DNA from: a virus
Lineage: Duplodnaviria > Caudoviricetes
Virus record (IMG/VR): IMGVR_UViG_3300015615_000196
Coordinates: 256,001 to 320,000 of that record
DNA length: 64,000 nt
Strand: one strand, 5' to 3'
In this document: one piece after another, positions 1-64,000 of the stretch
How the letters are laid out: every line of letters begins with the position of its first letter
Position numbering within the stretch: position 1 is the stretch's first letter
Made by a program: the position numbers and the translations under genes
The notes under the pieces: generated by a model
What the model was told of the DNA's origin: nothing
The model's input: the letters and a program-made list of their open reading frames with translations, nothing else
The model's database searches: none

Positions 1-2
1 AG

Positions 3-3000
3 GCAATTCCGGGTAAGGATGCGCTTGTAGAATATCAAAACAAAGCATATCCCGCAAAATCATACGTGGAAAGGGATGGTTTGGTTTACAAGTCGTTGAC
101 CGGAACATCAACCACATTCCTAAGTACACAATGGGAATTAATCGCTGACTTACGTGAAGTAAGAGTTGCAAATATCAAGGATCGTAATGCCTTGACTGGC
201 TATACAGCCACTACTGGTACAACAGGTATTCGTATTCCAATTCTGGATAATACCAATGTACTTGTGTTAAATGCTGCTGGCGATCCGCAAGTTGGGGTTA
301 ATAATTTTGCTCGTTACAATTATAATCAAACAACTACAAGCTGGCTTCTATTGCAAGTTGGCACTGGTGCAACAAATTCGAATGTAAATAACTATCAATT
401 ACTTACAAATAAACCTGCTGTTGTCAGTGGAGTCACTGTCACGGCTGGTAATGGTTTAACTGGTGGAGGAAGTGTGTTCGGTACAGCATCTGCGCCCTAT
501 GCTGCTGGTGGTACAATTAATGTTTCACATGCTGACACATCTTCGCAAGGAAATATCGTAGGTTCAGGATATGCATATATTCAAACCTTACGTTTCGATA
601 CTTTTGGCCACGTAACCGGAGCAACTTCAAGTACATGGGTTCATCCAACTGGATTAACACAAAATTTTTCAAACACAGGATACACGTACATTCAAAGTGT
701 TCAAGTTAACAACGGACACGTTACAAGTGTAAGTCCTTCAACATGGGTTCACCCGGATACCTCAACACAGGCCAATTCAGTAAACTCTGGAAATGTTTTC
801 ATTCAAAGCATTTATGTTGATGGTGCTGGTCACGTAACAAATATCACAACTGGTACGGCTGGTGGTGGAGGTGGTGGTGGATCACCACTTAAAGTTAATG
901 GTGATAGTGGTGGTTTGATTACCATGAATAGTGGTGGTACGTTAACCATTTCAGGTGGAACAAACATTGCAACTGTAAGAACAGGTAACGTAAACAATAC
1001 AGGCATAAGAATAAACCTTAATCCGGCAGGTACAACAAATCAAGTACAATACAATAGTGGTTCTGGCTTGGGTGCAAGTGCAAACTTTGTATTCAGTGCT
1101 GGCACAAGCACGTTGAGATCAAGTAACTACGTAGTAGGTTCAACGCCAACATCTGGTACTACATCAGATCAAATACTTACAAGAAATTCTGGAAGTGGTG
1201 CTGTACAAAGATTAAGTATCAATACAGTTTTAGCACAATTAGCGGTAAACAATGGTCTTACCAAGAGTTTTAACAATGTTAGATTAGGTGGAACACTCAC
1301 TGGTAACACATCAATTGCCGGAGCATTTGGTCTTAATCTTACGGCTGGTTATTTAACTGTAGGTGCACGATCAGGTAGTACTGGAACGAATTCATTAAGT
1401 ATTGGTCAAGGCAATTTAGTTAGTGGGCAATATAGTGCATCATTTGGTGCATCTAATAAAGCTACTGGTCAATATGCCATAAGTTCAGGGGCAAATTCAG
1501 AAGCGACTGGTGATCAGAGTTCAGCATTTGGTTGGGGAGCAATTGCATCCGGTATGGGCGCACATGCATCTGGCTTCGGTAATGGTGTTGGTAAAGGAGT
1601 GCTTGCACAAGGAAACTTCTCATTTAATCATTCATTTAATCACAACGTAAATCAAACTGCTGGTCATGGTGCACTTGCAGACGCATCAGCAATTCTTGGT
1701 GGTCGTGATCATAATATTGATGCAACAAATACAAATGCAGCAATTGTTGGTGGTGACACAATTAAATTACCTGCTGGTTATGGTAACTTTACTGCCGTAG
1801 GTAATCTCGCAATTTGGACAGCACCTGCAACAAATAACACGGACGATCTTCTTGTATATAATGCAACAACGAAGAAAATTGAGAAAACAACCAGAGCATC
1901 TATTGTGGGTGGTGGTACACCGCCAGCAGGATCGAATACACAGGTTCAATTTAATAATAGTGGTGCGTTTGGTGCATCTGCTAATCTAACGTTCACAACT
2001 GGCACAAATACTTTGTTGTCAACAAACATTAATGTTGGTACAACACTTACCTTAGCATCTAACCCTGCATCTGGTACAACAGGAGACCAAATACTTACAA
2101 GAAATTCTGGTACTGGTATCGTACAAAGATTATCATTAAGTGCAATTGCTGGACTTCCATTAAATGCAATACAATATAGAACTGTTACCGGATTCGGTGG
2201 TGACGCAAATTGGATTTTTGATCCAACAAATGATGCGATCACTTTAGGTACAAGAGCGGGTGGTACTGTGGGATTAAACAGTGCAACATTTGGTACAAGC
2301 AATCTTGCTTCTGGTGCAACATCTTTTGTTGTTGGTACAAGTTCAATTGCTGGCGCAAATGCGATTGCAATGGGTGTGTCGGTCACAGCAACGGGTCAAT
2401 ATTCGTCTGCATTTGGTCAACAAACTGTTGCAAGCGGACAATATTCATTTGCAGAAGGTGTTGGTAGTGTCGCTTCCGGTGGATTTGGTTCACATGCAGA
2501 AGGTACAAGAACAACTGCAAGTGGTAATGCTGCTCACGCAGGTGGTTATGGACAAAATGCAACATTAACACTTCTCGCATCTGGCTTTGCTGCATTCAAT
2601 CACTCACAGACAACGCCATCACAAACAACTGGTCATGGTGCATTAGCAAACGGATCAGCAATTCTTGGTGGACAAGATCATAACATTGCAGTTGGTAATA
2701 CTAATGCGGCAATTATTGGTGGCACAGCAATTAAGTTAACTGGCACAACATACATTGATCATACAGCAGTTGCAAATTTAGCAATCATGTCAACGCCTGT
2801 AACTGGTATTGCTGCGGATGATGTTCTTGTAAGAAGTTCGACAACAGGCAGAATCAGAACAGTAACTCAAGCATCATTAAGTGGTGGTGGAGGTGGTTCA
2901 CCGGGTGGTGCAAATACGCAAATCCAATATAACAATTCAGGCGCATTTGGGGGTTCGGCTGAATTAACATTTGTGCCGGGAGTTCTTAGAACACCTGTTG

Positions 3001-4799
3001 GTATTAGACTTTCAGATAATGCCACTGCTGGTAATAGAATGCTTATTGCAGAAAGCAGTACATTGGGTAATGCATTTAGAATTTACAATAGAGTAGGTAG
3101 TGTTCTTATATCTGGTGGTACAAGTACAACTGCAACACAAGCATATCCTGTAACAATTCAGGGGGGGACAAACACATCAACAGGTCAACAAGGTAATGTA
3201 GTTATTCAAGGTGGTGGTGTGTTTTTTAGCACAACATCGCAAGGTGGGGATGTTCAAATTCAAGGTGGCCCAACAAACAGTGCATCACAAGCAGGTAATG
3301 TTAGCATAAACGGTGGTAGTAATACAAGCACAGGTGCAAATGGTAACGTAAATATTACTGGTGCTGGTGGTACAGGACAAGGTGGTTCGGTCAACCTTAG
3401 TGCAGGTCAAGCATCATCGGGTAATCCGGGGATTATTTCAATCAATGCTGGTAATTCAGCAGGATCAAATGCAATTCAAGCTGGTCGTGTTGATATTAAT
3501 GGTGGTATTGCTTTCAGTACAGCAGCAAAAGGTGGTAATGTCAACATTAAGGGTGGTGCAAATGTATCGACAAATATTTCTGGTGATGTAAATATCACTG
3601 GTGGACAAACTAATGGTTCAGGTGCGGCAGGATATGTGAATATTCGTGCTGGTGAAAACAGCAGTTCAGTTGCAAAAGGAGTGGTACGAATTGTTGGTGG
3701 TGATTCGAGTACAAACGCCTATGGTCTTATCATCAGTGGCGAATCAAATACTGGTACTGGACAAGCTGGATCAGTTGTGCTTCAAGCTGGAACGTATACA
3801 AGCACATCATCAACTGGTGGTTATGTAAAATTATTTGGAGGTGGAACACCAACAAGTAAAGTTGTTATTGGAGGTGGAAATACTGCTTCTGGACAAGTGG
3901 GACACGTTATTATCAGTGGAGGTACAAGTTTTAGTAACGGTGCTGGTGGTAATGTAAACGTATTTGGCGGTTATAACGCTAATGCTACAGGTAATGGTGG
4001 TAACGCAAATATAACTGGTGGTACTGCTATTGGTAACGGTGTTGGTGGTAATGTGAATATTACAGCAGGTGCAACTAATTCTTCTGCATCACATAATGGT
4101 GGTAATGTAAACATCACTGGTGGTAGAACGCTTGGATCGGGTACTGGACAAGGCGGTAACGTAGTTATTCAAGGTGGACAAGGTAATTTTTTACACGGTA
4201 ATACGACAATTAAAGGTGTTGATGCTGCTACAAGTGTAAGTGCAAGTCATGTTTTTATTAATGGTGGTGGTAATTCAGGTGTTGCTGGTGTTGCTGCTGG
4301 TAATGTTATTGTCTCAGGTGGTCAAAATACTTCTGGCACGGGGCCGGGAACTGTCACTATAAATGGTGGTAGTTCAAATAACACAATTGGTGGTTTTGTT
4401 ACAATTCAAGGTGGTCAAACTACATCAGCAACCGCAGTTAAAGCAGGAGCAGTTAATATTATTGGTGGTACTTCATCAACATCACAAGCATCTGGTGGTA
4501 ATGTAGTAGTTCAAGGTGGTGGTAGAAACGTTGTTGGTACAAATACTAATGGTGATGTGACAATAAATGGTGGTGGTACTTTATTTGGTGACACTGCCGT
4601 AGGGAATGTTTATATCAACAATCAGAAATTTTCAGTTGTGCTTGGTGCAACTAATGGTAATGGTGTAATGCACATTGGTCACGCTTCAATTCTTCCATCC
4701 GCAGGGCCATCAAGTGGTGCAATCATATATTTCGATGGTACGTCAGGTAATTTGAAGGTTTGGAAAGCAGGTGCAGGTGCACCAGTTACATTAGCATAA
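3..4799 (+). CDS. Giant virion fibre/adhesin-like structural protein (5'-truncated by window edge)
   Basis: Frame is open from base 3 (AIPGKDALVEYQNKAY...), so the true start is upstream. Very G/T/S/N-rich. Contains repeated PAGxNTQ(V/I)Q(Y/F)N..G.FG.S modules, two YadA-head-like ASG..S.A.G blocks and a long C-terminal GGNV(N/V)I(T/Q)GG repeat array. Confidence 0.75.
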   Translation, partial: AIPGKDALVEYQNKAYPAKSYVERDGLVYKSLTGTSTTFLSTQWELIADLREVRVANIKDRNALTGYTATTGTTGIRIPILDNTNVLVLNAAGDPQVGVNNFARYNYNQTTTSWLLLQVGTGATNSNVNNYQLLTNKPAVVSGVTVTAGNGLTGGGSVFGTASAPYAAGGTINVSHADTSSQGNIVGSGYAYIQTLRFDTFGHVTGATSSTWVHPTGLTQNFSNTGYTYIQSVQVNNGHVTSVSPSTWVHPDTSTQANSVNSGNVFIQSIYVDGAGHVTNITTGTAGGGGGGGSPLKVNGDSGGLITMNSGGTLTISGGTNIATVRTGNVNNTGIRINLNPAGTTNQVQYNSGSGLGASANFVFSAGTSTLRSSNYVVGSTPTSGTTSDQILTRNSGSGAVQRLSINTVLAQLAVNNGLTKSFNNVRLGGTLTGNTSIAGAFGLNLTAGYLTVGARSGSTGTNSLSIGQGNLVSGQYSASFGASNKATGQYAISSGANSEATGDQSSAFGWGAIASGMGAHASGFGNGVGKGVLAQGNFSFNHSFNHNVNQTAGHGALADASAILGGRDHNIDATNTNAAIVGGDTIKLPAGYGNFTAVGNLAIWTAPATNNTDDLLVYNATTKKIEKTTRASIVGGGTPPAGSNTQVQFNNSGAFGASANLTFTTGTNTLLSTNINVGTTLTLASNPASGTTGDQILTRNSGTGIVQRLSLSAIAGLPLNAIQYRTVTGFGGDANWIFDPTNDAITLGTRAGGTVGLNSATFGTSNLASGATSFVVGTSSIAGANAIAMGVSVTATGQYSSAFGQQTVASGQYSFAEGVGSVASGGFGSHAEGTRTTASGNAAHAGGYGQNATLTLLASGFAAFNHSQTTPSQTTGHGALANGSAILGGQDHNIAVGNTNAAIIGGTAIKLTGTTYIDHTAVANLAIMSTPVTGIAADDVLVRSSTTGRIRTVTQASLSGGGGGSPGGANTQIQYNNSGAFGGSAELTFVPGVLRTPVGIRLSDNATAGNRMLIAESSTLGNAFRIYNRVGSVLISGGTSTTATQAYPVTIQGGTNTSTGQQGNVVIQGGGVFFSTTSQGGDVQIQGGPTNSASQAGNVSINGGSNTSTGANGNVNITGAGGTGQGGSVNLSAGQASSGNPGIISINAGNSAGSNAIQAGRVDINGGIAFSTAAKGGNVNIKGGANVSTNISGDVNITGGQTNGSGAAGYVNIRAGENSSSVAKGVVRIVGGDSSTNAYGLIISGESNTGTGQAGSVVLQAGTYTSTSSTGGYVKLFGGGTPTSKVVIGGGNTASGQVGHVIISGGTSFSNGAGGNVNVFGGYNANATGNGGNANITGGTAIGNGVGGNVNITAGATNSSASHNGGNVNITGGRTLGSGTGQGGNVVIQGGQGNFLHGNTTIKGVDAATSVSASHVFINGGGNSGVAGVAAGNVIVSGGQNTSGTGPGTVTINGGSSNNTIGGFVTIQGGQTTSATAVKAGAVNIIGGTSSTSQASGGNVVVQGGGRNVVGTNTNGDVTINGGGTLFGDTAVGNVYINNQKFSVVLGATNGNGVMHIGHASILPSAGPSSGAIIYFDGTSGNLKVWKAGAGAPVTLA

Positions 4800-4811
4800 C
4801 AATAAAAAACC

Positions 4812-5786
4812 ATGAGTAAGAAAAAAACTAAGGTTAACAAAAGAGGTCTCATTATTTCTGGTGGTGGTGCATTTGGTGCATACGGAGTTGGTACGCTTGC
4901 TGCATTGAACAAAGATTACGATGTGGTTGCAGGAATATCAACAGGTGCACTCATGGCCCCTCTTGTCTCATTAAAAAAATGGGATGTGTTAAAAGAGGCA
5001 TATACCTCTGTGACTGACAAAAAGATTTTTGATAAAAAATGGTATCGTCCACATGTCTTCACCAAGAAGGGTAGCTTAAACGTGTTCTCTGTTTTGTATG
5101 TGTTGATTAATCGTATTTTTGGAAGAAGTAATGCGACCAATACTCTTGCAACTACTCATAACATGAGAAATTTGATTGAAACATTTGTAACAACTGAGGA
5201 TTACGATACAATTAAGAATAGCAATAGAGAAGTTGTGGTTGCAGCAGTTAACATTAACGAAGTTCCAGCAGCCGTGCATTATTTTTCAAGCGATAACGAA
5301 ACATTTGGTGACTTCAAAGATTGGATGTGGGCATCTGCAAATGCTCCATTTGTTACAACTCTTCTTGAGAAGAAGTGGTTTGACGAAGAAGATCAAAAAG
5401 AATACATGGGAGAGTGGACTGATGGTGGCTTAACTGAGATTGCACCATTTGATTACGTACTTCAAAAGGGAATTAAAGAAGTTGACATCATCATGCATCG
5501 TGCAAAGCCACTTAAAGTAAAGGAACAAAAACTTTGTGAAGACTTTCTTGAAAATATTGAACGTGGTATTGCAGCAATGCGATATGACATTGAATTTGAG
5601 AATGGGAAACTTGAAGAAAAACTTGCAAATTTTGCAACAGAAAATGACGTAAAAATTACTGTTTACTGGTTACCTCGAAGATTAGCAGACAATAGTTTAG
5701 TTTTCGACAAGCAGACAATGCTTGACTGGTATGAAGAAGGATTTAAAACTGCCAAAGACGAAAATCGTATAGAAATTTTCGAATAA
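4812..5786 (+). CDS. Patatin-like phospholipase
   Basis: SGGGAFG oxyanion loop, GISTG nucleophile motif, DGG catalytic Asp motif. Confidence 0.9.
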   Translation: MSKKKTKVNKRGLIISGGGAFGAYGVGTLAALNKDYDVVAGISTGALMAPLVSLKKWDVLKEAYTSVTDKKIFDKKWYRPHVFTKKGSLNVFSVLYVLINRIFGRSNATNTLATTHNMRNLIETFVTTEDYDTIKNSNREVVVAAVNINEVPAAVHYFSSDNETFGDFKDWMWASANAPFVTTLLEKKWFDEEDQKEYMGEWTDGGLTEIAPFDYVLQKGIKEVDIIMHRAKPLKVKEQKLCEDFLENIERGIAAMRYDIEFENGKLEEKLANFATENDVKITVYWLPRRLADNSLVFDKQTMLDWYEEGFKTAKDENRIEIFE

Positions 5787-5825
5787 AAAATCTGCGCAAA
5801 CAATATCGAAAACCCTGATTCAGAG

Positions 5826-5856
5826 TAAAACCCTGATCATCAGGGCTTTTTTATTT
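5826..5856 (+). terminator. Probable intrinsic terminator
   Basis: CCCTGA-TCA-TCAGGG hairpin followed by a T-run downstream of the patatin gene. Confidence 0.6.
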
Positions 5857-5919
5857 TCGAGAATTCTATTTATCTTTACGTTTATCTTGTAGAGAGATAA
5901 TTTTACAAACTGAATAACT

Positions 5920-6729
5920 ATGAAAAAAACAATCATTTTGACAGGTTTGTTATTGATTTGTTCTTTGATTTCAGATGTTTTCGTACAATCAAGTGCGAAA
6001 GGAAGCGTGACGCAGCGTTCACAAGCTGCAATTGCGCTGGAATCAAAGCCCAAATTTGATTTCAAGCCGAAACAAGAGTTGATTGACTCTGCATTACTCA
6101 AAACAATTTCACTTCCGTTGGATGTGAACTACGTTGAGAAAGTAGACATCAAGATTCTTTACAGAAATGTAAAAGGAACAGTCTATCATGCCGAAGAAAG
6201 CCAGTGCGATAACACGCCACTGATCACAGCAGATAATTCGTTAATTGATACTGCGCATGTGAATGACCTTAGATGGGTAGCTTTAAGTCGTGATTTACTG
6301 AACCGAAAATTCACTGATCCATACGGAAGAAAACATGTATGGGCGGGGAAAATTAAATTAGGGGACACAATTTGGGTAGACTATGACAACAAAGCCCTAT
6401 GGAAACTAACCCATGAACGCCAAAATCCAAAAGACACTGTTGCAGTAAAACGTAACGATGCACGATATGAGAAACTAAAAACAAAATACGAGCAGATCAG
6501 AGGATATTGGATAGTACACGATGTGATGGGTACACAGTACATTAAGCGAACACGAGACGGTAGATTGATACCAGATAAAGATGGAAAGCCACAAACGGTT
6601 TACATCCATACTGCAATCGACTTTCTCCAACATCCCGAACTTGGTATGATGGACGTTTGGGATCGGCACATAATCATCGCGAACAGAAAGGTCACAAAAA
6701 TAACCTTACCCGTAGTAGCAATGAACTAA
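5920..6729 (+). CDS. Secreted 3D-domain (DPBB) peptidoglycan-active protein
   Basis: N-terminal signal/anchor; TVYH..SQCDNTPLITAD, WVALSRDL, KLGDTIWV, WIVHDVM and AIDFL motifs typical of 3D domains. Confidence 0.65.
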   Translation: MKKTIILTGLLLICSLISDVFVQSSAKGSVTQRSQAAIALESKPKFDFKPKQELIDSALLKTISLPLDVNYVEKVDIKILYRNVKGTVYHAEESQCDNTPLITADNSLIDTAHVNDLRWVALSRDLLNRKFTDPYGRKHVWAGKIKLGDTIWVDYDNKALWKLTHERQNPKDTVAVKRNDARYEKLKTKYEQIRGYWIVHDVMGTQYIKRTRDGRLIPDKDGKPQTVYIHTAIDFLQHPELGMMDVWDRHIIIANRKVTKITLPVVAMN

Positions 6730-6731
6730 GG

Positions 6732-6980
6732 ATGACTCTACAAAAGATAAACGATAAACTGACACAAGGAATGGTTGCCGTTTTTACGGCAATCGTTCCT
6801 TTGTCTTTACTGACCATTGTGCTCCCGATATTGGGATACGTTGTGGCAGTATTGATTGTGCTACTTGGAATTAGTACAATCGTAAATTTTGTTCTCGGAT
6901 CATACTTGCTTTCTATCCAAATGGCCAAGATGATCGATCAAGTAATGAAGCAACATGAACAGCAACAAGGAAGAGCCTGA
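6732..6980 (+). CDS. Small membrane protein
   Basis: Two hydrophobic helices; ATG at 6732 directly after the upstream stop. Confidence 0.6.
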   Translation: MTLQKINDKLTQGMVAVFTAIVPLSLLTIVLPILGYVVAVLIVLLGISTIVNFVLGSYLLSIQMAKMIDQVMKQHEQQQGRA

Positions 6981-7320
6981 TTTTTTTCAATTGGTCGTTA
7001 ACTTGTTCAAGAAGAAAAAGCCAGTACCACCGCCACAACCTACAGTTGAAGAACTTGCAGAAGAAGCGAAGTGGATAAATACAAAAGCAAAATATTCACT
7101 TGAACATTTCCCAACGCATGGCATTTACTTGGTTCGTTATATGTTCAAAGACCAGTGGTGGTATTTGAGACGTTGGGATGAAGACTATACTCTTGAACGA
7201 GTGAAAGGCAATGCAATCAAAATTCCTGAGTCACCAAATTACGACAAGGATTTTGATTTCATAATCAAACTTCATCAGGAGTGGATTAACGAAGGACACG
7301 TATCGCTCAATTACGATTAA
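6955..7320 (+). CDS. Hypothetical protein
   Basis: ORF in tightly coupled operon. Confidence 0.6.
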   Translation: MNSNKEEPDFFQLVVNLFKKKKPVPPPQPTVEELAEEAKWINTKAKYSLEHFPTHGIYLVRYMFKDQWWYLRRWDEDYTLERVKGNAIKIPESPNYDKDFDFIIKLHQEWINEGHVSLNYD

Positions 7321-7634
7321 TGGATTTACGTTACGAAACCATCAAAGCAAGACTTTCCCTGCTTTCCGGGAGTGAGGTTCAGAGGATTCTGGACAACATA
7401 GATCAGGTCTGTTTCGATGAATTCAATTATGATGCCTCAGAAGGCAAATACTGCCCTCTGGCGATAGCTATGGATTTGCAGCACTTACCCCACCCTACGG
7501 ATTTGAAGGTTAAGGAGGCCATTTCTGTGCGTTTTACGCCTGTAAACGTAATCAAGGGTGTTCCGGGGCAATTCTACACCGATAATCGCAGGGAAGACCT
7601 CATTAATCTTTGTAAAGAAATCTTGGGAAGATAA
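7320..7634 (+). CDS. Hypothetical protein
   Basis: TAATG coupling to upstream gene. Confidence 0.6.
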   Translation: MDLRYETIKARLSLLSGSEVQRILDNIDQVCFDEFNYDASEGKYCPLAIAMDLQHLPHPTDLKVKEAISVRFTPVNVIKGVPGQFYTDNRREDLINLCKEILGR

Positions 7635-7635
7635 A

Positions 7636-7660
7636 AACCTTTTTGCTAATATTACGTATA
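7636..7660 (+). promoter_or_regulatory. ECF-sigma-like promoter AAC-N16-CGTATA
   Basis: AACCTTTTTGCTAATATTACGTATA; motif recurs 11 times in intergenic gaps. Confidence 0.75.
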
Positions 7661-7671
7661 ATTTCGTGACG

Positions 7672-8181
7672 ATGAATAAAAACTCAGTCGAAATTGAACG
7701 TAAATTTTTAGTGAAGTGGGAAGTTTTCAACGACCCAATTAATAGAAGCGAAGCAGCAGACGAATCCAGTGTAGGAACCAAGCCATCACCTACCATTCTC
7801 AAACTCACTCAAGGCTATCTCACAAAAAACAAATACGGTTCTGTTCGTATACGTATCGAAGATGACGGTACTTTGGCATTGGCGTATCTAATGTCGAAAA
7901 CCAGAGTCGATGACATGACGAACATTGAAACGGTTGATGAAATTTCAGTAGAGAACGCTGAAAAATTAATTAAGCAATTTTCGATCTCTGTAATTCGTAA
8001 GCACAGACATTTGATTTACGAACACGGCAAGAAATGGGAAGTCGATGTTTTCATTGAACCGAATGCGGGATTGGTCTTGGCTGAGATCGAACTCACATCG
8101 GCAGATGAAGTGATTATTTTACCGAAGTGGATTGACAGAGAAGTAACTGGCGAACCACAGTATTACAATGCTAACATGTAA
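7672..8181 (+). CDS. CYTH (triphosphate tunnel metalloenzyme) domain protein
   Basis: EIERKFLV N-terminal motif, QGYL, VRIRI, WEVDVF, LAEIEL, EVTGEPQYYNANM. Confidence 0.9.
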   Translation: MNKNSVEIERKFLVKWEVFNDPINRSEAADESSVGTKPSPTILKLTQGYLTKNKYGSVRIRIEDDGTLALAYLMSKTRVDDMTNIETVDEISVENAEKLIKQFSISVIRKHRHLIYEHGKKWEVDVFIEPNAGLVLAEIELTSADEVIILPKWIDREVTGEPQYYNANM

Positions 8182-8441
8182 TGGAAACGATTGACGAAAA
8201 ATTACTTGATTTTCTTTCCCAATCACCAGACAGCCAACTTGACAAGAGTGTTGCTGTTCGATGTGGTCAGATGAAAGGTAAGACGAAAGAGCAACAGATC
8301 GAAGAGTTGAGGAACATCATCGGAGACTGTATCAATGGCGCACTTGCTTCTACTTTCATGATGATCGTATTGCAGGAACAGTACAAGATATTGACTGGTG
8401 ATTATGTTCGTGGAGAGATTAGAGTTGAGAAGTTATCATGA
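8181..8441 (+). CDS. Hypothetical protein
   Basis: Coupled ORF. Confidence 0.55.
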   Translation: METIDEKLLDFLSQSPDSQLDKSVAVRCGQMKGKTKEQQIEELRNIIGDCINGALASTFMMIVLQEQYKILTGDYVRGEIRVEKLS

Positions 8442-8602
8442 GCAGAAAGGATCATTGCCAAGCCTGTACTTTCATGCTTCATGGAGTAAAAACAAGAAGG
8501 GCAATTCCACATACGTGTGGGAGAACGGCAGAACAATTAAGAGAACTTAAAAAAGAGTATGAAACTCGAACAAATAAGAGAAATATTAAAACCGGAAACT
8601 GA
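8438..8602 (+). CDS. Small putative Zn-binding protein (54 aa, not in ORF track)
   Basis: ATGA overlap with upstream stop; MSRKDHCQAC...HTC. Confidence 0.45.
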   Translation: MSRKDHCQACTFMLHGVKTRRAIPHTCGRTAEQLRELKKEYETRTNKRNIKTGN

Positions 8603-9113
8603 GTTAGAAAAGCGTATCGTAGCCGACCCCGATTTTGTGGTTGGTGCAGGATACGGTAAACCGAGACCCGGCCATCCAGAAGGACAAGTGGTGTATCACA
8701 TCAGAGAAGTCCTTGATAACGTAGATAAGTTTTCAACTGAGGAATTCAGAAAAGACCTTAGACTTATTGCGTTGATCCACGATACGTTTAAAAACAAAGT
8801 GGATAACACTAAGCCCAAAAGTGGTATGAATCATCATGCGATGATCGCCAGAAAATTTGCGGAGAAGTTTATACAGATACCAGAGTACGTTCTTGACATC
8901 ATCGAACTTCATGATGAAGCCTACAATGCGTGGCAACAAGGTGGACGAAAAGGAGATTGGTATCGAGCAGAAAAAAGAGCGCAGGATTTACTTGGTAAAC
9001 TTCAAACTGATCATCGGATTGATCTTTACATGAAGTTCTACAAGTGCGATAATCTTACAGGAGACAAGGAGCAAGAGAACTTCCAATGGTTCTTTGATTT
9101 TGTTTATGGATAA
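8559..9113 (+). CDS. HD-domain phosphohydrolase
   Basis: HPEG.V.YH, ALIHDTFK, HH, HD and terminal CD metal-binding motifs. Confidence 0.8.
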   Translation: MKLEQIREILKPETELEKRIVADPDFVVGAGYGKPRPGHPEGQVVYHIREVLDNVDKFSTEEFRKDLRLIALIHDTFKNKVDNTKPKSGMNHHAMIARKFAEKFIQIPEYVLDIIELHDEAYNAWQQGGRKGDWYRAEKRAQDLLGKLQTDHRIDLYMKFYKCDNLTGDKEQENFQWFFDFVYG

Positions 9114-9453
9114 GAAAAAAGGCGACAAGAACGAGCAAGGATCAACATACAAAGTTGATCTTGCTGAAATCAAAACAATCACTGCCGATGACGAGATCAT
9201 GAAGCAGTTTGATCGATTGAGCAGATACAAAGCATCCCACGAGAAGATGATTAACGAACATAATCGATTGATCAAAGTCCGTGAAGTGGCAGCAACAATT
9301 CCAGACGAGTATTTGCGCAATGTAAAAGTTGATAACTATCTCTCGGTGGATGACACCAGAAGATTGCTTGTTGTAGGATGCGAAACAGAAATAAAACATC
9401 TTGCTGTGGAACTGGACAAGATGACAAAACACTTTAAGCAAAACAATTTATGA
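9106..9453 (+). CDS. Hypothetical protein
   Basis: Coupled ORF. Confidence 0.55.
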   Translation: MDKKKGDKNEQGSTYKVDLAEIKTITADDEIMKQFDRLSRYKASHEKMINEHNRLIKVREVAATIPDEYLRNVKVDNYLSVDDTRRLLVVGCETEIKHLAVELDKMTKHFKQNNL

Positions 9454-9971
9454 GTTTTATAGTAGTGGACGTAGAAGCAGATGGGCCATATCCCGGAGAC
9501 TATTCAATGGTCTCTTTCGGGGCAGTGGTAGTTGAGCCTTCATTGTCCAAGACCTTCTATGGGGAGGTCAAACCGATTTCCAGTTTATGGAAGCCGGATG
9601 CTCTTGCAGTATCAAACATTACACGAGAGCAACATTTGAAATTTAATGATCCTCTGCATGTCATGCATGACTTTGCAGATTGGGCTGAAAAAGTATCAAA
9701 GGGACGACCAGTATTCGTCAGTGATAACGTGGCATTCGACTGGATGTTCATTTGCTATTACTTACACAAGTACGCAGGACGCAATCCATTTGGCTTTAGC
9801 GGACGCAGGATCGGAGACATGTACTGTGGACTGGTCAATGATGCTTATGCAAAATGGAAGCATTTGAGAAAGACATCACATACCCATCATCCAGTGGACG
9901 ATGCAAAGGGTAATGCCGAAGCATTGCTGCACATGAGAGAAAAGATGGGATTCAAAATCGACTTGAAATGA
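9450..9971 (+). CDS. DEDDh 3'-5' exonuclease (Rv2179c/RNase AS-like)
   Basis: VDVEADGP (ExoI), NVAFDWMF (ExoII), HHPVDDA (ExoIII). Confidence 0.85.
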   Translation: MSFIVVDVEADGPYPGDYSMVSFGAVVVEPSLSKTFYGEVKPISSLWKPDALAVSNITREQHLKFNDPLHVMHDFADWAEKVSKGRPVFVSDNVAFDWMFICYYLHKYAGRNPFGFSGRRIGDMYCGLVNDAYAKWKHLRKTSHTHHPVDDAKGNAEALLHMREKMGFKIDLK

Positions 9972-10261
9972 ATCTACTTCCATACGCTTACGCACTTCTC
10001 GTATTTGGAATAATTACATTCCTATTCTTTTTATTGGGCAGGATGTTTTTGAATGTTGAGACAATCTACGAATATGATTTTGAGGTGATCATTGAAGACA
10101 ATTCGGATTACGGAGTTGATCTTCAAAGATTCATCACTGAAAGAGGTAAGAGGGGATGGAAATATGAACGTTGTGAACGAATAAAAATCGAAAGAGCAAC
10201 GGCCAGCCTATTAATGTTGATTTTTGTAAAGACAAAAAATCGGATACGACTTTTCAGTTAA
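9968..10261 (+). CDS. Membrane-anchored hypothetical protein
   Basis: N-terminal TM helix. Confidence 0.55.
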   Translation: MNLLPYAYALLVFGIITFLFFLLGRMFLNVETIYEYDFEVIIEDNSDYGVDLQRFITERGKRGWKYERCERIKIERATASLLMLIFVKTKNRIRLFS

Positions 10262-10305
10262 TCTGTCGTATTTATTATTGTCATAAATAAAGTTGTGTTA
10301 AACGA

Positions 10306-10336
10306 AAGAGGTGATCCCGTAAGATCACCTTTTTTG
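10306..10336. terminator. Probable bidirectional intrinsic terminator
   Basis: AGGTGATC-CCGTAA-GATCACCT hairpin with T-run, between convergent genes. Confidence 0.7.
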
Positions 10337-11197
10337 TTCTGAGCGGTTGTTGTGCTCACGACTATACGTGAAGTCAAGACTCCATCCAGTAGGCATGAAC
10401 TGAGGTTTCATGCTTTCAACGAAGTGAACTCTCCATCCCCGGATAAACTTCTCGAAGTCTTTAGTTGTTTCCAACTTTTCGATAACAGCCTTTCCGTGAT
10501 AGAAGTTTTCAACATTCATCAATTCGTTCTTCTTTGCCTTGATCAATTTGTCAGTCTTAATCAACATTTCTTCAATGTCATCGAATGACATTTGAAGTAA
10601 GTCAACATTGATTATCGACTTCAATTCCTGAGCAATCCAAAGAACACGTTCTTCTGGAATAACGTTGAACCTGTTAAGGATAGTGTCAAGAAGTTTGACC
10701 ACCTTGAACTGATCCTTCAAGTTTTGAACCATGTAAGAAATTTGCTTCGCGTTCATCGTTTCGATTGAGTCAACATTGAACGTGACTGCAATTTCGTTCT
10801 TGTAGAACTTAGCAATCTGTTCGTACTCTTCGTGATGTCTACGGCAGATCAATACAACGTCATGGTGATTACGCGACTTGTACTTCAACGGCATGAACTT
10901 ACGGTAGTGATATGGTACTACGTGATGCCTTTGCAAGTTGTGTTCTTCACCACATACAACGCAACGATTGATTCTCGGCAGCTTGCCGAAAATTTCGTGT
11001 TCCTTGAATCCTTCTCCTTTGGGGATGAACTTTAGACGTACTTTATTCGGAGCAATGATTTCTGCCAAGTCTCTCTGCAAATACCAGTCAACCTTTCTCT
11101 TACTGGTAGTGTACATGTGAGTCCCATTCGGGTGATGTACATCCCAATTGTCTGAAAGATCGAATTTTCTACTGCCATTTTTGAGAACTTGAGCCAT
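10325..11197 (-). CDS. HNH-like protein resembling the C-terminal domain of eukaryotic EXD2
   Basis: KRKVDWYL, VRLKFIPKG, NRCVVCG, HHVVPYHYRKFMP, HHDVVLIC, HGKAVIE and WRVHFVESMKPQFMPTGWS match EXD2 C-terminal motifs as recalled. Confidence 0.75.
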   Translation of the reverse strand: MAQVLKNGSRKFDLSDNWDVHHPNGTHMYTTSKRKVDWYLQRDLAEIIAPNKVRLKFIPKGEGFKEHEIFGKLPRINRCVVCGEEHNLQRHHVVPYHYRKFMPLKYKSRNHHDVVLICRRHHEEYEQIAKFYKNEIAVTFNVDSIETMNAKQISYMVQNLKDQFKVVKLLDTILNRFNVIPEERVLWIAQELKSIINVDLLQMSFDDIEEMLIKTDKLIKAKKNELMNVENFYHGKAVIEKLETTKDFEKFIRGWRVHFVESMKPQFMPTGWSLDFTYSREHNNRSEQKR

Positions 11198-11687
11198 TGA
11201 AGTTTTTAATAAGAGAATAGTAGTCTATAATTTTTTGATTTGATGTCACATTGTCAATACCGTAAATGTCTGCAATTTCTTGCTTCCAAAAAAGGGCCAC
11301 CCCAATTCTTTTCAGGTCGGTGATGAAGTCATCTATCGTTTCGGGGAGAACGGGGAAGAGAAATTTCCTTCCCTGATGGTTCACTTCGTACTCGGAGGCT
11401 TCGAAGGTGATTACCGTGTTCGTTGTTTTGTTTCTGATTTCTTGGTACTGGATCAAGTCCTTGCAAGACCAACCAGTGAACAAAACCACTTTCTCGGCAG
11501 CTTCCCATTGGATCATTCGTTTCTCGAAAGCCTGATCACTTTCCCAAAACCCAAATCTCTTTTCGGGCACACCGCCCAACTTATTTGAGATACGGCTTAC
11601 TTCGAAAGGGAGTTGATACAACTCTTCCTTCGCCTTGCTTGTGTGCTTCACATCAATGCATGGCGATGCTTCGATTATAACGTCCAT
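11169..11687 (-). CDS. Hypothetical protein
   Basis: ORF, TAG stop. Confidence 0.6.
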   Translation of the reverse strand: MDVIIEASPCIDVKHTSKAKEELYQLPFEVSRISNKLGGVPEKRFGFWESDQAFEKRMIQWEAAEKVVLFTGWSCKDLIQYQEIRNKTTNTVITFEASEYEVNHQGRKFLFPVLPETIDDFITDLKRIGVALFWKQEIADIYGIDNVTSNQKIIDYYSLIKNFNGSSSQKWQ

Positions 11688-12236
11688 TTAGTTAAGAGGC
11701 TTCGAGACCCACTTCAAGTTGCTTCCCACTCCACCGTAGTTCTTCGCATTCACGTAGCAAAAGAGCGTGTCATTGCTGACTTTGGCATTCCAGATTCCAC
11801 TGCCGTTACCGGAGAGTTTTTCTTTACGAAGATCGAATAGTTCTTTGAACTTTCCGGTCTTGAGGTTGTAAGAATAAATAGTCCTGATGTCGCTATCAGC
11901 AGTTGTGCCTTTCTCGAACTTACCAACGACCAACACATTCTTGATTGAATCATGAGCGTAAACGTAGTACGAATTCAGAGCCGGAATCTGTTCCATAGTC
12001 CCCATCTTTTCAATGAAGGTGACATAGCCCATTACTTCGTATCCGCTTTCTTTATCGCCCCTCAATTGAACGCAGATCGTATTACCCACACTGGTAGAAG
12101 CGTTCAGCGTGAGCCTGTTTGTGGCCTTCTGAATACCCTGCCCGGAGAGAGCAATCCAAGCCCCATCATTTGCATCCTGAGCGAAACCAGTCGTCAGGGT
12201 GAGGATAAAAACCGCTAAAATTGCTATATTTTTCAT
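11688..12236 (-). CDS. Secreted hypothetical protein
   Basis: Classical signal peptide MKNIAILAVFILTLTTGFA-Q. Confidence 0.65.
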   Translation of the reverse strand: MKNIAILAVFILTLTTGFAQDANDGAWIALSGQGIQKATNRLTLNASTSVGNTICVQLRGDKESGYEVMGYVTFIEKMGTMEQIPALNSYYVYAHDSIKNVLVVGKFEKGTTADSDIRTIYSYNLKTGKFKELFDLRKEKLSGNGSGIWNAKVSNDTLFCYVNAKNYGGVGSNLKWVSKPLN

Positions 12237-12265
12237 GTTTTTTGCTTATTATTACTGTACCTATT

Positions 12266-12290
12266 TATACGTAAAACCGTGTTGAAGGTT
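12266..12290 (-). promoter_or_regulatory. ECF-sigma-like promoter; overlaps a divergent TATTTATA site at 12262-12269
   Basis: Minus strand AACCTTCAACACGGTTTTACGTATA. Confidence 0.7.
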
Positions 12291-12307
12291 GCATAAACCC
12301 CGAAAAT

Positions 12308-12955
12308 ATGAGTAGAATCAGCAAAAATTTGGATGTTGTACTGGCACTGGATAAAGACACCTATGCCGTAGACGGCAGGAACTACCACTTTGCCAAGAGC
12401 AAAAAGAACCAGATCATTTTGGGTGGATCATTGAGAAAGGACAGTAATCACATTCAGCACCTTCTCCGCAAAGACAACGGTAACTCGAAACGTTGGCCAA
12501 CATTCTCGATCACCAGAAACGGTACAATCTACCAGCACTATGACCCACAATTTTATAGCGACTACATGGGAGTCAAAGAAATTGACAAGAGATCGATCAG
12601 CGTGGTACTTGAAAATATGGGTATGCTCACATTCAATGCAGACAAAGAATGCTTCGTGAATTGGGCCAATGAGGAATGTGATGAAAAATTGGTGTTGGAT
12701 AGACTCTGGAAGAACTGTAGATATTGGGAGAAGTACTCTGAGCCACAATATGAGTCTTTAGCTAACCTGTGTAACTATTTAAGTAAGGAATACGAAGTGC
12801 ACATGGATGCACTTGGGTTTAATGTTTTTCACGAAGAGAGCGAGAAATTTCAGGGCATATTGACCAGAAGTAACTACGATTCGGATTACACTGACCTAAA
12901 TCCATCCTTTGACTTCCAAAAATTCATGAAAATGTTGAACATTTCCATCGAGTAA
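12308..12955 (+). CDS. N-acetylmuramoyl-L-alanine amidase (Amidase_2)-like protein, apparently lacking Zn-binding His residues
   Basis: FSITRNGTIYQ, SISVVLENMG, YSEPQYESLANLC and TDLNPSFDF follow amidase_2 order; expected His positions replaced (ILGGS, TRSNY). Confidence 0.6.
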   Translation: MSRISKNLDVVLALDKDTYAVDGRNYHFAKSKKNQIILGGSLRKDSNHIQHLLRKDNGNSKRWPTFSITRNGTIYQHYDPQFYSDYMGVKEIDKRSISVVLENMGMLTFNADKECFVNWANEECDEKLVLDRLWKNCRYWEKYSEPQYESLANLCNYLSKEYEVHMDALGFNVFHEESEKFQGILTRSNYDSDYTDLNPSFDFQKFMKMLNISIE

Positions 12956-12981
12956 AATAGTATTTATAAAAAACTATAGCA

Positions 12982-13467
12982 GTGAATAAGAAGATTTTTG
13001 ATAGAATACACGAAACCTCAAAGCGTTATGCGCGACAAATGGGGTATGCTAAGAAAAGTCCGTTGAAGGAAATGACAATGCGTGAAATGTTACGCAGAAC
13101 CCGTAACCAAGATTGGATGAAAGAAGACTCAGCATTGGTTGCAGAACCCGTTGCCAAGCAATTAAGCCGTAACGAACAGGTAGAACAAGAAAGAGCAATG
13201 CAGGACTATTTTGATGATGAAAACCTCACCATCAAATTTGAACCGATTGAAGTCTACGACAACGGTGTATTTTGGGCAGGAACTATTGATGGTCAACTAA
13301 AATTCGCGTATATGGTTACGCCAGAGGAATCATCAAGTGGTGTAAAGATTGAACGTTCACCGGACTTCGATCCTACCAACGAAGACAATCAGGCTATCGA
13401 GAAGAAAGTGATTGACTACTACGACACCTTCTACGACTATTGGAGCAAGAACCAATTTGAAAATTAA
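12982..13467 (+). CDS. Hypothetical (probable late/virion) protein
   Basis: Preceded by GTATTTATA at 12960. Confidence 0.6.
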   Translation: MNKKIFDRIHETSKRYARQMGYAKKSPLKEMTMREMLRRTRNQDWMKEDSALVAEPVAKQLSRNEQVEQERAMQDYFDDENLTIKFEPIEVYDNGVFWAGTIDGQLKFAYMVTPEESSSGVKIERSPDFDPTNEDNQAIEKKVIDYYDTFYDYWSKNQFEN

Positions 13468-13853
13468 TGTACAATACGAAAAACATATTGGAACAAATTG
13501 GTTGGTACAGAAATGCCGAAGTAACATCACATGACAGGTTAACAGACTTGTTCAATGGCATGATGGAGTATTTCAGAACCAAAGAGCAAACCAACAGATT
13601 CAACCGAGATATTTTCGTAGGATTTTATCCGATCAATCCAGAAGCAAGTTTTGGAAACGTAATTAAAAGAGCACACAGATTTATTGAACCAACACAACAA
13701 TCAATTCATAAAGCATACATCGGATACTGTACTTTCTTGAGATCACAAGAAGCGCAGCAACTTTCAAGTAACGTTCACCGATTCATAAACAACGATCTTG
13801 AAGACGAATTGATTGACAACTTTATTATAAAGACATATGGACAAGTATTTTAA
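13467..13853 (+). CDS. Hypothetical protein
   Basis: Coupled ORF. Confidence 0.6.
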   Translation: MYNTKNILEQIGWYRNAEVTSHDRLTDLFNGMMEYFRTKEQTNRFNRDIFVGFYPINPEASFGNVIKRAHRFIEPTQQSIHKAYIGYCTFLRSQEAQQLSSNVHRFINNDLEDELIDNFIIKTYGQVF

Positions 13854-14580
13854 ATACGGCTTCTTCATTGCCGTCCTTGCAGTAGTCGCACTGACTTTCA
13901 AGATGTGTAGCGATGGCGAAAAGTATCGCGACATGAAAATCCAAGAATCAAATCTTCGTAAGGCACTTACGGATTCAGCAACTCATTTCAAAACCAAAGA
14001 AGGCGCATGGGGTGTAGAGAAAAGAACGCTTCAAGCCAGCCTTGATGAACTTAGCGATAAGAATTTGCAGTTGAGTTCAAATCAGAAATCATTGATTCAA
14101 CAGGTAAAGGATCAGAATAAAACCAGTCAAACCATTGCTGCTGCACTTCTTGAATTGAAGGCAGAAGTTACCAACATAAAGAATGGAAAGGTTACTACTG
14201 AAACTGATTCTACCGTAGCGTTTACTTCACCACCTGCCGACACCACGTTCCAATACAGTTTGACCGTGTTCAATGTTCACAGATACAAAATGCAGGAGCC
14301 TTCATTGTTGATCAACAAGATCAGCTTCCCGAACAAGCAAACCATAAACTTCCATTGGAAAGATGATCGTAAAGAGGGATACCCTGTATCATTCAGCGTG
14401 GTAAACACCAATCCTTACTTCAAAGTCAACGACATTCAGTCGTATGCCATCCCGGAACTTACTCGTGAGAAAGTAAAGCCGACATTTTGGCAAAAAGTTG
14501 GTACGTTTAGCAAGTCAACCGGGGGTAAACTTACCTTCTTAGCAATCGGTTTTGTTGCTGGTGCTGCCATAGCGAAGTAA
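13837..14580 (+). CDS. Membrane-anchored coiled-coil protein (spanin-like candidate)
   Basis: N-terminal TM, coiled coil, C-terminal hydrophobic helix. Confidence 0.45.
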   Translation: MDKYFKYGFFIAVLAVVALTFKMCSDGEKYRDMKIQESNLRKALTDSATHFKTKEGAWGVEKRTLQASLDELSDKNLQLSSNQKSLIQQVKDQNKTSQTIAAALLELKAEVTNIKNGKVTTETDSTVAFTSPPADTTFQYSLTVFNVHRYKMQEPSLLINKISFPNKQTINFHWKDDRKEGYPVSFSVVNTNPYFKVNDIQSYAIPELTREKVKPTFWQKVGTFSKSTGGKLTFLAIGFVAGAAIAK

Positions 14581-14607
14581 CTCCAACTGGTCACTATAAA
14601 AAATTGT

Positions 14608-14636
14608 AAAGCACCTGTATTTAAGGTGCTTTTTTA
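14608..14636 (+). terminator. Intrinsic terminator
   Basis: AAAGCACCT-GTATTTA-AGGTGCTTT then T-run. Confidence 0.7.
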
Positions 14637-14644
14637 GTATTTAT
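14637..14644 (+). promoter_or_regulatory. Late-type promoter motif GTATTTAT
   Basis: Same motif at 10268, 12960, 20359, 22260, 23488, 49654 and 51991 (+) and at 43727 and 49551 (-). Confidence 0.6.
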
Positions 14645-14654
14645 GTAATATACT

Positions 14655-14870
14655 ATGCTTAACGAAGAGTTTACCAAGGTCGAAATCAGAAAAATTGTCA
14701 ATGATGAACTTGATAAAGCCATGAGAGACAAGCTGAAACGTGAAATTGTGGCATCTTTGAAGAGCGGTGCAGGTAGAGGGGAAGTGAACGATATTGTGAA
14801 AAACGGACTCAATGCACTCTATAAGTTCCTCTGGACTAAGCGTAGTAGCTGGAACAACGAAATAAAGTAA
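14655..14870 (+). CDS. Small hypothetical (probable head) protein
   Basis: After late motif; starts MLNE. Confidence 0.55.
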   Translation: MLNEEFTKVEIRKIVNDELDKAMRDKLKREIVASLKSGAGRGEVNDIVKNGLNALYKFLWTKRSSWNNEIK

Positions 14871-17800
14871 TGGAAGGAAGTTTCAACAGTAAAAACATCA
14901 AGCCCTCACTTACCACTCCTACAAAGATGGGTAAGCAGCTTGATAGTAATTTTAAAAGCCAAATTAGAAAATCAGGCATGAAGTTAAGCGAAAATGGCAT
15001 GTTGCACGAGAAGGAAGAATCTTTAAAGAAGAAAATCTTCAAACTCGACAAAATGGAAACATTGGTACACACCGATGAAAACCTATCTAAGGTATTCAAT
15101 GAAATGAAGCAAGATGCTGCTGAAAAATTTGGTTACCACTGGAATGAAACAATCTTGAACATTATCTTCAACGATTATGTGTTGAACAGTCCTAAGAACC
15201 TACAGAAGTACAAGAACACCCGTGCGAAGCCTAAGAAAAGAAGAGGCGAAGAAGGGATCAAAGAACTTCAAAATGATATTGACAAGGAAAAGGCAGCATC
15301 ATCAGGTGCAGAAGAAAGAAAAGAAAAATTGATGGGTGGAGACGACAAGGAAAAGGTAGATGAATTTTTCAACTTTGGTAAAAGTGCAGCAACTGAGTTG
15401 CCGATGAACCAGAGAAGTAAAAACGATACCTACTTCGTGGACATGAGAAACAAGAAACTTCTTGCACCTGTACCGTACAACGCTTCACAAGAAGCAAAGC
15501 AAGCAATCATATCAAAGTATGTTGGTCAACCCAACATCAAACAACTTGCATGGTATGATGCAGTAAAGCAAGGTATAAAAGGTGTCCCTACCGAAGTACC
15601 GGATGGATCAATTCAACAGATCGATCAAGAGTTACAACAGCGTTACGGCAACGACCTTCAAACTATCCCTGCATTGGGAGAGAACTTAGGTCAGCCAGTA
15701 ACTTCTGCTTTCACATTAGCAAAAATCATTGCTGGTCTTTTACCTGACCAATATACACAGAAAGATTTTAATACTGCGCTCGAAAACTATTTCGTAGATC
15801 ACGGAATGGATTTCGCGAAGTTGAACAACCAAGAGTACGTGCAGGACATTTCACATTTCCTTGCAAGTGATTTTGGAAAAACTCAAATGGATGAAACAAC
15901 TGGCGCAGCAGGTGCTGGTGCTTTCGCTCCTGCACTGGACAATCAAAAACCAGTTACAGAAGAAAAGACAGCAAACTATGTTGGTGAAGACGAATGGAGC
16001 CGTAAGGTATACAGAAGTGAAGATGGCACTATGTACGTTGACGTAGATGGTGTTCTTCATTCAGTAACGCCAGAGGGCGAACCAATTGCTCCGGTTAGTG
16101 GAGTGCAAATCGTAGACTCAATCAAAGAGACAACAACAAGTGCATCATCAGGTCAATACAGTGGCCCCGCTATTTGGGCGAAGAATCCAAACAAGTCACG
16201 TTGGGCACACAGACCAGCATGGCATGGTGGTAAAATTCTTGAGTCAGTCGTAGACAAGCGTAACGACTATCTTACAGAAGCTGGTGCGTTTAAGAAATAT
16301 TTGATCAACAACATGCTTTTTGAAGCAGTCAATATGGGAATGATGGAAGCTGAATCATTTCAAGATCACGCAAAAAGAATAAAAGCAGTGCTTGATAAAT
16401 ATTTAGCGGATACCCCTGAGATTGCCAATGCTGATGGTTTCAAGGATGCTTACGAGTTTAGTAAATATGAAGCTGAAACTGGAAAAGCACATCCAAATAG
16501 AGGAAAAGGGAATGTTGATCAAGAAGTAAATGAACATCATTTACATAGTAAGCAAGAGAAGATTGATTTCATTCTTCAATACACATACGATGATGCGTCA
16601 GACAGTGCAACACACTCTACGGAAGAGTTGAATGCAATGTCAGATGGTGAAATTGAAAATTTGTATCGCAGCACCGAAAAGAAAATTGGTCTTGATGAAT
16701 TCTTCTCTTTCGGGAAGAAGGATCAGCCAGTTGCAAACAATCAAGAATTGAGCATCGGCCAACTTAGCGGATACAAGAATAACATCATCAATGTTCTCCG
16801 TAACTTAAAGTTCGGTGAACAGATGATCGATGCACTCAACAAGACCTACGATCAAATCGTAATTAAGGGATTGAAGAACGGTGTACCAGCAGACGTGCTT
16901 GCTCAAAAAATTGCAGCACACTACAGTGGTCAACAAGTGTCATTGCCTGAACAGGATGATACCAATTTTAGAGAAACAATGGTGAAGGACTTGAAATATA
17001 ACGGCAAGCCAGCATCAGATAGTGAATCAACAGAAGAACTTGAAAGTCAAGATGGTCTTTTCAAGGGCAAGTGGAATTCAAACACTTCGGTAGCTGAAAA
17101 TGATGAAGAAATGGATGTTGTAGAAGAAAGACCAAGACCACAAGATGACGATTGTTTCGTATCTTCAAACGGCTTCAAACTTTCTGCATCATGCGGTGAT
17201 AAATACATTGGTGAATTCACCGAAGATGAAGCAGCATGGGAAGCAGTAAGAAATTGGAAGAAAGAAAACAACTATTACCCGAACACATGGTTCATTTCGG
17301 ATCATGGCAATGAATCATTGGTAGACGATGACGGCAATGAGATCAAAGAAGGTTTCGGTGGTGATCCAGAAGTTGGTGAAGATCAATACAAGGAAGAACA
17401 AGATTACAATAGATTTGCAGCACTTGAGCAACAGTCAAAAGAGTTGGCTCAATTGCGTGATGCTGGTGATGAAGGTGCATTGAAAGCAAAAATAGATTCA
17501 TTACAAGTTATCCCGATGATTAATCACTCTGGTGGTTATGAAGATGGATTGGGTCACAGAGATTTGGAGAAATTGGGTTATACCCGTATTACCCACGATT
17601 ATTCTTTCGATGAAGATGGTGAGTTTGTAATCAACAATATATCGAACAAACCAATTGTAATGATTGATGAACGTGGTATCAGAGGTATCATCAATCCGGG
17701 CGAAAGTGATATTGACGAAAACACGTCAATCAGACTTCATGAGAAGGCTTCATCAAAGTCACAACAAAGATTCATGGGTATGGTACACGCAGCACAAAAG

Positions 17801-19957
17801 GGAGAATTGAAGAATCCAAGTCCGGCAGTTGCTAAAGCAGCTAAGTCAATGAGTGACAAGGATGCGGAAGATTTTGCATCAACCAAGCACAAAGGTCTAC
17901 CGAACCATGTGAAGAAAAAGAAGAAAAAAGTGGATGAAGGTTTATTCACTCCATCACAAGAATTGAATATTGATCAAATCAGATCGGTAATCGATAACTT
18001 CAAACAATCTCCTGAGTCATCAGATTTGAGAGACAAGTTCGTAAAGGCAAAAGACTACGTTAAGTCAAAGGCCGGACACGTTGCAAGAATGCCACAGTTG
18101 AAAATGTGGTTAGACCAGAATATGCCACAGCTTTCAAACTATGTAGGCATGTTATGGGGCAATTGGGACTTGATGCCATCGAACTCAGGAATGTTACAAG
18201 AAAATAAAGGAACAATGAAAATAGACGAAAAAGCATACAAGGACTTCTTCAAGTCAGAATTGAAGAAGACTGGTAAGTCACTCGGTTCAATGAGTGCAGG
18301 TGAAAAGAAAGTACTCTTTGAACAAGTAGACAAAGGCTTCAAGAAGTTGAATGAAAGCATTATCGATGATCAGCCGGATTCTATGGTTAACAATCAAGAA
18401 TCATCAATGGCAAAGAGCATGGATTCAGACGAACTCAATAAAGATGGTATGCCAGCAGCTTCTTCGTCAGCACCATCATCATCTGAACCACAGCCGAATG
18501 GCGTTAGTGGTGTAAGTGAAATCACTGAGGTATCGGAAGAAGAACCACAGTACTTTCATTCAGGTGCTGATGACCCACAAGTAGCATTGGATGCTGCTAA
18601 GTTCAGAGAAATGTTGAAGACCAAGTACGGTGTTGAAAGTGTGTCACAATTGTCACCAGCACAACGTCATGAGTTAATGAAGAGCATGAACTTTGGTGGT
18701 GAAAAGCCAGCAGATCAGATTGCTCAAGCACAACATAAGACTGACGATGATAGAGCAGCATATGCAAAGTTAAATGATCCTACTGAGGCATTGGCTTTTT
18801 TGAATCAGCGTGTAGACTCAATGGAAACACCAGAAGACTACAAGCGTGTAGCAAGCGAATTTAAGCAAGCTACTGGAAAGAGCATGTTACATCCGATGGC
18901 TATTTATGGTGTAATCCAGAACATGTCACCGGAGGAAAGACAGAATTACAATAAACTCGAACAATATTTCAGATTGAATATGAGCGATAAACAAACCGTA
19001 AACGAAGAAAGAAAAGTCCCTGCTATTCTTAATGTTGAAAAACTTGGAGCAGAGAATGCGAAGAATTTCGCTAAAGATAACGCAGAGGAAGATGCACTTA
19101 AACAGGACAAGACCTATCCAAAAGATGATGGTATCCACAAGGCTCCGGTATGGCCTGATCCTAAGACGTTCTACATTGAACAAGGAAAAGGAACTTCTCA
19201 AGAATTAGCAAAGGAACAAACCAAAGAAGCTAAGTCAATGGCTGACATTGAAGCAGAAGTTCTTGCAAAGACCAAAGGTGCATTGGAGAACATTGGCAAT
19301 TCAACTGCCGATGGCAAGCATATTCCGAAGAGAAATCTTACCAAAGAAGAAGGTTACGAACTTGCTATGAACAGAGGTGATGGTATGCAAGATATTGTGT
19401 ACGATTTGAAGCCGTCTGAGAAGTTCGAAGATCGCATGAAGAAAGACATGGGAGATCATGTTTACAAGAGCAGACAAGACAAAATGGACTACAAAGCAGA
19501 GGCTCCGATGTACAACAAGGATACCCAACCTGTTGAAGATGGTGATGACAAGAACCAGTACAACAAATTTGCAAAGGGATATAACCTTCACGAAGTAAGT
19601 GCAAGATACAAGGATGATTTGGGTAAAGGACACCTTGTTGAATTCAAACTTGGCGAAGTTGAAGAGGTTACTACCATTGCAGACAACTATGTAAAGTTGA
19701 GCATCGATGGTATGGGTAACAAGTACTCTATCGCAGGTAAGAAAATGAACGAGAACAAAGGCTTCAATGAAATGATGGAGAAGTATAGCTTCTTCATGAA
19801 CGAAAATAAGATTGTTGCTATCGAGAAGTCGAAAGTGATTGTTGAGACCAAGATTCCAGTGAAGGGCAACGTCAATGAATCATTGCAAAAAATGAAGCAC
19901 TTGATGAACTATAAGCCTACTGATTATGTTGATACAAAGAAGTCAGTAAAGTTTTAA
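14870..19957 (+). CDS. Large mosaic head/internal virion protein with DUF3008-like module and many hydrophobic-x-E putative prohead protease sites
   Basis: 1695 aa, acidic. Contains EKASSKSQQRFMGMVHAAQKG...DFASTKHKGLP (DUF3008-like) and repeated DEFF(N/S)FGK and ETT..A..G modules following xxE motifs. Confidence 0.6.
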   Translation: MEGSFNSKNIKPSLTTPTKMGKQLDSNFKSQIRKSGMKLSENGMLHEKEESLKKKIFKLDKMETLVHTDENLSKVFNEMKQDAAEKFGYHWNETILNIIFNDYVLNSPKNLQKYKNTRAKPKKRRGEEGIKELQNDIDKEKAASSGAEERKEKLMGGDDKEKVDEFFNFGKSAATELPMNQRSKNDTYFVDMRNKKLLAPVPYNASQEAKQAIISKYVGQPNIKQLAWYDAVKQGIKGVPTEVPDGSIQQIDQELQQRYGNDLQTIPALGENLGQPVTSAFTLAKIIAGLLPDQYTQKDFNTALENYFVDHGMDFAKLNNQEYVQDISHFLASDFGKTQMDETTGAAGAGAFAPALDNQKPVTEEKTANYVGEDEWSRKVYRSEDGTMYVDVDGVLHSVTPEGEPIAPVSGVQIVDSIKETTTSASSGQYSGPAIWAKNPNKSRWAHRPAWHGGKILESVVDKRNDYLTEAGAFKKYLINNMLFEAVNMGMMEAESFQDHAKRIKAVLDKYLADTPEIANADGFKDAYEFSKYEAETGKAHPNRGKGNVDQEVNEHHLHSKQEKIDFILQYTYDDASDSATHSTEELNAMSDGEIENLYRSTEKKIGLDEFFSFGKKDQPVANNQELSIGQLSGYKNNIINVLRNLKFGEQMIDALNKTYDQIVIKGLKNGVPADVLAQKIAAHYSGQQVSLPEQDDTNFRETMVKDLKYNGKPASDSESTEELESQDGLFKGKWNSNTSVAENDEEMDVVEERPRPQDDDCFVSSNGFKLSASCGDKYIGEFTEDEAAWEAVRNWKKENNYYPNTWFISDHGNESLVDDDGNEIKEGFGGDPEVGEDQYKEEQDYNRFAALEQQSKELAQLRDAGDEGALKAKIDSLQVIPMINHSGGYEDGLGHRDLEKLGYTRITHDYSFDEDGEFVINNISNKPIVMIDERGIRGIINPGESDIDENTSIRLHEKASSKSQQRFMGMVHAAQKGELKNPSPAVAKAAKSMSDKDAEDFASTKHKGLPNHVKKKKKKVDEGLFTPSQELNIDQIRSVIDNFKQSPESSDLRDKFVKAKDYVKSKAGHVARMPQLKMWLDQNMPQLSNYVGMLWGNWDLMPSNSGMLQENKGTMKIDEKAYKDFFKSELKKTGKSLGSMSAGEKKVLFEQVDKGFKKLNESIIDDQPDSMVNNQESSMAKSMDSDELNKDGMPAASSSAPSSSEPQPNGVSGVSEITEVSEEEPQYFHSGADDPQVALDAAKFREMLKTKYGVESVSQLSPAQRHELMKSMNFGGEKPADQIAQAQHKTDDDRAAYAKLNDPTEALAFLNQRVDSMETPEDYKRVASEFKQATGKSMLHPMAIYGVIQNMSPEERQNYNKLEQYFRLNMSDKQTVNEERKVPAILNVEKLGAENAKNFAKDNAEEDALKQDKTYPKDDGIHKAPVWPDPKTFYIEQGKGTSQELAKEQTKEAKSMADIEAEVLAKTKGALENIGNSTADGKHIPKRNLTKEEGYELAMNRGDGMQDIVYDLKPSEKFEDRMKKDMGDHVYKSRQDKMDYKAEAPMYNKDTQPVEDGDDKNQYNKFAKGYNLHEVSARYKDDLGKGHLVEFKLGEVEEVTTIADNYVKLSIDGMGNKYSIAGKKMNENKGFNEMMEKYSFFMNENKIVAIEKSKVIVETKIPVKGNVNESLQKMKHLMNYKPTDYVDTKKSVKF

Positions 19958-19960
19958 TTC

Positions 19961-20281
19961 ATGACAGCACTACAACAGGACAATTTAGAGCAAGTAGTTA
20001 AAGATGCAGGAAGACCAGTATTTGTTGACATGTATGCAGATTGGTGTGGCCCGTGTAAAATGATTGAACCTATCATTAGTGAACTTGCAAACGAGTACGG
20101 AGACAAAGTTGAATTCGTAAAAGTTAATGTTGACGAGAATCCTACTTCGGCAGCAGCGTATGGCGTTCGTAGTATTCCTACCTTATTAGTATTTAATGAA
20201 ACGGGGGAGATCGTACAACGTAAGTCTGGTGCAATGCCGAAGCAACACATACTTGATTTATTCAAAAAGTTTGTTGCGTAA
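19961..20281 (+). CDS. trxA: Thioredoxin
   Basis: WCGPC active site, SIPT cis-Pro motif. Confidence 0.95.
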   Translation: MTALQQDNLEQVVKDAGRPVFVDMYADWCGPCKMIEPIISELANEYGDKVEFVKVNVDENPTSAAAYGVRSIPTLLVFNETGEIVQRKSGAMPKQHILDLFKKFVA

Positions 20282-20306
20282 CAAAAAATAAAGTCAAAAA
20301 ATTTTC

Positions 20307-20339
20307 AAGAGGGTAAAGCGATTTACCCTCTTTTGTTTT
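20307..20339 (+). terminator. Intrinsic terminator
   Basis: AAGAGGGTAAA-GCGA-TTTACCCTCTT followed by TTGTTTT. Confidence 0.8.
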
Positions 20340-20497
20340 GTGTATCCCCGTAGTAAAAGTATTTATAGGAAATGAGTTTCAATTATGAAATCGCACATCA
20401 AAGCAGAATTTAATTTCACCATTAAGGGCTATCCACTCACAACAAATTTTGTTGCGTAAACCGAGAGCCATAATGATGAAAATTAAATCACTGTCAA

Positions 20498-20986
20498 ATG
20501 AAAAACAAAGTAATACTCCAAGAAGTACGAAATGAAAAGGAATTTTTAAATGAGTACCAAGCTATGAAACAGATGAAAACAAATAACATTGTCAGAGAGC
20601 GTGTAGAATTCTACCGTGACTTTGCTGTGAATTTGATTCACTACATTCATACCTCTTATTTAGGAAAAGAGTACATCAAAACCGAAGAAGACATCAAGGG
20701 ACATTTCAATTGGGCATTCAACAAAGTGCTTGCTGATATGGAAGCAGAGGGCATTGTGTTCGGAGAGACCAAAGAGATCAGGGAATACTTCTTCAACTAT
20801 CTGAATGTACGTGTTTATAAAGCAGAGTCAGTGCCTTCATTGAAGGCATTTGTAAACTTTTGGGATGACATCTTCTCACTCAAGCCAAACAAGGAAAAAA
20901 TGACCATGAATGCGCTTATTGAGGTGTATAAGATGTTCGATGAAGCGTTTACAAGCAAGAAAATTTTTCTTGAAAAAGTATTGTAA
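20498..20986 (+). CDS. Hypothetical protein
   Basis: ORF 162 aa. Confidence 0.65.
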   Translation: MKNKVILQEVRNEKEFLNEYQAMKQMKTNNIVRERVEFYRDFAVNLIHYIHTSYLGKEYIKTEEDIKGHFNWAFNKVLADMEAEGIVFGETKEIREYFFNYLNVRVYKAESVPSLKAFVNFWDDIFSLKPNKEKMTMNALIEVYKMFDEAFTSKKIFLEKVL

Positions 20987-21050
20987 GTTTGGTTATTGTT
21001 GTTATCTTTACGGAAAAGCTGCAATAACTTAATTAAACTTTCAATGAAAA

Positions 21051-21323
21051 ATGGCAGACGCATTTCGTGTGAAACAAGACGTGATAAACGAGTTTCGCAA
21101 CACCCTGTACTATAACCAGCATGAACTTCAAAGACTTTTCAAGTCAGACGATCAACCACACAAAGCAGTGGTAGATAGAGTTCGCGCAATTCTCCAAGAG
21201 AATGTGGTTCTCAACGCATCGATTGACTTGCTTGAGCAGTACTTACCAACACCTCAACCACAGCAACCGCAACAAGAAAAACCTGTATCAGCAGATGATC
21301 TTGGCGTAAAACAAATTGATTAA
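21051..21323 (+). CDS. Hypothetical protein
   Basis: ORF. Confidence 0.6.
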   Translation: MADAFRVKQDVINEFRNTLYYNQHELQRLFKSDDQPHKAVVDRVRAILQENVVLNASIDLLEQYLPTPQPQQPQQEKPVSADDLGVKQID

Positions 21324-21523
21324 TGAGTGAATTTCTAATCAAAGAAATCTACCAGTTACTTTTCGTAATGAGCGCGATATACCTTGCGTGTGTCGTGTTT
21401 CTTTTTGTTTTCAGACTCATTAGAAACGTTATCTACGATCTCAACACTACCCTCAAGTTTGGGGTCGTAGATAAGTTTCTCTTGTTACTATCACTCGCAG
21501 TTATTTTGACATATCTCTTATGA
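21323..21523 (+). CDS. Small membrane protein
   Basis: Two TM helices, TAATG coupling. Confidence 0.6.
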   Translation: MSEFLIKEIYQLLFVMSAIYLACVVFLFVFRLIRNVIYDLNTTLKFGVVDKFLLLLSLAVILTYLL

Positions 21524-22011
21524 AGTTTCGCGAACTACTTGAAGGTGTAGAAGACTGGTTCTGGAAACTGGAATATGTTCCAGCAGAGGAATACTTTGAA
21601 CTATACTTGGGTATCCCAAATGATTGGGTCTACGGTGATGGCAATGAAATTGTTGTAATCGAAACTCTCCATAAGATGGAAGAGAATTCAATCATAAAAA
21701 TCACAGCACAAGATATTGATGATGTCTTGAATATGGCCAAGCTACTTGTGGCCAAGAACAAAGAACTTGAGACAAGAAAAGAAGCGCACCGTGAAGAAAT
21801 GGAACGCTTGAAAAATGTCTTGATCGAAAAGGAAATGAAGTTCTTGGAGTACATGGACACAGTGAAGGACATTAAAAGTGAAGGAGCAAATGAAGGTGCT
21901 ACTGAGGGAGCAAGTGAGGGAACAACTGAGGGTGTAAATGATGGTGTAAGTGATGGTGCAAATGATGGTGTAAAAGCCGAATCCTTTATCTCTGACTTGA
22001 ATGGAAAGTAA
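21520..22011 (+). CDS. Hypothetical coiled-coil protein with tetrapeptide repeat tail
   Basis: (E/D)G(A/V/T)(N/T/S) x8. Confidence 0.6.
   Translation: MKFRELLEGVEDWFWKLEYVPAEEYFELYLGIPNDWVYGDGNEIVVIETLHKMEENSIIKITAQDIDDVLNMAKLLVAKNKELETRKEAHREEMERLKNVLIEKEMKFLEYMDTVKDIKSEGANEGATEGASEGTTEGVNDGVSDGANDGVKAESFISDLNGK
21880..21975 (+). repeat. Degenerate 12-bp in-frame tandem repeat (8 units)
   Basis: gaaggagcaaat gaaggtgctact gagggagcaagt gagggaacaact gagggtgtaaat gatggtgtaagt gatggtgcaaat gatggtgtaaaa. Confidence 0.8.
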
Positions 22012-22336
22012 AAGAGAAGAATTGTGGGCAAAGGGCATGAAGGCTCTTAAAGAAGAACTTCGTCAGGAGAAAGATCACAAACTCACTGGCGATGCAAAAG
22101 TAGATTTCCCCGAACTTAACGAAGATGATTTTGACTCCGATGATAAGACCGGAGAAAATTTTGCATTGTACTTGGAGGAACGAGAAAAAGAAAACGAGTT
22201 CTTGAAAAAATCAATGATCGAAGAAATAAAAGATAACGTTGCTGTTAGAAAGGATAATAGTATTTATGATAAGAGGCTAAAGAGATCGTTATTCAGAAGA
22301 ATAATGGATGCTCTGTTTAACCATGACGCAGTATAA
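22001..22336 (+). CDS. Hypothetical protein
   Basis: ORF. Confidence 0.6.
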   Translation: MESKREELWAKGMKALKEELRQEKDHKLTGDAKVDFPELNEDDFDSDDKTGENFALYLEEREKENEFLKKSMIEEIKDNVAVRKDNSIYDKRLKRSLFRRIMDALFNHDAV

Positions 22337-22736
22337 CAATACCGATGAATATAACAGCATCCAAACGGGAGATACAGTTTATGTTTCTGGTTTACCCGGC
22401 AAAAGTTTTTCATTCATCAACAACAAACACGGTTTCGTAAAGGACATACTGCTTACTACTACAATGGGTAGAATCAGTTACGTTGCTCAAGTCGTACTCT
22501 ACTCCACCAACGAAGCCTATTTCATCAATTTCGAATATCTCTTCAAAGTCGGCAACAATATGAATCAGGCCGACATCAAAGCTATTGTATGGGAAGAAGA
22601 CCCGCTCAATCACTACATCATTAAAAAGGACATAGTTGAGTGTGGAATGGTCGTAGACGATCATGGTCAATATCTGGCCGTCTGTACCGATATATCAGAA
22701 CGTAAGCACGTATTTTTGTTTTCTGGAATTAATTAG
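22323..22736 (+). CDS. Hypothetical protein
   Basis: ORF, TAG stop. Confidence 0.55.
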   Translation: MTQYNNTDEYNSIQTGDTVYVSGLPGKSFSFINNKHGFVKDILLTTTMGRISYVAQVVLYSTNEAYFINFEYLFKVGNNMNQADIKAIVWEEDPLNHYIIKKDIVECGMVVDDHGQYLAVCTDISERKHVFLFSGIN

Positions 22737-22766
22737 CTATATTTGCCATAGCTTAAATAAATTCTT

Positions 22767-23474
22767 ATGAAGGTATACGCCAGTATTAAAAATTTCCTGT
22801 TTCTGGACATTGAAACAGTCCGTGAATACAAAGACTACCAAACCTTAATTAAATTTCGTAGCCCTGAGAATTGGGAGAAGGTTGCAAAACGCTTCATGAA
22901 AGAAGAAGGTCTTACCATTGAACAGACCTATGAGCAAAAAGCAGCACTCTACGTTGAGTATGCAAAAGTTGTGACCGTAGCTTTAGGTTCCTTCCACGCA
23001 GATTTCAGTTCAACGGTTGGAGCATTGTATGATGACAATGAAGAAGTGCTTTTGAACAAAGTAGCTGAGTATCTCAATCGCTTTTACGCGAAATATCCTG
23101 ACACTATCCTGTGTGGTCATAACATCAAAGAATTTGACATTCCTTTCTTGATCAAAAGAATGATCAAGTACAAAATCAAGATTCCAATGATTCTTCAAAA
23201 TCATTTGAGTGCAAAAACTTGGGATCAGAAGACTACTGACACTCTCTACGATTGGAGAATGGCAGGTAATCGTTTCACTGGTCTTGACAGCATTGCGGAA
23301 TTTTTGGGCTTCGAGTCTTCAAAGCAAGGCGAAGTTAAGGGAAGTAATTTGGGTGAATACTATTGGAATCATCCTGATCCTATGGAGAAGAAATTATACG
23401 CAATCGGAGTCTATTGCAAAGCCGATGTCCGTGTTCTTATGGACTTCGCAAAACGCATGTACGAAGTACTTTAA
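22767..23474 (+). CDS. PolB-exonuclease-like 3'-5' exonuclease (DEDDy)
   Basis: FLDIETV, GHNIKEFDIPF, YCKADV; TATATTTG Bacteroidota-type -7 element upstream. Confidence 0.85.
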   Translation: MKVYASIKNFLFLDIETVREYKDYQTLIKFRSPENWEKVAKRFMKEEGLTIEQTYEQKAALYVEYAKVVTVALGSFHADFSSTVGALYDDNEEVLLNKVAEYLNRFYAKYPDTILCGHNIKEFDIPFLIKRMIKYKIKIPMILQNHLSAKTWDQKTTDTLYDWRMAGNRFTGLDSIAEFLGFESSKQGEVKGSNLGEYYWNHPDPMEKKLYAIGVYCKADVRVLMDFAKRMYEVL

Positions 23475-23510
23475 ACCCCAAGAGCAAGTATTTATAGGAA
23501 ACACAATCCT

Positions 23511-23750
23511 ATGAAGAAAATTCTTGATCTTGTTGCTGATCCGTTGAAGGCACTTATGGTTGCTGGTGCATTTTTTGGCGTTGGAAGCGTTGATTCTTTG
23601 CTTTCAGACGCATCTGCATACGGTGACCTACATTGGTGGGGTAAAGGTGCTGTTATCGGTTTCTGCATCGTATTTGGTGCATTGGCAGTACGTTATCTTC
23701 TCATTCCAGTAGGTTACTGGATTGCAAAGGCACTCAAAATTGTAAAGTAA
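23511..23750 (+). CDS. Small membrane protein
   Basis: Two TM helices; late motif at 23488. Confidence 0.6.
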   Translation: MKKILDLVADPLKALMVAGAFFGVGSVDSLLSDASAYGDLHWWGKGAVIGFCIVFGALAVRYLLIPVGYWIAKALKIVK

Positions 23751-24317
23751 ATGTTACTCAGTCTCATTACATTCATCTTGGCGTTTCTACAACGTATAGC
23801 GTCAGGGTTTCAGAGTATGTTCGGGTACTCCCATAAGAAAGTGGGATTCGCTCTTGGCACATTGCTCATGTTATCCTTCCCGTTCATGTTCATGAAAGCA
23901 GGATGGTTGTTCTGGTTGTACTTGGTAGTGAACACGGTAATCGTGTACATGAAAACAATGAGTTTCAAAGTCTTCCCTCAATTGACTGTATTCAATAAGT
24001 ACGCAGACATCCACCTATGGGAGGATTTGCTCACCGGAGGATACGGAGTGTATCTGGTGTTAAGTGGATTCAATATTCTGATGCTTGCTTGTGCAATGTA
24101 TCCTGCTCTGATCGTACACAAAGGGTTAATCAATATTGGTAGTGATCTACCATTTTTCGCTTCGGCAACGGATGATGCAACAGGGAAAACCTACGGCATA
24201 CCTTTGTTGGGGATCAAGGTAAAAAGATCGAGCACAACATTTAGATTGGTGTTGGCAGGACTTTCACTCGTAGGTGCTTTCTTGATTTTAAAGTACGGCT
24301 GGTCGCTTAGTTTATAA
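23751..24317 (+). CDS. Multi-pass membrane protein
   Basis: Several hydrophobic helices. Confidence 0.65.
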   Translation: MLLSLITFILAFLQRIASGFQSMFGYSHKKVGFALGTLLMLSFPFMFMKAGWLFWLYLVVNTVIVYMKTMSFKVFPQLTVFNKYADIHLWEDLLTGGYGVYLVLSGFNILMLACAMYPALIVHKGLINIGSDLPFFASATDDATGKTYGIPLLGIKVKRSSTTFRLVLAGLSLVGAFLILKYGWSLSL

Positions 24318-24528
24318 GCGCAAACTTCTGGTCGATAATCACGACCACATTTCCAATTTCTTCAAACTTGTCTTCACCGAAGGTATTCTTCAATATACTT
24401 TGGATGTAATCTGCTTTGAAGAAATCGTGAAGTTCAAGTGGGGTAGTGGGAATCTGTAGAATAACTACGTTGTCGTCTTCTCTCACAAATTTGGCCGTCA
24501 ATCTTGTATTTTCTTTTACGTATTTCAT
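24307..24528 (-). CDS. Hypothetical protein
   Basis: ORF downstream of SbcCD fusion. Confidence 0.55.
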   Translation of the reverse strand: MKYVKENTRLTAKFVREDDNVVILQIPTTPLELHDFFKADYIQSILKNTFGEDKFEEIGNVVVIIDQKFALIN

Positions 24529-24535
24529 TGTCGTA

Positions 24536-27500
24536 TTAGTTTACGATAAGTTTAGATATATGGTTCTCGTCCTTCTCAATGTGAAGGATGTAATCGGGGT
24601 TCACTTCATGAGTAGGTTCAATAATAAGTACCTTCTTGTAGAATTTCTTCGACAAGTGAAGTAGATCAACAAACTTCTCAACGTACTCGCCTTTGAGTTT
24701 ACCCATTACTTCGTCTACGGTAAGCAAGGTTGACTTGGACTTACTGTTGATCTGATTCAAAGCAATTTTAAGTGCGTATACTGCAAAGGTTCGTTCCATA
24801 CCTGATGCTGAGATACAGTCAATGATTGCATTGGGATGATCGTTGTAGAAGAACTTCAAACGAAGATCGTCTTTGTCCAAATAAACATCAAAGTCAGCCG
24901 TCTCAAGTAACTTCGCCAACACATTGTTGATGTTTGGCAATAAGGTATCCGTAAGGATTTGAGTAGGTAATCCATCCCTGTGAATAATTTCTTCATAGAG
25001 TTTTCTCACCTGTTCTTTCTTCTCATAGTCAAGGTAATCCTTTATGAGTTGAACACGTTGTTTAATGGTGTTTTCATTTTGAACGATAGTGCCTTCCATT
25101 TCAACAATTGACTTATTGAAGTATTCAATCTCACCATTCGCAACCATAATCTTGTTGTTGAGGGCAACGATCTGCTCTTTGAGTTTGCGGTTCTCTTCAA
25201 TCTTATTCTTCTGATCAACGAATCGTTTCATCATATCCTGTTGACCAGTAATTTTCATCTGGAAGTTTTCCTTCTTGGTTGGATACGTGCTTAATTCAAT
25301 GTTGAGTCGATCACGTTTTTCGACTTCTGCTTTATCGTTGTTCAACTTACCGATTTCTTCAAGCACATTCTGGATACCAAGATCATCGTTTTTGATTTGA
25401 TCCTCAATGGACTTGATTTCTGTTTCAACGGATACGATAGAGGCTTGAATTGTAGGTTTCTCTGCTTGCTTCTTTTTAATGTCGGCAGCAACTTGGAACA
25501 TTACTGATTCGTGTTCTTTGATTGAATTACGAATGTGTTGCTCGTGTTCTGCACCAAGCGTTTGACCGCAAGCATGGCAGGTCTTGCTTTCCTCAAGTTC
25601 CTTGATTTGTTTTTTGTAACCAGAACCTTCACGCATCAATTGATCAATGTCACCATTGATCTTGGTAATGGCGTAGTTCAAGTTAACGATGTCCATCTTC
25701 TTTTTATTGATGGCACTACGTTTCTCAAACTCTTGTTGTTTATGGTTATCCTTTTTCAACATCAACTCACTCAAACGGTTTGAGTCGAAAGTAGATTTCA
25801 TTGCAGCTACCGTTGCTTGAAGACGAGTCTCTTCTTGCTCAAGGCTTTTCAAATTCACATTGAGACTGGCAATGGTTGCGTTGATTTGATTCTCATTGGT
25901 TGCACTCAATTCAGCATCGATTTGATGCATTGATTCTTGGAGTACTTCTTTGCTTTGGTTCAATAAGTCAAGTGCTTTCTTCTGATCAACAATCTTGTCT
26001 TTGGTAGAAGCGATCATTTCACGCTTCAACTTGATATTGGAATTCAATGCAGCAATAGAGTTCTCTTCATTGACAACACTCACACTGGCAAGTGAACGAT
26101 CAATGATAAGTTCATCTTTGTATTTCTTGTATTCTTTGAGACGCACGTCAAATACGTCAAGACCAGAATCAAACAACAGGGAATCGATAAATGGGGCTTT
26201 GTCACTTGACAAAACATTATTTAAGGTATCCGATGTAGTCAGGGTTACACGAATGAAGTTCTCGTATGTGCCAATGATCTCGTTGATCCGTTCTTGAGTT
26301 TTGAAACGATCATTCTCGTTCAACTTCTCAATGTTAAACTGATCTTCCAGTTCGTCCGTTGAACCGTTGAGTTTGTAGTATGATGTGGTGGTAGACGCTG
26401 CCGTCAATTCCCCTTCTTTGTTCTTCTTTACAATGGTAATACGTTTGATACCGTAGTATTCACCATTAGCTTCAAGAACAATAGAACCTTCACAATGACC
26501 CACAGGGAGTTTGTTGTTGATGAATCGAGCATCACCGAACTTCTTTCTGAAATCAGTTTCAAGGGACTTGCCAAACAGAATGTAGGTGATCAATTGATTG
26601 ATGGTTGACTTACCAACCCCGTTCTCGCCTACGATCTGGTATAAACCGTCCTTATTTTCCCAATTGATGTCGAGAGTGTCATAGCTTCTAAAGTTCTTGC
26701 CTTTCAAGGATACGATAGACCATTGTATGTTGGTCATTTCTTCGGTGACCAATCTATTTTCGATTTCAGTGTCAAGATCAAGTACGTTCTGGATGATGTC
26801 ATCTTCCGTACCCATCTTCTTCAAGTATTCGGAAAGAATACGATGGATAACTTCTCGCTTACCAATGTTTTCAATGTCCGATCTTTCTTCAATCTTGATT
26901 TTCTTTTCTTCAATGAAATCATTGACGTGCTTGATTGATAGTGGCGCATACTTGTTGGTAAGCAGAGTATCAACCTTACGCATGTTTTCAATATTCTTGA
27001 CATTGGGTAGGGTCTTCCACTTCACACGAATACGCTTGTACGTAGCTGGACTGTTGACTTCAAGTTGAAGTTTATCAAAGTCAGTGAAGCGATTTACATC
27101 GACAGTAAGGTGTGCGTAGTCATTTGCGATGGCAACTTCTTGGGCGGTCTTTGTTGCCAAGTCCCAAAGGAGATACCCGTGAAACTGACCATTACCTTCA
27201 CTGAAATTTTGTTCGATCAATGAACTACTGTATGCTTTAGTTTTGGTTGGGTCAAGATATTGCAGCATGTGGATGTCTCCGAACATACTGATGTCGCCCA
27301 TGAATTCTTTGGTAGCACGGTATGTGCGACTTTTGAATTCGTACCCATCTGCATTTGATGATCCGTTTACAGGATCGTGGAAGAGGTCAATGTAAGTCTT
27401 TGCAGGGTCTTTTACGAAGTTCTTGTTCCAAGGATTGTTACGCTTCTCTCCGTGCTTCCAGACTGCCCACACAACGTTTAAATCATCGTAGAGACCAGTC

Positions 27501-27838
27501 TTGTTGAAGTAAGTGATGTTGGTATTTGCCATTGCCGTAACCAATGCTTCAATTGCATCAGTACGGTTAGGTGCAGTACGGGCAACGTCATGGTTACCAC
27601 GAGTAATGATTACCGGGGCAACATTAGCCAACGCATTCAAAAATTCAGAAGCAAGAACAACAAGTTCTCCTTCCAACTTGATATAGTCGTGAAACAAGTC
27701 TCCTACAACGACAATCCGATCTGGTTTGTCTTGCTTGAGTTGTTTAATAAGATTAGCGAATACATTTCTATATTCTTGGTGTCTTGCAGTGCTTTTTCTA
27801 ATATGTATATCTGCAAGGTGTACTACCTTTTTGATCAT
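24536..27838 (-). CDS. Fused Mre11/SbcD nuclease - Rad50/SbcC ATPase
   Basis: N-terminal metallophosphoesterase DIH, GDLFH, GNHD and GDIH motifs; Walker A GENGVGKST; coiled coil with CHAC zinc hook; signature ASGMER; Walker B LLTVDE. Confidence 0.92.
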   Translation of the reverse strand: MIKKVVHLADIHIRKSTARHQEYRNVFANLIKQLKQDKPDRIVVVGDLFHDYIKLEGELVVLASEFLNALANVAPVIITRGNHDVARTAPNRTDAIEALVTAMANTNITYFNKTGLYDDLNVVWAVWKHGEKRNNPWNKNFVKDPAKTYIDLFHDPVNGSSNADGYEFKSRTYRATKEFMGDISMFGDIHMLQYLDPTKTKAYSSSLIEQNFSEGNGQFHGYLLWDLATKTAQEVAIANDYAHLTVDVNRFTDFDKLQLEVNSPATYKRIRVKWKTLPNVKNIENMRKVDTLLTNKYAPLSIKHVNDFIEEKKIKIEERSDIENIGKREVIHRILSEYLKKMGTEDDIIQNVLDLDTEIENRLVTEEMTNIQWSIVSLKGKNFRSYDTLDINWENKDGLYQIVGENGVGKSTINQLITYILFGKSLETDFRKKFGDARFINNKLPVGHCEGSIVLEANGEYYGIKRITIVKKNKEGELTAASTTTSYYKLNGSTDELEDQFNIEKLNENDRFKTQERINEIIGTYENFIRVTLTTSDTLNNVLSSDKAPFIDSLLFDSGLDVFDVRLKEYKKYKDELIIDRSLASVSVVNEENSIAALNSNIKLKREMIASTKDKIVDQKKALDLLNQSKEVLQESMHQIDAELSATNENQINATIASLNVNLKSLEQEETRLQATVAAMKSTFDSNRLSELMLKKDNHKQQEFEKRSAINKKKMDIVNLNYAITKINGDIDQLMREGSGYKKQIKELEESKTCHACGQTLGAEHEQHIRNSIKEHESVMFQVAADIKKKQAEKPTIQASIVSVETEIKSIEDQIKNDDLGIQNVLEEIGKLNNDKAEVEKRDRLNIELSTYPTKKENFQMKITGQQDMMKRFVDQKNKIEENRKLKEQIVALNNKIMVANGEIEYFNKSIVEMEGTIVQNENTIKQRVQLIKDYLDYEKKEQVRKLYEEIIHRDGLPTQILTDTLLPNINNVLAKLLETADFDVYLDKDDLRLKFFYNDHPNAIIDCISASGMERTFAVYALKIALNQINSKSKSTLLTVDEVMGKLKGEYVEKFVDLLHLSKKFYKKVLIIEPTHEVNPDYILHIEKDENHISKLIVN

Positions 27839-28014
27839 TTAGAATCATTGTTCTTCTGATCAGGTGATTTCGCGCTTTCTTCGGAAGCGCGAAGTTTTTT
27901 TAATTTTTCTAAGAAGGCCGAGACTTCTTTGTCTTCTTCATCGACATACGGTAAAGCATCTTGATCAAGTTGAAGAAGATACTTTATTCCGAGTTCTGAT
28001 AATGCTGTTAACAT
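27835..28014 (-). CDS. Small hypothetical protein (59 aa, not in ORF track)
   Basis: MLTALSELGIKYLLQLDQ...; overlaps dut stop (TAATG) and SbcCD start (ATGA). Confidence 0.55.
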   Translation of the reverse strand: MLTALSELGIKYLLQLDQDALPYVDEEDKEVSAFLEKLKKLRASEESAKSPDQKNNDSK

Positions 28015-28457
28015 TAGTTTCCTGTGCTACCGTATCCGTCAGTACCACGATTAGTTTCAGATAATTCAGGAACCTCTTCAAGTTCAATGAAAGGTGCTGG
28101 TACTATGACCAATTGACCAACACGGTCACCCTTTTTGTAAACATCATCGTAGATTTTTTTTGTACCGAAAGTATGATGTGAAAATGCCTTGAATCGAACT
28201 TTCATTTCACCACGAAAGTTGCTGTCAATGACACCGACACTGTTTTTCAAAACCATGTTTTTATCTGTGACGGAACTACGTGGCATCAACAAACCAACGT
28301 ATCCTTCTGGTATTTCGATGGCGATACCAGTGGCATATTCTACATATTTATCCGCATGGACGTTTGATACTGCCGTGAGGTCTAAACCTGCGTCTCCGAT
28401 CTTACTGTAAGAAGGAGTTACGGCATCAGGATGTACTTTCTTGAATCTGACCTTCAT
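28014..28457 (-). CDS. dut: dUTP diphosphatase (trimeric)
   Basis: AGLDL, PRSS, GVIDSNFRGE, RGTDGYGSTG motifs. Confidence 0.95.
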   Translation of the reverse strand: MKVRFKKVHPDAVTPSYSKIGDAGLDLTAVSNVHADKYVEYATGIAIEIPEGYVGLLMPRSSVTDKNMVLKNSVGVIDSNFRGEMKVRFKAFSHHTFGTKKIYDDVYKKGDRVGQLVIVPAPFIELEEVPELSETNRGTDGYGSTGN

Positions 28458-28495
28458 TAGTCTTGAGTTTAAGCAAAACTAACGAATAAAGGGGT

Positions 28496-28786
28496 TCAAT
28501 CCAAGACTTCAACCACTTTTCCGTAGACGTTTTTTGTCCAACCGTTGATGTGTCCTTTGTTGTTTCCGATCTGGCAACCCCGGTCGTTATTCTTGGCTTT
28601 GACCAAGTGAGTAAAGAATCGTCCTGCAACCTTGCAGTATACGATGTCACCTACTTCAACATCTTCCCATTTAGCAGGAGCAAGTTTATGTGGTTGACCT
28701 GATTTGATCAGGGGAACCATTGAGTTCCCTTTCTCTTTTGTAACGAAGGATTCGCCCTTCTGTAATTTTTCTACTTTCCAGTTCAC
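28496..28786 (-). CDS. Stand-alone S24/S26 (LexA/signal peptidase-like) domain protein
   Basis: GNSMVPLI, VGDIV, FTHLV; GTG start overlapping upstream TGA. Confidence 0.65.
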   Translation of the reverse strand: MNWKVEKLQKGESFVTKEKGNSMVPLIKSGQPHKLAPAKWEDVEVGDIVYCKVAGRFFTHLVKAKNNDRGCQIGNNKGHINGWTKNVYGKVVEVLD

Positions 28787-29172
28787 GATAAGTTTTTTAT
28801 TGCAAGGTATGGCATTCCACCGGGAAGCACTGCCCATACTTCGCGAGGAAGCAAGAACACAACCTTGTCGATTGCCAAGCCCATGCAGATTAAGTTGTCG
28901 CACACGGCATGAACACCAGTCCAGAGATTTCCGTTTTTGTCTTCACAAAAGCCAAGAAAGGAATATCCCTTTGCTGATCCTTCTGCCATGAATTTTTCAT
29001 CGCATTGAGAAAGCAATGAAATGATCTCTTCGCGATTTTTCGCAAGTCGCTCAGGATTGAATCCAACTTTGAGCATGACTCCTTCTGCAAGGACTGCATT
29101 TGTTGTGTCTTCTCCTTCTTTGAAGAGACAATCGAGAAAAAGATTCTCTACGTTCGGTGATGTTAATTCCAT
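28783..29172 (-). CDS. Conserved-looking phage hypothetical protein
   Basis: ORF with GYSFL, WTG and LPGGMPY motifs. Confidence 0.65.
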   Translation of the reverse strand: MELTSPNVENLFLDCLFKEGEDTTNAVLAEGVMLKVGFNPERLAKNREEIISLLSQCDEKFMAEGSAKGYSFLGFCEDKNGNLWTGVHAVCDNLICMGLAIDKVVFLLPREVWAVLPGGMPYLAIKNLS

Positions 29173-29182
29173 ATGATTTGTT

Positions 29183-29530
29183 TTAAGTCCAACCTAATTT
29201 ATCTTCGTCATCTGGCTCTACGGGATACTTGTCCATGTTGGCGAAGCAATGACCGATTTGGTCTTTGTTCTTGTGATAAAATTTGATGATTTGTTTTTCA
29301 ACAAAGTGATCTTTGTTGATCTCCGGTTTCTCAATTGTGAGGTGAGCACGAGAAAGTTCAAGGTTCATGTCAATAACTAACTTCTTTCTCTTTTCCCGTT
29401 CGTAGCTGAGAATTTCTAAGACAGTAGGTATTGCTTCTTCATCGTCAGCAATTATCTTGAGAATAAATCTTCTTTGTACGTCAGCAGGAAGACCAGCATT
29501 CAATATCTCTTTGATTTTGTCTAAGTCCAT
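29183..29530 (-). CDS. Hypothetical protein
   Basis: ORF. Confidence 0.6.
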   Translation of the reverse strand: MDLDKIKEILNAGLPADVQRRFILKIIADDEEAIPTVLEILSYEREKRKKLVIDMNLELSRAHLTIEKPEINKDHFVEKQIIKFYHKNKDQIGHCFANMDKYPVEPDDEDKLGWT

Positions 29531-29784
29531 TACTCAATAGATGTTTTCTCTTCATCAACCCATTCCAACACCCATTCATTGTGATATGCCAACCATACAC
29601 CGTATGGGCCGATAGCATCCGGCACTGCTTTAAGATTTTTCTGAACAGTTTGAGAGACGAGGTATTTTTCCAACCAAACATAAGTCTCCCCTTTGTCGGT
29701 AGACGTAGGTAAAAAAGCGAAACGAACGACAATTCGTTTATCTCCCTCTTTTAGTACTGGTGGATTTGGTGTTTTTATTTTCAT
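29530..29784 (-). CDS. Hypothetical protein
   Basis: RFAFLPT..WLEKY motif; likely start MKIKTP. Confidence 0.5.
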   Translation of the reverse strand: MKIKTPNPPVLKEGDKRIVVRFAFLPTSTDKGETYVWLEKYLVSQTVQKNLKAVPDAIGPYGVWLAYHNEWVLEWVDEEKTSIE

Positions 29785-30190
29785 TCTTTTTCTTCGGTTT
29801 CTTTTTCTTCGGTGGATCACCGCACAAGGTACGAAGTTCTTCCCATGTTGGTTTAGTCCCCTTCTTCACAAAAAATTCTATGTGTTCATCGTCCCAATCA
29901 AATTTGTAAATAAGTTGGGGTGGTAGTGTTTCATCAGTCTTTAACCGAGCACTATTAAATTTTGCTCCATCCATTATGAAATGATTAACAGTGGATGAAT
30001 GCATGACTGGTTCTTTTTCTACAACTTTTTTTGTAATGAGAAATTTTATACAGTCATACCAGTCCTTTACAAAATCACCAGACTTGTAGATTTTTCTTTT
30101 TTTCAAAGAGTCATAGGCCAGTTCTACAGATTTGTAGCCGAGGTCTTTTTTCTTGCTACCTTCATCATAGTTGATGCTAATAACTGCCAT
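29738..30190 (-). CDS. Hypothetical protein
   Basis: ORF. Confidence 0.6.
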   Translation of the reverse strand: MAVISINYDEGSKKKDLGYKSVELAYDSLKKRKIYKSGDFVKDWYDCIKFLITKKVVEKEPVMHSSTVNHFIMDGAKFNSARLKTDETLPPQLIYKFDWDDEHIEFFVKKGTKPTWEELRTLCGDPPKKKKPKKKNENKNTKSTSTKRGR

Positions 30191-30465
30191 TATTCCTTAT
30201 TTAAAGTTTCATAGGTGAGGCGAAGAATGTGTTCTTCGTAAGACTCCTTCCGGGTAATCGGAATTTGAAAGAACCAAAGAAAGCAAAAAAGAGTCTTGGT
30301 CTCTTTATATTCAAGTGGGCATCCTGCACCGATAACACCTAATACTACGAGCATGGCTTCCATTGCACCCAAGCATTTCATCTTGAATCCTGAGTGTACA
30401 AAGGATTTGGTGTCGAGCATATAATTCTCGTACAGGTTGCTTAAATATTGTCTTACATTGTCCAT
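30190..30465 (-). CDS. Hypothetical protein
   Basis: ORF after ECF-like promoter. Confidence 0.55.
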   Translation of the reverse strand: MDNVRQYLSNLYENYMLDTKSFVHSGFKMKCLGAMEAMLVVLGVIGAGCPLEYKETKTLFCFLWFFQIPITRKESYEEHILRLTYETLNKE

Positions 30466-30485
30466 TTTAAGGGCATTTATTCGCT

Positions 30486-30547
30486 TATACGGCTATTTCC
30501 TTAAAAGGTTATGTCACAGGAAACAAAGTTACTAATTTTGCGTATAA
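30486..30547. promoter_or_regulatory. Back-to-back divergent ECF-like promoters
   Basis: Minus strand AACCTTTTAAGGAAATAGCCGTATA (30486-30510); plus strand AACAAAGTTACTAATTTTGCGTATAA (30522-30547). Confidence 0.75.
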
Positions 30548-30554
30548 TGTCAAT

Positions 30555-30956
30555 ATGAGGGTCACAGACAACTATATAACAGTCCTCAAGGCAAACGAGA
30601 TATTTGTCTTCGGGTCAAATCTTGCTGGCATTCACGGTGCTGGTGCAGCAAAAATGGCACATGAACTTTTTGGCGCAAAATGGGGTATAGGATACGGACT
30701 CGAAGGACAGTCCTTTGCACTCCCAACAAAAGATCGACAGATCGAAACATTGACGCTCACGCAGATCAAACATTTTGTAGATCAGTTTATTAAGTTCGCA
30801 AAGCGTAAACCACAACTTACATTTTTAGTGACCGAAGTCGGTTGCAAACTTGCTGGTTACGAACCACATCAAATCGCTCCACTCTTCAAAGATGCAGTCG
30901 AAGTTGAGAACATTCACCTTCCAGAAAGATTTTGGAATGTTTTGAATTTAGAATAG
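30555..30956 (+). CDS. A1S_2505-family (macrodomain-like) phage protein
   Basis: IFVFGSNLAGIHGAGAA, GQSFALPT, FLVTEVGCKLAG. Confidence 0.75.
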   Translation: MRVTDNYITVLKANEIFVFGSNLAGIHGAGAAKMAHELFGAKWGIGYGLEGQSFALPTKDRQIETLTLTQIKHFVDQFIKFAKRKPQLTFLVTEVGCKLAGYEPHQIAPLFKDAVEVENIHLPERFWNVLNLE

Positions 30957-30987
30957 AAATCTATAATATTGCTGATATTTCAGTAGT

Positions 30988-31428
30988 ATGATTTCTGAAT
31001 TCAGGGGAGAGTTTTATTTTTTATCGAACTTCTTTTTATGCCCCGTTGAATATGAGGGTACGATCTTTGCATCATCTGAACATGCGTACATGTCAGCAAA
31101 GTCGCATGATCCAATCTGGAAAGCCTACTGCTCAAATCCGAATGTAACGCCATCGGATGTCAAACGTGAAAGTCAACACATACCACTGATTCCCACATGG
31201 GAGAAGGTGAAGTATTCTATAATGGAGAAGTGTGTGAGAAGCAAGTTCATGATGAATGAAGAACTACGTGCAAAGTTGATCGCAACTGGCAATCAAAATC
31301 TTCAAGAAGGCAACTGGTGGGAAGATCGCACTTGGGGTGTTGATCTTAAAGTAAACCCCAACGTAGGTGAGAATCACTTGGGACGAATATTGATGAAAGT
31401 AAGGGACGAACTTAAAACCATCGCGTGA
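30988..31428 (+). CDS. NADAR (YbiA-like) domain protein
   Basis: FLSNF, SEHAYMSAK, KF..N..LRAKLIATG, EGNWWEDRTWG, GENHLGRILMKVR. Confidence 0.92.
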   Translation: MISEFRGEFYFLSNFFLCPVEYEGTIFASSEHAYMSAKSHDPIWKAYCSNPNVTPSDVKRESQHIPLIPTWEKVKYSIMEKCVRSKFMMNEELRAKLIATGNQNLQEGNWWEDRTWGVDLKVNPNVGENHLGRILMKVRDELKTIA

Positions 31429-31625
31429 TTTTAGAAGAGGCAATTCGAGAGTCCCAAAAAAGACGAGACCTATTTAAACAAGATGTTCATGTACTACGGG
31501 ATAATGAACAGCAGTATTTTACGGTCTTAGACATGAATCTTAAAGTGAGTTTACAAAATCCGCTTTTAGATGATAAAAAAATTTACTATACTGCATGGAA
31601 TTTGGAAAATTTGTTCGATCTTTAA
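31425..31625 (+). CDS. Hypothetical protein
   Basis: GTGA coupling. Confidence 0.5.
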   Translation: MILEEAIRESQKRRDLFKQDVHVLRDNEQQYFTVLDMNLKVSLQNPLLDDKKIYYTAWNLENLFDL

Positions 31626-31660
31626 CCCGATAAACTTATCTTAAACCATATATACACCGA

Positions 31661-32677
31661 ATGAAAAACCGCTCAGTTAAAAGTACCCTTAAAGAAGAAA
31701 GCAAAGAAGTTGCATCACCGAGAAATACACCGATGCCGAAATCTGCGGGGGTTCCAGATGATCACGATGAAGATGATGACGATGAACCGAGTTACATTCA
31801 ATGGATAACCAGAGGTAATAAACTCTACTATCCAGAAGCACAAGTAAAGCTGGTGAAGAAAATCCCACCGGGATACTATTCAATCGGCTTTGATCAGCAA
31901 GCAGGAAAGTTTACCGTGAGAAAACTCTCCTACTCAACTGATCACGTTTTGGTGCTGCCGATGCCTGAGACACAACAAATACTCAAGGACATCAATACCT
32001 TCTGGACAAAGGAGGACGCATTCAAACGCTACGGCTTAACCTTTAAGCGTGGAGTACTTATGTATGGTACTCCGGGTGGTGGTAAGTCACACATTATTCA
32101 ATTAATTGTGAAGCACCTTATCGACAATGAAAAAGGTGTAGTATTTAAGATTGAGACGGCAAACGATGTTGAAACATTCCACACGTTCATGCAGTCAACC
32201 TTCAAGTTGATCGAACCTACAAGAAGACTTGTGGTAATCATTGAAGACATTGACGGCTTGTTCCAGTCGGGTAAATCAACGGAAACAATCCTGCTCAACA
32301 TTTTGGATGGTATGGGTCAAATGGACAATGTGGTCTATGTGGCAACTACTAACTATCCAGAAGAACTTGCGGATCGTATCATCAATCGTCCTTCTCGTTT
32401 CGATAGACGTTACGAGATTTCGTTGCCGAACGAAGAAGTACGTAGATCGTATTTCGAACAGACGTTAAAACCGGAAGACCTGCCAACCATTGACCTTAAT
32501 AAGTGGGTAGCGGAGACGGAGAATCTTTCAATCGCTCACTTACGTGAAGTGATCGTGTCAACGGTAATTCAAGGCAATAGCTTTGAGGAAACCATCAAGT
32601 TGATGAAGGATTATAACAGTGAAAGACCTTCCTCAAGAAAATTCAAAGGAAGCAAGACCGTAGGATTTGGGAAATGA
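31661..32677 (+). CDS. AAA+ ATPase
   Basis: GTPGGGKS Walker A, IIEDID Walker B, TTNYPE sensor 1, RPSRFD Arg finger. Confidence 0.92.
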   Translation: MKNRSVKSTLKEESKEVASPRNTPMPKSAGVPDDHDEDDDDEPSYIQWITRGNKLYYPEAQVKLVKKIPPGYYSIGFDQQAGKFTVRKLSYSTDHVLVLPMPETQQILKDINTFWTKEDAFKRYGLTFKRGVLMYGTPGGGKSHIIQLIVKHLIDNEKGVVFKIETANDVETFHTFMQSTFKLIEPTRRLVVIIEDIDGLFQSGKSTETILLNILDGMGQMDNVVYVATTNYPEELADRIINRPSRFDRRYEISLPNEEVRRSYFEQTLKPEDLPTIDLNKWVAETENLSIAHLREVIVSTVIQGNSFEETIKLMKDYNSERPSSRKFKGSKTVGFGK

Positions 32678-32946
32678 CAACAAAAACCGCTTATAGAGTT
32701 GTAGATTACAAAGGAGTGCAATATCTCCATTATCTAAAACTCTATAAGTTTTGGTTTGTAAAGTGGTATGAATGGGAAACGATCTCATATCCCAATGAAC
32801 ACGGAAAACCGCAGGTTGTTTGTAATAAGATACAAGACTACCGCAGTATACGAAAATTTGTTATCAAGTATCCAGACATAGCAGAGTACTTTAAGACTGA
32901 GTATGTTGAAAGAAAAAACAAGTTTAAAAACGGTCACAATAAGTAG
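32674..32946 (+). CDS. Hypothetical protein
   Basis: ORF, TAG stop. Confidence 0.5.
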   Translation: MTTKTAYRVVDYKGVQYLHYLKLYKFWFVKWYEWETISYPNEHGKPQVVCNKIQDYRSIRKFVIKYPDIAEYFKTEYVERKNKFKNGHNK

Positions 32947-33223
32947 CATCGTCATTACGATGTTCTGTCACATTTTTTGTTGCGTTCTTCCACTCTTAGG
33001 ATTCGTTGTGGGTCTTAATGTCATTGGAAGCTACGCTCACGCCTATGAGAGTGTCATTATTGCTCTCAACCTTATTTCAATCACCTTCGGCTTTTACTAC
33101 ACGTATCTCCATAAGGAGAAAAAGAAGTGTGATCACCAGCATTGTCATGATCGCAGTAAAGTAGCATTCTGGATCGCGACAATTATTTCTCTATCGATAA
33201 TGATTGTTCCACACTTAAATTAA
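32903..33223 (+). CDS. MerC-like metal-binding membrane protein
   Basis: 3 TM helices; CHIFCCVLP in TM1; CDHQHCH loop. Confidence 0.55.
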   Translation: MLKEKTSLKTVTISSIVITMFCHIFCCVLPLLGFVVGLNVIGSYAHAYESVIIALNLISITFGFYYTYLHKEKKKCDHQHCHDRSKVAFWIATIISLSIMIVPHLN

Positions 33224-33227
33224 AAAC

Positions 33228-33632
33228 ATGAAGACCAAGGAGTTAGAGTTTAATGGGAAGCAAGTAATTGTGGTTGATGCGCCCGTCACGGCAACACATG
33301 CAAATCCGTCTGTGTTCGATGGTGCAAGGTATATCGTCTATAAGAAAAACAAACCTCTCGATTCATATGTGTTCGATACCAATGGTGATGACACGGAATT
33401 AGTGAGTCGCTACGAAAATCGTTGGGTCAACATTGGTAAAGTTTCATTGGCCGAGGAAGGGAAAGTGGCTGACCTGTTCACTCCCATCAAGAATGGAAAT
33501 TTTTGGGAATATGAACACAATGGTGTCATTTACCCGAAAGCCGTAGATGCATTGAAAGACATCTTGGATCAAGAAACTGGTTTTGAGAACCCGTTTGTCT
33601 TGGTCATAAAACCACAAATCGAATATGCATGA
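33228..33632 (+). CDS. Hypothetical protein
   Basis: ORF. Confidence 0.6.
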   Translation: MKTKELEFNGKQVIVVDAPVTATHANPSVFDGARYIVYKKNKPLDSYVFDTNGDDTELVSRYENRWVNIGKVSLAEEGKVADLFTPIKNGNFWEYEHNGVIYPKAVDALKDILDQETGFENPFVLVIKPQIEYA

Positions 33633-34011
33633 TATTGTTAAAGTTGTAATGGATGCATCTTATCCTTACAATGATTTTCTTGGATGGTGGCAATCAATGG
33701 ACACCTACGACAAAGAGGTCTGGACGTACATTTCAAAAGACTCTGGTCGTACCGAGCAAAATTCAATGTTGCTCACTAAGAAGGCAATGGAACTGTATTG
33801 CCTTGAAATGGGAATCGACTACATTCCCAACAGTGAGGAATACCTTGACAAAATGTTTAGACGATTAATCTCAATGATCGTCATTGCTTCGTTAATTGAT
33901 CGTGGCATGGTCTACATTGGATCAGGCAGATTATCATTCATTGAAGATGCAACTCCAATGTTGACGGAGAAAGGAAAGAACTACCAAAAGGAATCTAAAG
34001 CAGATAAGTGA
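33625..34011 (+). CDS. Hypothetical protein
   Basis: ORF. Confidence 0.6.
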   Translation: MHDIVKVVMDASYPYNDFLGWWQSMDTYDKEVWTYISKDSGRTEQNSMLLTKKAMELYCLEMGIDYIPNSEEYLDKMFRRLISMIVIASLIDRGMVYIGSGRLSFIEDATPMLTEKGKNYQKESKADK

Positions 34012-34523
34012 GAATTGTCTTTCTCGATATTGATGGTGTTTTAAATCACGAAGCATTCTACCGAAAACGGCAAGAGGAAGGGATACATATTTACCCAACG
34101 TATCCTTTGTCTGAATTCGATCCTGAATCTGTTTCTCGATTGAACTACATTCTTGAACAGACAGGTGCTAAAGTGGTAATGTCTTCCTCATGGAGACACG
34201 GGCGTACAATTCAAGAACTTCAAAACATACTTGAGAAAGTCGGCTTTAAAGGTGAGTTGATTGACAAGACTCCATCCTTCAAACACGATGATTGTGTGCG
34301 TGGTAATGAGATCGAAAAATGGATTGATGACCACAGAGAATTACTTGGAGCAGACAAGTTCAGATATTGCGAATACGTGATTCTGGACGATGATTGCGAC
34401 ATGCTTTATACGCAAAAGGACAATTTCATACACGTAGATCGGTATGTTGGTATTACCATGCAGACTGCAATTCGTGCAATTAATATTTTGAAAACTGTAA
34501 GAGAACCCTTAATTTTGAGTTGA
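34008..34523 (+). CDS. HAD phosphatase, Swiss-Army-Knife RNA-repair type (HAD_SAK_2)
   Basis: FLDIDGVLN, VMSSSWR, RGNEIEKW, YVILDDD. Confidence 0.88.
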   Translation: MRIVFLDIDGVLNHEAFYRKRQEEGIHIYPTYPLSEFDPESVSRLNYILEQTGAKVVMSSSWRHGRTIQELQNILEKVGFKGELIDKTPSFKHDDCVRGNEIEKWIDDHRELLGADKFRYCEYVILDDDCDMLYTQKDNFIHVDRYVGITMQTAIRAINILKTVREPLILS

Positions 34524-34524
34524 C

Positions 34525-34749
34525 ATGGATCGTACTGTAACCATAAGCGAAGCTGATTTCAATAAAGTAGAGAAGGAACACAATGCTGTTGTTCTTCAAA
34601 ACACAGTATTGAAGAGAGACTTGACTCGTGCTTTGCTTTTACTGAAAACAAGTACCGAATACTACGATACCGACATCAGTGATGTTGACGAGTTCGAAGA
34701 AAAGGTCGTGAAGTTCATTTCAATAACGAAGAGAGATCACAAGATATAA
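34525..34749 (+). CDS. Hypothetical protein
   Basis: ORF. Confidence 0.55.
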   Translation: MDRTVTISEADFNKVEKEHNAVVLQNTVLKRDLTRALLLLKTSTEYYDTDISDVDEFEEKVVKFISITKRDHKI

Positions 34750-35336
34750 TGGACTACCAAGAATTTAGAGACAAGATGGATGCACTGGATGCATTCATTG
34801 AAACTTGCGAGACAAAAGAAATTGATGGTGACATTCACATCACGATCAATGACGATAACGTTGACGAGTTCAGAGAGATCATGCAGGACTTGATCACCAT
34901 TGCAACAAGCGATGATAACTACGTTGATCAGATACTTGAATACTTAGCTGAAATCGATCAAAAAATTACTGACAAAAATATGATTGCAAAGTTTATCCCC
35001 GTGTTCGCTGCAATACAAGCATTTGCAAGCGCAGTACGTACCTTCGCACAAGGCGAAGTAGAAGAAGGAAAAGCCATTGAATTATTCAAGGGCACAGGTG
35101 ATCCGAATGTTGACGAATGGGTCTTCGAAATGAATACGTTGACTGCTCCGATGGATGCACGATTTGGTAAGGTTGTGGATAAGGTGAAGACTGAATCTGG
35201 TTCAACAGTTATCAAGATCAAAGCACCGCTTGCGAATGAAATCGTGGAGTGGGAGGATACGATGTTTGTTGTTGTTCCTGAAATGGAAAAAATCCTCAAG
35301 GAGTATCAGACGAAGTACACTAAAACCTTTTTCTAA
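34749..35336 (+). CDS. Acidic hypothetical protein
   Basis: ORF. Confidence 0.6.
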   Translation: MDYQEFRDKMDALDAFIETCETKEIDGDIHITINDDNVDEFREIMQDLITIATSDDNYVDQILEYLAEIDQKITDKNMIAKFIPVFAAIQAFASAVRTFAQGEVEEGKAIELFKGTGDPNVDEWVFEMNTLTAPMDARFGKVVDKVKTESGSTVIKIKAPLANEIVEWEDTMFVVVPEMEKILKEYQTKYTKTFF

Positions 35337-35349
35337 TCCTTACGTATAA
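35324..35349 (+). promoter_or_regulatory. ECF-sigma-like promoter
   Basis: AACCTTTTTCTAATCCTTACGTATAA. Confidence 0.75.
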
Positions 35350-35355
35350 GGGTGT

Positions 35356-35907
35356 ATGGGAGTAATTTATACGCCACCAACCAAAATAGAAGAATCCGAT
35401 TTCATCAATTACATGGTGTTTTTGGCGGGTTCCATTGAAATGGGTGTTGCCGAAGACTGGCAGACCACACTTTCAAAGGAACTGGTCGATATACCGAAGT
35501 TGACAATTCTGAATCCAAGACGACCACAGTGGGATAACTCGTGGGTACAAAGTCTTGACAATCCAATATTCAAGGAACAAGTTGATTGGGAACTGGACGG
35601 CATCGAAAAGGCTGATCTGGTTATCTTCTACTTTGATCCGAATACCAAGTCACCGATTACCCTGCTTGAGTTGGGAATGGTGAGCCAACTGGTACGACTC
35701 GAAAAGCGAATCATTGTGTGTTGCCCCAACGGTTTCTACCGTAAGGGTAACGTTGACATTGTGGTTCACCGTATGCGAGAGAGTATCAGACAGAATCCCT
35801 TCTTCCCCAAAGATGGGTTTGTCAGTGACTACGTAATGCAAGCGGAAACACTGGAAGAATTATTGGATATTGCAAAAAGGTTTTTGAAATATAAAACCAA
35901 TTTGTAA
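35356..35907 (+). CDS. Nucleoside 2-deoxyribosyltransferase-like protein
   Basis: VFLAGSI, NPRR, QVDWEL, SPITLLELG, RKGNVDIV. Confidence 0.85.
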   Translation: MGVIYTPPTKIEESDFINYMVFLAGSIEMGVAEDWQTTLSKELVDIPKLTILNPRRPQWDNSWVQSLDNPIFKEQVDWELDGIEKADLVIFYFDPNTKSPITLLELGMVSQLVRLEKRIIVCCPNGFYRKGNVDIVVHRMRESIRQNPFFPKDGFVSDYVMQAETLEELLDIAKRFLKYKTNL

Positions 35908-35919
35908 CTTTCCGTCCTT

Positions 35920-36156
35920 ATGAAGGACATAAAGGAATGCCTCAAATCAACCAGTCTTGACGAGATTAAAAGAGAGATTGATGAACGTAAGGATTTACGT
36001 GCGCAAATGGTAGGACAATTGTATCCTGCAATGTTGACTGATGAAATCAGTCAGTTAACATCGCACTATACTGCCGTTTATCGTTTCGTAAAACACAACA
36101 TGGATCACATCCGAAAACAAGAAGAAGAATGGAAACCTACCCAACCGCCAATGTAA
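35920..36156 (+). CDS. Hypothetical protein
   Basis: ORF. Confidence 0.55.
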   Translation: MKDIKECLKSTSLDEIKREIDERKDLRAQMVGQLYPAMLTDEISQLTSHYTAVYRFVKHNMDHIRKQEEEWKPTQPPM

Positions 36157-37235
36157 ATGCAGACTTGATTGCACCACAAATTGTGTCGGTAGAAAACCGT
36201 CCGTTGGATGCAACTATTGAAATTGTGCATGGTGTTGAGAAACATCCGAATGCAGACAAACTTGATCTTTGCATGATCTTGGGTTTCAAGTGTGTGACCA
36301 AACGTGATCAATTCAAAGACGGTGACAAGGTGATTTACGTTCGCCCGGATACGGTATTTCCGTTGGCTGATTGGGCAGCAGAGTATCGTAAGTATTCACC
36401 AAAGAGAATCAAAGCAATTCGTCTTCGTGGAGTATTCAGCGAAGGCGTAATCATTCCATTCGATGCAGTGCCAGAAGACGTGCGTAATCTCATTGTCAAC
36501 TTTGCAGTGGGAGATACCGTTGCCGAAATTCTTGGCATCACGCACTACCAAGAACCTGAACCACAGGATCAATCTGCAAAAGGTGGTCTGCCTCTTGGCA
36601 TTCCGAAAACCGATGAAGAACGTTTTGAAGGTATGAAGTATCTTCCGTTCGGAGAGGTCGTTGATCTTCAATTGAAGATTGATGGTCAGTCATGCTCGTA
36701 CTACTACAACTACGAAACCAAAGTCTTTGGTATTCTTGGTCGTAGTCTGGAATTGAAGTACAAGGTGGTTGACGAAAACGGAATCGAAAGCATTGCCAAC
36801 AACAAGTATGTCGAGAACATTCCGATCTACGACATCGAAAATAAATTACGTGACTTCTGTGAGAAGGAACAAATTTCACTTTGTATCCGAGGTGAATCTT
36901 ATGGTCAAGGTTTACAGGGACATGAAATCAATCCTCATGCGAAAGCAAACAAGGGTTGGGCGATGTTCTCCGTATTCTTGATCACCGAGCATGTGTACGC
37001 TGAAAAGGGTCACAAGTATTACTTTAAGAATGTGGCGCAAGCTACAGGGCTTCCTATTGCCCCAATGATCGAAGAAGATGTAGAGTTAACACCTGAATTG
37101 GTGAAACACTATTCCGAAGAAATTGAAAAGCTGAACTACAATGGCATTCAAGCGTTACCGTTTGAAGGTGTTGTGGTAAAGACAAAAGCCGGATCATTCA
37201 AGATCATCAATAAGTACTACGATGCAAACAAGTAA
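36129..37235 (+). CDS. ATP-dependent RNA ligase, DRB0094/Rnl5 type (N-terminal OB domain)
   Basis: HPNADKL OB domain, LRGVFSEG, KTDEER, KIDGQS adenylylation motif, RGE, EGVVVK, FKIIN. Confidence 0.9.
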   Translation: METYPTANVNADLIAPQIVSVENRPLDATIEIVHGVEKHPNADKLDLCMILGFKCVTKRDQFKDGDKVIYVRPDTVFPLADWAAEYRKYSPKRIKAIRLRGVFSEGVIIPFDAVPEDVRNLIVNFAVGDTVAEILGITHYQEPEPQDQSAKGGLPLGIPKTDEERFEGMKYLPFGEVVDLQLKIDGQSCSYYYNYETKVFGILGRSLELKYKVVDENGIESIANNKYVENIPIYDIENKLRDFCEKEQISLCIRGESYGQGLQGHEINPHAKANKGWAMFSVFLITEHVYAEKGHKYYFKNVAQATGLPIAPMIEEDVELTPELVKHYSEEIEKLNYNGIQALPFEGVVVKTKAGSFKIINKYYDANK

Positions 37236-38012
37236 ATGAAAGGTCAACTTACATTTCAGAACTACAAGTCTTACACGAAAGAAGATCAAAAGACTTGGGG
37301 TGCTCTTTTCGAACGTCAGGTGGATAACCTGAAAAAAGACAACAAGGTTGTCGAAGAGTTTTGGGAAGGTGTCAATAAGTTGAAAATCAAAAGAGGTGAA
37401 ATACCCAATTTTGAAAACGTCAACAAGATACTCAAGCCACTGAACAATTTTGAGATCATGGGTGTGACTGGTTTGCTGGATGATCAAATCTTCTTCCAGC
37501 TAATCAAGAATCGCAAGTTCCCGGTGACCACTTGGATTCGCAAACCTCACCAGATCGACTATATTGAAGAACCGGATATGTTTCATGACTTGCTCGGTCA
37601 CGTACCGTTCCTTGCTCATAAATCGTATACGGACTTACTGGTTGAACTTGCCGATGCTGCCTTACTTTCGTTCCAGAGAAACGACAAAGTGTTTCAGGAT
37701 GCGTTTGTGCGCTTTTACTGGTACAGTGTTGAGTTCGGTCTTCTCCTGAACAAAGAAGGAAAGCACCAGATTTACGGAGCAGGGATTCTTTCATCGTTCT
37801 CGGAGACAAACAAAGTGTTTGAAGCAGAGAGTGTGAAGAAGGATTTCAGCTACGACATTTTGAAGGAAGACTTCGATAAGCAGCACCTTCAAAATTTCTA
37901 CGCTGTGCTTTGTGGTCAGGACGGAGGCATTGGCTTTGCAAGTGGAATTGAGCGACTACGGGAATGGGTCGTTTATGTAAACGATCAACAACACGGGAGG
38001 CACAATCCATGA
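37236..38012 (+). CDS. phhA: Phenylalanine 4-monooxygenase (biopterin-dependent aromatic amino acid hydroxylase)
   Basis: YIEEPDMFHDLLGHVPFL (two Fe His), WYSVEFGL (Fe Glu), YGAGILSS. Confidence 0.9.
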   Translation: MKGQLTFQNYKSYTKEDQKTWGALFERQVDNLKKDNKVVEEFWEGVNKLKIKRGEIPNFENVNKILKPLNNFEIMGVTGLLDDQIFFQLIKNRKFPVTTWIRKPHQIDYIEEPDMFHDLLGHVPFLAHKSYTDLLVELADAALLSFQRNDKVFQDAFVRFYWYSVEFGLLLNKEGKHQIYGAGILSSFSETNKVFEAESVKKDFSYDILKEDFDKQHLQNFYAVLCGQDGGIGFASGIERLREWVVYVNDQQHGRHNP

Positions 38013-38243
38013 ACATAAAAGGTGAAATGCTGAAACCAGAAACCAGATGTTACAAAGGCAACATCGAAGATCACGATAACGGTAGACGCATACTCTTTTG
38101 ATGGAACAACCAATGGGCTTTATGTTGAAGCAACGTGGTTAGTCAGTGGAGAAAACATTTTTACTCTTGGCGATATAGGTCGTGTTATGGACTCCGGCAA
38201 GGGACAAATAATTAACGACCAAAGAAAAGTAGATCAGAACTAA
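38009..38243 (+). pseudogene. 75-aa gene frameshifted by a 7-bp tandem duplication
   Basis: AAACCAG x2 at 38033-38046; deleting one copy gives an ORF coupled to both neighbours (ATGA at 38009, TAATG at 38241). Confidence 0.65.
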
Positions 38244-38461
38244 TGAAAGCAACACCACGTCAGCAAGCAATCATACAGGAGGTTCAGAATCAAGCAAGTT
38301 TCTGGATGAATACAAACGACATCACCTCACCAACGCACTATTGTGACATTGAAGAAGAAGTACGCAAGCTGGAAATGGACGATGTGTTGACGAAAGCAGA
38401 TGCGAAAAAACTTGAAGACCTTTTAGGTGACCTATACGATTTCATAAAAACAAAACTTTAA
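38243..38461 (+). CDS. Hypothetical protein
   Basis: ORF. Confidence 0.55.
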   Translation: MKATPRQQAIIQEVQNQASFWMNTNDITSPTHYCDIEEEVRKLEMDDVLTKADAKKLEDLLGDLYDFIKTKL

Positions 38462-38465
38462 AGCC

Positions 38466-38879
38466 ATGACAGCATTAGTTGTATTACAGGTTCTTTTCAT
38501 CCTGTTCATTCATTGGGTTGCAGATTTTCTTCTTCAAACCGAAAACATGGCAACCAAGAAAAGCACATCAAACTATTGGTTAACCCAACACGTACTTGCG
38601 TATGCCGTAGGAATTATTCCTATTGGCCTTCTCGTGTTCTTCATGGGACACGTTACTTGGGCAGGTGCAATTCTTTGGGTGGTCTTGAATAGTGGCCTAC
38701 ACTGGCTGACGGACTACTACACGAGCCGTTGGACGAGCCAGCTTTACGCTACCAAGAATTTTTACAACCCAAACAAGTACTTCAAGTACTTTAACTTTCC
38801 GGCTTTTTTCAGTGTTATTGGCCTTGACCAGATTATTCATTACTCCTGCCTATTTATCACATATGCAGCATTCACGTAA
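38466..38879 (+). CDS. DUF3307 membrane protein
   Basis: HWVADFLLQ, H, HWLTDY and DQIIH motifs. Confidence 0.85.
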   Translation: MTALVVLQVLFILFIHWVADFLLQTENMATKKSTSNYWLTQHVLAYAVGIIPIGLLVFFMGHVTWAGAILWVVLNSGLHWLTDYYTSRWTSQLYATKNFYNPNKYFKYFNFPAFFSVIGLDQIIHYSCLFITYAAFT

Positions 38880-39001
38880 TGAAAATTTTTAGAAAGAAGG
38901 ACAGGACAAAAATCAAAAAGGCATTAGTGGGAGTACTTGTGATTCTCATTCTTTTGTTTTATATTTGGTTTTTAAACCAGTCTCACCATGTTAAACCGTA
39001 A
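38879..39001 (+). CDS. Small membrane peptide (40 aa, not in ORF track)
   Basis: TAATG coupling; basic N-terminus plus TM helix. Confidence 0.45.
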   Translation: MKIFRKKDRTKIKKALVGVLVILILLFYIWFLNQSHHVKP

Positions 39002-40070
39002 CGGTAATAAGTTAGCCATCTTTGAAGATTTCGTAGTAGACACGAACCTACCAAAGTACACAAAAGGTACGCCCGTTGAATTACAGGGCAGCATTCCGGT
39101 CACAAGTGGAAGCGTTTTCATATCCACTGGATCAGCAACAACAATAAACACTTGGGGTACGATTCAAGTAGCCCCATCAAACGATGGATGGGTCGGAATG
39201 GATTCAGGCTCTGGCTCATACTCAGAGAGCAAACCCAAAGGATTCATTGGTGGACTTCTTGCAAAATTTGCAAAGAAGAAGGAAGAGAAAAGAAAGACAA
39301 TGACCATCATTTCATTCTTCTCGTCTCTGGCGCAATCCTTGAACGATTTAAAGACCTTACAGGATATTGCCATCCACTACGAGACTGCAATTTCAAATGC
39401 AGCTAAAGCAGGGCAAACGGCTCTGGTGGACACGTTGAAAAGCCGACTGGAATCGGCAAAATCTGAGGTTCAGTTGGTCATCAATAACTTAAATAAGTAT
39501 TTGACCGAAGACCAGATTGTCGATTTCTACAAGCAAGCGAAGAAGGACAAGAACCTCAAGTTGACGTGGATCAAACATTTTATCAAACCAATTCCTTCAA
39601 GAATTCTGGATGCAAAAGCAGACCTTGACAAACAGTTGGTATTTGACAACTACGTGGTACTCCACTACGATCCGAACAACGATGCTACGGACTACACCGC
39701 AGACGAGAAGGAAGAAATCAAGAGACGCGAGAAAGACCCAATTCTGTTTGGTGTTATCAAGAACAGCCGTAGACTTTACTACATCGGTGACTGGATTGAT
39801 GACTACTGCGATCTTACCCTTGACGTGGTAATTGAAACACTTGGAGAAAAAGTGAATGAGGTCAACAATGATAAGGTGAAAACTTATCTTGACTTGGGTG
39901 AGAGAAAAGAAGTGCGTGAGAAGAAACCAAATCCATACGCCTCAACTGCGTCTACGGTAAACTTCCCTTCAATGAATTTTGAGAAGGTGAAGGAAGCTGT
40001 AGAGAAGCCAATTAAGATGGTGAGCCGTGTCTTCACTAAGAAGAAGGCGACTGCCAAGAAAAAGAAATGA
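38988..40070 (+). CDS. Hypothetical protein
   Basis: 360 aa; KDPILFG...YYIGDW motif. Confidence 0.7.
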   Translation: MLNRNGNKLAIFEDFVVDTNLPKYTKGTPVELQGSIPVTSGSVFISTGSATTINTWGTIQVAPSNDGWVGMDSGSGSYSESKPKGFIGGLLAKFAKKKEEKRKTMTIISFFSSLAQSLNDLKTLQDIAIHYETAISNAAKAGQTALVDTLKSRLESAKSEVQLVINNLNKYLTEDQIVDFYKQAKKDKNLKLTWIKHFIKPIPSRILDAKADLDKQLVFDNYVVLHYDPNNDATDYTADEKEEIKRREKDPILFGVIKNSRRLYYIGDWIDDYCDLTLDVVIETLGEKVNEVNNDKVKTYLDLGERKEVREKKPNPYASTASTVNFPSMNFEKVKEAVEKPIKMVSRVFTKKKATAKKKK

Positions 40071-40411
40071 AACCCCCGAAAGACTTAACACTGGTGGATT
40101 TAATCACCGTGTACGATCTGATCGCAACCTTACGGAAGGCGACAGTTCCTGTTAACGAACACATTGATCCTTTAGCAGTAGATGATTGTTGGGATGAATT
40201 GACCAACATCGTTGACAGCATGGGTCTACTGATCAAAGATAAACTTGTTACGAAGGAATCCATTGAAGCCATTCTCGGCAGGAAGATCGTGACTTTTGAA
40301 AAGGTCTACGATGAACAGGGAGTTCTTCGTGAAGTAAAAGTCCAACCAGTAATGGCAGTCGAATACATTACGATGCAATTTAAAATCGTACCGGAAGGTA
40401 CTGAACTATGA
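40067..40411 (+). CDS. Hypothetical protein
   Basis: Coupled ORF. Confidence 0.55.
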   Translation: MKPPKDLTLVDLITVYDLIATLRKATVPVNEHIDPLAVDDCWDELTNIVDSMGLLIKDKLVTKESIEAILGRKIVTFEKVYDEQGVLREVKVQPVMAVEYITMQFKIVPEGTEL

Positions 40412-40611
40412 ATGTTTCAAAAGACGTAACAATTACCCTCACTCCGAAAGAAGCAGAGAAGATCATCCTTGATCATTTGAATTCTACTCATGCAGGATTC
40501 AATATGAAAACCGTTCACTTTGACATTAAAAGAGAATACGGTGAGTATGGCGATCACAGTGAGTATCACAGCTTAGGCGAAGTAAGATGTGAAGGAAAAC
40601 TTGTTGGGTAA
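40408..40611 (+). CDS. Hypothetical protein
   Basis: Coupled ORF. Confidence 0.5.
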   Translation: MNVSKDVTITLTPKEAEKIILDHLNSTHAGFNMKTVHFDIKREYGEYGDHSEYHSLGEVRCEGKLVG

Positions 40612-40698
40612 TCAACGTTTTCTCTTTTGAGAAATCGAATAGATGATACCACTGATGATTAGGATTGCATAGAATGCAATGAAGCAGTATACAAACAT
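40612..40698 (-). CDS. 28-aa TM micropeptide
   Basis: MFVYCFIAFYAILIISGIIYSISQKRKR; starts directly after upstream TAA. Confidence 0.4.
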   Translation of the reverse strand: MFVYCFIAFYAILIISGIIYSISQKRKR

Positions 40699-41115
40699 TT
40701 AATCGCCACCTCCCGAAGAGCATCCACTGCTTCCGCTATCGTGACTACTGCTGTCATGTGAATGACTATGAGAGTCATCACTTGAATGATGATGGTTGTC
40801 GTCATTCGAATCGTGATGATGGTTGTCGTCATTCGAATCGTGACGGTGATTGCTTCGATGACTGTCTTCTTCTGATGAATTATTCCACACCGAAATTGGA
40901 CTGATGGGACTCAAAGGGTTGAGAGGATTCAGGAAATCATCATCGTTTCTACGTGTGAGATTTTTAACATGTTCTTCATGTTCACGGATACGATCCATGC
41001 GTTTCTTACGAGCAGCTTGCCACTGTGCATGTTCTTTTTCCCATGCTTCGTGTTCTTTGCGTTTACGTTCCTCTTCTCTTTTTTTAGAGGACTTGAAGAT
41101 ACTGAATAATCCCAT
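40699..41115 (-). CDS. Protein with His/Asp/Ser-rich low-complexity tail
   Basis: Likely start MGLFSIFK just downstream of tRNA-Leu; HHHDSNDDN repeats; ends SSGCSSGGGD. Confidence 0.6.
   Translation of the reverse strand: MGLFSIFKSSKKREEERKRKEHEAWEKEHAQWQAARKKRMDRIREHEEHVKNLTRRNDDDFLNPLNPLSPISPISVWNNSSEEDSHRSNHRHDSNDDNHHHDSNDDNHHHSSDDSHSHSHDSSSHDSGSSGCSSGGGD
40790..40843. repeat. Perfect 27-bp tandem duplication
   Basis: tgatggttgtcgtcattcgaatcgtga x2. Confidence 0.85.
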
Positions 41116-41132
41116 ATTCGTTTTGTTTTTTG

Positions 41133-41218
41133 TAGCACTGACGGGAATCGAACCCATACGTCCATTACTGAACACCAGATTTTAAGTCTGGCTTGTCTAC
41201 CAGTTCCAACACAGTGCC
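41133..41218 (-). tRNA. tRNA-Leu(TAA)
   Basis: Acceptor GGCACTG/CAGTGCT, anticodon arm CCAGA-CTTAAAA-TCTGG, long variable arm, TTCGATT T-loop, A73; no encoded CCA. Confidence 0.92.
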
Positions 41219-41225
41219 GAAGACT

Positions 41226-41474
41226 TTAGTCTTTCTTCTTAACCGTGTTTGTTTGCGTTGCTTTTAAGAGCAAGCTGAACACCCACACAATCTTTACTGA
41301 TTGCCACCATGTTAAGGTTGCAGCCAATACACCGCTTTCAATTGCCTTCGGGAACATTGCAGTAATGGAATCCTCCCAAATAAGCCACAGGGCAGTACCG
41401 CCCAAAACTGACATAACACATACTAAAAATAGGGCCACCACAATGAACCCTACGCCTTCCATGAAATCACTCAT
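41226..41474 (-). CDS. Small membrane protein
   Basis: Two TM helices. Confidence 0.6.
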   Translation of the reverse strand: MSDFMEGVGFIVVALFLVCVMSVLGGTALWLIWEDSITAMFPKAIESGVLAATLTWWQSVKIVWVFSLLLKATQTNTVKKKD

Positions 41475-41490
41475 AATTGTAGTTGTTTAA

Positions 41491-41709
41491 CTACGTAATA
41501 ATAGCAATTCCTTTTTTAATTTCAAAATTCGAACAGTAGCCTTTCATCACGAATCGTGGTTGGCGTTTGCTGATGTGTCCGTAAGTCGGTACACCACATA
41601 CTACGTTATCAACAATGTGACAGGTCTTGTTGTAGTGTACCGAAATCTTGCAACGTCCTGCGCTTTGGGATGCAGGTTTATTGAAGTGAAAGAAGAATGC
41701 TTTTTTCAT
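41491..41709 (-). CDS. Hypothetical protein
   Basis: FFFHFNKPAS...QPRFVMKG; TAG stop. Confidence 0.6.
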   Translation of the reverse strand: MKKAFFFHFNKPASQSAGRCKISVHYNKTCHIVDNVVCGVPTYGHISKRQPRFVMKGYCSNFEIKKGIAIIT

Positions 41710-42209
41710 ACGAGTGCGAGATCGGCCTTGACCTTTTTCAATTGGTCTTCAAGGTCTTTCTTCTTTGCATTGAGAACTTTTTTCTGAATGGTCTTCTCAT
41801 TGAATTTCTCGGCATGGAGACGACCATTGAGAACTTGCTTTTCAATCTCGTTGAATGCTGAGATCGTAGTGTTCTCTACGTTGGTCTTCTTTTCAATTGC
41901 ATTGTAGTCGTAGAAGTCCCATTCCAATTTGATCGGAATCAAAACTGATCCACGATCAGTCTGATATGGCTTTCCACCGTTGAGCGTAAATGCGTTCAAC
42001 TTGAAGTATGCTTCTTCACCCTTTGCATTCAAACGCTTGAACCATTTCTGTTGCATGACGAATGAGTTCAACGAGTCGTTGACATACTTGATGATGAATT
42101 CAGGTGACTTTCTCAACGATGTGAGAATGACACGTCTTTCTTTATCCAATGCTCCGAGGCGTTGGCAAAGTTTTTCGTATTCTGAACTTTTTGTTGCGCG
42201 AGTTGCCAT
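41706..42209 (-). CDS. Hypothetical protein
   Basis: ORF after ECF-like promoter at 42230-42254. Confidence 0.6.
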   Translation of the reverse strand: MATRATKSSEYEKLCQRLGALDKERRVILTSLRKSPEFIIKYVNDSLNSFVMQQKWFKRLNAKGEEAYFKLNAFTLNGGKPYQTDRGSVLIPIKLEWDFYDYNAIEKKTNVENTTISAFNEIEKQVLNGRLHAEKFNEKTIQKKVLNAKKKDLEDQLKKVKADLALV

Positions 42210-42229
42210 ATTTTTATGCTTTGCTGTAT

Positions 42230-42254
42230 TGTACGTAAAATTACGAAAAAGGTT
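42230..42254 (-). promoter_or_regulatory. ECF-sigma-like promoter
   Basis: AACCTTTTTCGTAATTTTACGTACA. Confidence 0.7.
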
Positions 42255-42260
42255 GGAAGA

Positions 42261-42540
42261 AAGTAGCAGGAATGTGGCGGCTTATGAACAGTCGCATTGC
42301 TTTTCGTGGCATTTCGGACATCCCGAAGTAATGGGTTAATAGTCCTCATGTTCTCCACTGTGGTTATATCACCACATTCCCCCTTACGTTATCCTTGTCC
42401 CTGTTAAGACAGGTGAGCCATTGCTGGCAAGTTCCCTTATCGGTTTGCTACAGTCCTGTGGTGTGCAAGAGCACGTTTCAGGGCGTGGGATGAAAAATTC
42501 GCCCTACAGTGTCAGTGGATTGTCTACCAATCCTCTACCT
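42261..42540 (-). ncRNA. ~280-nt highly structured RNA of unknown class
   Basis: Closing AGGTAG/CTACTT; hairpins GGATTG/CAATCC, AGGGCG/CGCCCT, GTGC/GCAC, GCCA-GCAA-TGGC, CCTGT/ACAGG and TTCGG/CCGAA; long-range GGAATGTGG/CCACATTCC. Confidence 0.6.
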
Positions 42541-42550
42541 ATTTTTCAAG

Positions 42551-42621
42551 TGGATACTGGATGATTCGAACATCCGTTAACCCCCTCAATGGGGCCGTTC
42601 TAACCGCTAAACTAAGTACCC
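42551..42621 (-). tRNA. Atypical tRNA with 6-nt anticodon loop (ATTGAG; possibly degenerate Gln-TTG)
   Basis: GGGTACT/AGTATCC acceptor, GTTT/GAAC D-stem, GCCCC/GGGGT anticodon stem, GGATG-TTCGAAT-CATCC T-arm. Confidence 0.7.
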
Positions 42622-42626
42622 GTTTT

Positions 42627-42795
42627 CGGGAAGGTTCGGAGTTCCACACGAACCTCTCCATACCTAATTCTGAATGTCGTGTGCGCTTCACAGCTACTCC
42701 CCTTGGATTAATGGTTTTCGATGGCCAATGGCTCCCCGCACAACGAGTACAAAACTTCAAACGGTATGGCGCATTCATACTATGCTACCTTTCCC
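42627..42795 (-). ncRNA. tRNA-shaped RNA with ~98-nt insert replacing the anticodon loop
   Basis: GGGAAAGG/CCTTCCC acceptor, GCAT/ATGC D-stem, CCATACC/GGTATGG stem, degenerate T-arm TTCG(T)G-TGGAACT-CCGAA. Confidence 0.65.
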
Positions 42796-42797
42796 TG

Positions 42798-42865
42798 ACA
42801 CAACTTCACGCACTGCGTAACCAATGCATCATGGCCGATTTACGTCAACCACTTCGAAGTTATGT
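42798..42865 (-). ncRNA. 68-nt three-way-junction RNA with complementary loops
   Basis: P1 ACATAACTTCG/TGAAGTTGTGT; P2 GTGGTTGA/TCGGCCAT, loop CGTAAA; P3 TGCATTG/CAGTGCG, loop GTTACG. Confidence 0.7.
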
Positions 42866-42868
42866 TTG

Positions 42869-42980
42869 TGGGAAGGGATGGACTTGAACCACCAACCTCT
42901 CAGCTTTGCGATCTGTAAAGATGCATACCATTGCATTTGATTTCCGCATCACTGAGTTCTCTAACTTGAGATACCTTCCC
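42869..42980 (-). ncRNA. tRNA-shaped RNA with 48-nt anticodon-loop insert (intron-like)
   Basis: GGGAAGG/CCTTCCC acceptor, TCTC/GAGA D-stem, CTCAG/CTGAG anticodon stem, GGTGG-TTCAAGT-CCATC T-arm. Confidence 0.75.
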
Positions 42981-42983
42981 ATT

Positions 42984-43095
42984 TCAGGAGCGTCATGCGG
43001 TCATTGATTGTGTGGAGGCTTTAGCCTAATTTCGATGCATGAACACCTCACCACTAAAACATTTCTGCGTTTCAATCAACAACCCTTTCTCCTGA
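42984..43095 (-). ncRNA. ~112-nt structured RNA
   Basis: TCAGGAG/CTCCTGA closing stem, TTGTTGATTG/CAATCAATGA stem, AGGC-TAAA-GCCT hairpin. Confidence 0.55.
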
Positions 43096-43103
43096 CCTTT
43101 TAT

Positions 43104-43209
43104 ACTGCTAAACATCACCGATGTGTTCATTCCATAACAGATACTGTTGCTCGATCAAAGACTTGGTTTAGTGCCAAAATTGCTCGACAGTACTCGATGT
43201 CTGTACAGT
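43104..43209 (-). ncRNA. ~106-nt structured RNA
   Basis: ACTGT/GCAGT, GTACTGT/ACAGTAT, TTTGG-CACTAAA-CCAAG, ACATC-GGT-GATGT. Confidence 0.45.
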
Positions 43210-43220
43210 TGGATTTCTTG

Positions 43221-43292
43221 CGCGGATACCCGGATTCGAACCGAGGTCAAGGGATTTAGAGTCCCCTGTTCTGACCACTAAACTATATCCAC
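43221..43292 (-). tRNA. Amber suppressor tRNA (anticodon CTA)
   Basis: GTGGATA/TATCCGC acceptor, GTTT/GAAC D-stem, GGGGA-CTCTAAA-TCCCT anticodon arm, CTCGG-TTCGAAT-CCGGG T-arm, G73. Confidence 0.92.
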
Positions 43293-43303
43293 GTATGTTC
43301 CTT

Positions 43304-43329
43304 TATACGAAAAAAGGGGACGCAAGGTT
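43304..43329 (-). promoter_or_regulatory. ECF-sigma-like promoter of the RNA operon (17-nt spacer)
   Basis: AACCTTGCGTCCCCTTTTTTCGTATA, 11 nt upstream of the suppressor tRNA. Confidence 0.7.
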
Positions 43330-43335
43330 GTTACC

Positions 43336-43539
43336 TTACTCCCCTTTATTTTCAATTTTTTCTCCGATCTCCGTGATCATGAGCGTCATCAAAATGCCGA
43401 AGCTATACCACGATTGAAGTACAGTTTTGAAGAATACTTCGTTATCAGGTTCAGTCTTCTCGACAATTGAAATTCCTTTCAATGCACCAGCAGTTGCAAA
43501 TACACCTGCGAGATAAATACCAAATAATGTCCACCACAT
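43336..43539 (-). CDS. Small membrane protein
   Basis: Two hydrophobic helices. Confidence 0.55.
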   Translation of the reverse strand: MWWTLFGIYLAGVFATAGALKGISIVEKTEPDNEVFFKTVLQSWYSFGILMTLMITEIGEKIENKGE

Positions 43540-43563
43540 AGTAATGCAAATAAAGGGAAAATT

Positions 43564-43719
43564 TTAGTCAATAGCAACCTTTTGACGGCAAGCGTTTTTG
43601 TTGGCTTTCTTCTTCTTGTCGGTTGTTACCATCGGTTTAGGCATACGGTTCGTCTCACGGCTAACTCGTTTAGCCATTTTAAGACGATCCATGTTCGTTA
43701 TTTTGTATGTCTTTGCCAT
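43564..43719 (-). CDS. Small basic protein (51 aa, not in ORF track)
   Basis: MAKTYKITNMDRLKMAKRVSRE...DKKKKANKNACR; GTATTTAT motif just upstream. Confidence 0.55.
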   Translation of the reverse strand: MAKTYKITNMDRLKMAKRVSRETNRMPKPMVTTDKKKKANKNACRQKVAID

Positions 43720-43734
43720 TGTGGTAATAAATAC

Positions 43735-44061
43735 TTACTCGGTGAGTGCTTCGTAGCGTTGACGAATGACTGCCGAATCACGTTTGATCAGTAGTTCATT
43801 CTGTACGTATAACCGAAGATAAATTGAGTCGATGATATTTTGTTTCATGCCCTTGCACTTGTACAGGTCAAGAGTTACTGAACTTTTTTCAATGCGAGAG
43901 ATACGAGCCAAATTCATGATTTGGTAGTCCTTGAGAATATCTTTGAGAACCATTTCGTGATTGGCTGCTTTTAAATCACGAACGCTGAGAGCAAGTTGCG
44001 TAGTGCTGGTGGCTAAGGCCACAACGACTAAAAAAATGACGATTTTGAACGAATTTTTCAT
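43735..44061 (-). CDS. Secreted/anchored hypothetical protein
   Basis: Signal-like N-terminus; ECF-like promoter at 44069-44093. Confidence 0.55.
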   Translation of the reverse strand: MKNSFKIVIFLVVVALATSTTQLALSVRDLKAANHEMVLKDILKDYQIMNLARISRIEKSSVTLDLYKCKGMKQNIIDSIYLRLYVQNELLIKRDSAVIRQRYEALTE

Positions 44062-44130
44062 TTGAGTATATACGCAAAATTATTTGTTTTGTTGCGCAAA
44101 AGCCCTATTTTTACAGAAATTATTTTTAGC

Positions 44131-44382
44131 ATGGATGCACTAACACAAAAAGCATATCTTGTCGGAGTTCATCGACACTCATATAGAGCGGGAGAAGTTG
44201 CAGAAATCATTGCAGTGAAATGGGCGAAGCCAACAGGACACGATTGGAGACTCGTGTATGAGGTTCAATTTTTTGATGGTGACACCGATCTAATTCCGTA
44301 CCTTGATGTTGAAGGTGGTAACGCAGTAATCATTTCCGATCTGGAATTATCTCAAGGGAAAATTCCAGAAGTTTGTCAGTAA
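44131..44382 (+). CDS. Hypothetical protein
   Basis: Likely start MDALTQKAY. Confidence 0.55.
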   Translation: MDALTQKAYLVGVHRHSYRAGEVAEIIAVKWAKPTGHDWRLVYEVQFFDGDTDLIPYLDVEGGNAVIISDLELSQGKIPEVCQ

Positions 44383-45059
44383 AAGAGAAGCACACTGAGA
44401 AGTCGATGCTCAAAGCAGTCCACAATTATTTTTCAGGTGATTATAAGTACTGCTTGAAGAATTCATTTGTGTTCAGACATGATTGGGAGTCGGATTACTT
44501 TTGTGTGAATAGGGAAGGATACGCATACGAGATTGAAGTGAAGATCAGCAAGAAAGACTTCAAACTCGATTTTAAAAAGGAGAAGCATAAACTGTTTGAG
44601 GATTACTCGGCAGTACAGAAGGGAAGGCTCACACCGAACAGATTTTACTATGCTGTTCCAAAAGACCTACTTACTGAGGAAGACATTCCGAAATATGCTG
44701 GTCTGATATATGTGGATGGGTCACACATGAACATAGTGAAACGTGCACCATTCATACACAAGACCAAGCACGATTATCGGAAAATACTTTGTGATAAGTT
44801 CTACTACCAGTTGCTTGCTAAGAGAAAGGAACTGAACATCATAGAGTATGACAAAGAGTCGTTGGAAAAGAAAATTCAGAACTTTTGGATTAATTCTTTT
44901 ACCTTTGAGAAACAATCTTGGGAGATTCTGTCGATTGACTTCAAGAACAAGAAGGTAACAGGAGAATCGATGCCATACTACGATAAGCACAATCACTACA
45001 AATTGGTGAAAGGTGAGGAAGTGAGAGAATTTGATTTTAAGGACGTAAAATTTAAATGA
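44373..45059 (+). CDS. PD-(D/E)XK nuclease, MmcB-like
   Basis: ESD...YEIEVKISKKDF..D..K, PNRFYYAVP, PKYAGLI. Confidence 0.75.
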   Translation: MSVKEKHTEKSMLKAVHNYFSGDYKYCLKNSFVFRHDWESDYFCVNREGYAYEIEVKISKKDFKLDFKKEKHKLFEDYSAVQKGRLTPNRFYYAVPKDLLTEEDIPKYAGLIYVDGSHMNIVKRAPFIHKTKHDYRKILCDKFYYQLLAKRKELNIIEYDKESLEKKIQNFWINSFTFEKQSWEILSIDFKNKKVTGESMPYYDKHNHYKLVKGEEVREFDFKDVKFK

Positions 45060-46384
45060 TGGAAAAAGTAACATTCAAATACGAAGGAGAGGACATTACA
45101 ATTGAGTTGACAGACGAGTTCGCAAGAGCGCACGAATTGCTTGAAACCACTGATGAAAGTTTTTTCATAACTGGAAAGGCAGGAACTGGTAAATCAACTT
45201 TGCTCAAGTACTTTCGTTCTCAAACCAAAAAGAATGTTGCTGTTGTTGCTTTCACTGGTCTCGCTGCAATTAACGTAGACGGACAAACAATCCATTCGTT
45301 CTTTGGATTCCCAATTGGTTTCATTCATCCTAATGCAATCAAGTTCAATGATGAACTTCAATATTTGCTTAGGACATTAGATACCATTGTAGTTGATGAA
45401 GTGTCAATGCTTCGTGCAGACTTGATGGATGCAATGGATAAGTCTCTTCGTATTCATCGTGGTGTTACCAAACCTTTTGGTGGTGCACAAATGATTTTCA
45501 TAGGTGACTTGTACCAATTGCCACCTATTGTAGAGAGAGACTTGACTGACGTATATGGCAAGTACTACAAGACCCCGTATTTTTTCAGTGCAGACGTTTT
45601 CTCGCACATGAGACTCCCGTATATTAATCTTGAAAAAATACATCGTCAGAACGATCCTGAGTTCATCGGTATTCTGAATGCGATTCGTGAAAGAAGGGAT
45701 TTGACTCCGGCACTTAATCGTCTCAATCAAAATGTCTCATACGACTTCAATGATTTGAAGGCCGGAGAAACAGTGGTGCTTTCAACCACGAACGAAAAGG
45801 TTAGAGAAATCAACAATTTCTTTCTTGACAATCTAAACGTTCAAGCGTATTCCTTTGCAGCAAACATCGGTGGTGACTTCGATCCCAAGTCGTATCCCAC
45901 AGAGGAACGTTTGTATTTGAAGGAAGGTGCAAAGGTCATGTTCGTGAAAAACGATCCTGACAAATATTTTGTAAATGGTGACATTGGTATTGTAACAAAA
46001 CTCACTCCATTTTCAATTGAAGTGAAAGTGAAGGGAAGTACGTTGGTCGTGAAGAAACAGAAGTGGGAAAAAATTAAATACAAATACGTTCCTTCTGATC
46101 AAGAAGGTGAACGTGGATCGGTTCAGAAAACCATCGTTGGTTCATTCGAACAGTATCCTCTACGTCTTGCATGGGCGATCACCGTACACAAAAGTCAGGG
46201 TCAGACATACAACAAAGTTTTCATTGACTTGCATACTGGTAGCTTCACTTCTGGTCAAACGTATGTGGCACTTTCACGCTGCAAAACCCTTGACGGCATC
46301 AAATTGCAACGGCCAATTCGGGAGAGCGATGTCATTCTGGATCAGCGCATTACGGAGTTCGCGAGAACCTTCCAGAGTATGTAA
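45056..46384 (+). CDS. PIF1/RecD-like SF1B helicase
   Basis: TGKAGTGKS, GQTIHSFF, VDEVSM, GDLYQLPP, AITVHKSQGQT, YVALSR. Confidence 0.93.
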   Translation: MMEKVTFKYEGEDITIELTDEFARAHELLETTDESFFITGKAGTGKSTLLKYFRSQTKKNVAVVAFTGLAAINVDGQTIHSFFGFPIGFIHPNAIKFNDELQYLLRTLDTIVVDEVSMLRADLMDAMDKSLRIHRGVTKPFGGAQMIFIGDLYQLPPIVERDLTDVYGKYYKTPYFFSADVFSHMRLPYINLEKIHRQNDPEFIGILNAIRERRDLTPALNRLNQNVSYDFNDLKAGETVVLSTTNEKVREINNFFLDNLNVQAYSFAANIGGDFDPKSYPTEERLYLKEGAKVMFVKNDPDKYFVNGDIGIVTKLTPFSIEVKVKGSTLVVKKQKWEKIKYKYVPSDQEGERGSVQKTIVGSFEQYPLRLAWAITVHKSQGQTYNKVFIDLHTGSFTSGQTYVALSRCKTLDGIKLQRPIRESDVILDQRITEFARTFQSM

Positions 46385-46386
46385 GC

Positions 46387-46411
46387 AACTTTTTTCGATT
46401 TTTTCCGTATA
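46387..46411 (+). promoter_or_regulatory. ECF-sigma-like promoter
   Basis: AACTTTTTTCGATTTTTTCCGTATA. Confidence 0.65.
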
Positions 46412-46503
46412 TTTGGTTCTGTAAACTACACCATTATGGGACGTGTTATTTCTTGGATTCTTTTGGTGATTATTATGATCTGTTTCTTTTTAATGCTAAC
46501 AAA

Positions 46504-46953
46504 ATGAAACACGATTTGAACGATCAACAAGACCCGTTGCAAGCCCTGACTGAATTTTTAAAAAGTCCAGAGGGCAAGGCATCTATTGCTGCCTTTGCAC
46601 AGGAGTTAGTCAACAAAGACAACATCAAAGCATCCCAATTGGCAAGATTCAATGAGAGACTTGAAAAGGGTACTTTGGAATTTGCTTCGGTTGTCGAACG
46701 AGTTTTGGAAAAATACAACTCTGACAAGTACAGAGACCATTGGTATAAGGCAGGTTATGAACCGCCTGAACCGTTGTGTTTCTTTCTCTTTTACTATGCT
46801 GAAAAGTATGGACGTGAGTGTACGAAGAAAGAGTGGAAGAAATTTGCGAATATGTTCACGGGTGACCTGTACTACTACGGAGGTTACTATTTCAATTTGA
46901 TGCACGGACAAGGATCAGTGGTACATATCACACACGAGAACGATGAAAAGTGA
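46504..46953 (+). CDS. Hypothetical protein
   Basis: ORF ending with MHGQGS motif. Confidence 0.6.
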   Translation: MKHDLNDQQDPLQALTEFLKSPEGKASIAAFAQELVNKDNIKASQLARFNERLEKGTLEFASVVERVLEKYNSDKYRDHWYKAGYEPPEPLCFFLFYYAEKYGRECTKKEWKKFANMFTGDLYYYGGYYFNLMHGQGSVVHITHENDEK

Positions 46954-47143
46954 TGGACGGTTTATACGAGATATTGCAATCATACTGGTAATCGGTATTG
47001 GTTATCAATATCCGTTCAATAGCTGGCAGTATAATGTGAGTGTGTTCGTAAGCGGTTGTGTTTTCGTATACACTCTTTATCGAATTTTAATGTGGCTCAA
47101 TGCTAAAGGAAATAATTTCAAAGACGAAACTAAAGGACACTGA
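46943..47143 (+). CDS. Small membrane protein
   Basis: Two TM helices. Confidence 0.5.
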   Translation: MKSDGRFIRDIAIILVIGIGYQYPFNSWQYNVSVFVSGCVFVYTLYRILMWLNAKGNNFKDETKGH

Positions 47144-47732
47144 TCTAATTGCGGTCTACCCATACGGTTCAAGAGTATACGGAACTGCAAGAAAGAATTC
47201 GGACTATGATTTTATTGTCGTTACTCCAAAGAAAACCAACGAGCAATATTCAGACAAGTTGATCAACATCAACTTCTACACCCCGGAAGAGCATCAGAAT
47301 CGTTTGAACGAGCATGAAATTTCTGCTCTGGAATGTTACTTCTTACCACAAGAACAAGTTTTGTTCGATTGCTTTCATCCATTGAATAGAACACCACGAG
47401 TAAAGCCATTCACCTTCAAACTTGATTTGAATACACTTCGTCATTCGTTATCGGCAAAGTCATCGAACAGTTGGGTCAAGGCGAAAAAGAAACTTACTGT
47501 CGAGAAAGACTACGACATTGATCTTGGACGAAAGAGTCTTTTCCATTCATTCCGAATCATCGAATACGGAAAACAAATTGCCGTACATGGAACGATTGTA
47601 AACTATTGTTCCTGCAATGATCTCTTCAATGAAATTATGAACTGTTACACTTGGGATCAGATGTTTGATGGTTTCAAGGAACGTTACAATAAGTTGTGCA
47701 CTGAATTTAGAATCTTAGCCCCGAAAGAATGA
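47100..47732 (+). CDS. Pol-beta superfamily nucleotidyltransferase
   Basis: YGSRVYGT...SDYDF signature. Confidence 0.85.
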   Translation: MLKEIISKTKLKDTDLIAVYPYGSRVYGTARKNSDYDFIVVTPKKTNEQYSDKLININFYTPEEHQNRLNEHEISALECYFLPQEQVLFDCFHPLNRTPRVKPFTFKLDLNTLRHSLSAKSSNSWVKAKKKLTVEKDYDIDLGRKSLFHSFRIIEYGKQIAVHGTIVNYCSCNDLFNEIMNCYTWDQMFDGFKERYNKLCTEFRILAPKE

Positions 47733-48730
47733 CATCAATTTTAGTAACTGGTGGAGCCGGATTTATCGGTTCAAATTTCATACCGTTCATGCTTAACAAG
47801 TATCCGTCTGAATACAGCATCGTTAATTTGGATGCGTTGACGTATGCGGGTAATCTTGAAAACTTAAAGGAGGTTGAAAAACATCCGCATTACAATTTCG
47901 TTCATGGCGACATACGTGATCGTGCAATGGTGAAAGATATTTTCAGACACTACAGATGTCGTGCAGTGATCCATTTTGCTGCCGAGTCACACGTTGATAA
48001 TTCAATCACAGGGCCGGAGGCTTTCATCACTACAAACGTATTGGGTACGTTTACACTACTCGATGTTGCAAAAGAAATGTGGAAGGATGCGAGAGGATAC
48101 AATCCAAGATTTTTACACATATCAACAGATGAAGTGTATGGTAGCTTGGGTGAGACTGGACTTTTTACCGAGAGAACACCCTACGCACCGAATAGTCCAT
48201 ATTCTGCATCGAAGGCTTCCAGCGATATGATTGTTCGTAGCTATCATCATACCTACGGGCTGGATGTGGTGACGACAAATTGCTCGAACAACTACGGCCC
48301 AAAGCAGCACAAGGAAAAACTAATTCCTACAATCATTCGATCAGCATTGGCAGGAAAAGAAATACCCATCTATGGTGATGGTAAAAACGTAAGAGACTGG
48401 TTGTATGTTGGTGATCATGTAAGAGGAATTAACACTGCCTTCCATCTTGGAAAAGCAGGTGAGACATATAACATTGGTGGGAAGAACGAGAAAACGAACA
48501 ACATGATTGCCAAGCAAATTTGTGATGTGCTTGACCAATACTATCCAAGACCAGACCGTAAGTCCTATTCAGAACAAATCACATACGTGGCAGATCGTGC
48601 AGGACATGACAGACGATACGCAATAGATGCCACCAAGATCACTTCAAAATTGGGATGGGCTGCTGATGTAGATTTCGAAGACGGAATTAAGAAAACCGTC
48701 CAGTGGTACGTCAAACAGCTTATAGGGTAA
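47729..48730 (+). CDS. rfbB: dTDP-glucose 4,6-dehydratase
   Basis: GGAGFIG, AAESHVD, STDEVYG, YSASK, NNYGP, RDWLYV, GHDRRYA. Confidence 0.95.
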   Translation: MTSILVTGGAGFIGSNFIPFMLNKYPSEYSIVNLDALTYAGNLENLKEVEKHPHYNFVHGDIRDRAMVKDIFRHYRCRAVIHFAAESHVDNSITGPEAFITTNVLGTFTLLDVAKEMWKDARGYNPRFLHISTDEVYGSLGETGLFTERTPYAPNSPYSASKASSDMIVRSYHHTYGLDVVTTNCSNNYGPKQHKEKLIPTIIRSALAGKEIPIYGDGKNVRDWLYVGDHVRGINTAFHLGKAGETYNIGGKNEKTNNMIAKQICDVLDQYYPRPDRKSYSEQITYVADRAGHDRRYAIDATKITSKLGWAADVDFEDGIKKTVQWYVKQLIG

Positions 48731-49532
48731 TATCGTCACGGTCGATCTCCGCACCCTTATCAATCAATACGGAGATTTGGCTTACAACGTTATCCATTTC
48801 ATCATACGACTCGTAGATTTTGTCAATGATGAATTTCATTTCATCATCACGTCTTTGACCATTGAGTTCAAGAATAAGGATATTCATCAAGCCTTTCAAT
48901 CGGCTCAATGGCGCATTGAGTAGATGTGAATTTATGAAGCCGTATTCAATGAACTTTTCGTTTTTCTTTTTGATGATTTCTTGAAGTTGTTCGTTGTGAA
49001 CTTTGATTCTATCAGCATACTCGTTGAGTTTCTTCAAGTCTTCATTTCTCTTGCTCGATATGTAGGCAATACTGATTACCTGAGAAACATCACTACCAAA
49101 TTTTACATCTTCCTTTGTCCAGCTATAGTGCTTACCAGTCTTACCAAAGAATACCATACCGTATTGTACTCCATCTACGTAGATGGGGATTTGAAGTATT
49201 GACTTGATATTCTCTTTGTCAAAGTGTTCGTAGAATTCGTAAGTGAACTGACTGTTGTAAACATCGTTGGCCACAATGACACGCTTTTCAAGTAGTGCTT
49301 TTGTGTATGAGGGATACTGATCTAAATCAAAAGAGAAGTTGCAATCGAAATCGAAAGACTTTTCCTGATACTTAAATTGGCAGCTTAAAAAATGCTCGTG
49401 GAATTTCCATACCGTTAAACGGTTGATTTTCATTCCATCGAATGCAATTTTCGAGATTTCGATCAGCGACTGCTTAAATCCTAAATTCTGTACTTTCCTG
49501 CTGAGTTCTAAAAAAATATTTTCGCTGACCAT
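48720..49532 (-). CDS. GAF + HisKA (DHp) protein lacking the HATPase domain
   Basis: GAF with IKSILQIPI..G...G and WTKED; H-box INSHLLNAPLSRLKGL; protein ends about 55 aa later. Confidence 0.75.
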   Translation of the reverse strand: MVSENIFLELSRKVQNLGFKQSLIEISKIAFDGMKINRLTVWKFHEHFLSCQFKYQEKSFDFDCNFSFDLDQYPSYTKALLEKRVIVANDVYNSQFTYEFYEHFDKENIKSILQIPIYVDGVQYGMVFFGKTGKHYSWTKEDVKFGSDVSQVISIAYISSKRNEDLKKLNEYADRIKVHNEQLQEIIKKKNEKFIEYGFINSHLLNAPLSRLKGLMNILILELNGQRRDDEMKFIIDKIYESYDEMDNVVSQISVLIDKGAEIDRDDITL

Positions 49533-49677
49533 TGTGACTTTCTTTCACTGATAAATACACTTTTTGGCCCAATTGCCAGACTATTTTCATGATAACTTAA
49601 TTAAATTTTGAACTTTTTTCAGTAGATTTGTGGTTATGGAAATGTATTTATCAGTGGAAGAAAATTCCACGAGACCT

Positions 49678-50073
49678 ATGTTTTTAGAACCTCAAGAATT
49701 GAGGATTGGCAACTATATCAACTACGAAAATACTACACACGTAGTAGCTGAACTTCACAAAGAGAAAATCATCCATTTCTGGATCAATTCTGGTCACGAT
49801 GGTTACGTCACCACATACAATCAAGTACAGGCTATCCCTCTCACAACGAGAGAGATTCTCGATTTTGGATTCGAAGAAGACTTTGATCGAGTAAAGTATT
49901 TCGAAGGATACTTCGATAATAACGGTATGTGTATCGAACACGATGGAGATAATTTTTGGTTGTGCCAGCATCGTGATGAAGATGAAGTAGTAAGAATCGC
50001 AGTAGTTGATGATGTACACGAATTGCAGAATTTGTACTACCACATCACAGGAAAAGAACTGACCTACAGCTAA
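49678..50073 (+). CDS. Phage hypothetical protein (ELRIGN...VHELQNLY family)
   Basis: Recurrent Bacteroidota-phage motifs as recalled. Confidence 0.65.
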   Translation: MFLEPQELRIGNYINYENTTHVVAELHKEKIIHFWINSGHDGYVTTYNQVQAIPLTTREILDFGFEEDFDRVKYFEGYFDNNGMCIEHDGDNFWLCQHRDEDEVVRIAVVDDVHELQNLYYHITGKELTYS

Positions 50074-50312
50074 TGGTTTACACTGATCGAGTTCATATGA
50101 TCGCAACTACGATTGAAGAACTGCATGAGTTTGCAGGAAGCATTGGACTGAAAAGATGTTACTACCGAAACCCAAGAAAGAAACGTCACCCTCATTACGA
50201 CTTGATGAATGAACGCATCCGAACAGCAGCAATCGAACACGGTGCAAAATTGGTAACAGATCGTACCATTGTAACATTGTGTCGCAAATTTTACGGGGAA
50301 AGGCTCCTGTAA
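50073..50312 (+). CDS. DUF4031 family protein
   Basis: HMIA..EELHEFA..IGLKR, HYDL, AIEHGA. Confidence 0.8.
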   Translation: MVYTDRVHMIATTIEELHEFAGSIGLKRCYYRNPRKKRHPHYDLMNERIRTAAIEHGAKLVTDRTIVTLCRKFYGERLL

Positions 50313-50388
50313 AATAGGAAATACGATTATTTATGATAAATTTGTTGTGCCTGAGCAGTCAGGATTAACCTTATTTAAGTTTTCGACC

Positions 50389-50619
50389 ATGAGTCGTTCA
50401 AGAAAAAAGGAAGCAGTCTATAAAGACCCATCCAACACCAAAGGCAAGAGATTTGCCAATAGAAAATTCAGACGTAGAATCAAGCAAGCCGTTCACAATG
50501 AAGACGAAACCATGCCTGTCATTGATGAAGTAATGAATCAATACGACCTTGTTGATTTCAAATTCAGAGCGGTGAAGGAACGTGATAAGGAGTACTACGA
50601 TAAGGTGAAAAGAAAATGA
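50389..50619 (+). CDS. Small basic hypothetical protein
   Basis: MSRSRKK...KRFANRKFRR. Confidence 0.6.
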   Translation: MSRSRKKEAVYKDPSNTKGKRFANRKFRRRIKQAVHNEDETMPVIDEVMNQYDLVDFKFRAVKERDKEYYDKVKRK

Positions 50620-51452
50620 AGGAAAAACTAAAGCTGTGGTATGAGAAGATAGTGCGACTTTATGATAGTGCGATTGTTCTAAACGCCACACTATTCATAA
50701 TTCTTTCTACTATCGTATTCGGTTTTAGTTACCAGTACTTTCACAACAACCCAACCGAATTTTTTGAAGAGTTTCTTTTCGCATCCTATGGTATGATTCT
50801 CGACATTGCAGTAATTGGTATATTGATTACTTGGATTACGGAGAGAAGAGAAAAGAAGTATCGCATTCAGTCATATATGAATGAGATCGATGACTTTAGA
50901 AGTTGGGTATCAGAAGAATCGATGTTTCGAACCGTAGGTAACATCAAAAGATTAAATAAGAATTCGATCACCGAAATGAATCTCGTGGATTGTACACTCC
51001 GTAACATCAACCTGAACTATGCAGACCTTACGTCATCTAATTTAAATTCTGCTGATATTTCTAATTCAACATTGATCGGAGTCAGACTGAACAATTGCAG
51101 AATGAACCAGACTAACTTTGAAAATAGTAACCTTAATCAGGCAGAACTCAAGAGTGCGTTTGCAACAGGTTCTAATTTTAAAGACAGTTATTTGATCAAG
51201 TCTGATTTTAGCAAAGCGTATTTGATCAAAGCAAATTTTGAAAACGCATTCTTGATTGAGGCAAATATGAACGGAGCAATTGTCTCCGATGCAACATTCA
51301 AAAATGCAAGTCTATACAAAGCTGATTTAAGAAATGCTGTTGGCCTTAAAGCCGAACAACTCATAAATGCCAAGAGTCTGTATTTAACTAAACTTGATCC
51401 AGAAATTGAGGTAGAATTAAAAAGGGTAGCCCCTCATTTACAAAATGCTTAA
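50616..51452 (+). CDS. Membrane-anchored pentapeptide-repeat protein
   Basis: Two TM helices, then A(D/N)(L/F)xx repeats. Confidence 0.85.
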   Translation: MKEKLKLWYEKIVRLYDSAIVLNATLFIILSTIVFGFSYQYFHNNPTEFFEEFLFASYGMILDIAVIGILITWITERREKKYRIQSYMNEIDDFRSWVSEESMFRTVGNIKRLNKNSITEMNLVDCTLRNINLNYADLTSSNLNSADISNSTLIGVRLNNCRMNQTNFENSNLNQAELKSAFATGSNFKDSYLIKSDFSKAYLIKANFENAFLIEANMNGAIVSDATFKNASLYKADLRNAVGLKAEQLINAKSLYLTKLDPEIEVELKRVAPHLQNA

Positions 51453-51717
51453 AATTGAAGTAGGAGATTATCGAATGATTGATTTGGCAATGATGATCGC
51501 CACATCACAAATTTCAAGACGTGTGATACACGAAGGGTTTGAATACGAAGTGAAAGACATCATCAGTAGAATCATGGGATTCGATGAAAAAACAAAAAAT
51601 CCGATATGGATTGACGGAAAATTTTATGTACTGGCGAGAGTAAACCCTAACGACATAACACCAGTTATCGTTTACATGCATGAAACGCCATATAAACAAC
51701 AATATCTCAACGGGTGA
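51445..51717 (+). CDS. Hypothetical protein
   Basis: ORF. Confidence 0.5.
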   Translation: MLKIEVGDYRMIDLAMMIATSQISRRVIHEGFEYEVKDIISRIMGFDEKTKNPIWIDGKFYVLARVNPNDITPVIVYMHETPYKQQYLNG

Positions 51718-51979
51718 TTACAGCATCAAAGATATTATTGCCCTGCTGCTTAATTGGCAATTCCGTCTTGGTGATTCCATCGAAACATCGTCTCAATGGA
51801 ATGGGATTACAGTGAAATACCGTGCAACGCTGGCAGCATATGACGAACGTACTGCCTGTTTGAAAATCACTGAGAAGATACGAATAGACGAAAACGGGCA
51901 GGTTTCAAAAGAAGTTTACAAAGACGAGTACACAAATCTGCCCATTGAGTATCTGGAATTCTTTAAGCATGTGTTCTGA
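51680..51979 (+). CDS. Hypothetical protein
   Basis: ORF. Confidence 0.5.
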   Translation: MKRHINNNISTGDYSIKDIIALLLNWQFRLGDSIETSSQWNGITVKYRATLAAYDERTACLKITEKIRIDENGQVSKEVYKDEYTNLPIEYLEFFKHVF

Positions 51980-52011
51980 GGCCATGCTGAGTATTTATAG
52001 CGTAGAAGGCA

Positions 52012-52311
52012 ATGAAAATTACTCACCCCGATTTTATAAAAAATGGTTACTATTCCATTTTGGACATTCAGGAATATTTACTAAGTTTGAAACTTAAAGA
52101 GGCGAGACATAAGCTGGAAATGGACGAGAAAAGCGTTCCGGTGACAGCATATATCGACCACACGCTTACGGCCTTTAGAGAACTTTTGAAAATGATCGAC
52201 AAGTCTCAATTGCCGTTGGTGTACCGCGAAATAGAAAAAGCGATAGCACAAATTGAGGAATTGAAGCATCCCAAAGCTAATGCAAAAAAGAATAGAAATT
52301 CTACATGGTGA
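52012..52311 (+). CDS. Hypothetical protein
   Basis: After GTATTTAT at 51991. Confidence 0.55.
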   Translation: MKITHPDFIKNGYYSILDIQEYLLSLKLKEARHKLEMDEKSVPVTAYIDHTLTAFRELLKMIDKSQLPLVYREIEKAIAQIEELKHPKANAKKNRNSTW

Positions 52312-52468
52312 TTTTGGAACGGTCAGGAACGAACTTGGCCAACTCGTAAACAATGAAGTAGAAGAAATTATTTCACTAACCCATAGCACCAGTTCCAACA
52401 ATACGAACTCATTCATCACAATCGTGATTATCTTTATACCTAAACAAGAAGAGGATGAAAAACAATAA
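52280..52468 (+). CDS. Hypothetical protein
   Basis: ORF. Confidence 0.45.
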   Translation: MQKRIEILHGDFGTVRNELGQLVNNEVEEIISLTHSTSSNNTNSFITIVIIFIPKQEEDEKQ

Positions 52469-52847
52469 TGCACTTGTAAACATTGGACTTGCTCAACTGG
52501 CAAAAGAAAAGGGCTTCGATGAAATTTGTGATGCCGGATATTGTTTCGACACTACGAAACAAGCCTACTACACAAACTACGATCCTGATTATTTCAAGAA
52601 CAGTTTGTTGTGGGAGAAGCACACGGCAGCACCAACTCGTGAGCAATTACAGACTTGGTTGCGTGAGAGAAACGTGATCGTCACTGTTGAAGTAGATCGC
52701 ACCTACGAACCAAAGTTCGTCTACAGTGTGGATGTCTACAAAGATGGTGGCAATTGGGACAAAGAACTCAACAAGTACTCTGACTTGTACTACAAGTACG
52801 AACAGGCACTTGAAGATGGATTACAAGAGGGTTTAAGTAAACTATGA
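52455..52847 (+). CDS. Phage hypothetical protein
   Basis: AKEKGF, APT..QLQTWLRE, YEQALEDGL motifs. Confidence 0.65.
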   Translation: MKNNNALVNIGLAQLAKEKGFDEICDAGYCFDTTKQAYYTNYDPDYFKNSLLWEKHTAAPTREQLQTWLRERNVIVTVEVDRTYEPKFVYSVDVYKDGGNWDKELNKYSDLYYKYEQALEDGLQEGLSKL

Positions 52848-53554
52848 AAATCATTTCTCAGTTCAAGGACTTTTACGATTTTGTTGTCACTGAAACCGAC
52901 AACAGAAAAGTTTTTGTCCGTGCAACAAAAGATGTTGTCTTCACGAAAGAAGAACAAAAGAAAAACCCATCGAGAACTATCCTTTCTCCTATTCCAAGAG
53001 AGAAGGTTTCTCAATTAGATAGAAGAGACTATATCGCACATTTCGATCATGGTCACGTCAGTGTTGTTGCATTCTGCAATAAGCTACACACATATCTACA
53101 GTACAAGAATTTGATCTATTGGAGATACGAAGACATACCAGCAGACGTATTAAAGGATTTGGAACCATACGGACGTAGTAGATGGGAGACCAGTGATGAA
53201 GACTACGAGAAGTATAGCTGGTATCACAATCCGTTGAAGGATATTCTTCGCTACAAGAAAATTGATTGGGTGAGAGATCGTCATACCAAAGAGCCATACG
53301 AAACCAAACTCAACAAAGCATTTAACGCTCCTGTTCTCATTGTAAAGGACGGAACGCTTGATCACATTACGCTCAATCCAAGATTGACTGACATTGGCTT
53401 CAATCGTATCCTTACACCTACCGAAGCATATCAGGACATCTACAATTGGATTCCGTACAACGAACCAGAAGTACCTTCTTCGCCAACGGACTTGAGCCGT
53501 TACGAAGCAAAAGGATTTGACAAGAAGACCTCATTTAGACCAAAGATGAAATGA
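52844..53554 (+). CDS. Phage hypothetical protein
   Basis: MKIISQFKDFYD...GFDKKTSFR. Confidence 0.7.
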   Translation: MKIISQFKDFYDFVVTETDNRKVFVRATKDVVFTKEEQKKNPSRTILSPIPREKVSQLDRRDYIAHFDHGHVSVVAFCNKLHTYLQYKNLIYWRYEDIPADVLKDLEPYGRSRWETSDEDYEKYSWYHNPLKDILRYKKIDWVRDRHTKEPYETKLNKAFNAPVLIVKDGTLDHITLNPRLTDIGFNRILTPTEAYQDIYNWIPYNEPEVPSSPTDLSRYEAKGFDKKTSFRPKMK

Positions 53555-53847
53555 GAATTCTTTTTGATGAAGAAAGAAAACGACCATTGAAAGTTGTCAA
53601 TCGAAAAGGTCATTTCTCCATGCGAGACATAGGAGAATGGATCAAGGCCATTTCGAGTATCAACAGAGAATTCAATGGTGATGCGTACCAAAATACGAAT
53701 GAAGAGATTATTTATGGCTATGGAAATGGTGATATGGTTTATCGTTTTGAATTGGAAGAACGAATTAATAACCTACCACCAGAATTGAAGGCACGTTATT
53801 CAAAACCGATCAATAAGAACTACTATAAAACTTTCACTTTAAAATGA
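53551..53847 (+). CDS. Hypothetical protein
   Basis: Coupled ORF. Confidence 0.55.
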   Translation: MRILFDEERKRPLKVVNRKGHFSMRDIGEWIKAISSINREFNGDAYQNTNEEIIYGYGNGDMVYRFELEERINNLPPELKARYSKPINKNYYKTFTLK

Positions 53848-54170
53848 CACTGTTCCTTAGAAACAAAAACAACCGATCAATCGTAGACATTGACATCTAC
53901 GTTAAAACAGAAGAAGGTCGCAAGTTCGTTGAATTAAACAGTAGTGTGATTATCGACACCTACTCTGACTTCTTGATGAACAACCTCAACAATGCCAACG
54001 AGATCATAGATACATTCACGTACATTTCTGATTTGCGTGGTTGGCTTTGGGAAAGCTATTTCGCTGGTGAAGAAAACGATCCAGAAAGACTTCAAGACGT
54101 AATCAAGGAAGTTAAATCTTTCTTGAAGGGCGTTGCAACAAAATACGAACTTTATTACGTAGAGGATTGA
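53844..54170 (+). CDS. Hypothetical protein
   Basis: Coupled ORF. Confidence 0.55.
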   Translation: MTLFLRNKNNRSIVDIDIYVKTEEGRKFVELNSSVIIDTYSDFLMNNLNNANEIIDTFTYISDLRGWLWESYFAGEENDPERLQDVIKEVKSFLKGVATKYELYYVED

Positions 54171-54463
54171 AACCAGTCCACTACACCATGCGCAACTTGG
54201 AAGAGATCATTCGAAGGGGCGCAAACGTCAATAGAATCAAGGTTGGCGACATTTTGTATTTACGTCTTGATTTCTTAAATTTGAAGATTGAAGAAGAGAT
54301 TGAGGTTGTGGATATTCAGGACGGCAAGTACTTTATCAAGACCTTGAGAGCATTCAAGCGAATTGATGAACGAACACGGTTGATTATTCCAGATGCCTAT
54401 ATCCAGTTTTTTACGTTGAATGACGTGGATGATACTATCTTCAAAACACCGAAATACCTATGA
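54167..54463 (+). CDS. Hypothetical protein
   Basis: Coupled ORF. Confidence 0.5.
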   Translation: MKPVHYTMRNLEEIIRRGANVNRIKVGDILYLRLDFLNLKIEEEIEVVDIQDGKYFIKTLRAFKRIDERTRLIIPDAYIQFFTLNDVDDTIFKTPKYL

Positions 54464-54666
54464 GCGAACTAAAGTGGAAAAGCATGGAAACGAAGGTTTG
54501 GGGATTTCATTTAGACCCTGAGCCGGAAGTAATTTATGTAATCGAAGGTTGCAGTGCTGGCAACTACATTGTCGTTCACGAAGACGCATTCGGATATTCA
54601 ACGGGTCAAACCGAAATCATGACCAAAGAAGCAGTCGAAGAAAAATACGGAATCAAACTACAATGA
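54460..54666 (+). CDS. Hypothetical protein
   Basis: Coupled ORF. Confidence 0.5.
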   Translation: MSELKWKSMETKVWGFHLDPEPEVIYVIEGCSAGNYIVVHEDAFGYSTGQTEIMTKEAVEEKYGIKLQ

Positions 54667-55022
54667 AAGCATCAGATGTAAAATTTAAGGTGTGGGATAA
54701 GGAAGAAAAGAAATTTGTTCGTCAGGTCGAAATAGACCGCATCCCCACTCAAAACACTCGTTACGGTTTTAAACTGAAAAGCGTTTTTGAATTGTTCCTT
54801 TACACTGGTGAGAAAGACACTGGTGGAAAAGAGATTTATGATGGTGATATTCTCGAAGTATCATTGCATCCACACATTTCACAACATATTGTGAAGTTTG
54901 AAAATGGTGCTTATGGTGTTTACGAAGACAACACATTTAAAGTACTCGGTAAATTTCTTGGGTACTACAATGGATTGGACGGCACGATCACTGTCGTTGG
55001 ACACGTTAAAAAACTAAAATGA
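54663..55022 (+). CDS. YopX family protein
   Basis: KFKVWDK, YTGEKD..GKEIYDGDIL, VVGHV. Confidence 0.8.
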   Translation: MKASDVKFKVWDKEEKKFVRQVEIDRIPTQNTRYGFKLKSVFELFLYTGEKDTGGKEIYDGDILEVSLHPHISQHIVKFENGAYGVYEDNTFKVLGKFLGYYNGLDGTITVVGHVKKLK

Positions 55023-55471
55023 AAGTATACTTAGCTGGCGCAATTACTGGACAAAGTGAAGGTAGTGCAAAGGGTTGGAGAGAAGCAGTCACTGAACGTT
55101 TGAAAGACGTTGGAATCACTGGTTACTCACCAATGAGAGGAACGGCATACGTTTCAGGAACACAAGGTCTTACTGAAAAGGAAAAGACAAAGTTCTTCGG
55201 ACAAAACATTGACTCCATCGTTGGTATCAATGTGAGGGACTACAACGACTGCAAGACTTCGGATGCGATTCTTGTTAACCTGCTTCCTGCCACAAAGGTA
55301 TCAATTGGTACTGTGATGGAAATTGCATGGGCAAGAGCATTTCAAATTCCAGTGGTAATTGTAATGAACGAAGAAAATGTTCATCGTCATGGTATGCTTA
55401 TGCATGGTAATATTGTAGTCGATAACCTTGACGAAGGTGTTGCTTCAATCATTCAACTTTTAAAACCATAA
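55019..55471 (+). CDS. Nucleoside 2-deoxyribosyltransferase / nucleotide N-hydrolase family
   Basis: VYLAGAI, SPMR, RD..D...SDAILVNL, SIGTVMEIAWA. Confidence 0.85.
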   Translation: MKVYLAGAITGQSEGSAKGWREAVTERLKDVGITGYSPMRGTAYVSGTQGLTEKEKTKFFGQNIDSIVGINVRDYNDCKTSDAILVNLLPATKVSIGTVMEIAWARAFQIPVVIVMNEENVHRHGMLMHGNIVVDNLDEGVASIIQLLKP

Positions 55472-55473
55472 CT

Positions 55474-56229
55474 ATGTGGGATAAAACATTAAAACAGAAT
55501 ACAGAAGGATTCGCGAATCAAGTCTATGACATATTGGAACGCATTGGCGGTGCTGTGCCAAACCAACGTATTCCTTTTGTCTATGAACATCTTGAATCGG
55601 AGTATCCGTGCAGAGAATGGAGATTCATGGGAAAACTTGGTGTTGGTGGAAAATACAGGGCACAACGTAATCGCGTAGATTATTACCATGAAGATGAAAC
55701 TCCTGAAATGGTTCTGGTGACGGATGCTATAAATGAAGCACTCACGAAACTTGAGCGCAAGCATATCGTCTATGTTGACATGGATGGTGTAGTTGCCGAT
55801 TTCAATGCAGAGATCATTAAAGTTCATCCTACTATCTTCGAACATGAAGATGGTGACTACAGAGGAAAGGTCATTGATGAAATCTGTGAAGCAGACGTAA
55901 ACATTTTTCAACGTCTCAAACCAATTCCCGGAGCAGTTGAAGCAATCGACAAGTTGAAAGATTACTATGAGATTTTCTTCTTATCAACTCCGATGTGGAA
56001 TGTTCCTCATTCGTTCACTGACAAGAGATTGTGGATTGAGCAATACTTCGGTGAAGTCGGAAAGAAGCGTTTGATTCTCACCCATCATAAAGACCTCAAC
56101 GTAGGTGAATATTTGATCGATGACAGATTGAAGAACGGTGCAGAGAAGTTCACAGGCAAGCATCTACACTTTGGCACACAGTCATTTCCTGACTGGAAAT
56201 CGGTAGAAGAATACCTGCTACCAAAATAA
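55474..56229 (+). CDS. 5'(3')-deoxyribonucleotidase (NT5C) with extra N-terminal domain
   Basis: VDMDGVVADF, LSTP, DKRLWI, LIDDR; ~95-aa N-terminal extension (EWRFMGKLG.GGK). Confidence 0.85.
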   Translation: MWDKTLKQNTEGFANQVYDILERIGGAVPNQRIPFVYEHLESEYPCREWRFMGKLGVGGKYRAQRNRVDYYHEDETPEMVLVTDAINEALTKLERKHIVYVDMDGVVADFNAEIIKVHPTIFEHEDGDYRGKVIDEICEADVNIFQRLKPIPGAVEAIDKLKDYYEIFFLSTPMWNVPHSFTDKRLWIEQYFGEVGKKRLILTHHKDLNVGEYLIDDRLKNGAEKFTGKHLHFGTQSFPDWKSVEEYLLPK

Positions 56230-56253
56230 CCTTTTTACGAAATCTACGTATAA
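56228..56253 (+). promoter_or_regulatory. ECF-sigma-like promoter
   Basis: AACCTTTTTACGAAATCTACGTATAA. Confidence 0.75.
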
Positions 56254-56259
56254 GGAAGA

Positions 56260-56505
56260 ATGGAAGTGTATCGACCCAAATTCAACACTGTCTTCGCAGA
56301 ACAAATATCGCGTCAGAAATTGACGAATGGCAGCATTCGCAATATTGACCGGGATAATATCGTTGTCTGGTCTGACCATGCAATTGTCACCACCACAAAA
56401 GAGAAGGTGAAGGCAAATCTTGGCGACTGGATAGTGAGACATGCTGACGGTGAGATTTGGGTCTTCACTAATGAAATGTTTCACTTTTTATACAAACACA
56501 TTTAA
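56260..56505 (+). CDS. Hypothetical protein (GDWIV motif)
   Basis: ANLGDWIVR..DGEIW. Confidence 0.6.
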   Translation: MEVYRPKFNTVFAEQISRQKLTNGSIRNIDRDNIVVWSDHAIVTTTKEKVKANLGDWIVRHADGEIWVFTNEMFHFLYKHI

Positions 56506-56508
56506 CTT

Positions 56509-57084
56509 ATGGCAAATCTAATTATCTTCGGTTCAATTTGGTTTTGGATTCTGACAGTTGTCAGTGTTGGCATTATTTGGAATTCACTCGAACGTGCATT
56601 GAATAGCACAGAAGACGATGGTGGTGGTATCTTTGCCACGATCATCCTGATCGCATTCGGAGTCCTCTATTACTTTTTCGGTTCCAAAGAACACGTTGAA
56701 TCGATTTTTCAATTCATCATTCACAATTCCGGTACGATCATTGGTATTATTGGAGGTTATCTTGTGGCCGGAGTTATTTGGTCAATCGTGAAATGGTTCT
56801 TTTTCCTTCACGATGCAAAAGACAAATTCTTAAAGAACGTATCACAATATCCGAACACATACAAGATGTCGGAGATTACCAAGCACATTCCTACAGCTTC
56901 CGATAACAAGTTTCGTATTCTCACTTGGATGTATCTGTGGGTCTTTTCTGCAACGTGGACACTTATTGATCAACCGATCAAACGTACTTTCCGTTTCATC
57001 TACAACAAACTGGAATCTACCTACGATAAGATGGCGGTTAAAATCTTTGGCGACCTGACCAATGAAGATCAGAAACAAGCATAG
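56509..57084 (+). CDS. Membrane protein
   Basis: Multiple TM helices; TAG stop. Confidence 0.65.
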   Translation: MANLIIFGSIWFWILTVVSVGIIWNSLERALNSTEDDGGGIFATIILIAFGVLYYFFGSKEHVESIFQFIIHNSGTIIGIIGGYLVAGVIWSIVKWFFFLHDAKDKFLKNVSQYPNTYKMSEITKHIPTASDNKFRILTWMYLWVFSATWTLIDQPIKRTFRFIYNKLESTYDKMAVKIFGDLTNEDQKQA

Positions 57085-57826
57085 CAACTTCGTTGACCCG
57101 AAGCGTTTGAATCTCGACAACGTTGAGGTTTACAAAGACACTTTGCTCAAGGCAACGCAGTACCCAATCGGTGAGACATTCAAGCACGACTATCGCGAGT
57201 ACAAGACAAACGTACTTGAACAAAGACGTGGTGAAGTCTTCGTAGAGAACATTGATTCAGTTGGTGCATTGATCAAATACAACGAAGCACCTACTTGTCT
57301 CCTGAATATGGCATCTGCCAAAACTCAAGGTGGTGGTGTTGCTTACGGTTCCAAAGCACAGGAAGAAGCACTCTTCCGTTGCTCGAACTTGGGGCTTTCA
57401 ATTTCGTCTGCACACTATCCGTTGGGTGACGAGAAGTTTTTGTACACGGTCGATGCCGTGTTCTTCAAAGATAAAGACTACAACGATCTCCCTGATGGTC
57501 ATGAAGCAGACGTAATCACTTGTGCTGCAATCAAAATTGTGGACGGTGTGAAGGAAGCGAACTACGAAGAACTGACCAACAAGAAGATTTATTCTATTCT
57601 CACATATCCTGCTTTCAGAGCAGAGAATCTTGTGGTAGGTGCGTGGGGTTGTGGAGTGTATAAGAACGATCCGGTATTTATAGCAAACACGTTCAAGAAG
57701 CATTTGATTACTTTGCGACACCTGTACGACAAAGTGATCTTTGCAGTCATCAATGACGAGAACAGTGTGGGCAATAATTACCAGATATTCAAATCCATTC
57801 TGGAAGATGGAACGCTTAAAGATTGA
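57062..57826 (+). CDS. Microbial-type poly(ADP-ribose) glycohydrolase (DUF2263/TIGR02452)
   Basis: LNMASA..GGG..GSKAQEEALFRCS catalytic motif, LVVGAWGCGVYKN. Confidence 0.9.
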   Translation: MKIRNKHSNFVDPKRLNLDNVEVYKDTLLKATQYPIGETFKHDYREYKTNVLEQRRGEVFVENIDSVGALIKYNEAPTCLLNMASAKTQGGGVAYGSKAQEEALFRCSNLGLSISSAHYPLGDEKFLYTVDAVFFKDKDYNDLPDGHEADVITCAAIKIVDGVKEANYEELTNKKIYSILTYPAFRAENLVVGAWGCGVYKNDPVFIANTFKKHLITLRHLYDKVIFAVINDENSVGNNYQIFKSILEDGTLKD

Positions 57827-57995
57827 GGACATACTTCTCCCCGGAGCAAAGATGGAAGTCGAGAAAATTGACTTCGATGACCCAAAGAATGCCCATATAA
57901 AAGCACTGTTTGAGGACACCCGTAAACGACAAGAAGAACTCCTGAAATTGAAGGAAATCGATCCGTCCATATGGGATTTACGCATCACAATCTAA
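57807..57995 (+). CDS. Hypothetical protein
   Basis: ORF. Confidence 0.45.
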   Translation: MERLKIEDILLPGAKMEVEKIDFDDPKNAHIKALFEDTRKRQEELLKLKEIDPSIWDLRITI

Positions 57996-58019
57996 ACCTT
58001 TTGGCTTATTTTCCGTACA
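57995..58019 (+). promoter_or_regulatory. ECF-sigma-like promoter
   Basis: AACCTTTTGGCTTATTTTCCGTACA. Confidence 0.7.
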
Positions 58020-58026
58020 AGACCGT

Positions 58027-58542
58027 ATGGACACGCTCGTAATACATCCATTTGACCCTACAACTGCGTTTTTAAGCACAATTTACGCAGACATGAAGTG
58101 GACTGTCCTTTCGGAGAACGTGTCTAAAAAGGTGCTTAAAGAGCAAATAAAGGCTCACCAGAGAATCATCCTTATGGGACACGGTTCCAACATGGGATTG
58201 TTCGGACACGGTAGGCTTTTCATCGACTCAAAACTTGTTTACCTTTTGAGAGAGAAGGAGTGCATCTGTATCTGGTGTAACGCCAATGAATTTGTATCGA
58301 GATACGAATTGAAAGGCTTCTACACTGGTATGATAATTTCTGATTTCGAAGAAGCATTGCTATACTGCATAAAGTGTACGGCAGACGATATTGATTCTTC
58401 GAATCGTTTGTTTGCTGAGATTGTTCGTGCAGCTATTTTCACGGAGAACTGTGAAGCAATGGCGAGTATGATCAAGAAGTTATACCATAGGGATGATAAC
58501 CCTGTGATTTTATTCAACAAAGAAAACATCTTCAACACATGA
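58027..58542 (+). CDS. Hypothetical protein (possible caspase/gingipain-like fold, GHG...WC)
   Basis: IILMGHGS and CIWCNA motifs. Confidence 0.5.
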   Translation: MDTLVIHPFDPTTAFLSTIYADMKWTVLSENVSKKVLKEQIKAHQRIILMGHGSNMGLFGHGRLFIDSKLVYLLREKECICIWCNANEFVSRYELKGFYTGMIISDFEEALLYCIKCTADDIDSSNRLFAEIVRAAIFTENCEAMASMIKKLYHRDDNPVILFNKENIFNT

Positions 58543-58751
58543 GTGTTTGTAAAATAAAAGAGAGAGAAGGCAGGTGCGATCTACGTACTGTCATCGTAAT
58601 TGAAGGAGGTATGAGTGATGACGTTGTACGTTGGTGTGCATACTGTGGTGCGGTTGTTGTAGATACTGATGTTGACGGGAGAGTCCATCCGGGCAAAGTA
58701 CGCCCGATGGTCTTTCCTGAAATCGCAAAGAAAAAACAAGATGGCGAATAG
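58539..58751 (+). CDS. Hypothetical Cys-containing protein
   Basis: WCAYCG; TAG stop. Confidence 0.5.
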   Translation: MSVCKIKEREGRCDLRTVIVIEGGMSDDVVRWCAYCGAVVVDTDVDGRVHPGKVRPMVFPEIAKKKQDGE

Positions 58752-59007
58752 CGAAAAGAAAGGAGTGTCCTACAAGGACATTAAACCTACTGCTGGACTT
58801 CCGGTAAGCCAAGAGGAATACAATCGGTTTCTCGAAGTCTATCACTCGATTCGTCCTTATCTTGAACGCGAGTTACAAGTCACGAAGGAACAACTCTTGA
58901 AAGAGTTTCCTGATCGTAAGCAAATGGTTGAAGATGTTTGGACTTGCGTTGTTGATATGAAAATGAAATGGCCACATGAAATGGTCGGAACTGTTTTTAA
59001 CGTATGA
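58741..59007 (+). CDS. Hypothetical protein
   Basis: Likely start MANSEKK. Confidence 0.5.
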   Translation: MANSEKKGVSYKDIKPTAGLPVSQEEYNRFLEVYHSIRPYLERELQVTKEQLLKEFPDRKQMVEDVWTCVVDMKMKWPHEMVGTVFNV

Positions 59008-59309
59008 TAGAAATTTTAAAACACCCTATTTTTATCGGAGTCATGTCCTTCTGTGCTGGCTTCTTACTTTGCTATTCGTTTGTCTTGATTGACAAGAGAA
59101 GGGAACAAAGAGATAAACGGTTCAACAAGAAAGGGACAAATCATTACGTAAAGATTCCGGGACACAATAATCCGATCCCAATTTGTGTCAATGAGCAAAT
59201 CAATCGTGGTCATGAATTCGTATTGGATAGAATTGCGTATATTGTGGCAAGTATCCAACATAAGAAGACTGGTGAAGTAATATTTCACCTTAGACATCAA
59301 GTACTATGA
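59004..59309 (+). CDS. Membrane-anchored hypothetical protein
   Basis: N-terminal TM. Confidence 0.5.
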   Translation: MIEILKHPIFIGVMSFCAGFLLCYSFVLIDKRREQRDKRFNKKGTNHYVKIPGHNNPIPICVNEQINRGHEFVLDRIAYIVASIQHKKTGEVIFHLRHQVL

Positions 59310-59485
59310 GAGAAGCGATCAAAACATTTTTCAAACAACTTTTCTGCAAGCACGATTATCGACTGGATAATCCTGACGAAGTGTTTCCTGAGCCACCGAA
59401 GAACGGTTGGATTAGTTTCACTCGTGGACACACTTGTTCCAAATGCAGTAAGAAAACGATTCTCGGAAGCGGGATAATAATGTGA
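59306..59485 (+). CDS. Small Zn-finger-like protein (59 aa, not in ORF track)
   Basis: FCKHDY...CSKC; ATGA coupling. Confidence 0.55.
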   Translation: MREAIKTFFKQLFCKHDYRLDNPDEVFPEPPKNGWISFTRGHTCSKCSKKTILGSGIIM

Positions 59486-59676
59486 TGAAATACGAATTGA
59501 AATACGACCAGCCTACCGAAGTCACTGAGAAGCAGTACAACGAAGCACGTAAACGCTTCGGTGGTATTATTGCCCATCGTAAAGATGAAGAGACTGGCAA
59601 GTACTATATTAAACTCTGGTTGACAAAATACAGAGCACTTGTTCAGGAATGTTTAATTCAAAACGAAGAGAAATGA
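59485..59676 (+). CDS. Hypothetical protein
   Basis: Coupled ORF. Confidence 0.5.
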   Translation: MKYELKYDQPTEVTEKQYNEARKRFGGIIAHRKDEETGKYYIKLWLTKYRALVQECLIQNEEK

Positions 59677-59927
59677 AAAAGTTCATCGTAAGACCGTTGA
59701 GCAATTCACAGGGCTTCAACATGAAGCACATGAGTTCCGAGTATGAAGTCACTGAGTTGAGTTGGAGGAACGTCTTCAACCCCGAACACAAACCTACCTT
59801 TTGGGGTGGGATTGAAGCAGTGAGTAAACACGCTGCTCTTGCAGGGTTTCATTACTTTGCATGGAACGGATGGGTCTATGAAACTGGTGGTGACCGCACC
59901 GATGTAAAAACCGAAACACTTGGATAA
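59673..59927 (+). CDS. Hypothetical protein
   Basis: Coupled ORF. Confidence 0.5.
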   Translation: MKKFIVRPLSNSQGFNMKHMSSEYEVTELSWRNVFNPEHKPTFWGGIEAVSKHAALAGFHYFAWNGWVYETGGDRTDVKTETLG

Positions 59928-59928
59928 T

Positions 59929-60321
59929 ATGGAAGCCGAGAAAAGAATTGCAGAGATCGACAAGGAAACTTCCGATCTACACCAGACCTTGAATAAGATG
60001 GATAATGAAGATCATCCTGACGATTCAGATTTTGATGGCTACGAAAAACGTAGGGAACCCGTGTGGGCGAAGATCGGTGCACTGAGCAGGGAGAAACGAT
60101 TGATCATGACTCCCACATTCAGAGAACTTCCCACTTACGGTGACGTAATGTCTTTGAAGCAATTCATATCCTGTGTGAAGTCAGGTGGATTCATCGACTA
60201 CGATGGACATGGTTGCTATGTGAAAGATGGCAAGGCAACGGACATTAACATCTATCCGAGTGATCATCACTACAAGTCCATCCGTAAAGACTTTGACACA
60301 ATCATTTGGTTCAATCGATGA
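59929..60321 (+). CDS. Hypothetical protein
   Basis: GGFIDYDGHG and WFNR motifs. Confidence 0.6.
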   Translation: MEAEKRIAEIDKETSDLHQTLNKMDNEDHPDDSDFDGYEKRREPVWAKIGALSREKRLIMTPTFRELPTYGDVMSLKQFISCVKSGGFIDYDGHGCYVKDGKATDINIYPSDHHYKSIRKDFDTIIWFNR

Positions 60322-60893
60322 AACGACTGGCATTAATTTCAATCTTCTTTCTTGCATTCACAGGAATAGAGACTAAGACCCTGATCATCGGGGATAGCAT
60401 TAGTGTCTATGCAAATGGTTGGCAGGATGTTCTTTGTAAGGACAAGAAGCTGAATTGTACCAACATTGCCAAAGGTGGAATGAAGACCGACTGGATGGTT
60501 AAAACACTCAAGGCACACTTGAAGACAAACCACAGCTACAGTCAGGTAATCATCTACGGTGGCATCAACGACATATTCTCTTATGTACCTGCTGATTCAG
60601 TTGTGAAGAACGTGGAGAGAATGGTTGCCCTTTGCAAGCAATACAAAATAAAGCCAATTGTGATCATCGGATACGATCCGAATACGATCATTCATAATTC
60701 ATGGGTAACTGATCGTGCACTGGAAACAAAACTACGTAACAACTACGTGGAGTATCAGAGACGTTTGATGAACGTACAAGGTGCTGAGATCATTCCAATG
60801 GTTCCTACTACCGAAGCGGATTCAGGAGACGGTATTCATTTGAGCCGTCAAGGTCATAAGACTTTTGCTGAATACTTCGCCAATTACTTTTAA
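60318..60893 (+). CDS. Secreted SGNH/GDSL hydrolase
   Basis: Signal peptide; IGDSI, GG, GGIND and DGIH blocks. Confidence 0.88.
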   Translation: MKRLALISIFFLAFTGIETKTLIIGDSISVYANGWQDVLCKDKKLNCTNIAKGGMKTDWMVKTLKAHLKTNHSYSQVIIYGGINDIFSYVPADSVVKNVERMVALCKQYKIKPIVIIGYDPNTIIHNSWVTDRALETKLRNNYVEYQRRLMNVQGAEIIPMVPTTEADSGDGIHLSRQGHKTFAEYFANYF

Positions 60894-61342
60894 GAAGTCC
60901 AACGAGAATTTAGCTTGTGCCAAGTTCTTCCTTGTAGTCTTTCGTGAGACTCAATACAGTTTTGGCAAGCAGTAACAATCCAACCTTGTGATTGCTGGAC
61001 GTTTTGATTCGATCCACAAAACTCACAAGTTCTGTATGAAAGAGTTGAAGCGAAGTTGATTAGTTCGTGAACAACATCGTCAGCACCATCACAGTAAACA
61101 CGAAGCCCACCAAATTTTTCTTTGATCTGAGCAATGCAGAATCCTTCCGGCACACCTTTGTGTTTGTGCTTGAAGTAGCTGTCGATGTGATCGAGCAGTT
61201 GTTCGAGAATTTCATACCAGCCATCACCACATTCGAATCCGAACATAGCGAATGCTCTCCTGTCTTCTGATGTGAATAGGTGTTCGTATTTGACACGAAG
61301 GTAATCGTAACCTTCAAGATGTCCTGTGCTTCCTGTTGCCAT
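60890..61342 (-). CDS. Phage hypothetical protein
   Basis: ECGDGW, QIKEKFGGLRVY, CEFCG...C..C. Confidence 0.7.
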   Translation of the reverse strand: MATGSTGHLEGYDYLRVKYEHLFTSEDRRAFAMFGFECGDGWYEILEQLLDHIDSYFKHKHKGVPEGFCIAQIKEKFGGLRVYCDGADDVVHELINFASTLSYRTCEFCGSNQNVQQSQGWIVTACQNCIESHERLQGRTWHKLNSRWTS

Positions 61343-61388
61343 AATAGCAAAGATAGAAAAGTTTCAGAGAAAACAAAACTTAATTAGG

Positions 61389-61790
61389 TTATTGCCATTG
61401 TTGGTTGGGGCCACCACCGTAATCTACCATGACCTGACGACCATCCAGCATCCCGTAGTTCCCCGGCTTGTGATCTCCACAAACCTTAAATAAGTTTTCG
61501 ATGGGCTTCCAGTTTTCGCGATCTACTGGTTCTGTTCGTTTCATGATAAGTAACCAACCGCCCCATGAACACCAGAGGACAGGACACAAATGTTCCTTAG
61601 TGTCTTCTAATGCAGTGTGAGGAATATTTGCAATGACCCAAACCATCTTCTCTTCCATATTGGCGAGAAGACCACGAAGGAAATGATTCCAGATGAAAGG
61701 CTTGGGAATTTTGAATGCGTAATTGCCGACCAGTATAACCAGTCGAGTTACGCCTGTGGTAATAAGCTGAATGTTTCTGGTCTTGCCCAT
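61389..61790 (-). CDS. Minimal protein-kinase-like fold protein
   Basis: G.TRLV..YAFKIP, ANMEE, DHKPGNYG (catalytic loop), VDYG (DFG equivalent). Confidence 0.6.
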   Translation of the reverse strand: MGKTRNIQLITTGVTRLVILVGNYAFKIPKPFIWNHFLRGLLANMEEKMVWVIANIPHTALEDTKEHLCPVLWCSWGGWLLIMKRTEPVDRENWKPIENLFKVCGDHKPGNYGMLDGRQVMVDYGGGPNQQWQ

Positions 61791-62026
61791 GTGAGTGTGG
61801 CATCTTCGTCCATGACATAGGCAACCATCACACCGTCCCAATTGTACAGGTGATGAACTTCATACGTCTTTCCCTTTTCAAATGAGTCGTATCTGGTTGT
61901 TGACCATAGACCAATTCCTGATGTTGATCTTTCGGTTTGAATGCAAAGAAGTTTGTCACCTGCTTTAAGTCCAGCAATGACTTCTGTCTTCTGACCGTGA
62001 TTGTCGTAGATTGTTGCTATTCTCAT
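61748..62026 (-). CDS. Hypothetical protein
   Basis: ORF. Confidence 0.5.
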   Translation of the reverse strand: MRIATIYDNHGQKTEVIAGLKAGDKLLCIQTERSTSGIGLWSTTRYDSFEKGKTYEVHHLYNWDGVMVAYVMDEDATLTWARPETFSLLPQA

Positions 62027-62181
62027 GATTTGCGTTCAGTGGATTTGCCGATGAAGTACCCCAATCCAACACCAAGTCCAACGACATACGGAAAATGTAG
62101 AACGTCTCTTATGAAGGTGAGAATTAGAATGGTTACCACAATGGCAATGATTGCTTGGGTTTGAGTAATTTCGTTTTTCAT
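62023..62181 (-). CDS. Small membrane protein
   Basis: Likely start MKNEITQ; two TM helices. Confidence 0.5.
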   Translation of the reverse strand: MKNEITQTQAIIAIVVTILILTFIRDVLHFPYVVGLGVGLGYFIGKSTERKS

Positions 62182-62191
62182 TATGTTCGGT

Positions 62192-62500
62192 TTAGTATAA
62201 GTCTTCACTGTAAAGCGTGACCAATTCTTTCTTGATTTGTCCAGCAGCAAATGCGATCTTGGCAGCTTCCTCACGATCAACAAAACGATTTGTGTTGGTC
62301 AGGAAGCCTTGCTCGTGTTCGCCAGTTGCGTCTTCGGCAAATGTTACTGTACGCAATTTAGAGAGCGTATAGACCGTATTAATGCAATGGCCGTGTCTAT
62401 GACCACAAACAACCGTACCCTTGTCTATATTGACAGGAAGGAAGCGCATGGTAGGTAAATCTGGATACCAGATTGCAGCACACAAAATACGTTCGTCCAT
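62192..62500 (-). CDS. Phage hypothetical protein
   Basis: ILCAAI, GHRH, QGFLT..RFVDREEA, LYSEDLY. Confidence 0.7.
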   Translation of the reverse strand: MDERILCAAIWYPDLPTMRFLPVNIDKGTVVCGHRHGHCINTVYTLSKLRTVTFAEDATGEHEQGFLTNTNRFVDREEAAKIAFAAGQIKKELVTLYSEDLY

Positions 62501-62523
62501 AGAGACGCAAGATAAGTAATTAC

Positions 62524-62772
62524 TCAGACATTCCCAAGACATTGGGAACAGGTATCAAAACCGTTTTCAGCGTCAACGGTATTGACCCGGCATATGCAGC
62601 AACGATAGATACCGTGCTTCTGGTCGTACATTTGTTGGGTGATGAAGTTGGTCTTAGGTACATCAAAGATGTGAGCAATGCCGTGTGCGAAGTAATGTGT
62701 AACGCGATCATTGTCGGTTTTTAGTTCACCGATGATTTTCCCATCCTTATCCAGTATGTAGTAGGTTGTCAT
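62524..62772 (-). CDS. Hypothetical Zn-finger protein
   Basis: CCIC...CSQC. Confidence 0.5.
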   Translation of the reverse strand: MTTYYILDKDGKIIGELKTDNDRVTHYFAHGIAHIFDVPKTNFITQQMYDQKHGIYRCCICRVNTVDAENGFDTCSQCLGNV

Positions 62773-63392
62773 CTGAATTTTGTTTCGAGAATCTTCTTTA
62801 TCTTCTCAGCATCTTCAAAGCGTTCTTCCTTCAACGCACTTTGCAATTCAGCATTAAGTTGAGTTTCATTCATGCCATCGAATTGATGCTTGACCTTTTC
62901 TTTTTTTATACGTGCTACTTTCCTTTCGGGGAATGCTTCTTCGTATAGCTGTGTCTCTATGCCACCATCAAAATAAAGATCAGCATCGAAATAGAAGCCA
63001 TGAAACATTTTGAAGGGGAATGACACTGCAATTGCAACACACATACCAAAGACATTGGCTACAAGTAAGTGAGCCAATTCGTACATGACGTAGTTGCTAT
63101 TGTACGGGAAGACACGCATGAGCCACATAGTATATCCGAACACAGCAGTGGAAGCGATCCAGTAAGCAACATGAAATCCATTCCTATACCACACGTAGTC
63201 GGCAGTACGATAATGAAAGAGGCACACGTTTACAGGAATGAGAACAAACGAAATTAGAAATGAAGCCAGTGGTATATCGGCAGGAGCGAAGTAATACCAA
63301 GCAACACCGTATGCAATATTGATAGCGATCAAGAATGCTTTCTTGACAATCTCTCGATTCTTCAAATACTTGATCAGCTTATCGTTACTCAT
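62769..63392 (-). CDS. Membrane protein with C-terminal UVR (UvrB/UvrC) motif
   Basis: 4 TM helices; LQSALKEERFEDAEKIKKIL. Confidence 0.6.
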   Translation of the reverse strand: MSNDKLIKYLKNREIVKKAFLIAINIAYGVAWYYFAPADIPLASFLISFVLIPVNVCLFHYRTADYVWYRNGFHVAYWIASTAVFGYTMWLMRVFPYNSNYVMYELAHLLVANVFGMCVAIAVSFPFKMFHGFYFDADLYFDGGIETQLYEEAFPERKVARIKKEKVKHQFDGMNETQLNAELQSALKEERFEDAEKIKKILETKFR

Positions 63393-63663
63393 AAGTGTTT
63401 TGTTTTTTCTCTGTTGCCTTTTGAAGACCTTCCCTGACCTTAATGAACTCGTCTCTCACGCCTTCTTCAATTGGTACAACCGAATTAACCAACAGTGGAG
63501 GCATTGCTTCAAAGAATTCACCACAGGCTTCGTAGAAGCGACCGTACATGTTTTGCTCACCGTGATAGTTCTGTGCATTACGGTGCAGTTCTTTCGCTAC
63601 AGCAATACGGAATTTCCGATTGTGTGCAAAGAGACGAATAAGTAAAAGTGCAATGTATTTCAT
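63385..63663 (-). CDS. Hypothetical protein
   Basis: ORF. Confidence 0.5.
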   Translation of the reverse strand: MKYIALLLIRLFAHNRKFRIAVAKELHRNAQNYHGEQNMYGRFYEACGEFFEAMPPLLVNSVVPIEEGVRDEFIKVREGLQKATEKKQNTYE

Positions 63664-63947
63664 ATTTCTCCGGTCTTAACAAAATTTTGCAGAATGGGAA
63701 TCAGGGCTTTCACTTGTTCTTGATTCAAGTGCATTCGAGAATCAACATCCCAATTACGGGGAAGTTCGGTTACGATGTACTTGCCCATCGATTCATTTTC
63801 GAAGACCGTGAGTTTCGGTTTGTCGATACCGAGCCAAATGGAAGTATCCATGTTACTCGATTTTTGAATTGAGCACTTGTTACCGTAGGTATCAACGAAC
63901 TCACCTTTCACGAAACCCCTTTGGGTCTTTGATGTCTTGATCTTCAT
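63660..63947 (-). CDS. Phage hypothetical protein
   Basis: RGF..GEFVD.YG..CSIQKSS, IWLG, RMHL..EQV. Confidence 0.7.
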   Translation of the reverse strand: MKIKTSKTQRGFVKGEFVDTYGNKCSIQKSSNMDTSIWLGIDKPKLTVFENESMGKYIVTELPRNWDVDSRMHLNQEQVKALIPILQNFVKTGEI

Positions 63948-64000
63948 GCGTTCTCTGCAAGTTTATGTGCTGCTGCCAAGTACTTACGCTTTGCTTCGTA

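What the first reader, a model, noticed from the sequence alone, without database searches (positions are those of the whole stretch)
42261..42540. ~280-nt ornate RNA with multibranch loops and candidate pseudoknots
Seen: closing AGGTAG/CTACTT; two nested junctions (CTGT/ACAG enclosing two hairpins; CTTG/CAAG enclosing a GCAA tetraloop hairpin and CCTGT/ACAGG); alternative pairings of GGAATGTGG with local ACCACA or distal CCACATTCC (possible switch); possible loop-loop pairs CATC(CC)/(GG)GATG and GAACA/TGTTC. It lacks the RNase P, tmRNA, SRP and group I/II signatures I can recall. Established: large ornate RNAs (GOLLD, ROOL) occur beside phage tRNAs. Inference: this may be a relative of those or a new class, possibly a ribozyme.
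Basis: partly seen in the sequence, partly recalled or inferred. Interest (0 to 1): 0.7.

Follow-up and report, generated by a model that had tools for sequence, protein, structure and literature searches.

The report
New structured RNA in jumbo phages
Inside the flagged stretch is a real, conserved, folded RNA gene of about 190 letters that matches no catalogued RNA family and recurs in the tRNA gene clusters of giant bacterial viruses; its job is untested, most likely binding a host or viral partner.

Summary
The window is from a 362.6-kb circular jumbo phage, probably of Bacteroidota. The flagged 280 nt is not one RNA. Its 3' part (42451-42263, minus strand, 189 nt) is a real structured RNA gene. 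I found 21 distinct members (about 135-220 nt, 43-90% identical), single-copy and mostly in phage tRNA/ncRNA clusters. Covariation is strong: 23 of 38 pairs show double changes and 0/500 shuffles match. Three loci held out of the model scored 132-186 bits. The fold is a three-way junction with an irregular arm carrying two near-invariant internal loops, a fixed-length helix, and freely variable tips. The 5' ~85 nt is a decayed neighbouring mini-RNA plus a small leader hairpin. It is not GOLLD (this phage's own GOLLD lies elsewhere), ROOL, RNase P, T-box, cobalamin riboswitch or hairpin ribozyme. There is no Rfam hit and I found no paper. Best guess (about 0.4): a trans-acting stable RNA whose invariant core binds a protein or RNP as a decoy or scaffold. 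Ribozyme activity is untested (about 0.12). The scan's index showed this RNA only on this same DNA.

The parts
42263..42451 (-). Core RNA gene, 189 nt from P1 to P1. New family with 21 members, single copy in the genome.
   Evidence: Model R1 scores it 148 bits; covariation; held-out loci.
42447..42451 (-). P1 5' strand; pairs with 42263-42267. This is the true closing helix.
   Evidence: 6 of 6 pairs have double-sided changes across homologs; it is also in the MFE of the 280-mer.
42432..42446 (-). 5' strand of the irregular P2 arm (near-invariant GAUA and GGAA). Position 42436 pairs with 42388.
   Evidence: That pair is G-C in 15, U-A in 4 and A-U in 2 of 21 members, with 4 independent changes; it ranks in the top 2 of 946 and of 8001 column pairs.
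42394..42431 (-). Its insert is 3-59 nt in homologs.
   Evidence: The base pairs C-G and U-A/C-G hold in 21/21; tip lengths.
42382..42393 (-). 3' strand of the irregular P2 arm (near-invariant GUAA).
   Evidence: All 7 arm pairs are 100% paired in 18 sequences.
42371..42381 (-). P3 5' strand; pairs with 42268-42278. An 11-bp helix of conserved length and variable sequence.
   Evidence: 9 of 11 pairs have double changes; the distance from P3 start to UAAC is 14-17 nt in 21/21.
42363..42366 (-). Conserved single-stranded UAAC (UAGC in two members) at the distal junction.
42306..42358 (-). P4 (42358-42355 with 42309-42306) and a variable extension, which in this phage is an atypical replacement arm.
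   Evidence: P4 is 97% paired with one compensatory change; the extension differs in the window, L023, L196 and L198.
42279..42300 (-). P5 hairpin (3 bp, 7-nt loop) and a conserved A-rich joiner ending in AAGCC.
   Evidence: P5 is paired in 14/14 (G-C or G-U only) and was found independently by RNAalifold.
42459..42486 (-). Small 5' leader module (CCUGAAAC, then a 4-bp hairpin). Optional: present in 7 of the 11 syntenic-clade loci, with a remnant in an eighth.
   Evidence: one compensatory change in L023.
42497..42541 (-). Decayed 5' half of a separate ~68-nt two-hairpin mini-RNA that is intact in L017 and L022. About 17 nt of its 3' half are missing here.
   Evidence: L017 and L022 fold with z = -3.35 and -5.66 and have a covarying closing stem. 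The deletion is inferred from comparison with L017.
42230..42254 (-). Phage promoter-like motif between the RNA and the downstream gene.
   Evidence: The motif occurs 18 times in the genome, mostly just before an ATG. Promoter function is inferred.
41706..42209 (-). Downstream 167-aa ORF of no known family; it follows the RNA only in the syntenic clade.
42550..42621 (-). Upstream tRNA-like gene with a shrunken anticodon loop (context, not part of the RNA).

Best explanation
SHOWN (about 0.95): 42451-42263 is a conserved structured non-coding RNA gene of a family absent from Rfam 15. It is carried as a single accessory copy, mostly in the tRNA/stable-RNA clusters of jumbo phages. P1 closes a tight three-way junction. 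One arm (P2) is an irregular helix with two near-invariant purine-rich internal loops (GAU/GUA and GGAA/GAHAA). The other arm (P3) is one helical turn long and ends in a junction with conserved unpaired UAAC and AAGC. Both arm tips vary freely. INFERRED: it is cut out of, or co-transcribed with, the tRNA operon as a stable RNA and acts in trans. The P2 loops dock side by side against the junction at the end of P3, and the resulting surface binds a protein or ribonucleoprotein (a host translation factor, the ribosome, or an RNA-targeting defence enzyme) as a decoy or scaffold. It would thus serve the same RNA-protection role as the neighbouring tRNA mimics, suppressor tRNA and RNA ligase.
For: Covariation on a sequence-only alignment: 88% of cells paired, 23/38 pairs with double changes, 0/500 shuffles, slid controls 36-44%. 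RNAalifold recovers P3, P4, P4a and P5 unaided. An unbiased column scan puts two Watson-Crick pairs on top. Three loci not used for the model score 132-186 bits. G-U pairs place the RNA on the tRNA strand. Flanking genes differ among clades, and a separate promoter-like motif lies between the RNA and the next ORF, which favours action in trans. Invariant bases concentrate in non-canonical loops while P3 keeps its length but not its sequence; by established knowledge this pattern marks tertiary docking and a binding surface. GOLLD and ROOL lie in the same context and GOLLD pulls down ribosomes (10.1101/2024.12.08.627333). A phage tRNA can neutralise the PARIS defence (PMC11464382, title only).
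Against: No partner was identified. Only 3 proteins track with the RNA in 3 carrier versus 3 non-carrier genomes, no more than other 3-of-6 patterns, and they are an HNH-like, a SLOG and a patatin protein. No host RNA that it could mimic was found. An invariant non-canonical core fits a ribozyme, an aptamer or a self-assembling RNA equally well. The loop-E-like reading of GAU/GUA is from my own knowledge, not tested. In L049 the RNA sits between a promoter-like site and an ORF, as a leader would.
Confidence: 0.4

Rival explanations
1. A protein-free self-assembling RNA, like GOLLD, ROOL or OLE: the invariant loops make contacts between molecules and build a dimer or cage.
For: Same genomic niche as GOLLD and ROOL. 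Invariant A-rich loops with variable tips. A possible UAAC/GUUA pairing in 13 members could be intermolecular.
Against: It is a quarter to a third the size of GOLLD or ROOL. The UAAC/GUUA pairing never covaries and is missing in the window, L023, L196 and L198. No covarying kissing-loop pair appeared in the scans.
Confidence: 0.17
2. A new ribozyme (self-cleaving or trans-cleaving) that processes the polycistronic tRNA/ncRNA transcript, with two loop-bearing arms docking across a junction as in the hairpin ribozyme.
For: Two arms with invariant loops at matched height on a tight junction. It sits in tRNA operons, and the phage has no RNase P RNA of its own.
Against: No hit to the hairpin, RNase P or any Rfam ribozyme model. 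The CUGA and GAAC words resemble the hammerhead core, but the G of CUGANGA and stem II between them are missing, and covariation shows these bases paired with the other strand. Most complete relatives with large tRNA clusters lack it.
Confidence: 0.12
3. A small-molecule aptamer used in trans as a sponge, for example for an anti-phage signal nucleotide, or used in cis as a riboswitch.
For: An invariant junction core with variable tips is typical of aptamers (established knowledge). Short words resemble the cobalamin riboswitch. L049 has leader geometry, and a U-tract follows P1 in most members.
Against: The cobalamin model finds nothing at E<=10 in five carrier genomes while ringing in 11 controls. 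No shared downstream gene across clades. No conserved alternative fold.
Confidence: 0.12
4. A tRNA-elbow clamp (interdigitated double T-loop, as in RNase P, T-box leaders and the L1 stalk) that binds tRNAs or the neighbouring tRNA mimics.
For: tRNA-cluster context. Four divergent members cap P4 with a UGAAA-containing loop. The motif is portable and convergent (PMC4810234).
Against: The two conserved strands pair as an irregular helix rather than flanking a helix as free loops. No hit to the T-box model at these loci or to four RNase P RNAs. The 17 main-type members lack that loop on P4.
Confidence: 0.08
5. Not a functional RNA: chance folding or a conserved DNA element.
For: Single-sequence z-scores are only -1.7 to -2.2.
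Against: Compensatory changes and strand-specific G-U pairs in 21 sequences down to 43% identity; held-out confirmation.
Confidence: 0.03

Closest known systems
GOLLD (RF02032) and ROOL (RF03087) RNAs
   Same: Structured RNAs of unknown function in phages, often near tRNA islands, accessory, with conserved cores and variable parts (10.1101/2024.12.08.627333).
   Different: About 190 nt rather than 550-830 nt. No model hit at this locus, and the phage has a separate GOLLD at genome 191172-191593. No covarying pseudoknot was found. GOLLD was present in only 1 of 5 other carrier records.
Hairpin ribozyme (RF04190)
   Same: Two helical arms with conserved internal loops on a tight junction (architectural analogy only, from my own knowledge).
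   Different: No model hit; the loop sequences and junction order differ; activity is untested.
Cobalamin riboswitch (RF00174)
   Same: Shares the short words GGGAA, GUAA and AAGCC.
   Different: The words lie in a different helix order; no hit at E<=10; no shared downstream gene.
RNase P specificity domain, T-box stem I and L1 stalk (double T-loop RNAs)
   Same: Two conserved purine-rich strands flanking a variable hairpin.
   Different: Here the strands pair with each other. There is no RNase P catalytic core, and the rRNA word matches are at chance level.

Membership tests
GOLLD | Match to the conserved 3' domain model RF02032 | tested here: not met
   hit at 191172-191593 only, none at 298263-298451 at E<=10.
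GOLLD | Location near phage tRNA genes | tested here: met
GOLLD | RNA-only nanocage assembly | not testable with these tools
   Needs cryo-EM or mass photometry.
ROOL | Match to RF03087 (574 positions, several pseudoknots) | tested here: not met
   no match, but no positive control rang; searches also negative; the RNA is a third of the length.
RNase P RNA | P4 catalytic core motifs and match to RF00010 | tested here: not met
   no hit at this locus, controls ring. Model R1 does not hit four real RNase P RNAs.
T-box leader | Match to RF00230; antiterminator upstream of amino-acid genes | tested here: not met
   no hit at the RNA loci of five carriers.
Double T-loop tRNA clamp (motif level) | Two interdigitated pentaloops | tested here: inconclusive
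   Covariation favours an irregular helix; four divergent members carry a UGAAA loop on P4. 3D data are needed.
Cobalamin riboswitch | Match to RF00174 and a leader position before B12-related genes | tested here: not met
Hairpin ribozyme | Loop A / loop B consensus, match to RF04190 | tested here: not met
Hammerhead ribozyme | CUGANGA, then stem II, then GAAA | tested here: not met
   All 21 members have GAUA followed by two bases and GGAAC, with no stem between; Rfam scans negative.
Self-cleaving ribozyme (any) | Site-specific cleavage in vitro | not testable with these tools
   Bench assay required.
tmRNA | Split tRNA-like domain plus tag ORF | tested here: not met
   ARAGORN and Rfam negative; no conserved ORF.

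The most novel reading that the evidence does not exclude
A new catalytic or ligand-binding RNA class encoded by phages: either a ribozyme that processes the phage's stable-RNA operon, or a free RNA sponge that soaks up a host anti-phage signal or blocks an RNA-targeting defence enzyme.
Probability: 0.2. Interest if true: 0.9.

Novelty: new variant of a known kind. Interest (0 to 1): 0.6.

Why it matters
Why phages pack structured RNAs of unknown function among their tRNA genes is a long-standing open question. This family is small (the shortest members are about 135 nt from P1 to P1), has a covariation-defined core and natural minimal variants, so it can be tested directly by probing, cleavage assays, pull-down and cryo-EM. 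If it is a ribozyme or an RNA-based counter-defence factor, it would be a new class of functional RNA.

Tried and rejected
Rfam scans of the window and of the homolog loci: tRNAs only. blastn against GenBank phages and plasmids: nothing for this RNA. Bacterial genomes: 5 pattern hits, all chance; not found in two samples of 151 genomes of the phylum that holds a Chlorobiaceae genome (Bacteroidota in GTDB), which does not show absence. Paralogs in the own genome: none. rRNA mimicry (L1 stalk, peptidyl-transferase words): matches at chance level. Partner protein by presence/absence in 3 carriers and 3 non-carriers: not above background. Sequencing runs: no RNA holder listed, which is no evidence either way. 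The supplement of the 10,006-candidate viral RNA survey (PMC10690425) is not held, so overlap with that list is unchecked. One contig's DNA (P0011) and the P0001 record were unavailable. A note in my notebook gives the covarying position as 42435; the correct coordinate is 42436.

Full report
SETTING. The window is bases 256001-320000 of a 362,603-base virus record with direct terminal repeats. It has a T4-like major capsid gene and about 62 tRNA genes. Only 2 of 250 long ORFs have a Shine-Dalgarno word and the leaders are A-rich; by established knowledge this points to a Bacteroidota host (inference). The finding lies on the minus strand at the 3' end of a 1.1-kb stretch with no convincing ORF. 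That stretch starts with an amber-suppressor tRNA and holds two tRNA-like genes; the nearer ends 9 nt before the finding.

OBSERVATION. Thermodynamics alone is weak (z = -1.67), and 5-nt complements are expected about 31 times by chance in this length, so homologs had to decide.

HOMOLOGS. Relatives of the downstream 167-aa protein led to syntenic phage contigs, whose upstream DNA matches the finding at about 70% identity. Motif scans of viral and metagenome contigs added non-syntenic members. A covariance model built from 14 sequences scored four divergent members at 26-72 bits. It scored three syntenic loci fetched afterwards at 132-186 bits. The total is 21 distinct sequences with pairwise identity 43-90%. 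Each genome searched has one copy. The RNA is accessory: of 13 complete phages chosen by capsid similarity, one carries it. It was not found in the bacterial genomes searched.

BOUNDARIES. Homology across the family begins at about 42451, not 42540. The first 85 nt are two other things. One is the 5' half of a ~68-nt two-hairpin mini-RNA that is intact in L017 and L022 (z = -3.35 and -5.66) and has lost about 17 nt here. The other is a ~25-nt leader with a 4-bp hairpin, present in 7 of 11 syntenic loci. Whether the leader is part of the mature RNA in this clade is open.

STRUCTURE. On a sequence-only alignment 88% of cells pair, 23 of 38 pairs have double changes, none of 500 shuffles reaches this, and slid registers give 36-44%. 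RNAalifold finds P3, P4, P4a and P5 unaided. The tool warns that related sequences can beat shuffles without structure, so I also scanned all column pairs without assuming a fold. The two best of 946 pairs (21 sequences) and of 8001 pairs (17 sequences) are Watson-Crick in every sequence. One is the base of the P2 tip. The other joins 42436 to 42388 (G-C 15, U-A 4, A-U 2; at least four independent changes on the tree). That pair shows that the two most conserved strands form one irregular arm; its seven pairs are 100% paired in 18 sequences. The arm holds near-invariant GAU/GUA and GGAA/GAHAA loops. P3 follows the arm with no linker, varies in sequence, and keeps the conserved UAAC 14-17 nt from its start in all 21 members. 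The P2 tip varies from 3 to 59 nt, and the P4 tip is replaced wholesale in several members, including this phage. Four divergent members have a shorter inner domain with a UGAAA-capped P4. A UAAC/GUUA pseudoknot is possible in 13 members but never covaries and is absent here.

Supported: the distal 9-bp helix and the second junction. Not supported: the closing helix, the first junction, the switch (a hairpin this stable is unique to this phage) and both loop-loop pairs.

CONTEXT AND MODE OF ACTION. Most members lie among co-oriented tRNAs or other non-coding stretches, and most are followed by a U-run. Only the syntenic clade shares the downstream gene, and there a motif found 18 times in this genome, mostly just before start codons, separates the RNA from the gene. 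So the RNA is probably a stand-alone gene acting in trans; L049, which has leader geometry, is the exception. Invariant non-canonical loops, a length-conserved spacer helix and free tips imply a compact docked core with a conserved surface (inference). What binds or reacts there is not shown. I put about 0.4 on a protein- or RNP-binding decoy or scaffold, given neighbours that look like RNA-protection tools (tRNA mimics with altered anticodon arms, a suppressor tRNA, an RNA ligase) and the precedents of ribosome-binding GOLLD and tRNA-based counter-defence (PMC11464382). The rest is split: self-assembly 0.17, ribozyme 0.12, aptamer 0.12, tRNA clamp 0.08. A presence/absence test found no partner gene above background.

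COMPARISON WITH KNOWN FAMILIES. It is not GOLLD, whose model finds this phage's own copy elsewhere, nor ROOL, RNase P, T-box, cobalamin riboswitch, hairpin ribozyme or tmRNA. No Rfam family matches the window or the homologs. Resemblances to 23S rRNA words were at chance level. Ten literature searches found no description, but the list of 10,006 candidate viral RNAs could not be checked and the library is incomplete.

VERDICT. It is like GOLLD and ROOL in setting but a member of neither, and its function remains inferred. Interest 0.6.

Noticed in passing
window 42550-42621 (-): tRNA-like gene with a 5-6-nt anticodon loop and the alanine identity elements G3-U70 and A73. It recurs in relatives with freely varying loops, suggesting a tRNA mimic that does not decode.
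   Followed up: partly
window 42869-42980 (-): tRNA scaffold with a 47-nt insert in place of the anticodon loop. Relatives carry several such cargo tRNAs, one with a conserved insert in L017, L019, L021, L022, L023 and L024.
   Followed up: partly
window 42622-42800 (-): Another non-coding stretch conserved at about 70-72% in L019 and L023, with a terminal hairpin; no Rfam hit.
   Followed up: no
window 42985-43219 (-): Non-coding stretch right after the amber-suppressor tRNA (43220-43292). Its 5' part is conserved in the syntenic relatives; no Rfam hit.
   Followed up: no
L017:5660-5725 and L022:5705-5770 (+): A ~68-nt mini-RNA with a closing stem, a D-loop-like hairpin and a T-loop-like hairpin but no anticodon arm (z = -3.35 and -5.66). 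An exact-word search found no further copies in IMG/VR.
   Followed up: partly
L027:2390-2560 (-), L030:2200-2400 (+), L045:650-760 (-), approximate: A second conserved, uncatalogued non-coding element lies just upstream of the family RNA in these three loci.
   Followed up: no
L001:1117-1922 (genome about 190790-191593, +): This phage's GOLLD (159.8 bits for the 3' domain), followed by a tRNA-Gln-like gene and preceded by a boxA-like word; it appears to be full length, about 800 nt.
   Followed up: partly
genome-wide; window 42230-42254 (-): A two-part promoter-like motif occurs 18 times in this genome but 0-5 times in six relatives.
   Followed up: partly
window 37236-38012 (+): Phage-encoded biopterin-dependent aromatic amino acid hydroxylase (PF00351, E = 5e-33), next to an RNA ligase gene at 36129-37235.
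   Followed up: partly
genome 59159-59272 (-): A second CUA-anticodon tRNA call, with a 19-nt insert. TAG still ends 11 of 184 long ORFs, so this looks like suppression rather than recoding.
   Followed up: no
L166:675-720 (-), approximate: This member sits behind a sigma-70-type promoter (TTGACA, 18 nt, TAGTAT), hinting that the family also reaches phages of other hosts.
   Followed up: no
G157:C1:227381-227443 (-): Weak match to T-box stem I positions 26-88 (17.6 bits, E = 0.017) in a carrier phage, away from the family RNA.
   Followed up: no

Follow-up and report, generated by a model that had tools for sequence, protein, structure and literature searches.

A predicted non-decoding, tRNA-shaped RNA gene with a conserved structured domain in the tRNA cluster of a giant phage

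The locus and its tRNA-like gene

The window analysed here, a 64,000-nt stretch of DNA, belongs to the 362.6-kb genome of an uncultured phage with terminal repeats and 61 tRNA genes. Within a tRNA/ncRNA cluster of this window lies a 169-nt element whose strand is the minus strand, reading from 42795 to 42627; we number it from position 1 (window 42795) to position 169 (window 42627). tRNA-like genes flank it at 42869–42980 and 42551–42621, both on the minus strand, and match the tRNA model RF00005 at 46.3 and 50.8 bits. Further upstream, at 43221–43292 on the minus strand, lies a tRNA(CUA) gene. The element shares its strand with the neighbouring modules, at a spacing of 3–5 nt, and the next tRNA-like gene begins at 42621, 5 nt downstream of the element. 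The initial annotation regarded the element as one of a family of tRNA-shaped RNA genes, and this cluster, like those of related phages, indeed contains several such genes; many modules of the cassette are odd tRNA-like ones. Most of the 61 tRNAs of the phage do not encode CCA; the genome encodes a CCA-type nucleotidyltransferase domain, RtcB and a second RNA ligase.

Two distinct phages related to this one, L005/L006 (L005 being a 294-kb contig) and L011, have orthologues of the element at the syntenic place (coordinates L005:2400-2564 and L011:3427-3592), with homology confined to the 169 nt. The covariance model R1 scores 154–195 bits for this gene. A search for a second copy elsewhere in the phage genome found none, and a weak R1 match at window 11495–11634 falls within a 172-aa ORF and was taken as chance. 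The features of the element, with sequences given as RNA, are as follows.

42627–42795, minus strand: whole 169-nt tRNA-like RNA gene, positions 1–169; homology runs from G1 to G169, with unaligned flanks
42788–42795, minus strand: 5′ acceptor strand GGGAAAGG, positions 1–8, invariant in all three homologues; its GGGAA pairs with UUCCC at 42628–42632
42627–42632, minus strand: 3′ acceptor strand UUCCC and discriminator G, invariant; no CCA encoded
42771–42785, minus strand: D-like arm GCAU-AGUAUGA-AUGC, positions 11–25, with an invariant stem and a loop without GG
42763–42769, minus strand: 5′ strand of the 7-bp stem at the anticodon-stem position, positions 27–33, pairing with 42658–42664; all cells paired
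42633–42654, minus strand: T-like arm GGUUCG-UGUGGAACUC-CGAACC, positions 142–163; two stem positions change on both sides
42665–42762, minus strand: 98-nt insert, positions 34–131, made up of P2, P3, a loop resembling a kink-turn, and hairpins Pa and Pb at a three-way junction; the common fold threads all three sequences with standard pairs only
42737–42746, minus strand: 5′ strand of P3, positions 50–59, pairing with 42677–42685
42731–42736, minus strand: non-bulged strand GGGAGC of the putative kink-turn, positions 60–65; GGAGC is invariant in the three homologues and fits the consensus (PMC4382518)
42686–42694, minus strand: bulged strand GC-UGU-GAAG of the putative kink-turn, positions 102–110; AGC-NNU-GAAG is conserved in the three homologues
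42712–42727, minus strand: hairpin Pa, positions 69–84, whose stem has 3 bp and whose loop has 10 nt in the window; two pairs change on both sides
42698–42707, minus strand: hairpin Pb, positions 89–98, with CC/GG in the window and L005 and UA/UA in L011

A conserved fold that replaces the anticodon arm

The element folds into an acceptor helix, a D-like arm and a T-like arm, while the anticodon arm is replaced by a rod of ~110 nt that consists of the 7-bp stem, P2, P3, a loop with the signature of a kink-turn and a junction of two hairpins. The earlier description of a tRNA-shaped RNA carrying a structured domain in place of the anticodon arm thus holds; in some of its details the shell differs from what was first proposed. 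An acceptor GGGAAAGG/CCUUCCC had been suggested. Both strands are present, and uninterrupted pairing is limited to GGGAA/UUCCC; the last two C of CCUUCCC either pair with G7–G8, with A6 bulged, or form part of the T stem GGUUCG/CGAACC. The stack of acceptor and T stem can accordingly be drawn as 5 + 6 bp, with one extra pair past a bulged U, or as 7 bp with A6 bulged followed by 4 bp. Either register totals 11–12 bp, and the competing pairs are invariant.

The D stem GCAU/AUGC was correctly recognised; it lies on the minus strand, pairs positions 11–14 with 22–25 and is invariant in the relatives, and a single position of its loop varies between G and C (AGUAUSA across the three homologues). 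Equally, the proposed 7-bp stem CCAUACC/GGUAUGG is present between positions 27–33 and 132–138 and undergoes one compensatory change, from C-G to U-A, in L005; no 7-nt loop follows it. The T loop had been read as TGGAACT. Its actual loop has 10 nt (UGUGGAACUC) and is conserved as UGUGRAACUC in all three homologues, and the 7-nt UGGAACU would form only with U148 bulged and the predicted G149–C157 pair closing the loop. Neither G18–G19 in the D loop nor U54-U55-C56 in a 7-nt T loop is present. Since the two loops lack the G18–G19 and U55-C56 elbow contacts, recognition by RNase P or other readers of the elbow is not assured.

Inside the rod, an internal loop of 6 nt by 1 to 3 nt connects the 7-bp stem to P2. 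Among the insert pairings proposed initially, the helix UCGU-U-GUGCG/CGCAC-ACGA is present as P3 and strongly supported: both sides change in 6 of 9 pairs, and three different Watson–Crick pairs occur in several columns. The other two did not survive comparison with the homologues, which keep the register AGUUUUG/CAGAAUU in place of UUUGAA/UUCAGA and favour two short hairpins in place of UUGG/CCAA. In the relatives, Pa resembles a T arm (GGAG-UUCGAUU-CUCC in L011 and GGAG-UUAGAAU-CUCC in L005).

All three homologues contain a duplex with a 3-nt bulge followed by G·A and A·G, with the bulged strand GC-NNU-GA-A-G and the non-bulged strand (G/U)-G-GA-GC, a C helix closed by C-G and A·G at 3b·3n. 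In the register of the window, the non-bulged strand reads 4n, 3n = G, 2n = G and 1n = A, followed by the two G-C pairs of the C helix (Pc), and the bulged strand reads C helix, 3-nt bulge, 1b = G, 2b = A, 3b = A and 4b = G. The C helix of this putative kink-turn has 2 bp and opens directly into the three-way junction; 4b·4n is G·G in the window. The window's non-bulged strand GGGGAGCC is identical to the corresponding strand of H. marismortui Kt-7. The invariant internal loop of the insert, located below the small three-way junction, fits the kink-turn consensus at the level of sequence, and A·G at 3b·3n marks the class that folds in metal ions alone (PMC4382518). A gene for an L7Ae-type kink-turn binder was found neither in the phage genome nor in a Bacteroides control genome, and L7Ae was dismissed as a partner on account of its absence from the phage.

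One common fold fits the window, L005 and L011. Under this fold, 13 of 48 pairs change on both sides, compared to 5.0 ± 1.8 in 500 shuffles, none of which reaches 13, and to 0–5 in controls with slid partners; the alignment behind these counts was fitted to the structure and holds three distinct homologues only, so that the covariation statistics are weak. Cells are paired to 91% under the common fold and to 33–46% in the controls, and the occurrence of several G-U cells identifies the minus strand as the one that folds. Conservation and covariation across the three phages are well above controls, and the fold is maintained by selection. The single-sequence fold has an ordinary minimum free energy (−46.6 kcal/mol, z = −0.40).

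Sequence identity is distributed unevenly along the element. It amounts to 94–97% in the 5′ shell and 85–95% in the 3′ shell (85–97% for the shell overall), 81–94% in the kink-turn region with Pc and 31–67% in the insert helices, where pairing is nevertheless kept. The shell, loops included, is thus the most conserved part (94–97% versus 31–67%) and seems to be read for its sequence and not to serve as a mere carrier. Since the orthologues also keep the architecture of the cargo, the earlier picture of a passive scaffold with interchangeable cargo is not borne out.

The distribution of the gene is patchy. It is missing in at least four syntenic relatives (L002, L007, L008 and L012), which implies that the element is dispensable or often replaced. 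Exact and degenerate patterns of the 5′ and 3′ shell gave no matches in viral_contigs, metagenome_contigs or genome_contigs. The downstream 167-aa gene, used as a protein anchor both alone and as an alignment, led to one distant 366-kb phage only, in which the RNA cassette is absent at the place of this gene, and returned nothing from genome_contigs. With the helicase as sole query, no match was obtained in viral_contigs, and GenBank faecal phage fragments with a 40–43% identical helicase contain neither tRNAs nor an R1 match. A blastn search against the phage collection matched tRNA-Leu and nothing else. By the upstream 67-aa protein, the closest relative is P0017 (83% identity).

Comparison with tRNAs and other structured RNAs

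As had been anticipated, tRNA finders miss the element. RF00005, with a gathering cut-off of 29 bits, gives no match on 42627–42795 at E up to 10 or in a genome-wide search at E up to 0.01, and ARAGORN makes no call on the element, even with the intron option and lowered thresholds. In place of a 5-bp anticodon stem with a 7-nt loop, U33 and an anticodon, the 7-bp stem continues into P2 and P3. The element has no anticodon loop and is non-decoding.

A near-identical acceptor in the 42869–42980 neighbour had been taken to indicate a paralogous family. This near-identity exists in the window phage but not in L005 and L011, where the neighbour's acceptor is GGGGAGG and that of the element is still GGGAAAGG. 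The R1 matches to the neighbour and to its L005 orthologue have E-values of 0.55 and 0.036, respectively, and the local alignment score of the element is 22 against the neighbour and 20 against a real tRNA-Ser. The likeness between the two shells is marginal.

The closest known systems are RNA1 and RNA2 of phage T5, annotated in AY543070 as misc_RNA (rna1 30501-30644, rna2 32959-33083) and labelled 'tRNA-like stable RNA with unknown functions'. Like the element, they lie within a phage tRNA cluster, on the tRNA strand and a few bases from real tRNAs, and combine an acceptor, a D arm and a T arm with a much enlarged arm at the anticodon position; they measure 125–144 nt, compared to 169 nt for the element. 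The arm of T5 RNA2 even contains a T-loop-like hairpin (CUCG-UUCGAUU-CGAG), as do the L011 and L005 versions of the element. RF00005 scores T5 RNA1 at 24 bits, against the cut-off of 29, and does not match RNA2. R1 matches neither T5 RNA, so that a sequence relationship is undetectable and the resemblance reflects a shared design and not a shared family. The T loops of the T5 RNAs are canonical (GGUUCAACUCC and GGUUCGAAUCC), whereas the T loop of the element is the 10-nt UGUGRAACUC and its D loop lacks GG, and the kink-turn signature of the element is not seen in the T5 RNAs. By the wording of their record, the T5 RNAs accumulate in vivo, whereas the element is known here from its sequence. 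The 'RNA species I and II' of phage T4, as they appear in the legend of Figure 1 of PMC2330249, provide a looser parallel.

YrlA RNAs (RF02553; Chen et al. 2014, PMC4201824) combine a tRNA-mimicking module with a second, protein-binding module, and some members are substrates of RNase P and CCA addition (PMC4201824). They are linked to RNA repair genes, and the phage of the element encodes RtcB. Their topology is inverted relative to the element: in YrlA, the 5′ and 3′ ends build the Ro-binding stem and enclose the tRNA-like part, whereas in the element they build the acceptor and enclose the extra domain. The sole RF02553 match, at 23.6 bits and E = 0.92, falls on another RNA of L005. With no RF02553 match on the element itself and neither a Ro60/TROVE gene nor a TROVE domain in the phage genome, an identity as Y RNA was rejected.

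The candidate kink-turn shares the 3-nt bulge, G·A, A·G, the C-G closure and A·G at 3b·3n with Kt-7 and with the kink-turns of the SAM-I and T-box riboswitches (PMC4382518, PMC5061560), a likeness based on sequence; it differs from them by its C helix of 2 bp and, in the window, by G·G at 4b·4n.

In its tRNA-like acceptor and T domain, with ends that enclose a large structured domain, the element resembles tmRNA, but it has a D stem and no pseudoknots. Huge phages can encode tmRNAs; here, ARAGORN finds none, the third acceptor pair is G3-C and not G-U, and the frames of the insert shift register between homologues, and a tmRNA identity was rejected. In the 'tRNA scaffold' of Ponchon and Dardel, a foreign structured RNA is reportedly inserted in place of the anticodon stem-loop, and the tRNA-processing enzymes of the cell trim and stabilise it. 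The element differs from this engineered design in being natural and in having a body that is not a functional tRNA. Conservation is higher in this body than in the cargo, so the body probably does not act as a carrier alone.

Alternative explanations and possible roles

It is highly improbable that the element is an intron-bearing or split tRNA, from which an archaeal-type endonuclease with RtcB, or self-splicing, would remove the 98-nt insert to yield a decoding tRNA. The insert occupies the usual site of tRNA introns, RtcB and a second RNA ligase are encoded in the phage, and the 42869–42980 neighbour is scored as a tRNA whose anticodon loop is oversized. Yet the 7-bp stem joins the insert directly and covaries to its last pairs, leaving no 5-bp stem with a 7-nt loop; the would-be anticodon triplet varies (GUU, GUU and GUG) and position 33 is C, not U; and ARAGORN calls no tRNA in any of 432 variants from which the insert was excised in silico. 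A bulge–helix–bulge motif was not found at the insert borders, intron and ribozyme families gave no match on the element at E up to 10, and the insert is far smaller than group I introns. The T and D loops of the shell are not those of a tRNA, the tRNA splicing endonuclease (PF01974) is absent from the phage genome, and RtcB is carried by phages for RNA repair as well (PMC7824862). Conservation through an overlapping small protein gene is extremely improbable: a 79-aa ORF at 42539–42778 (minus strand) and a 108-aa ORF at 42561–42887 (plus strand) are open under code 11, but indels of 1 and 4 nt distinguish the homologues within the element, no gene is called over the element in L005 or L011, and the substitutions follow compensated pairs instead of codon periodicity. 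A cis-acting function as terminator or attenuator, or in processing or stability of the transcript, would account for the run of T directly after the element in L005 and L011. We consider it very unlikely, given that the window lacks this run and continues with the next tRNA-like gene 5 nt later, that the minus strand has no called terminator-like site at the element and that the conserved internal domain far exceeds what a terminator needs.

The element could lack a function of its own, either as a decaying pseudogene derived from a tRNA or as tRNA-like punctuation at which RNase P and RNase Z separate the RNAs of the cassette, as is suggested by the patchy presence among syntenic relatives, the tight spacing of a cassette with many odd tRNA-like modules and the ordinary fold energy. 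Decay as a pseudogene, however, does not fit with 13 compensated pairs and an internal loop that stays invariant, given that the helices have diverged to 31–67% identity. For processing alone, an acceptor/T minihelix is enough, and neither a conserved domain of 98 nt nor invariance of the D- and T-loop sequences is called for. We regard this explanation as unlikely. Improbable, too, is an aminoacyl carrier that acts off the ribosome and is charged by a synthetase ignoring the anticodon, for instance a seryl-tRNA synthetase reading the long arm and G73. The discriminator G, the G-C rich acceptor, the single long arm between D and T arms and the resemblance of the 5′ shell to the D arm of the phage's tRNA-Ser, which supplies the second and third best local matches, would suit such a carrier. 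This resemblance is marginal, however, with a score of 20 compared to 22 for the neighbour and 16–18 for many other tRNAs; the elbow nucleotides used by synthetases and EF-Tu are changed, neither an Asp-type nor any other identity set is present, and no gene for a partner enzyme is linked.

From its sequence, we consider the element to be probably the gene for a stable, non-decoding RNA of ~170 nt with the shape of a tRNA and a member of a cassette. It also seems probable that this group of giant phages keeps such a cassette of tRNA-like RNAs behind an amber-suppressor tRNA. tRNA-processing enzymes would excise the RNA from a polycistronic transcript, with RNase P cutting at G1 and the 3′ side being trimmed after G169; the subsequent addition of CCA would fall to the host enzyme or to the CCA-type nucleotidyltransferase of the phage. 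Because 3b·3n is A·G in all three homologues, the kink-turn would be expected to fold by itself in Mg2+, bending the apical junction back along the rod and giving the RNA a compact shape.

The role that appears most likely, and that we propose tentatively, is that of a tRNA mimic that binds a specific protein outside translation. Its partner could be a host factor that recognises tRNAs, for example a tRNA-targeting defence enzyme that would be titrated, or a protein of the phage, and the conserved loops of the shell together with the kink-turn arm may provide the surfaces for recognition. A rather unlikely variant is a natural tRNA scaffold, in which the host tRNA machinery would mature and stabilise an aptamer composed of kink-turn and three-way junction; such an RNA would act as a decoy for a tRNA-targeting defence enzyme of the host or hijack a tRNA-binding enzyme and leave translation undisturbed. 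In this case, related phages would possess, in the varied tRNA-like modules of their cassettes, an evolving arsenal of RNA decoys.

The tRNA clusters of phages are usually read as codon supply or as spare parts against nucleases. The element represents a well-defined case of an almost ignored class, the non-decoding tRNA look-alikes known since T4 and T5, and offers exact ends, a fold backed by covariation and a kink-turn signature. If the RNA indeed acts as a decoy or cofactor, it would add a new layer to the conflict between phage and host over tRNAs and would give the engineered tRNA scaffold a natural counterpart.

Genome setting of the RNA cassette

The 169-nt tRNA-shaped RNA gene at window 42795-42627 (-) is conserved, folded, encoded on the minus strand and unable to decode. 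The virus record comprises 362,603 bp with direct terminal repeats (the window being its bases 256001-320000), and by ARAGORN we detected 61 tRNA genes for all 20 amino acids together with an amber-suppressor tRNA(CUA). The flagged stretch is read on the minus strand as one of a same-strand run of RNA genes.

RNA cassette and flanking genes (window coordinates)
43292-43221 (-): tRNA(CUA), called by ARAGORN, first in the run
42980-42869 (-): 112-nt gene with a 47-nt "anticodon loop", accepted by the Rfam tRNA model RF00005 at 46.3 bits
42795-42627 (-): flagged element, defined by orthologues and common fold
42621-42551 (-): tRNA-like gene whose anticodon loop has 6 nt (AUUGAG), RF00005 50.8 bits, five bases after the flagged element
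Among the flanking protein genes: RNA ligase, Dda/PIF1-type helicase, pol-beta-type nucleotidyltransferase

The helicase is most closely related to those of a Bacteroides phage and of uncultured phage fragments from the human gut, which makes a gut bacterium, perhaps one of the Bacteroidota, the probable host. A large protein collection contains 15 relatives (44-78% identity) of the 167-aa gene directly downstream of the cassette. Their contigs yielded eight syntenic loci, in which the helicase comes first, then small genes, the RNA cassette and a 164-aa gene.

Elements kept in the syntenic loci (L002 to L012, related phages)
Cassette-opening tRNA(CUA): window 43221-43292 (-); L002:2231-2303, L005:1809-1893, L007:2384-2454, L008:2207-2279, L011:3058-3143, L012:41-112
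Non-coding stretch that separates the final tRNA-like gene from the 167-aa gene: window 42261-42540 (-); L002:3667-3996, L005:3723-3978, L008:3700-3967, L011:3820-3998, L012:928-1140

Since a tRNA with a CUA anticodon heads the cassette in every syntenic relative, we suggest that these phages reassign TAG or read through it. The body of this tRNA is mostly of class I (71-73 nt); those of L005 and L011 have a long variable arm and measure 85-86 nt. A second tRNA(CUA) call lies outside the window within the main tRNA array (phage genome coordinates G000:C1:59159-59272 (-), 114 nt, 19-nt insert at position 36, ARAGORN intron option) and may be another oversized tRNA-like gene. All syntenic relatives keep the non-coding stretch (170-350 nt, conserved at ~70-72%), a much wider distribution than that of the flagged element. 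The gene with the 6-nt loop has sound acceptor, D and T arms, counterparts at L011:3624-3693 and L012:701-772, and 75-84% conservation in most syntenic relatives, with a varying loop (UACUUA in L011). Another gene outside the window specifies an RtcB-type RNA ligase (G000:C1:344092-345063 (+), 76 bits). An unusual phage metabolic gene at window 37236-38012 (+) encodes a 258-aa protein that matches the biopterin-dependent aromatic amino acid hydroxylases (Pfam, E = 4.7e-33), a family weakly matched at the syntenic place in L012.

Orthologues and common fold

By blastn of the cassette against the syntenic loci, we found orthologues of the flagged element in L005 (with an identical copy in L006) and L011, at 72-75% identity over the full length, and different sequences at its place in L002/L003, L007, L008 and L012. 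Homology runs exactly from G1 to G169, and the flanking sequence is unalignable. A run of T directly follows the element in L005:2565-2575 (UUUUUUU) and L011:3593-3600 (UUUUAUU), whereas in the window AAAAC and then the next gene come after it; different phages may thus divide the cassette into transcription units differently. The initial annotation had suggested a paralogous family of tRNA-scaffolded RNAs, which is borne out in part only. The covariance model R1, built from all three sequences, matches these three sources alone, once in each genome and never as a partial "cargo-only" hit, and searches of IMG/VR, JGI metagenome contigs, GTDB genomes and GenBank phages yielded no additional homologues. 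Two sister-phage genes, L002:2628-2743 and L005:2120-2239, are tRNA-like (116-120 nt, RF00005 46-49 bits), and their insert replaces the anticodon arm and holds a complete T-arm-like hairpin (GCGG-UUCGAAC-CCGU; GCCG-UUCGACU-CGGU); L007:2752-2832 resembles an insert-less version. Because the distribution is patchy and sister phages hold different tRNA-like modules at the same place, the flagged element fits an accessory, fast-turnover role.

One secondary structure with standard pairs only fits all three sequences.

Parts of the common fold
Acceptor: 5 bp
D-like arm: 4 bp
Stem in the anticodon-stem position: 7 bp
P2: 7-8 bp
P3: 9-10 bp, one bulge or mismatch
Pc: 2-bp helix
Pa, Pb: two short hairpins
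T-like arm: 6 bp

Pairs were counted on the model-fitted alignment A5, which comprises three sequences only and was fitted to a structure derived from them: standard pairs occupy 91% of cells, compared with 81.5% in 500 shuffles and 33-46% with partner columns slid by 1-3, and both sides change in 13 of the 48 pairs, compared with 5.0 ± 1.8 in shuffles (0/500 reach 13) and 0-5 when slid. P3 contributes six of the 13, several of its columns showing three different Watson-Crick pairs; the remainder fall in the T stem (2), Pa (2), Pb (2) and the 7-bp stem (1). G-U cells fit the minus strand only. Folded as a single sequence, the element reaches -46.6 kcal/mol, no better than shuffles (z = -0.40), so that an argument from one sequence alone would stay at chance level.

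Pairwise identity is 94-97% in the 5' shell, 85-95% in the 3' shell, 81-94% in the internal loop plus Pc, and 31-67% in the insert helices. To judge from this pattern, the shell (loops included) and one internal loop are constrained in sequence, the rod helices in structure only. Pa resembles a T arm in L011 (GGAG-UUCGAUU-CUCC) and L005 (GGAG-UUAGAAU-CUCC); the window's version has drifted away from this shape, its stem being 3 bp and its loop 10 nt long.

All motifs listed in the initial annotation are present on the minus strand, with three corrections. Uninterrupted pairing in the acceptor is confined to GGGAA/UUCCC; the two C that follow can pair with G7-G8 (A6 bulged) or with G142-G143 of the T stem. 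The T hairpin loop is 10 nt, UGUGGAACUC; the 7-nt loop originally described requires a bulged U and an extra G-C pair, predicted by RNAalifold. Within the insert, the homologues support pairings other than UUUGAA/UUCAGA and UUGG/CCAA.

The loop between P3 and Pc reads (G/U)GGAGC on the non-bulged strand and GC-NNU-GAAG opposite in all three homologues. A C-G-closed C helix is followed by a 3-nt bulge, G.A, A.G and then A.G at 3b.3n, an arrangement that looks like a kink-turn. The window's GGGGAGCC is identical to the non-bulged strand of H. marismortui Kt-7. In the putative kink-turn, the C helix has 2 bp only and opens into the Pa/Pb junction. Since we found no L7Ae-family gene in the phage, nor in the Bacteroides control genome, the more likely reading is an architectural kink that would fold by itself, bringing the apical junction back along the rod; A.G at 3b.3n is reported to be the variant that folds most readily in metal ions alone (PMC4382518).

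Alternative identities and precedents

As had been anticipated, the element escapes tRNA finders: ARAGORN leaves it uncalled whether or not introns are allowed, and also at lowered thresholds, and RF00005 does not match it at E up to 10 or in a whole-genome search. A decoding tRNA is rejected, as the anticodon loop is absent, the would-be triplets vary (GUU, GUU, GUG) and follow C instead of U33, and a covarying pair falls within the would-be loop. For an intron-bearing tRNA, none of 432 excision variants (144 per sequence) was called at the ARAGORN 80% threshold, neither a bulge-helix-bulge motif nor a ribozyme or intron family match was found, and the phage lacks a splicing endonuclease, though RtcB is present. 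Against tmRNA stand a G-C third acceptor pair, the missing ARAGORN call and a tag frame that is not conserved; against a protein-coding gene, 1-nt and 4-nt indels between homologues, compensated-pair substitutions, and no gene called there in L005 and L011. YrlA-type Y RNAs also join a tRNA mimic to a second module but have inverted topology and a Ro60 partner (PMC4201824); their model is unmatched here and a Ro60 gene is absent.

The nearest precedent is phage T5, whose rna1 (144 nt) and rna2 (125 nt) are annotated as "tRNA-like stable RNA with unknown functions" (GenBank AY543070), with several more stable RNAs among its tRNA genes. Both are cloverleaf-like with an enlarged arm in the anticodon position, as in the flagged element, and the RNA2 arm carries a UUCGAUU T-loop hairpin. 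RF00005 scores RNA1 under its cut-off and misses RNA2; R1 matches neither, so that the design is common and the family separate. "RNA species I and II" of the T4 tRNA region are a looser parallel (PMC2330249). The flagged element is a new sequence family within an old, little-characterised kind, distinguished by its putative kink-turn/three-way-junction arm and non-canonical elbow.

Proposed maturation and role

The RNA would be co-transcribed with the suppressor tRNA and other modules, cut free at the limits of the conserved stretch by RNase P and 3' trimming, and would then receive CCA. Only a handful of the 61 phage tRNAs have an encoded CCA, and most must therefore acquire it; the phage carries a CCA-type nucleotidyltransferase domain (PolyA_pol/CCA-adding-type head domain, G000:C1:230396-230779 (+), 84 bits, within a 992-aa open frame). 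Sequence constraint on both the shell loops and the putative kink-turn loop leads us to favour a specific protein partner that would read the tRNA-like body and the long arm. Giant phages wage a conflict with their hosts over tRNAs using RNA ligases, RtcB and large tRNA sets (PMC7824862), and our guess, offered tentatively as possible rather than probable, is that the flagged RNA may serve in this conflict as a tRNA mimic: a decoy, sponge or cofactor.

What the first reader, a model, noticed from the sequence alone, without database searches (positions are those of the whole stretch)
42798..42865. 68-nt three-way junction whose two loops are complementary (kissing loop)
Seen: 11-bp P1, 8-bp P2 with loop CGTAAA and 7-bp P3 with loop GTTACG; CGTAA can pair with TTACG (5 bp). 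The module exactly fills the gap between two tRNA shells. Established: purine riboswitches and the SRP Alu domain share this topology, but the junction here (AA/GA/none) lacks purine-riboswitch or hammerhead core nucleotides. Inference: a new compact RNA fold, possibly an Alu-like ribosome ligand, an aptamer or a nuclease-resistant decoy.
Basis: partly seen in the sequence, partly recalled or inferred. Interest (0 to 1): 0.75.

Follow-up and report, generated by a model that had tools for sequence, protein, structure and literature searches.

The report
Orphan three-armed RNA between tRNA mimics
A 363-kb uncultured phage carries a very stable 68-base, three-armed RNA fold wedged between two tRNA look-alike genes; the fold is real and matches no catalogued RNA family, but I found no relatives, so its job and the proposed loop-to-loop "kiss" remain untested.

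Summary
Bases 42865..42798 fold into P1 (10 bp), P2 (8 bp, loop CGUAAA) and P3 (8 bp, loop GUUACG): 26 pairs with no mismatch, 6 of them G-U. MFE is -27.8 kcal/mol, z -4.25; the plus strand gives z -0.6. The fold survives in every flank context tested. It is far more structured than the 12 other tRNA spacers of 44-160 nt in this genome. It is the only such junction in the 362.6-kb genome with 5-nt complementary loops (chance about 0.004).

Rfam 15 gives no match. No homologue was found in any searchable collection. The one relative that keeps the cassette (a 371-kb phage) has a true tRNA-Tyr joined directly to the downstream tRNA mimic, with no module, so the module is lineage-specific.

Most likely it is a small RNA cut out of a tRNA-punctuated transcript by RNase Z-type and RNase P cleavage. 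Junction strand lengths (0/3/1 nt) and the known head-to-head geometry of kissing complexes argue against a full 5-bp kiss within one molecule. Pairing between molecules, as in phi29 pRNA, fits better but is untested.

The parts
42798..42865 (-). The 68-nt three-way-junction module (whole)
   Evidence: RNAfold MFE -27.8 kcal/mol, z -4.25. Intact in the MFE in all flank contexts tested. No Rfam match.
42856..42865 (-). P1 5' strand (ACAUAACUUC)
   Evidence: Pairs with 42798-42807; 10 bp including one G-U.
42853..42855 (-). J1/2 (GAA)
   Evidence: Unpaired in the MFE and centroid structures.
42831..42852 (-). P2 hairpin: 8-bp stem (three G-U pairs) with hexaloop L2 CGUAAA at 42839-42844
   Evidence: Mean pair probability 0.95-0.96 in all contexts.
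42830..42830 (-). J2/3 (G)
42808..42829 (-). P3 hairpin: 8-bp stem (two G-U pairs) with hexaloop L3 GUUACG at 42816-42821; its 3' strand runs into P1 with no linker
   Evidence: L3 UUACG is complementary to L2 CGUAA; duplex -3.0 kcal/mol.
42798..42807 (-). P1 3' strand (GAAGUUGUGU)
42866..42868 (-). CAA linker, the normal type of 3' trailer of this phage's tRNA genes
   Evidence: None of the 61 tRNA genes has CCA directly after the called 3' end, and most trailers begin with C or CA.
42796..42797 (-). CA linker before the tRNA-like gene D
   Evidence: Sequence.
42869..42980 (-). Upstream neighbour B: a tRNA-Tyr-derived tRNA body with a 47-nt insert in place of the anticodon loop. It sets the module's predicted 5' processing site.
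   Evidence: Rfam tRNA 46.3 bits, insert shown in the alignment. A true tRNA-Tyr(GUA) lies at this position in the relative G002.
42622..42795 (-). Downstream neighbour D: a tRNA-Tyr-like acceptor and D-arm shell with a large insert. It sets the module's predicted 3' processing site (RNase P).
   Evidence: Acceptor GGGAAAGG/CCUUCCC and its fold. A D-like counterpart lies in G002.

Best explanation
The module is a small, very stable non-coding RNA of about 68-73 nt. It lies in a roughly 1-kb minus-strand cassette of tRNAs and tRNA mimics in a 362.6-kb jumbo phage. It is made as part of the cassette transcript. It is then freed by the enzymes that trim tRNAs: an RNase Z-type cut after the discriminator base of B (42869) and an RNase P cut before G42795 of D. 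The product is closed by a 10-bp terminal helix with only 3-nt and 2-nt overhangs, so it should resist exonucleases. P3 probably stacks on P1 (0-nt linker) and P2 projects sideways, giving a rigid T or Y shape that displays two hexaloops. It is not a riboswitch or a ribozyme. Shown here: the fold, its strand, its boundaries, its uniqueness in the genome, and its absence from Rfam and from one relative's cassette. Inferred: transcription, processing, stacking, and any loop pairing.
For: Fold and strand: (26 of 26 pairs, 6 G-U, z -4.25 against -0.62 on the other strand, pair probability 0.89 or more in every context). Setting: all neighbours are minus-strand tRNA or tRNA-like genes, and no protein family or relative matches the overlapping ORFs. 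Boundaries: 3 nt after B and 2 nt before D. None of the phage's 61 tRNA genes has CCA directly after the called 3' end and most trailers start with C or CA, so B's CAA trailer is typical and endonucleolytic 3' trimming is the expected route. Adjacent tRNA genes elsewhere in the genome lie only 4-10 nt apart. Not a generic spacer: the 12 other tRNA spacers of 44-160 nt have z +0.5 to -2.8 and -0.11 to -0.29 kcal/mol per nt, against z -4.9 and -0.39 here. Unique motif: it is the only three-way junction in the genome with complementary loops, and none appeared in 6 shuffles. Geometry: a 0-nt linker marks the coaxial pair, and family C (third helix leaning onto the stack, with remote stem-stem contacts) needs J31 longer than J23 (PMC3575829; PMC4536322). 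Here J31 is 1 and J23 is 3. By the same rules phi29 pRNA falls in family A/B; its ~75-nt domain is a three-way junction whose two loops pair over 4-5 bp between molecules (PMC4201828). Kissing complexes are head-to-head stacks (PMC2602780).
Against: There is no expression data; no sequencing run could be listed. No homologue was found, so there is no covariation and no proof of selection. The 371-kb relative G002 keeps the cassette but joins tRNA-Tyr directly to the D-like gene, so the module is dispensable for the cassette. The loop complementarity was noticed after the fact, is only 5 bp with 3 A-U pairs, and gives -3.0 kcal/mol as a free duplex. The junction-family rule is a heuristic with known failures (PMC3258123). 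Processing by RNase P and RNase Z is assumed from the tRNA-like shape of B and D and was not tested. The 3' acceptor strand of B and the 5' acceptor strand of D can pair with each other and extend P1, so the three units may not fold or be cut independently.
Confidence: 0.45

Rival explanations
1. One reading: the two loops contact each other within one molecule, giving a compact 'tuning-fork' fold with P2 and P3 side by side. This fold would act as a protein or ribosome ligand, an aptamer or a decoy.
For: P2 and P3 are equal in size (8 bp plus a 6-nt loop each), which side-by-side arms need. The loops are complementary over 5 nt, with chance P about 0.004. Purine riboswitches use only two inter-loop Watson-Crick pairs (my recollection), so a partial contact of 2-3 bp is conceivable.
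Against: J2/3 (1 nt) is shorter than J1/2 (3 nt), the opposite of family C junctions, in which the third helix leans on the stack. The arms have no bulge or kink that could turn the loops toward each other. Kissing helices of 5-6 bp stack head-to-head. The 4-nt junction has no room for a ligand pocket (inference). There is no Rfam match to any riboswitch, SRP or ribozyme at E up to 10.
Confidence: 0.17
2. A structured spacer with no role of its own: a lineage-specific insertion between two paralogous tRNA-Tyr-derived genes. At most it aids folding or processing of its neighbours, and the loop complementarity is coincidence.
For: The module is absent at the same junction in G002, where tRNA-Tyr...ACCA is followed at once by the D-like gene. 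No paralogue exists in the genome and no homologue was found anywhere. B and D share acceptor sequences that can mispair.
Against: The 12 other tRNA spacers of 44-160 nt in this phage are weakly structured. Twenty-six uninterrupted pairs, 6 of them G-U, are hard to get without selection at the RNA level. The flanking acceptor strands would extend P1 rather than be kept apart by it.
Confidence: 0.2
3. The module is the core of one composite RNA of about 360 nt (B + module + D) that is not cut apart: two tRNA look-alikes held on a three-way-junction hub.
For: The linkers are only 3 and 2 nt. The outer strands (B 5' with D 3') and the inner strands (B 3' with D 5') are mutually complementary, and RNAfold of the 359-nt unit prefers this by about 5 kcal/mol over the three separate folds. 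I read that sequence but did not test the claim.
Against: B is a near-perfect tRNA body (46 bits), so RNase P and 3' trimming should act on it. RNAfold ignores tRNA tertiary stabilisation. The covariance model of the module finds no second copy in the genome. In G002 the B position holds a genuine tRNA-Tyr, which must be released.
Confidence: 0.1
4. Not a functional RNA at all: a chance fold or a DNA-level element (inverted repeats, protein binding site) in a non-coding stretch.
For: It is a single sequence with no conservation evidence. A weaker three-way junction (P1 of 8 or more, P2 and P3 of 7 or more) turns up 0-1 times per shuffled genome.
Against: Six G-U pairs make the fold strand-specific, which a DNA palindrome would not be. 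The strand matches the tRNA cassette. Together the exact fit between two tRNA-like genes, stems of 10/8/8 bp and complementary loops are far below chance.
Confidence: 0.08

Closest known systems
Small stable RNAs encoded inside phage tRNA gene clusters (T4 species 1 and 2 / RNA C and D; T5 tRNA-like stable RNAs), and functional tRNA-spacer RNAs such as E. coli 3'ETS-leuZ (my recollection; not looked up here)
   Same: Encoded on the tRNA strand inside a tRNA cluster and bounded by tRNA(-like) processing sites within a few nucleotides. Non-coding, with function unknown or regulatory.
   Different: No sequence or fold relation is known. This one is a 68-nt three-way junction flanked by non-decoding tRNA mimics rather than true tRNAs. 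Expression and processing are not shown.
phi29-family prohead RNA (pRNA, Rfam RF00044), minimal ~75-nt multimerisation domain
   Same: Phage-encoded, about 70 nt. A terminal helix leads to a three-way junction with two arms whose loops are complementary over 4-5 nt. By the Lescoute-Westhof rules the junction is family A/B and not C. In pRNA the loops pair between molecules (PMC4201828).
   Different: No Rfam hit at E up to 10. There is no U-rich junction, no CE bulge and no long A-helix. The host virus is a 363-kb jumbo phage, not a ~20-kb phi29-like podovirus. The element sits in a tRNA cassette. Self-association is untested.
Purine riboswitch aptamer (RF00167)
   Same: P1-P2-P3 three-way junction of about 70 nt, with equal P2 and P3 arms and complementary loop bases.
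   Different: The junction is 4 nt instead of about 18 conserved nt (figure from my recollection), so there is no ligand pocket. The J2/3 versus J1/2 length order is reversed. The loops are 6 nt, not 7. It is not in a 5' UTR. No CM match.
SRP Alu 5' domain
   Same: A small three-way junction whose two loops form tertiary base pairs.
   Different: No UGUNR U-turn, no conserved GGN loops, no SRP S domain or SRP context, and no CM match. The Alu features are from my recollection.

Membership tests
Purine riboswitch (RF00167) | Match to the family covariance model | tested here: not met
   No hit at the gathering threshold or at E up to 10 over 40500-44000.
Purine riboswitch (RF00167) | Long conserved junction strands that form the ligand pocket | tested here: not met
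   The junction is GAA / G / none, 4 nt in all.
Purine riboswitch (RF00167) | Location in the 5' leader of a regulated gene | tested here: not met
   It lies between two tRNA-like genes, and no ORF follows on the minus strand before D, E and F.
phi29 pRNA (RF00044) | Match to the family covariance model | tested here: not met
   No hit at E up to 10.
phi29 pRNA (RF00044) | Three-way junction with two mutually complementary loops (4-5 nt) | tested here: met
   L2 CGUAA pairs with L3 UUACG. Feature as described in PMC4201828.
phi29 pRNA (RF00044) | [quoted passage not shown] | not testable with these tools
   Needs native gels, ultracentrifugation and prohead binding assays.
Hammerhead ribozyme | Core CUGANGA, GAAA and a UH cleavage site at the junction | tested here: not met
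   The junction strands are GAA, G and none. No CM hit.
SRP Alu domain | Match to SRP covariance models; U-turn and conserved loops | tested here: not met
   No SRP hit at E up to 10.
tRNA (RF00005) | Cloverleaf match | tested here: not met
   The tRNA hits cover B, E, the amber tRNA and tRNA-Leu, but not 42798-42865.
Y RNA / YrlA with Ro60 | Ro60 (TROVE) gene in the genome; YrlA model match | tested here: not met
   No TROVE match in the whole genome. YrlA hits are all below the cut-off and lie on ordinary tRNA arrays.
Phage tRNA-cluster small stable RNAs (a kind, not a homology family) | Non-coding, same strand as the tRNAs, bounded by tRNA(-like) genes | tested here: met
Phage tRNA-cluster small stable RNAs (a kind, not a homology family) | Accumulates as a discrete processed RNA | not testable with these tools
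   No sequencing run was listed.
Kissing-loop leader RNAs of phage homing-endonuclease genes (earlier notes of this scan) | Sits before an endonuclease ORF, with one loop mirroring its ribosome-binding site | tested here: not met
   No ORF follows the module, and the loops CGUAAA and GUUACG are not Shine-Dalgarno-like.

The most novel reading that the evidence does not exclude
The module is a self-assembling RNA. That would make it the first such RNA outside the phi29 family, here in a jumbo phage and released from a tRNA-mimic transcript.
Probability: 0.12. Interest if true: 0.7.

Novelty: new member of a known kind. Interest (0 to 1): 0.36.

Why it matters
If the RNA is made and released, it adds a distinct, minimal fold to the poorly understood set of non-tRNA RNAs that large phages hide in their tRNA clusters. 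Here it sits between two tRNA-Tyr-derived mimics, near an amber suppressor tRNA and RNA-repair genes. That setting suggests interplay with host tRNA-targeting defences or tRNA enzymes. If the loops pair between molecules, it would be only the second natural self-assembling RNA scaffold after pRNA. As it stands it is a single-genome orphan, so its weight is modest.

Tried and rejected
**Searches for homologues (all negative)**
- blastn of the cassette against GenBank phages found nothing.
- tblastn of the neighbouring PIF1 helicase against phages gave 43% identity at best.
- The search for related loci with the 167-aa neighbour and with the helicase found no relatives in viral contigs.
- P0015 in genome contigs gave only hits of 43% or less.
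- A PYFFSADVF codon pattern in genome contigs gave helicases of 49% or less.
- The exact 22-mer of B's 3' end hit only an unrelated tRNA-Tyr.
- A loop-preserving descriptor of the module gave 14 chance hits in viral contigs, none with stems.
- Covariance model R1 found only itself in the genome. It found nothing in G001-G005.
- In the 80 helicase loci, the L143 hit of 18.6 bits has many non-canonical pairs and no tRNA context, so I rejected it.
- R1 found nothing in the loci caught with the F motif or the D motif.
- Using the spurious 108-aa plus-strand ORF as a proxy for the DNA of relatives gave no relative. The only hits are two very long database proteins that match the query in many short stretches. 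Their best stretches lie outside the module, and I take them for translated tRNA arrays without having checked.

The contigs behind helicases P0001-P0021 (68-93% identical) could therefore not be fetched.
- Sequencing runs: none was listed and no RNA holder was listed.

**Readings considered and dropped**
- Y RNA/Ro60.
- Retron or any protein-coding reading.
- Hammerhead or another ribozyme, riboswitch, SRP.
- Homing-endonuclease leader: no ORF follows.
- Transcription terminator: no U tract follows.
- L3 is also complementary to the CGUAA inside the conserved F-RNA motif GGAUAACGUAAGGGG. That is 5 nt in a 1-kb cassette, which is chance level.

Full report
**What the window is.** The window is bases 256001-320000 of a complete 362,603-bp virus record with direct terminal repeats, a jumbo phage. 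ARAGORN finds 61 tRNA genes in it. Fifty-eight lie elsewhere: 57 in arrays at 53-103 kb and one at 191.7 kb. Three lie in a separate small cluster that contains the finding. Around the finding everything runs on the minus strand, in this order:
- an amber-suppressor tRNA (43292-43221);
- about 240 nt of structured non-coding sequence;
- a tRNA body with a 47-nt insert in place of the anticodon loop ('B', 42980-42869; Rfam tRNA 46.3 bits);
- the 68-nt module;
- a second tRNA-like shell with a large insert ('D', 42795-42622);
- a tRNA with a 6-nt anticodon loop ('E', 42621-42551; 50.8 bits);
- a further structured stretch ('F', to about 42360).

ORFs that overlap this stretch have no family match and no relatives.

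**Checking the observation.** Read on the minus strand, 42865..42798 folds exactly as described.
- P1 is ACAUAACUUC/GAAGUUGUGU.
- J1/2 is GAA.
- P2 is GUGGUUGA/UCGGCCAU with loop CGUAAA.
- J2/3 is G.
- P3 is AUGCAUUG/CAGUGCGU with loop GUUACG, and it joins P1 with no linker.
- MFE is -27.8 kcal/mol. The MFE structure holds 43% of the ensemble, z is -4.25, and no shuffle of 200 folds as well.

Six of the 26 pairs are G-U, so the plus strand does not fold (z -0.62). The structure therefore belongs to an RNA of the same sense as the tRNAs, not to a DNA palindrome. With flanks of 0 to 300 nt the three helices keep mean pair probabilities of 0.89-0.99, and the module is intact in every MFE.

**Is it more than chance?**
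- In a scan of all 68-nt windows of the 64-kb window on both strands (mean -10.9, sd 4.1 kcal/mol), only about six other loci are as stable, and all are plain long hairpins.
- The 12 other inter-tRNA spacers of 44-160 nt in this genome are weakly structured: z +0.5 to -2.8, and -0.11 to -0.29 kcal/mol per nt. This spacer has z -4.9 and -0.39.
- A descriptor search for small three-way junctions with uninterrupted stems finds 43 loci in the genome. Only this one has loops complementary over 5 or more Watson-Crick pairs. Six block-shuffled genomes gave 20-42 junctions and none with such loops.
- Two random hexaloops reach 5 complementary bases with P = 0.0043.

What is not shown is that the loops actually pair.

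**Known families.** Rfam 15 gives nothing on the module, either at gathering thresholds or at E up to 10 with permissive filters. That excludes a recognisable riboswitch, hammerhead or other ribozyme, SRP, pRNA, tRNA or Y RNA. The genome has no Ro60/TROVE gene, and YrlA matches are sub-threshold hits on ordinary tRNA arrays.

**Relatives.** The neighbouring PIF1-type helicase (45056-46384) has relatives at 68-93% identity in metagenome protein sets (P0001-P0021), so sister phages exist. I could not reach their DNA.
- The viral, genome and phage collections hold none of them.
- No sequencing run was listed.

A wider helicase profile brought in a 371,504-bp phage record (G002, 53% helicase identity). 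G002 has a homologue of the amber tRNA and, downstream on the same strand, the same cassette logic:
- a true tRNA-Tyr(GUA) ending ...UCUUCCCACCA;
- followed at once by a D-like shell (AGGAAAGAUAGCAAAGCGGCUAAAUGCGC...);
- then an insert-bearing tRNA-like gene;
- then an F-like RNA that shares the motif GGAUAACGUAAGGGG.

Alignment shows that B and D in my window, and the tRNA-Tyr and D-like genes of G002, all share tRNA-Tyr-type acceptor stems. B is thus a tRNA-Tyr derivative sitting where G002 has the real tRNA-Tyr. At the B|D junction G002 has a spacer of 0-1 nt and no module. The module is therefore an insertion in my phage's lineage or a loss in G002's, and it is not part of the conserved core of the cassette.

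The F motif led to three more viral contigs (G003-G005). A covariance model of the module (R1) finds nothing in G001-G005, in any fetched locus, or elsewhere in its own genome. A descriptor that keeps the loops, junction and spacing but frees the stems gave only chance hits.

**How it is probably made.**
- None of the phage's 61 tRNA genes has CCA directly after the called 3' end. Most trailers begin with C or CA, so B's CAA trailer is typical.
- Neighbouring tRNA genes elsewhere in the genome are often only 4-10 nt apart.
- By established tRNA biology (inference), such arrays are cut by RNase P at each 5' end and by an RNase Z-type endonuclease after each discriminator.
- Applied here, the cuts fall after A42869 and before G42795. 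They release CAA-module-CA, 73 nt, closed by a 10-bp helix with overhangs too short for the usual 3' exonucleases.

One complication: B's 3' acceptor strand and D's 5' acceptor strand are complementary and can extend P1 by 7 pairs. RNAfold of the whole 359-nt B-module-D unit prefers such a chimeric arrangement by about 5 kcal/mol over the three separate folds. That is the basis of the 'one composite RNA' rival. I rate it lower because B is a near-perfect tRNA body and RNAfold ignores tRNA tertiary energy.

**Kiss within one molecule, or between molecules?** The 0-nt linker predicts that P3 stacks on P1. In the Lescoute-Westhof scheme, the third helix leans onto the stack and makes remote stem-stem contacts (family C) when the strand returning from the third helix (J31) is longer than the strand leading into it (J23) (PMC3575829; PMC4536322). 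I recall purine riboswitches and hammerheads as members of that family. Here the order is reversed: J31 is the single G and J23 is GAA. The module therefore falls in family A or B. That is where the same rules place phi29 pRNA (PMC4201828).

Solved kissing complexes are stem / loop-loop helix / stem stacks, bent by only about 28-48 degrees or collinear (PMC2602780). With two uninterrupted 8-bp arms and a 5-bp kiss, the arm bases would lie some 50-60 Å apart. A 1-nt linker cannot span that distance (my inference). A full kiss within one molecule is therefore unlikely. A partial side-on contact of 2-3 pairs remains possible.

The closest functional analogue is the ~75-nt multimerisation domain of pRNA. 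It is a phage three-way junction whose two loops are complementary over 4-5 nt and pair between molecules to build rings (PMC4201828). The module works like that on paper. It is not a member of that family: there is no model match, the junction differs, and the virus and genomic setting differ.

**Verdict.** This is a real, strand-specific, unusually stable and so far unique RNA fold, most likely a small RNA released from a tRNA-mimic transcript. Its function is unknown and it is not conserved in the one comparable relative. The purine-riboswitch/Alu-type kiss within one molecule is the weakest part. Earlier notes of this scan on the same cassette (B, D, E, F and the cassette as a whole) agree with what I re-derived. 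I score interest as moderate to low, because the element is a single-genome orphan without expression or covariation evidence.

Noticed in passing
window 42551-42621 (-); also L222 6864-6936 and 6253-6326, L223 5066-5138 and 4455-4528: tRNA genes with sound bodies that ARAGORN reports with 2-nt 'anticodons' (tg, ga). The copy in this window has a 6-nt anticodon loop. Such genes recur in this phage and in other large viral contigs found through the F motif, so they are probably a selected class rather than decay products. The loops of the L222 and L223 copies were not inspected.
   Followed up: partly
window 42869-42980 and 42622-42795 (-); L221 3091-3173 and 2940-3086 (-): Both tRNA mimics flanking the module have tRNA-Tyr-type acceptor stems. 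In the 371-kb relative G002, the position of B is held by a genuine tRNA-Tyr(GUA) with encoded CCA, directly abutting the D-like gene.
   Followed up: partly
window about 42385-42400 (-); L221, L222, L223, L224: The motif GGAUAACGUAAGGGG, preceded by GGGAAC 20-50 nt upstream, is shared by the F RNA of this phage and four other viral contigs, two of them (L222, L223) apparently the same or a very similar phage. In this window's F RNA it is predicted single-stranded. It contains the same CGUAA as loop L2 of the module.
   Followed up: partly
whole genome (G000), 61 tRNA genes: None of the 61 tRNA genes has CCA directly after the called 3' end, and most trailers begin with C or CA. This implies dependence on endonucleolytic 3' trimming plus CCA addition.
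   Followed up: partly
window 34008-34523, 36129-37235, 47100-47732 (+): RNA-repair-type genes flank the cassette: HAD_SAK_2 phosphatase (E 3e-28), an RNA ligase with a PHA02142 OB domain, and an NTP_transf_2/Pol-beta nucleotidyltransferase.
   Followed up: partly
window 37236-38012 (+) and 47729-48730 (+): The phage encodes a biopterin-dependent aromatic amino acid hydroxylase homologue (E 5e-33) and a GDP-mannose 4,6-dehydratase (E 2e-95). Both are unusual auxiliary metabolic genes.
   Followed up: no
L265 about 680-1240 (+) = G000 334,980-335,540: A stretch of about 560 nt without a convincing ORF, ending in a terminator-like hairpin and containing tRNA T-arm-like pieces. It has no Rfam match, and the genome-wide R1 search found no copy of the module there.
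   Followed up: partly
P0121 (1942 aa), P0122 (1222 aa): Two very long database 'proteins' match the spurious ORF over tRNA E and D in many short stretches. They look like translated tRNA arrays, which would make them gene-calling artefacts in the protein library; I did not check them.
   Followed up: no

Follow-up and report, generated by a model that had tools for sequence, protein, structure and literature searches.

A probably unspliced tRNA-shaped RNA with a conserved insert in place of the anticodon loop in a large phage genome

Bacteriophage T5 encodes two RNAs, RNA1 and RNA2 (NC_005859 rna1, rna2), which are annotated as 'tRNA-like stable RNA with unknown functions' and whose expression is annotated. 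Both keep an acceptor, a D-type arm and a T arm, carry a structured insert in place of the anticodon loop (46 nt in RNA1 and 30 nt in RNA2), possess a long variable arm and are sited among tRNA genes and other stable RNAs. In phage T4, the stable species 1 and 2 RNAs (rnaC and rnaD) are encoded in the tRNA cluster and their roles are unknown; RNA C possesses a T arm and resembles tRNA at its 3' end, and it lacks a normal D arm and cloverleaf (PMC3014915, PMC9697503). Annotation thus still assigns no function to these tRNA-like RNAs of T4 and T5, hence the interest of a tractable family. Inserts in tRNA genes are also known as the 'enigmatic' tRNA introns of the Lak megaphages of Prevotella (PMC6784885) and as the anticodon-loop introns of archaea and eukaryotes, which are marked by a bulge-helix-bulge (BHB) motif, here defined as two 3-nt bulges on opposite strands with a 4-bp helix between them. 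Further, the engineered tRNA scaffold of Ponchon and Dardel carries an RNA within its anticodon stem, where it is shielded by the acceptor, D and T arms, and scaffolds with inserts at the anticodon undergo processing and are stable in E. coli (PMC3753655).

We analysed a window of 64,000 nucleotides (C1:256001-320000) in a complete phage genome of 362,603 bp with direct terminal repeats. The genome possesses approximately 60 ordinary tRNA genes and gave no indication of genome-wide TAG recoding. No close relative was found among isolated phages, the top helicase match being approximately 25% identical. The host is probably a member of the Bacteroidota, as suggested by a 65% match of rfbB to Chondrinema and by a neighbouring small gene that is present in a Cyclobacteriaceae bin. 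The phage encodes RtcB (C1:344014-345078), an Rnl2-type RNA ligase and a CCA-adding/poly(A) polymerase domain, which occupies residues 624-981 of a 987-aa protein. The gene for this protein (G000 C1:228527-231490; L018:8527-11487) lies among structural genes, and the N-terminal 620 aa have no Pfam match. A gene for a biopterin-dependent aromatic amino acid hydroxylase (PF00351; window 37236-38012, plus strand) adjoins that of the RNA ligase and was not seen there in the loci of the relatives described below.

An earlier note on this DNA had described a tRNA shell with a 48-nt insert in its anticodon loop. Both are borne out, on the minus strand, where the element reads from 42980 to 42869 and the acceptor, D, anticodon and T stems are completely paired (Table 1). 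The variable region is a 5-nt loop. The element matched the Rfam tRNA model with 46.3 bits (E 6.5e-8), and its folding z-score was -3.56, none of 200 shuffled sequences folding as well. The incomplete CCA is normal for the tRNAs of this phage. In a genome scan, the element was the only shell found with an intact T arm and such an insert. A fold of the window copy with UUAC at a hairpin tip was 10 kcal/mol worse. We considered and rejected several other classes of RNA: a group I intron, which would need a larger insert; a C/D-box k-turn in the insert, which was not conserved in relatives; tmRNA, because pair 3-70 is G-C or A-U rather than G3-U70 and no tmRNA was called; and bacterial Y RNA (YrlA), because the window had no match to the YrlA model, relatives scored 21-23 bits against 69 and no TROVE domain was found.

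Table 1. Positions in the window of the tRNA-shaped element, its parts and the neighbouring non-coding features
Feature	Position	Strand	Remarks
Promoter-like motif AAC-N17-CGTATA	43304..43329	-	Same position in relatives; 15 sites genome-wide against 5-11 in shuffles, not enriched
Amber (CUA) tRNA, cassette head	43221..43292	-	Heads the cassette in close relatives too; sequence differs strongly between relatives
Conserved non-tRNA RNA A	43107-43217	-	Between amber tRNA and shell
Conserved non-tRNA RNA B	42984..43095	-	Ends 3 nt upstream of shell; not in Rfam; another hairpin RNA substitutes in some relatives
tRNA-shaped RNA gene, type-A shell	42869..42980	-	112 nt; discriminator A at 42869; CCA incompletely encoded
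Acceptor stem, 5' strand	42974..42980	-	Pairs with 42876-42870, 7/7; no G3-U70
D arm	42958..42971	-	Stem 4/4; 6-nt loop with a single G; stem sequence nearer paralog type C than type A
Anticodon stem, 5' strand	42952..42956	-	Pairs with 42903-42899, 5/5 Watson-Crick; U32-G38 extends stem
Insert in place of anticodon loop	42904..42951	-	48 nt
Conserved 4-bp insert helix, 5' strand	42945..42948	-	Pairs with 42910-42907; central helix of the BHB reading in the earlier note
Extra 5-bp hairpin	42921..42936	-	This copy only (compared with nine relatives)
UUACAG motif	42913..42918	-	UUAC in tip loop in relatives, on 3' side of internal loop in window copy
T arm	42877..42893	-	Stem 5/5, canonical loop
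Second tRNA shell	42627..42795	-	Insert of ~100 nt; altered, non-canonical T arm; also in L061 and L068; called by neither Rfam nor ARAGORN
tRNA-like gene	42551..42621	-	Short, variable, non-canonical anticodon loop; acceptor and T arm constant in at least 9 genomes
Conserved structured RNA	42264-42450	-	Just upstream of a 167-aa gene; shared by almost every syntenic relative and in part by the distant G004; not matched in Rfam

Relatives were gathered by synteny, using homologs of the proteins of the flanking genes to reach the contigs. Nine syntenic contigs carried a shell of the same type (type A) in the same cassette, with near-identical acceptor and T arms and an insert of 27-30 nt. A distant shell in G004, with a 21-nt insert and an imperfect acceptor, was left out of these nine. 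One type-A shell (L213:603-733) also has a hairpin of approximately 35 nt inserted in its D-loop. Over 22 anchored columns, the insert was 94% identical among the nine relatives; identity in the next gene was 57% for the protein and 47% at fourfold sites. When the cloverleaf and the insert helix were compared in eight relatives, 99% of the cells were paired and seven pairs showed two-sided change, a result matched by 0 of 500 shuffles, a control that relatedness inflates, and set against 45-58% in slid controls. The fourth pair of the 4-bp insert helix is G-C, U-A, C-G or A-U across the family, and UUAC is invariant in all ten members, lying in the tip loop in every one of the nine relatives. 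Thus, the simple pseudogene with a random recent insertion, which the earlier note had named as the outcome that would overturn its reading, did not emerge from the alignment: the insert is conserved and no homolog has a 7-nt loop. An exact search of IMG/VR with the 5' end of the element gave no match, blastn against isolated phages gave T-arm matches only, and searches of IMG/VR, metagenomes and GTDB with the insert motif returned chance matches or ordinary tRNAs and no further members. A literature search of incomplete coverage found no paper on this RNA family.

We then compared the insert with the BHB motif. The 4-bp helix that the earlier note had placed at the centre of such a motif is real and conserved, but the two bulges are not, and the window element fails the strict motif test. 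The AAG on the 3' side faces UGA on the 5' side, forming a 3x3 internal loop that the U32-G38 pair (pairing probability 1.0) reduces to 2x2, and the upper helix, of 3 bp, on which the GAA bulge would depend has a pairing probability of 0.05-0.09. The BHB fold as read amounts to -11.2 kcal/mol against -17.2 kcal/mol for the MFE-like fold, that is, 6 kcal/mol worse. A relaxed form of the motif occurred in 0.17% of shuffles, a rarity due nearly entirely to the conserved helix; given that helix, a 3-nt bulge followed by 2-3 pairs occurred in 2-15% of shuffles. The structure is thus at most a relaxed bulge-helix-loop look-alike. Further, both bulges are missing in all nine syntenic relatives. As the earlier note had pointed out, canonical cleavage would leave a 10-nt loop without U33; we found that no single excision yielded a U33 product in any of the ten sequences (eight excisions per sequence). 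A decoding tRNA has a 7-nt anticodon loop with U33, and the loop region comprises 48 nt here and 27-30 nt in the relatives. Intron calls by ARAGORN (His, Tyr, Val and Asn) were rejected because the orthologs disagreed. Accordingly, with bulges missing in relatives, UUAC and the helix conserved and no excision giving U33, the insert is not an intron, and it is not a recent insertion of random sequence either. The frame of acceptor, D, anticodon and T arms is intact, the insert is conserved and covaries, and there is no route to a 7-nt loop with U33.

The element is part of a conserved non-coding run (43329-42260) that comprises, in order, the promoter-like motif, the amber tRNA, RNAs A and B, the shell, the second shell, the short-loop tRNA-like gene and more structured RNAs. 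None of the structured RNAs other than the tRNA-like ones match Rfam. Except for the CUA tRNA, the tRNA-like genes of the cassette keep their ends and elbow region and have no usable anticodon loop. In relatives there are additional shells of other types, whose inserts span 15-60 nt, and shells with inserts recur in more distant phages. In one relative (L220), one shell type is present twice with different inserts. T-loop-like hairpins occur in the inserts of type B and type C shells (L061:8120-8239; L213:964-1081; L063:8628-8743), as in T5 RNA2. In a distant 345-kb phage (G007), L227:1501-1622 has a similar G-rich acceptor and an insert of approximately 60 nt, downstream of an AT-rich repeated leader. 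Elsewhere in the genome of the window, a lone tRNA-like gene (G000 C1:191735-191806, plus strand) has a D-loop without GG, an altered T-loop and an anticodon loop that resembles that of the short-loop gene in the cassette (Table 1), and further irregular tRNA-like genes with a long variable arm or an odd anticodon arm lie in the main tRNA arrays (G000 C1:59160-59272, 57645-57733 and 97827-97907, minus strand).

These results agree with the alternative offered in the earlier note, a non-decoding scaffold. We hold with considerable confidence that the element is unspliced, non-decoding and functional. Our preferred reading, which we regard as fairly probable, is that of a tRNA-scaffold RNA in which the shell would provide processing and stability and would display a ligand-binding hairpin. 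Conservation of the insert beyond the needs of processing suggests a ligand, a role that we judge likely though by no means assured, and the partner is most likely a protein. The cassette would be transcribed from the motif at 43329-43304, and host RNase P and 3'-trimming enzymes would cut at the shell, also freeing the 3' end of RNA B. CCA would then be added by a host enzyme or by the CCA-adding domain of the phage itself. The product would be a stable RNA that shows the helix and the unpaired UUAC on an arm longer than the ribosome could accept. Because the discriminator base varies between A and G across the family, the RNA is unlikely to be charged with one particular amino acid. The different inserts borne by the other shells of the cassette, and the shell type with two inserts in one phage, also speak for the scaffold reading.

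Because bacterial anti-phage defences attack tRNAs and phages counter with tRNAs, our leading guess for the role of the element, a tentative one, is an anti-defence decoy. Such a decoy or sponge would occupy a host tRNA-binding or tRNA-cutting anti-phage factor, and the mix of shells and inserts would vary between phages to match their hosts. Defences that cut tRNAs, and phage tRNAs that counter them, are established (PMC11464382, PMC11555353, PMC13056530); our literature search found no paper on anticodon-less decoys. More speculatively, the whole cassette might be a modular RNA arsenal, in which anticodon-disabled shells would display exchangeable aptamer-like inserts and neutralise host defences that target tRNAs. 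If this rather doubtful reading were true, RNAs like T5 RNA1 and RNA2 would form a general class of RNA-based anti-defence elements.

The shell might instead be punctuation only, cut by RNase P and 3'-trimming enzymes to release its neighbours, with an insert that merely blocks decoding. The modules of the cassette abut closely, RNA B ending just before the shell, and the loop of the short-loop tRNA-like gene varies between relatives, as would suit such a role. However, a role in release alone fits poorly with so conserved an insert, in which the helix covaries and UUAC never changes, and relatives have tandem shells with nothing between them to release. We consequently regard this explanation as unlikely.

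A second alternative concerns the window copy rather than the family. The copy is probably orthologous to type A, to judge from synteny, the identity of acceptor and T arm and the insert motif. It follows directly on RNA B, an order shared with L213 and L214, and precedes the second shell, an order shared with L061 and L068. Its acceptor is identical to type A at 12 of 14 positions with seven of the nine relatives, and its T arm at 12-16 of 17. The insert has the start motif of the family and UUAC(A/U)G, a combination found at a frequency of 8e-4 in shuffles in a post hoc comparison. The D stem (6/8) and the anticodon stem (6/10 with L213) are nearer paralog type C, so that the copy may be a mosaic of the two paralogs A and C. 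It is also atypical in that one D-loop G is lost and the extra hairpin shifts UUAC away from the tip loop. The earlier remark that the D-loop lacks GG therefore holds for this copy but not for the family, since every one of the nine relatives has GG in its D-loop. A covariance model of the family (R2) gave the window copy 51.7 bits, the top score in the genome and 5.6 above an ordinary tRNA, with the insert unaligned; an ordinary-length tRNA of another phage scored 52.3 with the same model. The loss of GG, the 20 extra nucleotides, the C-type stems and this low score would be expected if the family were functional and the window copy recombinant or decaying. Yet the four stems and the insert helix have stayed fully paired despite many substitutions, the family motif is retained and the RNA folds better than its shuffles, and we consider this explanation quite improbable.

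It is very improbable that the UUAC loop pairs with another RNA, for example with the anticodon loop of tRNA-Tyr in a T-box-like sensor, or that it mimics the anticodon loop of tRNA-Val. The 7 nt at 42919-42913 exactly complement the Tyr anticodon loop and also read as a U33-UAC-A37 Val loop, but we estimate that a 6-mer would match one such reading by chance in several per cent of cases, and UUACUG in L213 breaks both readings with no compensatory change seen. Pairing of the motif with 16S rRNA or with RNA A was likewise dismissed, since the complementary stretches are too short and show no compensatory change.

RtcB and Rnl2-type ligases are common in large phages, where they serve tRNA repair, and their presence does not imply splicing. 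Of the genes whose search the earlier note had suggested, RtcB was found, and the EndA/TSEN endonuclease domains were not: tRNA_int_endo (PF01974) and tRNA_int_endo_N (PF02778) had no match in the complete phage genome, with archaeal controls positive, and the catalytic domain PF01974 also had none in two complete relatives. Least probable of all, and scarcely credible, is thus the splicing that the earlier note had entertained, an intron-containing tRNA cut at a relaxed BHB or bulge-helix-loop motif and rejoined by the phage RtcB or Rnl2-type ligase: the 4-bp helix with a possible 3-nt bulge, the two enzymes and the precedent of the Lak introns speak for it, but the structure, the nine relatives, the missing U33 product and the missing endonuclease speak against it, and relaxed motifs are cut only by archaeal (αβ)2 and ε2 enzymes (PMC5829648). 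The markers of the host suggest Bacteroidota. Splicing at a BHB motif in a phage would be far more surprising than the unspliced scaffold that we prefer.

In comparison with known systems, the element shares with the BHB introns of archaea and eukaryotes an anticodon-loop insert with a 4-bp helix, and differs from them in that it has no two opposed 3-nt bulges, 37/38 geometry, U33 product or endonuclease. The Lak tRNA 'introns' (PMC6784885) may be related in kind: they too are conserved inserts in tRNA genes of large phages of Bacteroidota (Prevotella there, inferred here), but the Lak tRNAs have assigned anticodons and insert-free counterparts, whereas for the window element no anticodon can be reconstructed and the analysis turned up no ortholog free of the insert. 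Our results therefore counsel caution, as what is called a 'tRNA intron' in a large phage may be an insert that stays in the RNA. The engineered scaffold has the same design as the element; being artificial, it is a model of how the element would work and not a member of its family. T4 RNAs C and D are looser analogues, since RNA C shares the T arm and the tRNA-like 3' end with the element but is not matched by the Rfam tRNA model, which matches the element. The closest systems are T5 RNA1 and RNA2, which resemble the element in the arms they keep, in the structured insert in place of the anticodon loop and in their setting among tRNA genes and other stable RNAs. Unlike them, the element has a short variable loop and a different insert motif, and it shares no sequence likeness with them beyond short T-arm matches. 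By anatomy, the element and T5 RNA1 and RNA2 are of the same kind, although not of the same family. We conclude that the element is real, conserved and unspliced and represents a new family of a kind of phage RNA that is already known but has yet to be explained. In this family, small natural versions of 93-97 nt combine the covarying helix with a single invariant 4-base motif and offer precise targets for mutagenesis and pull-down.
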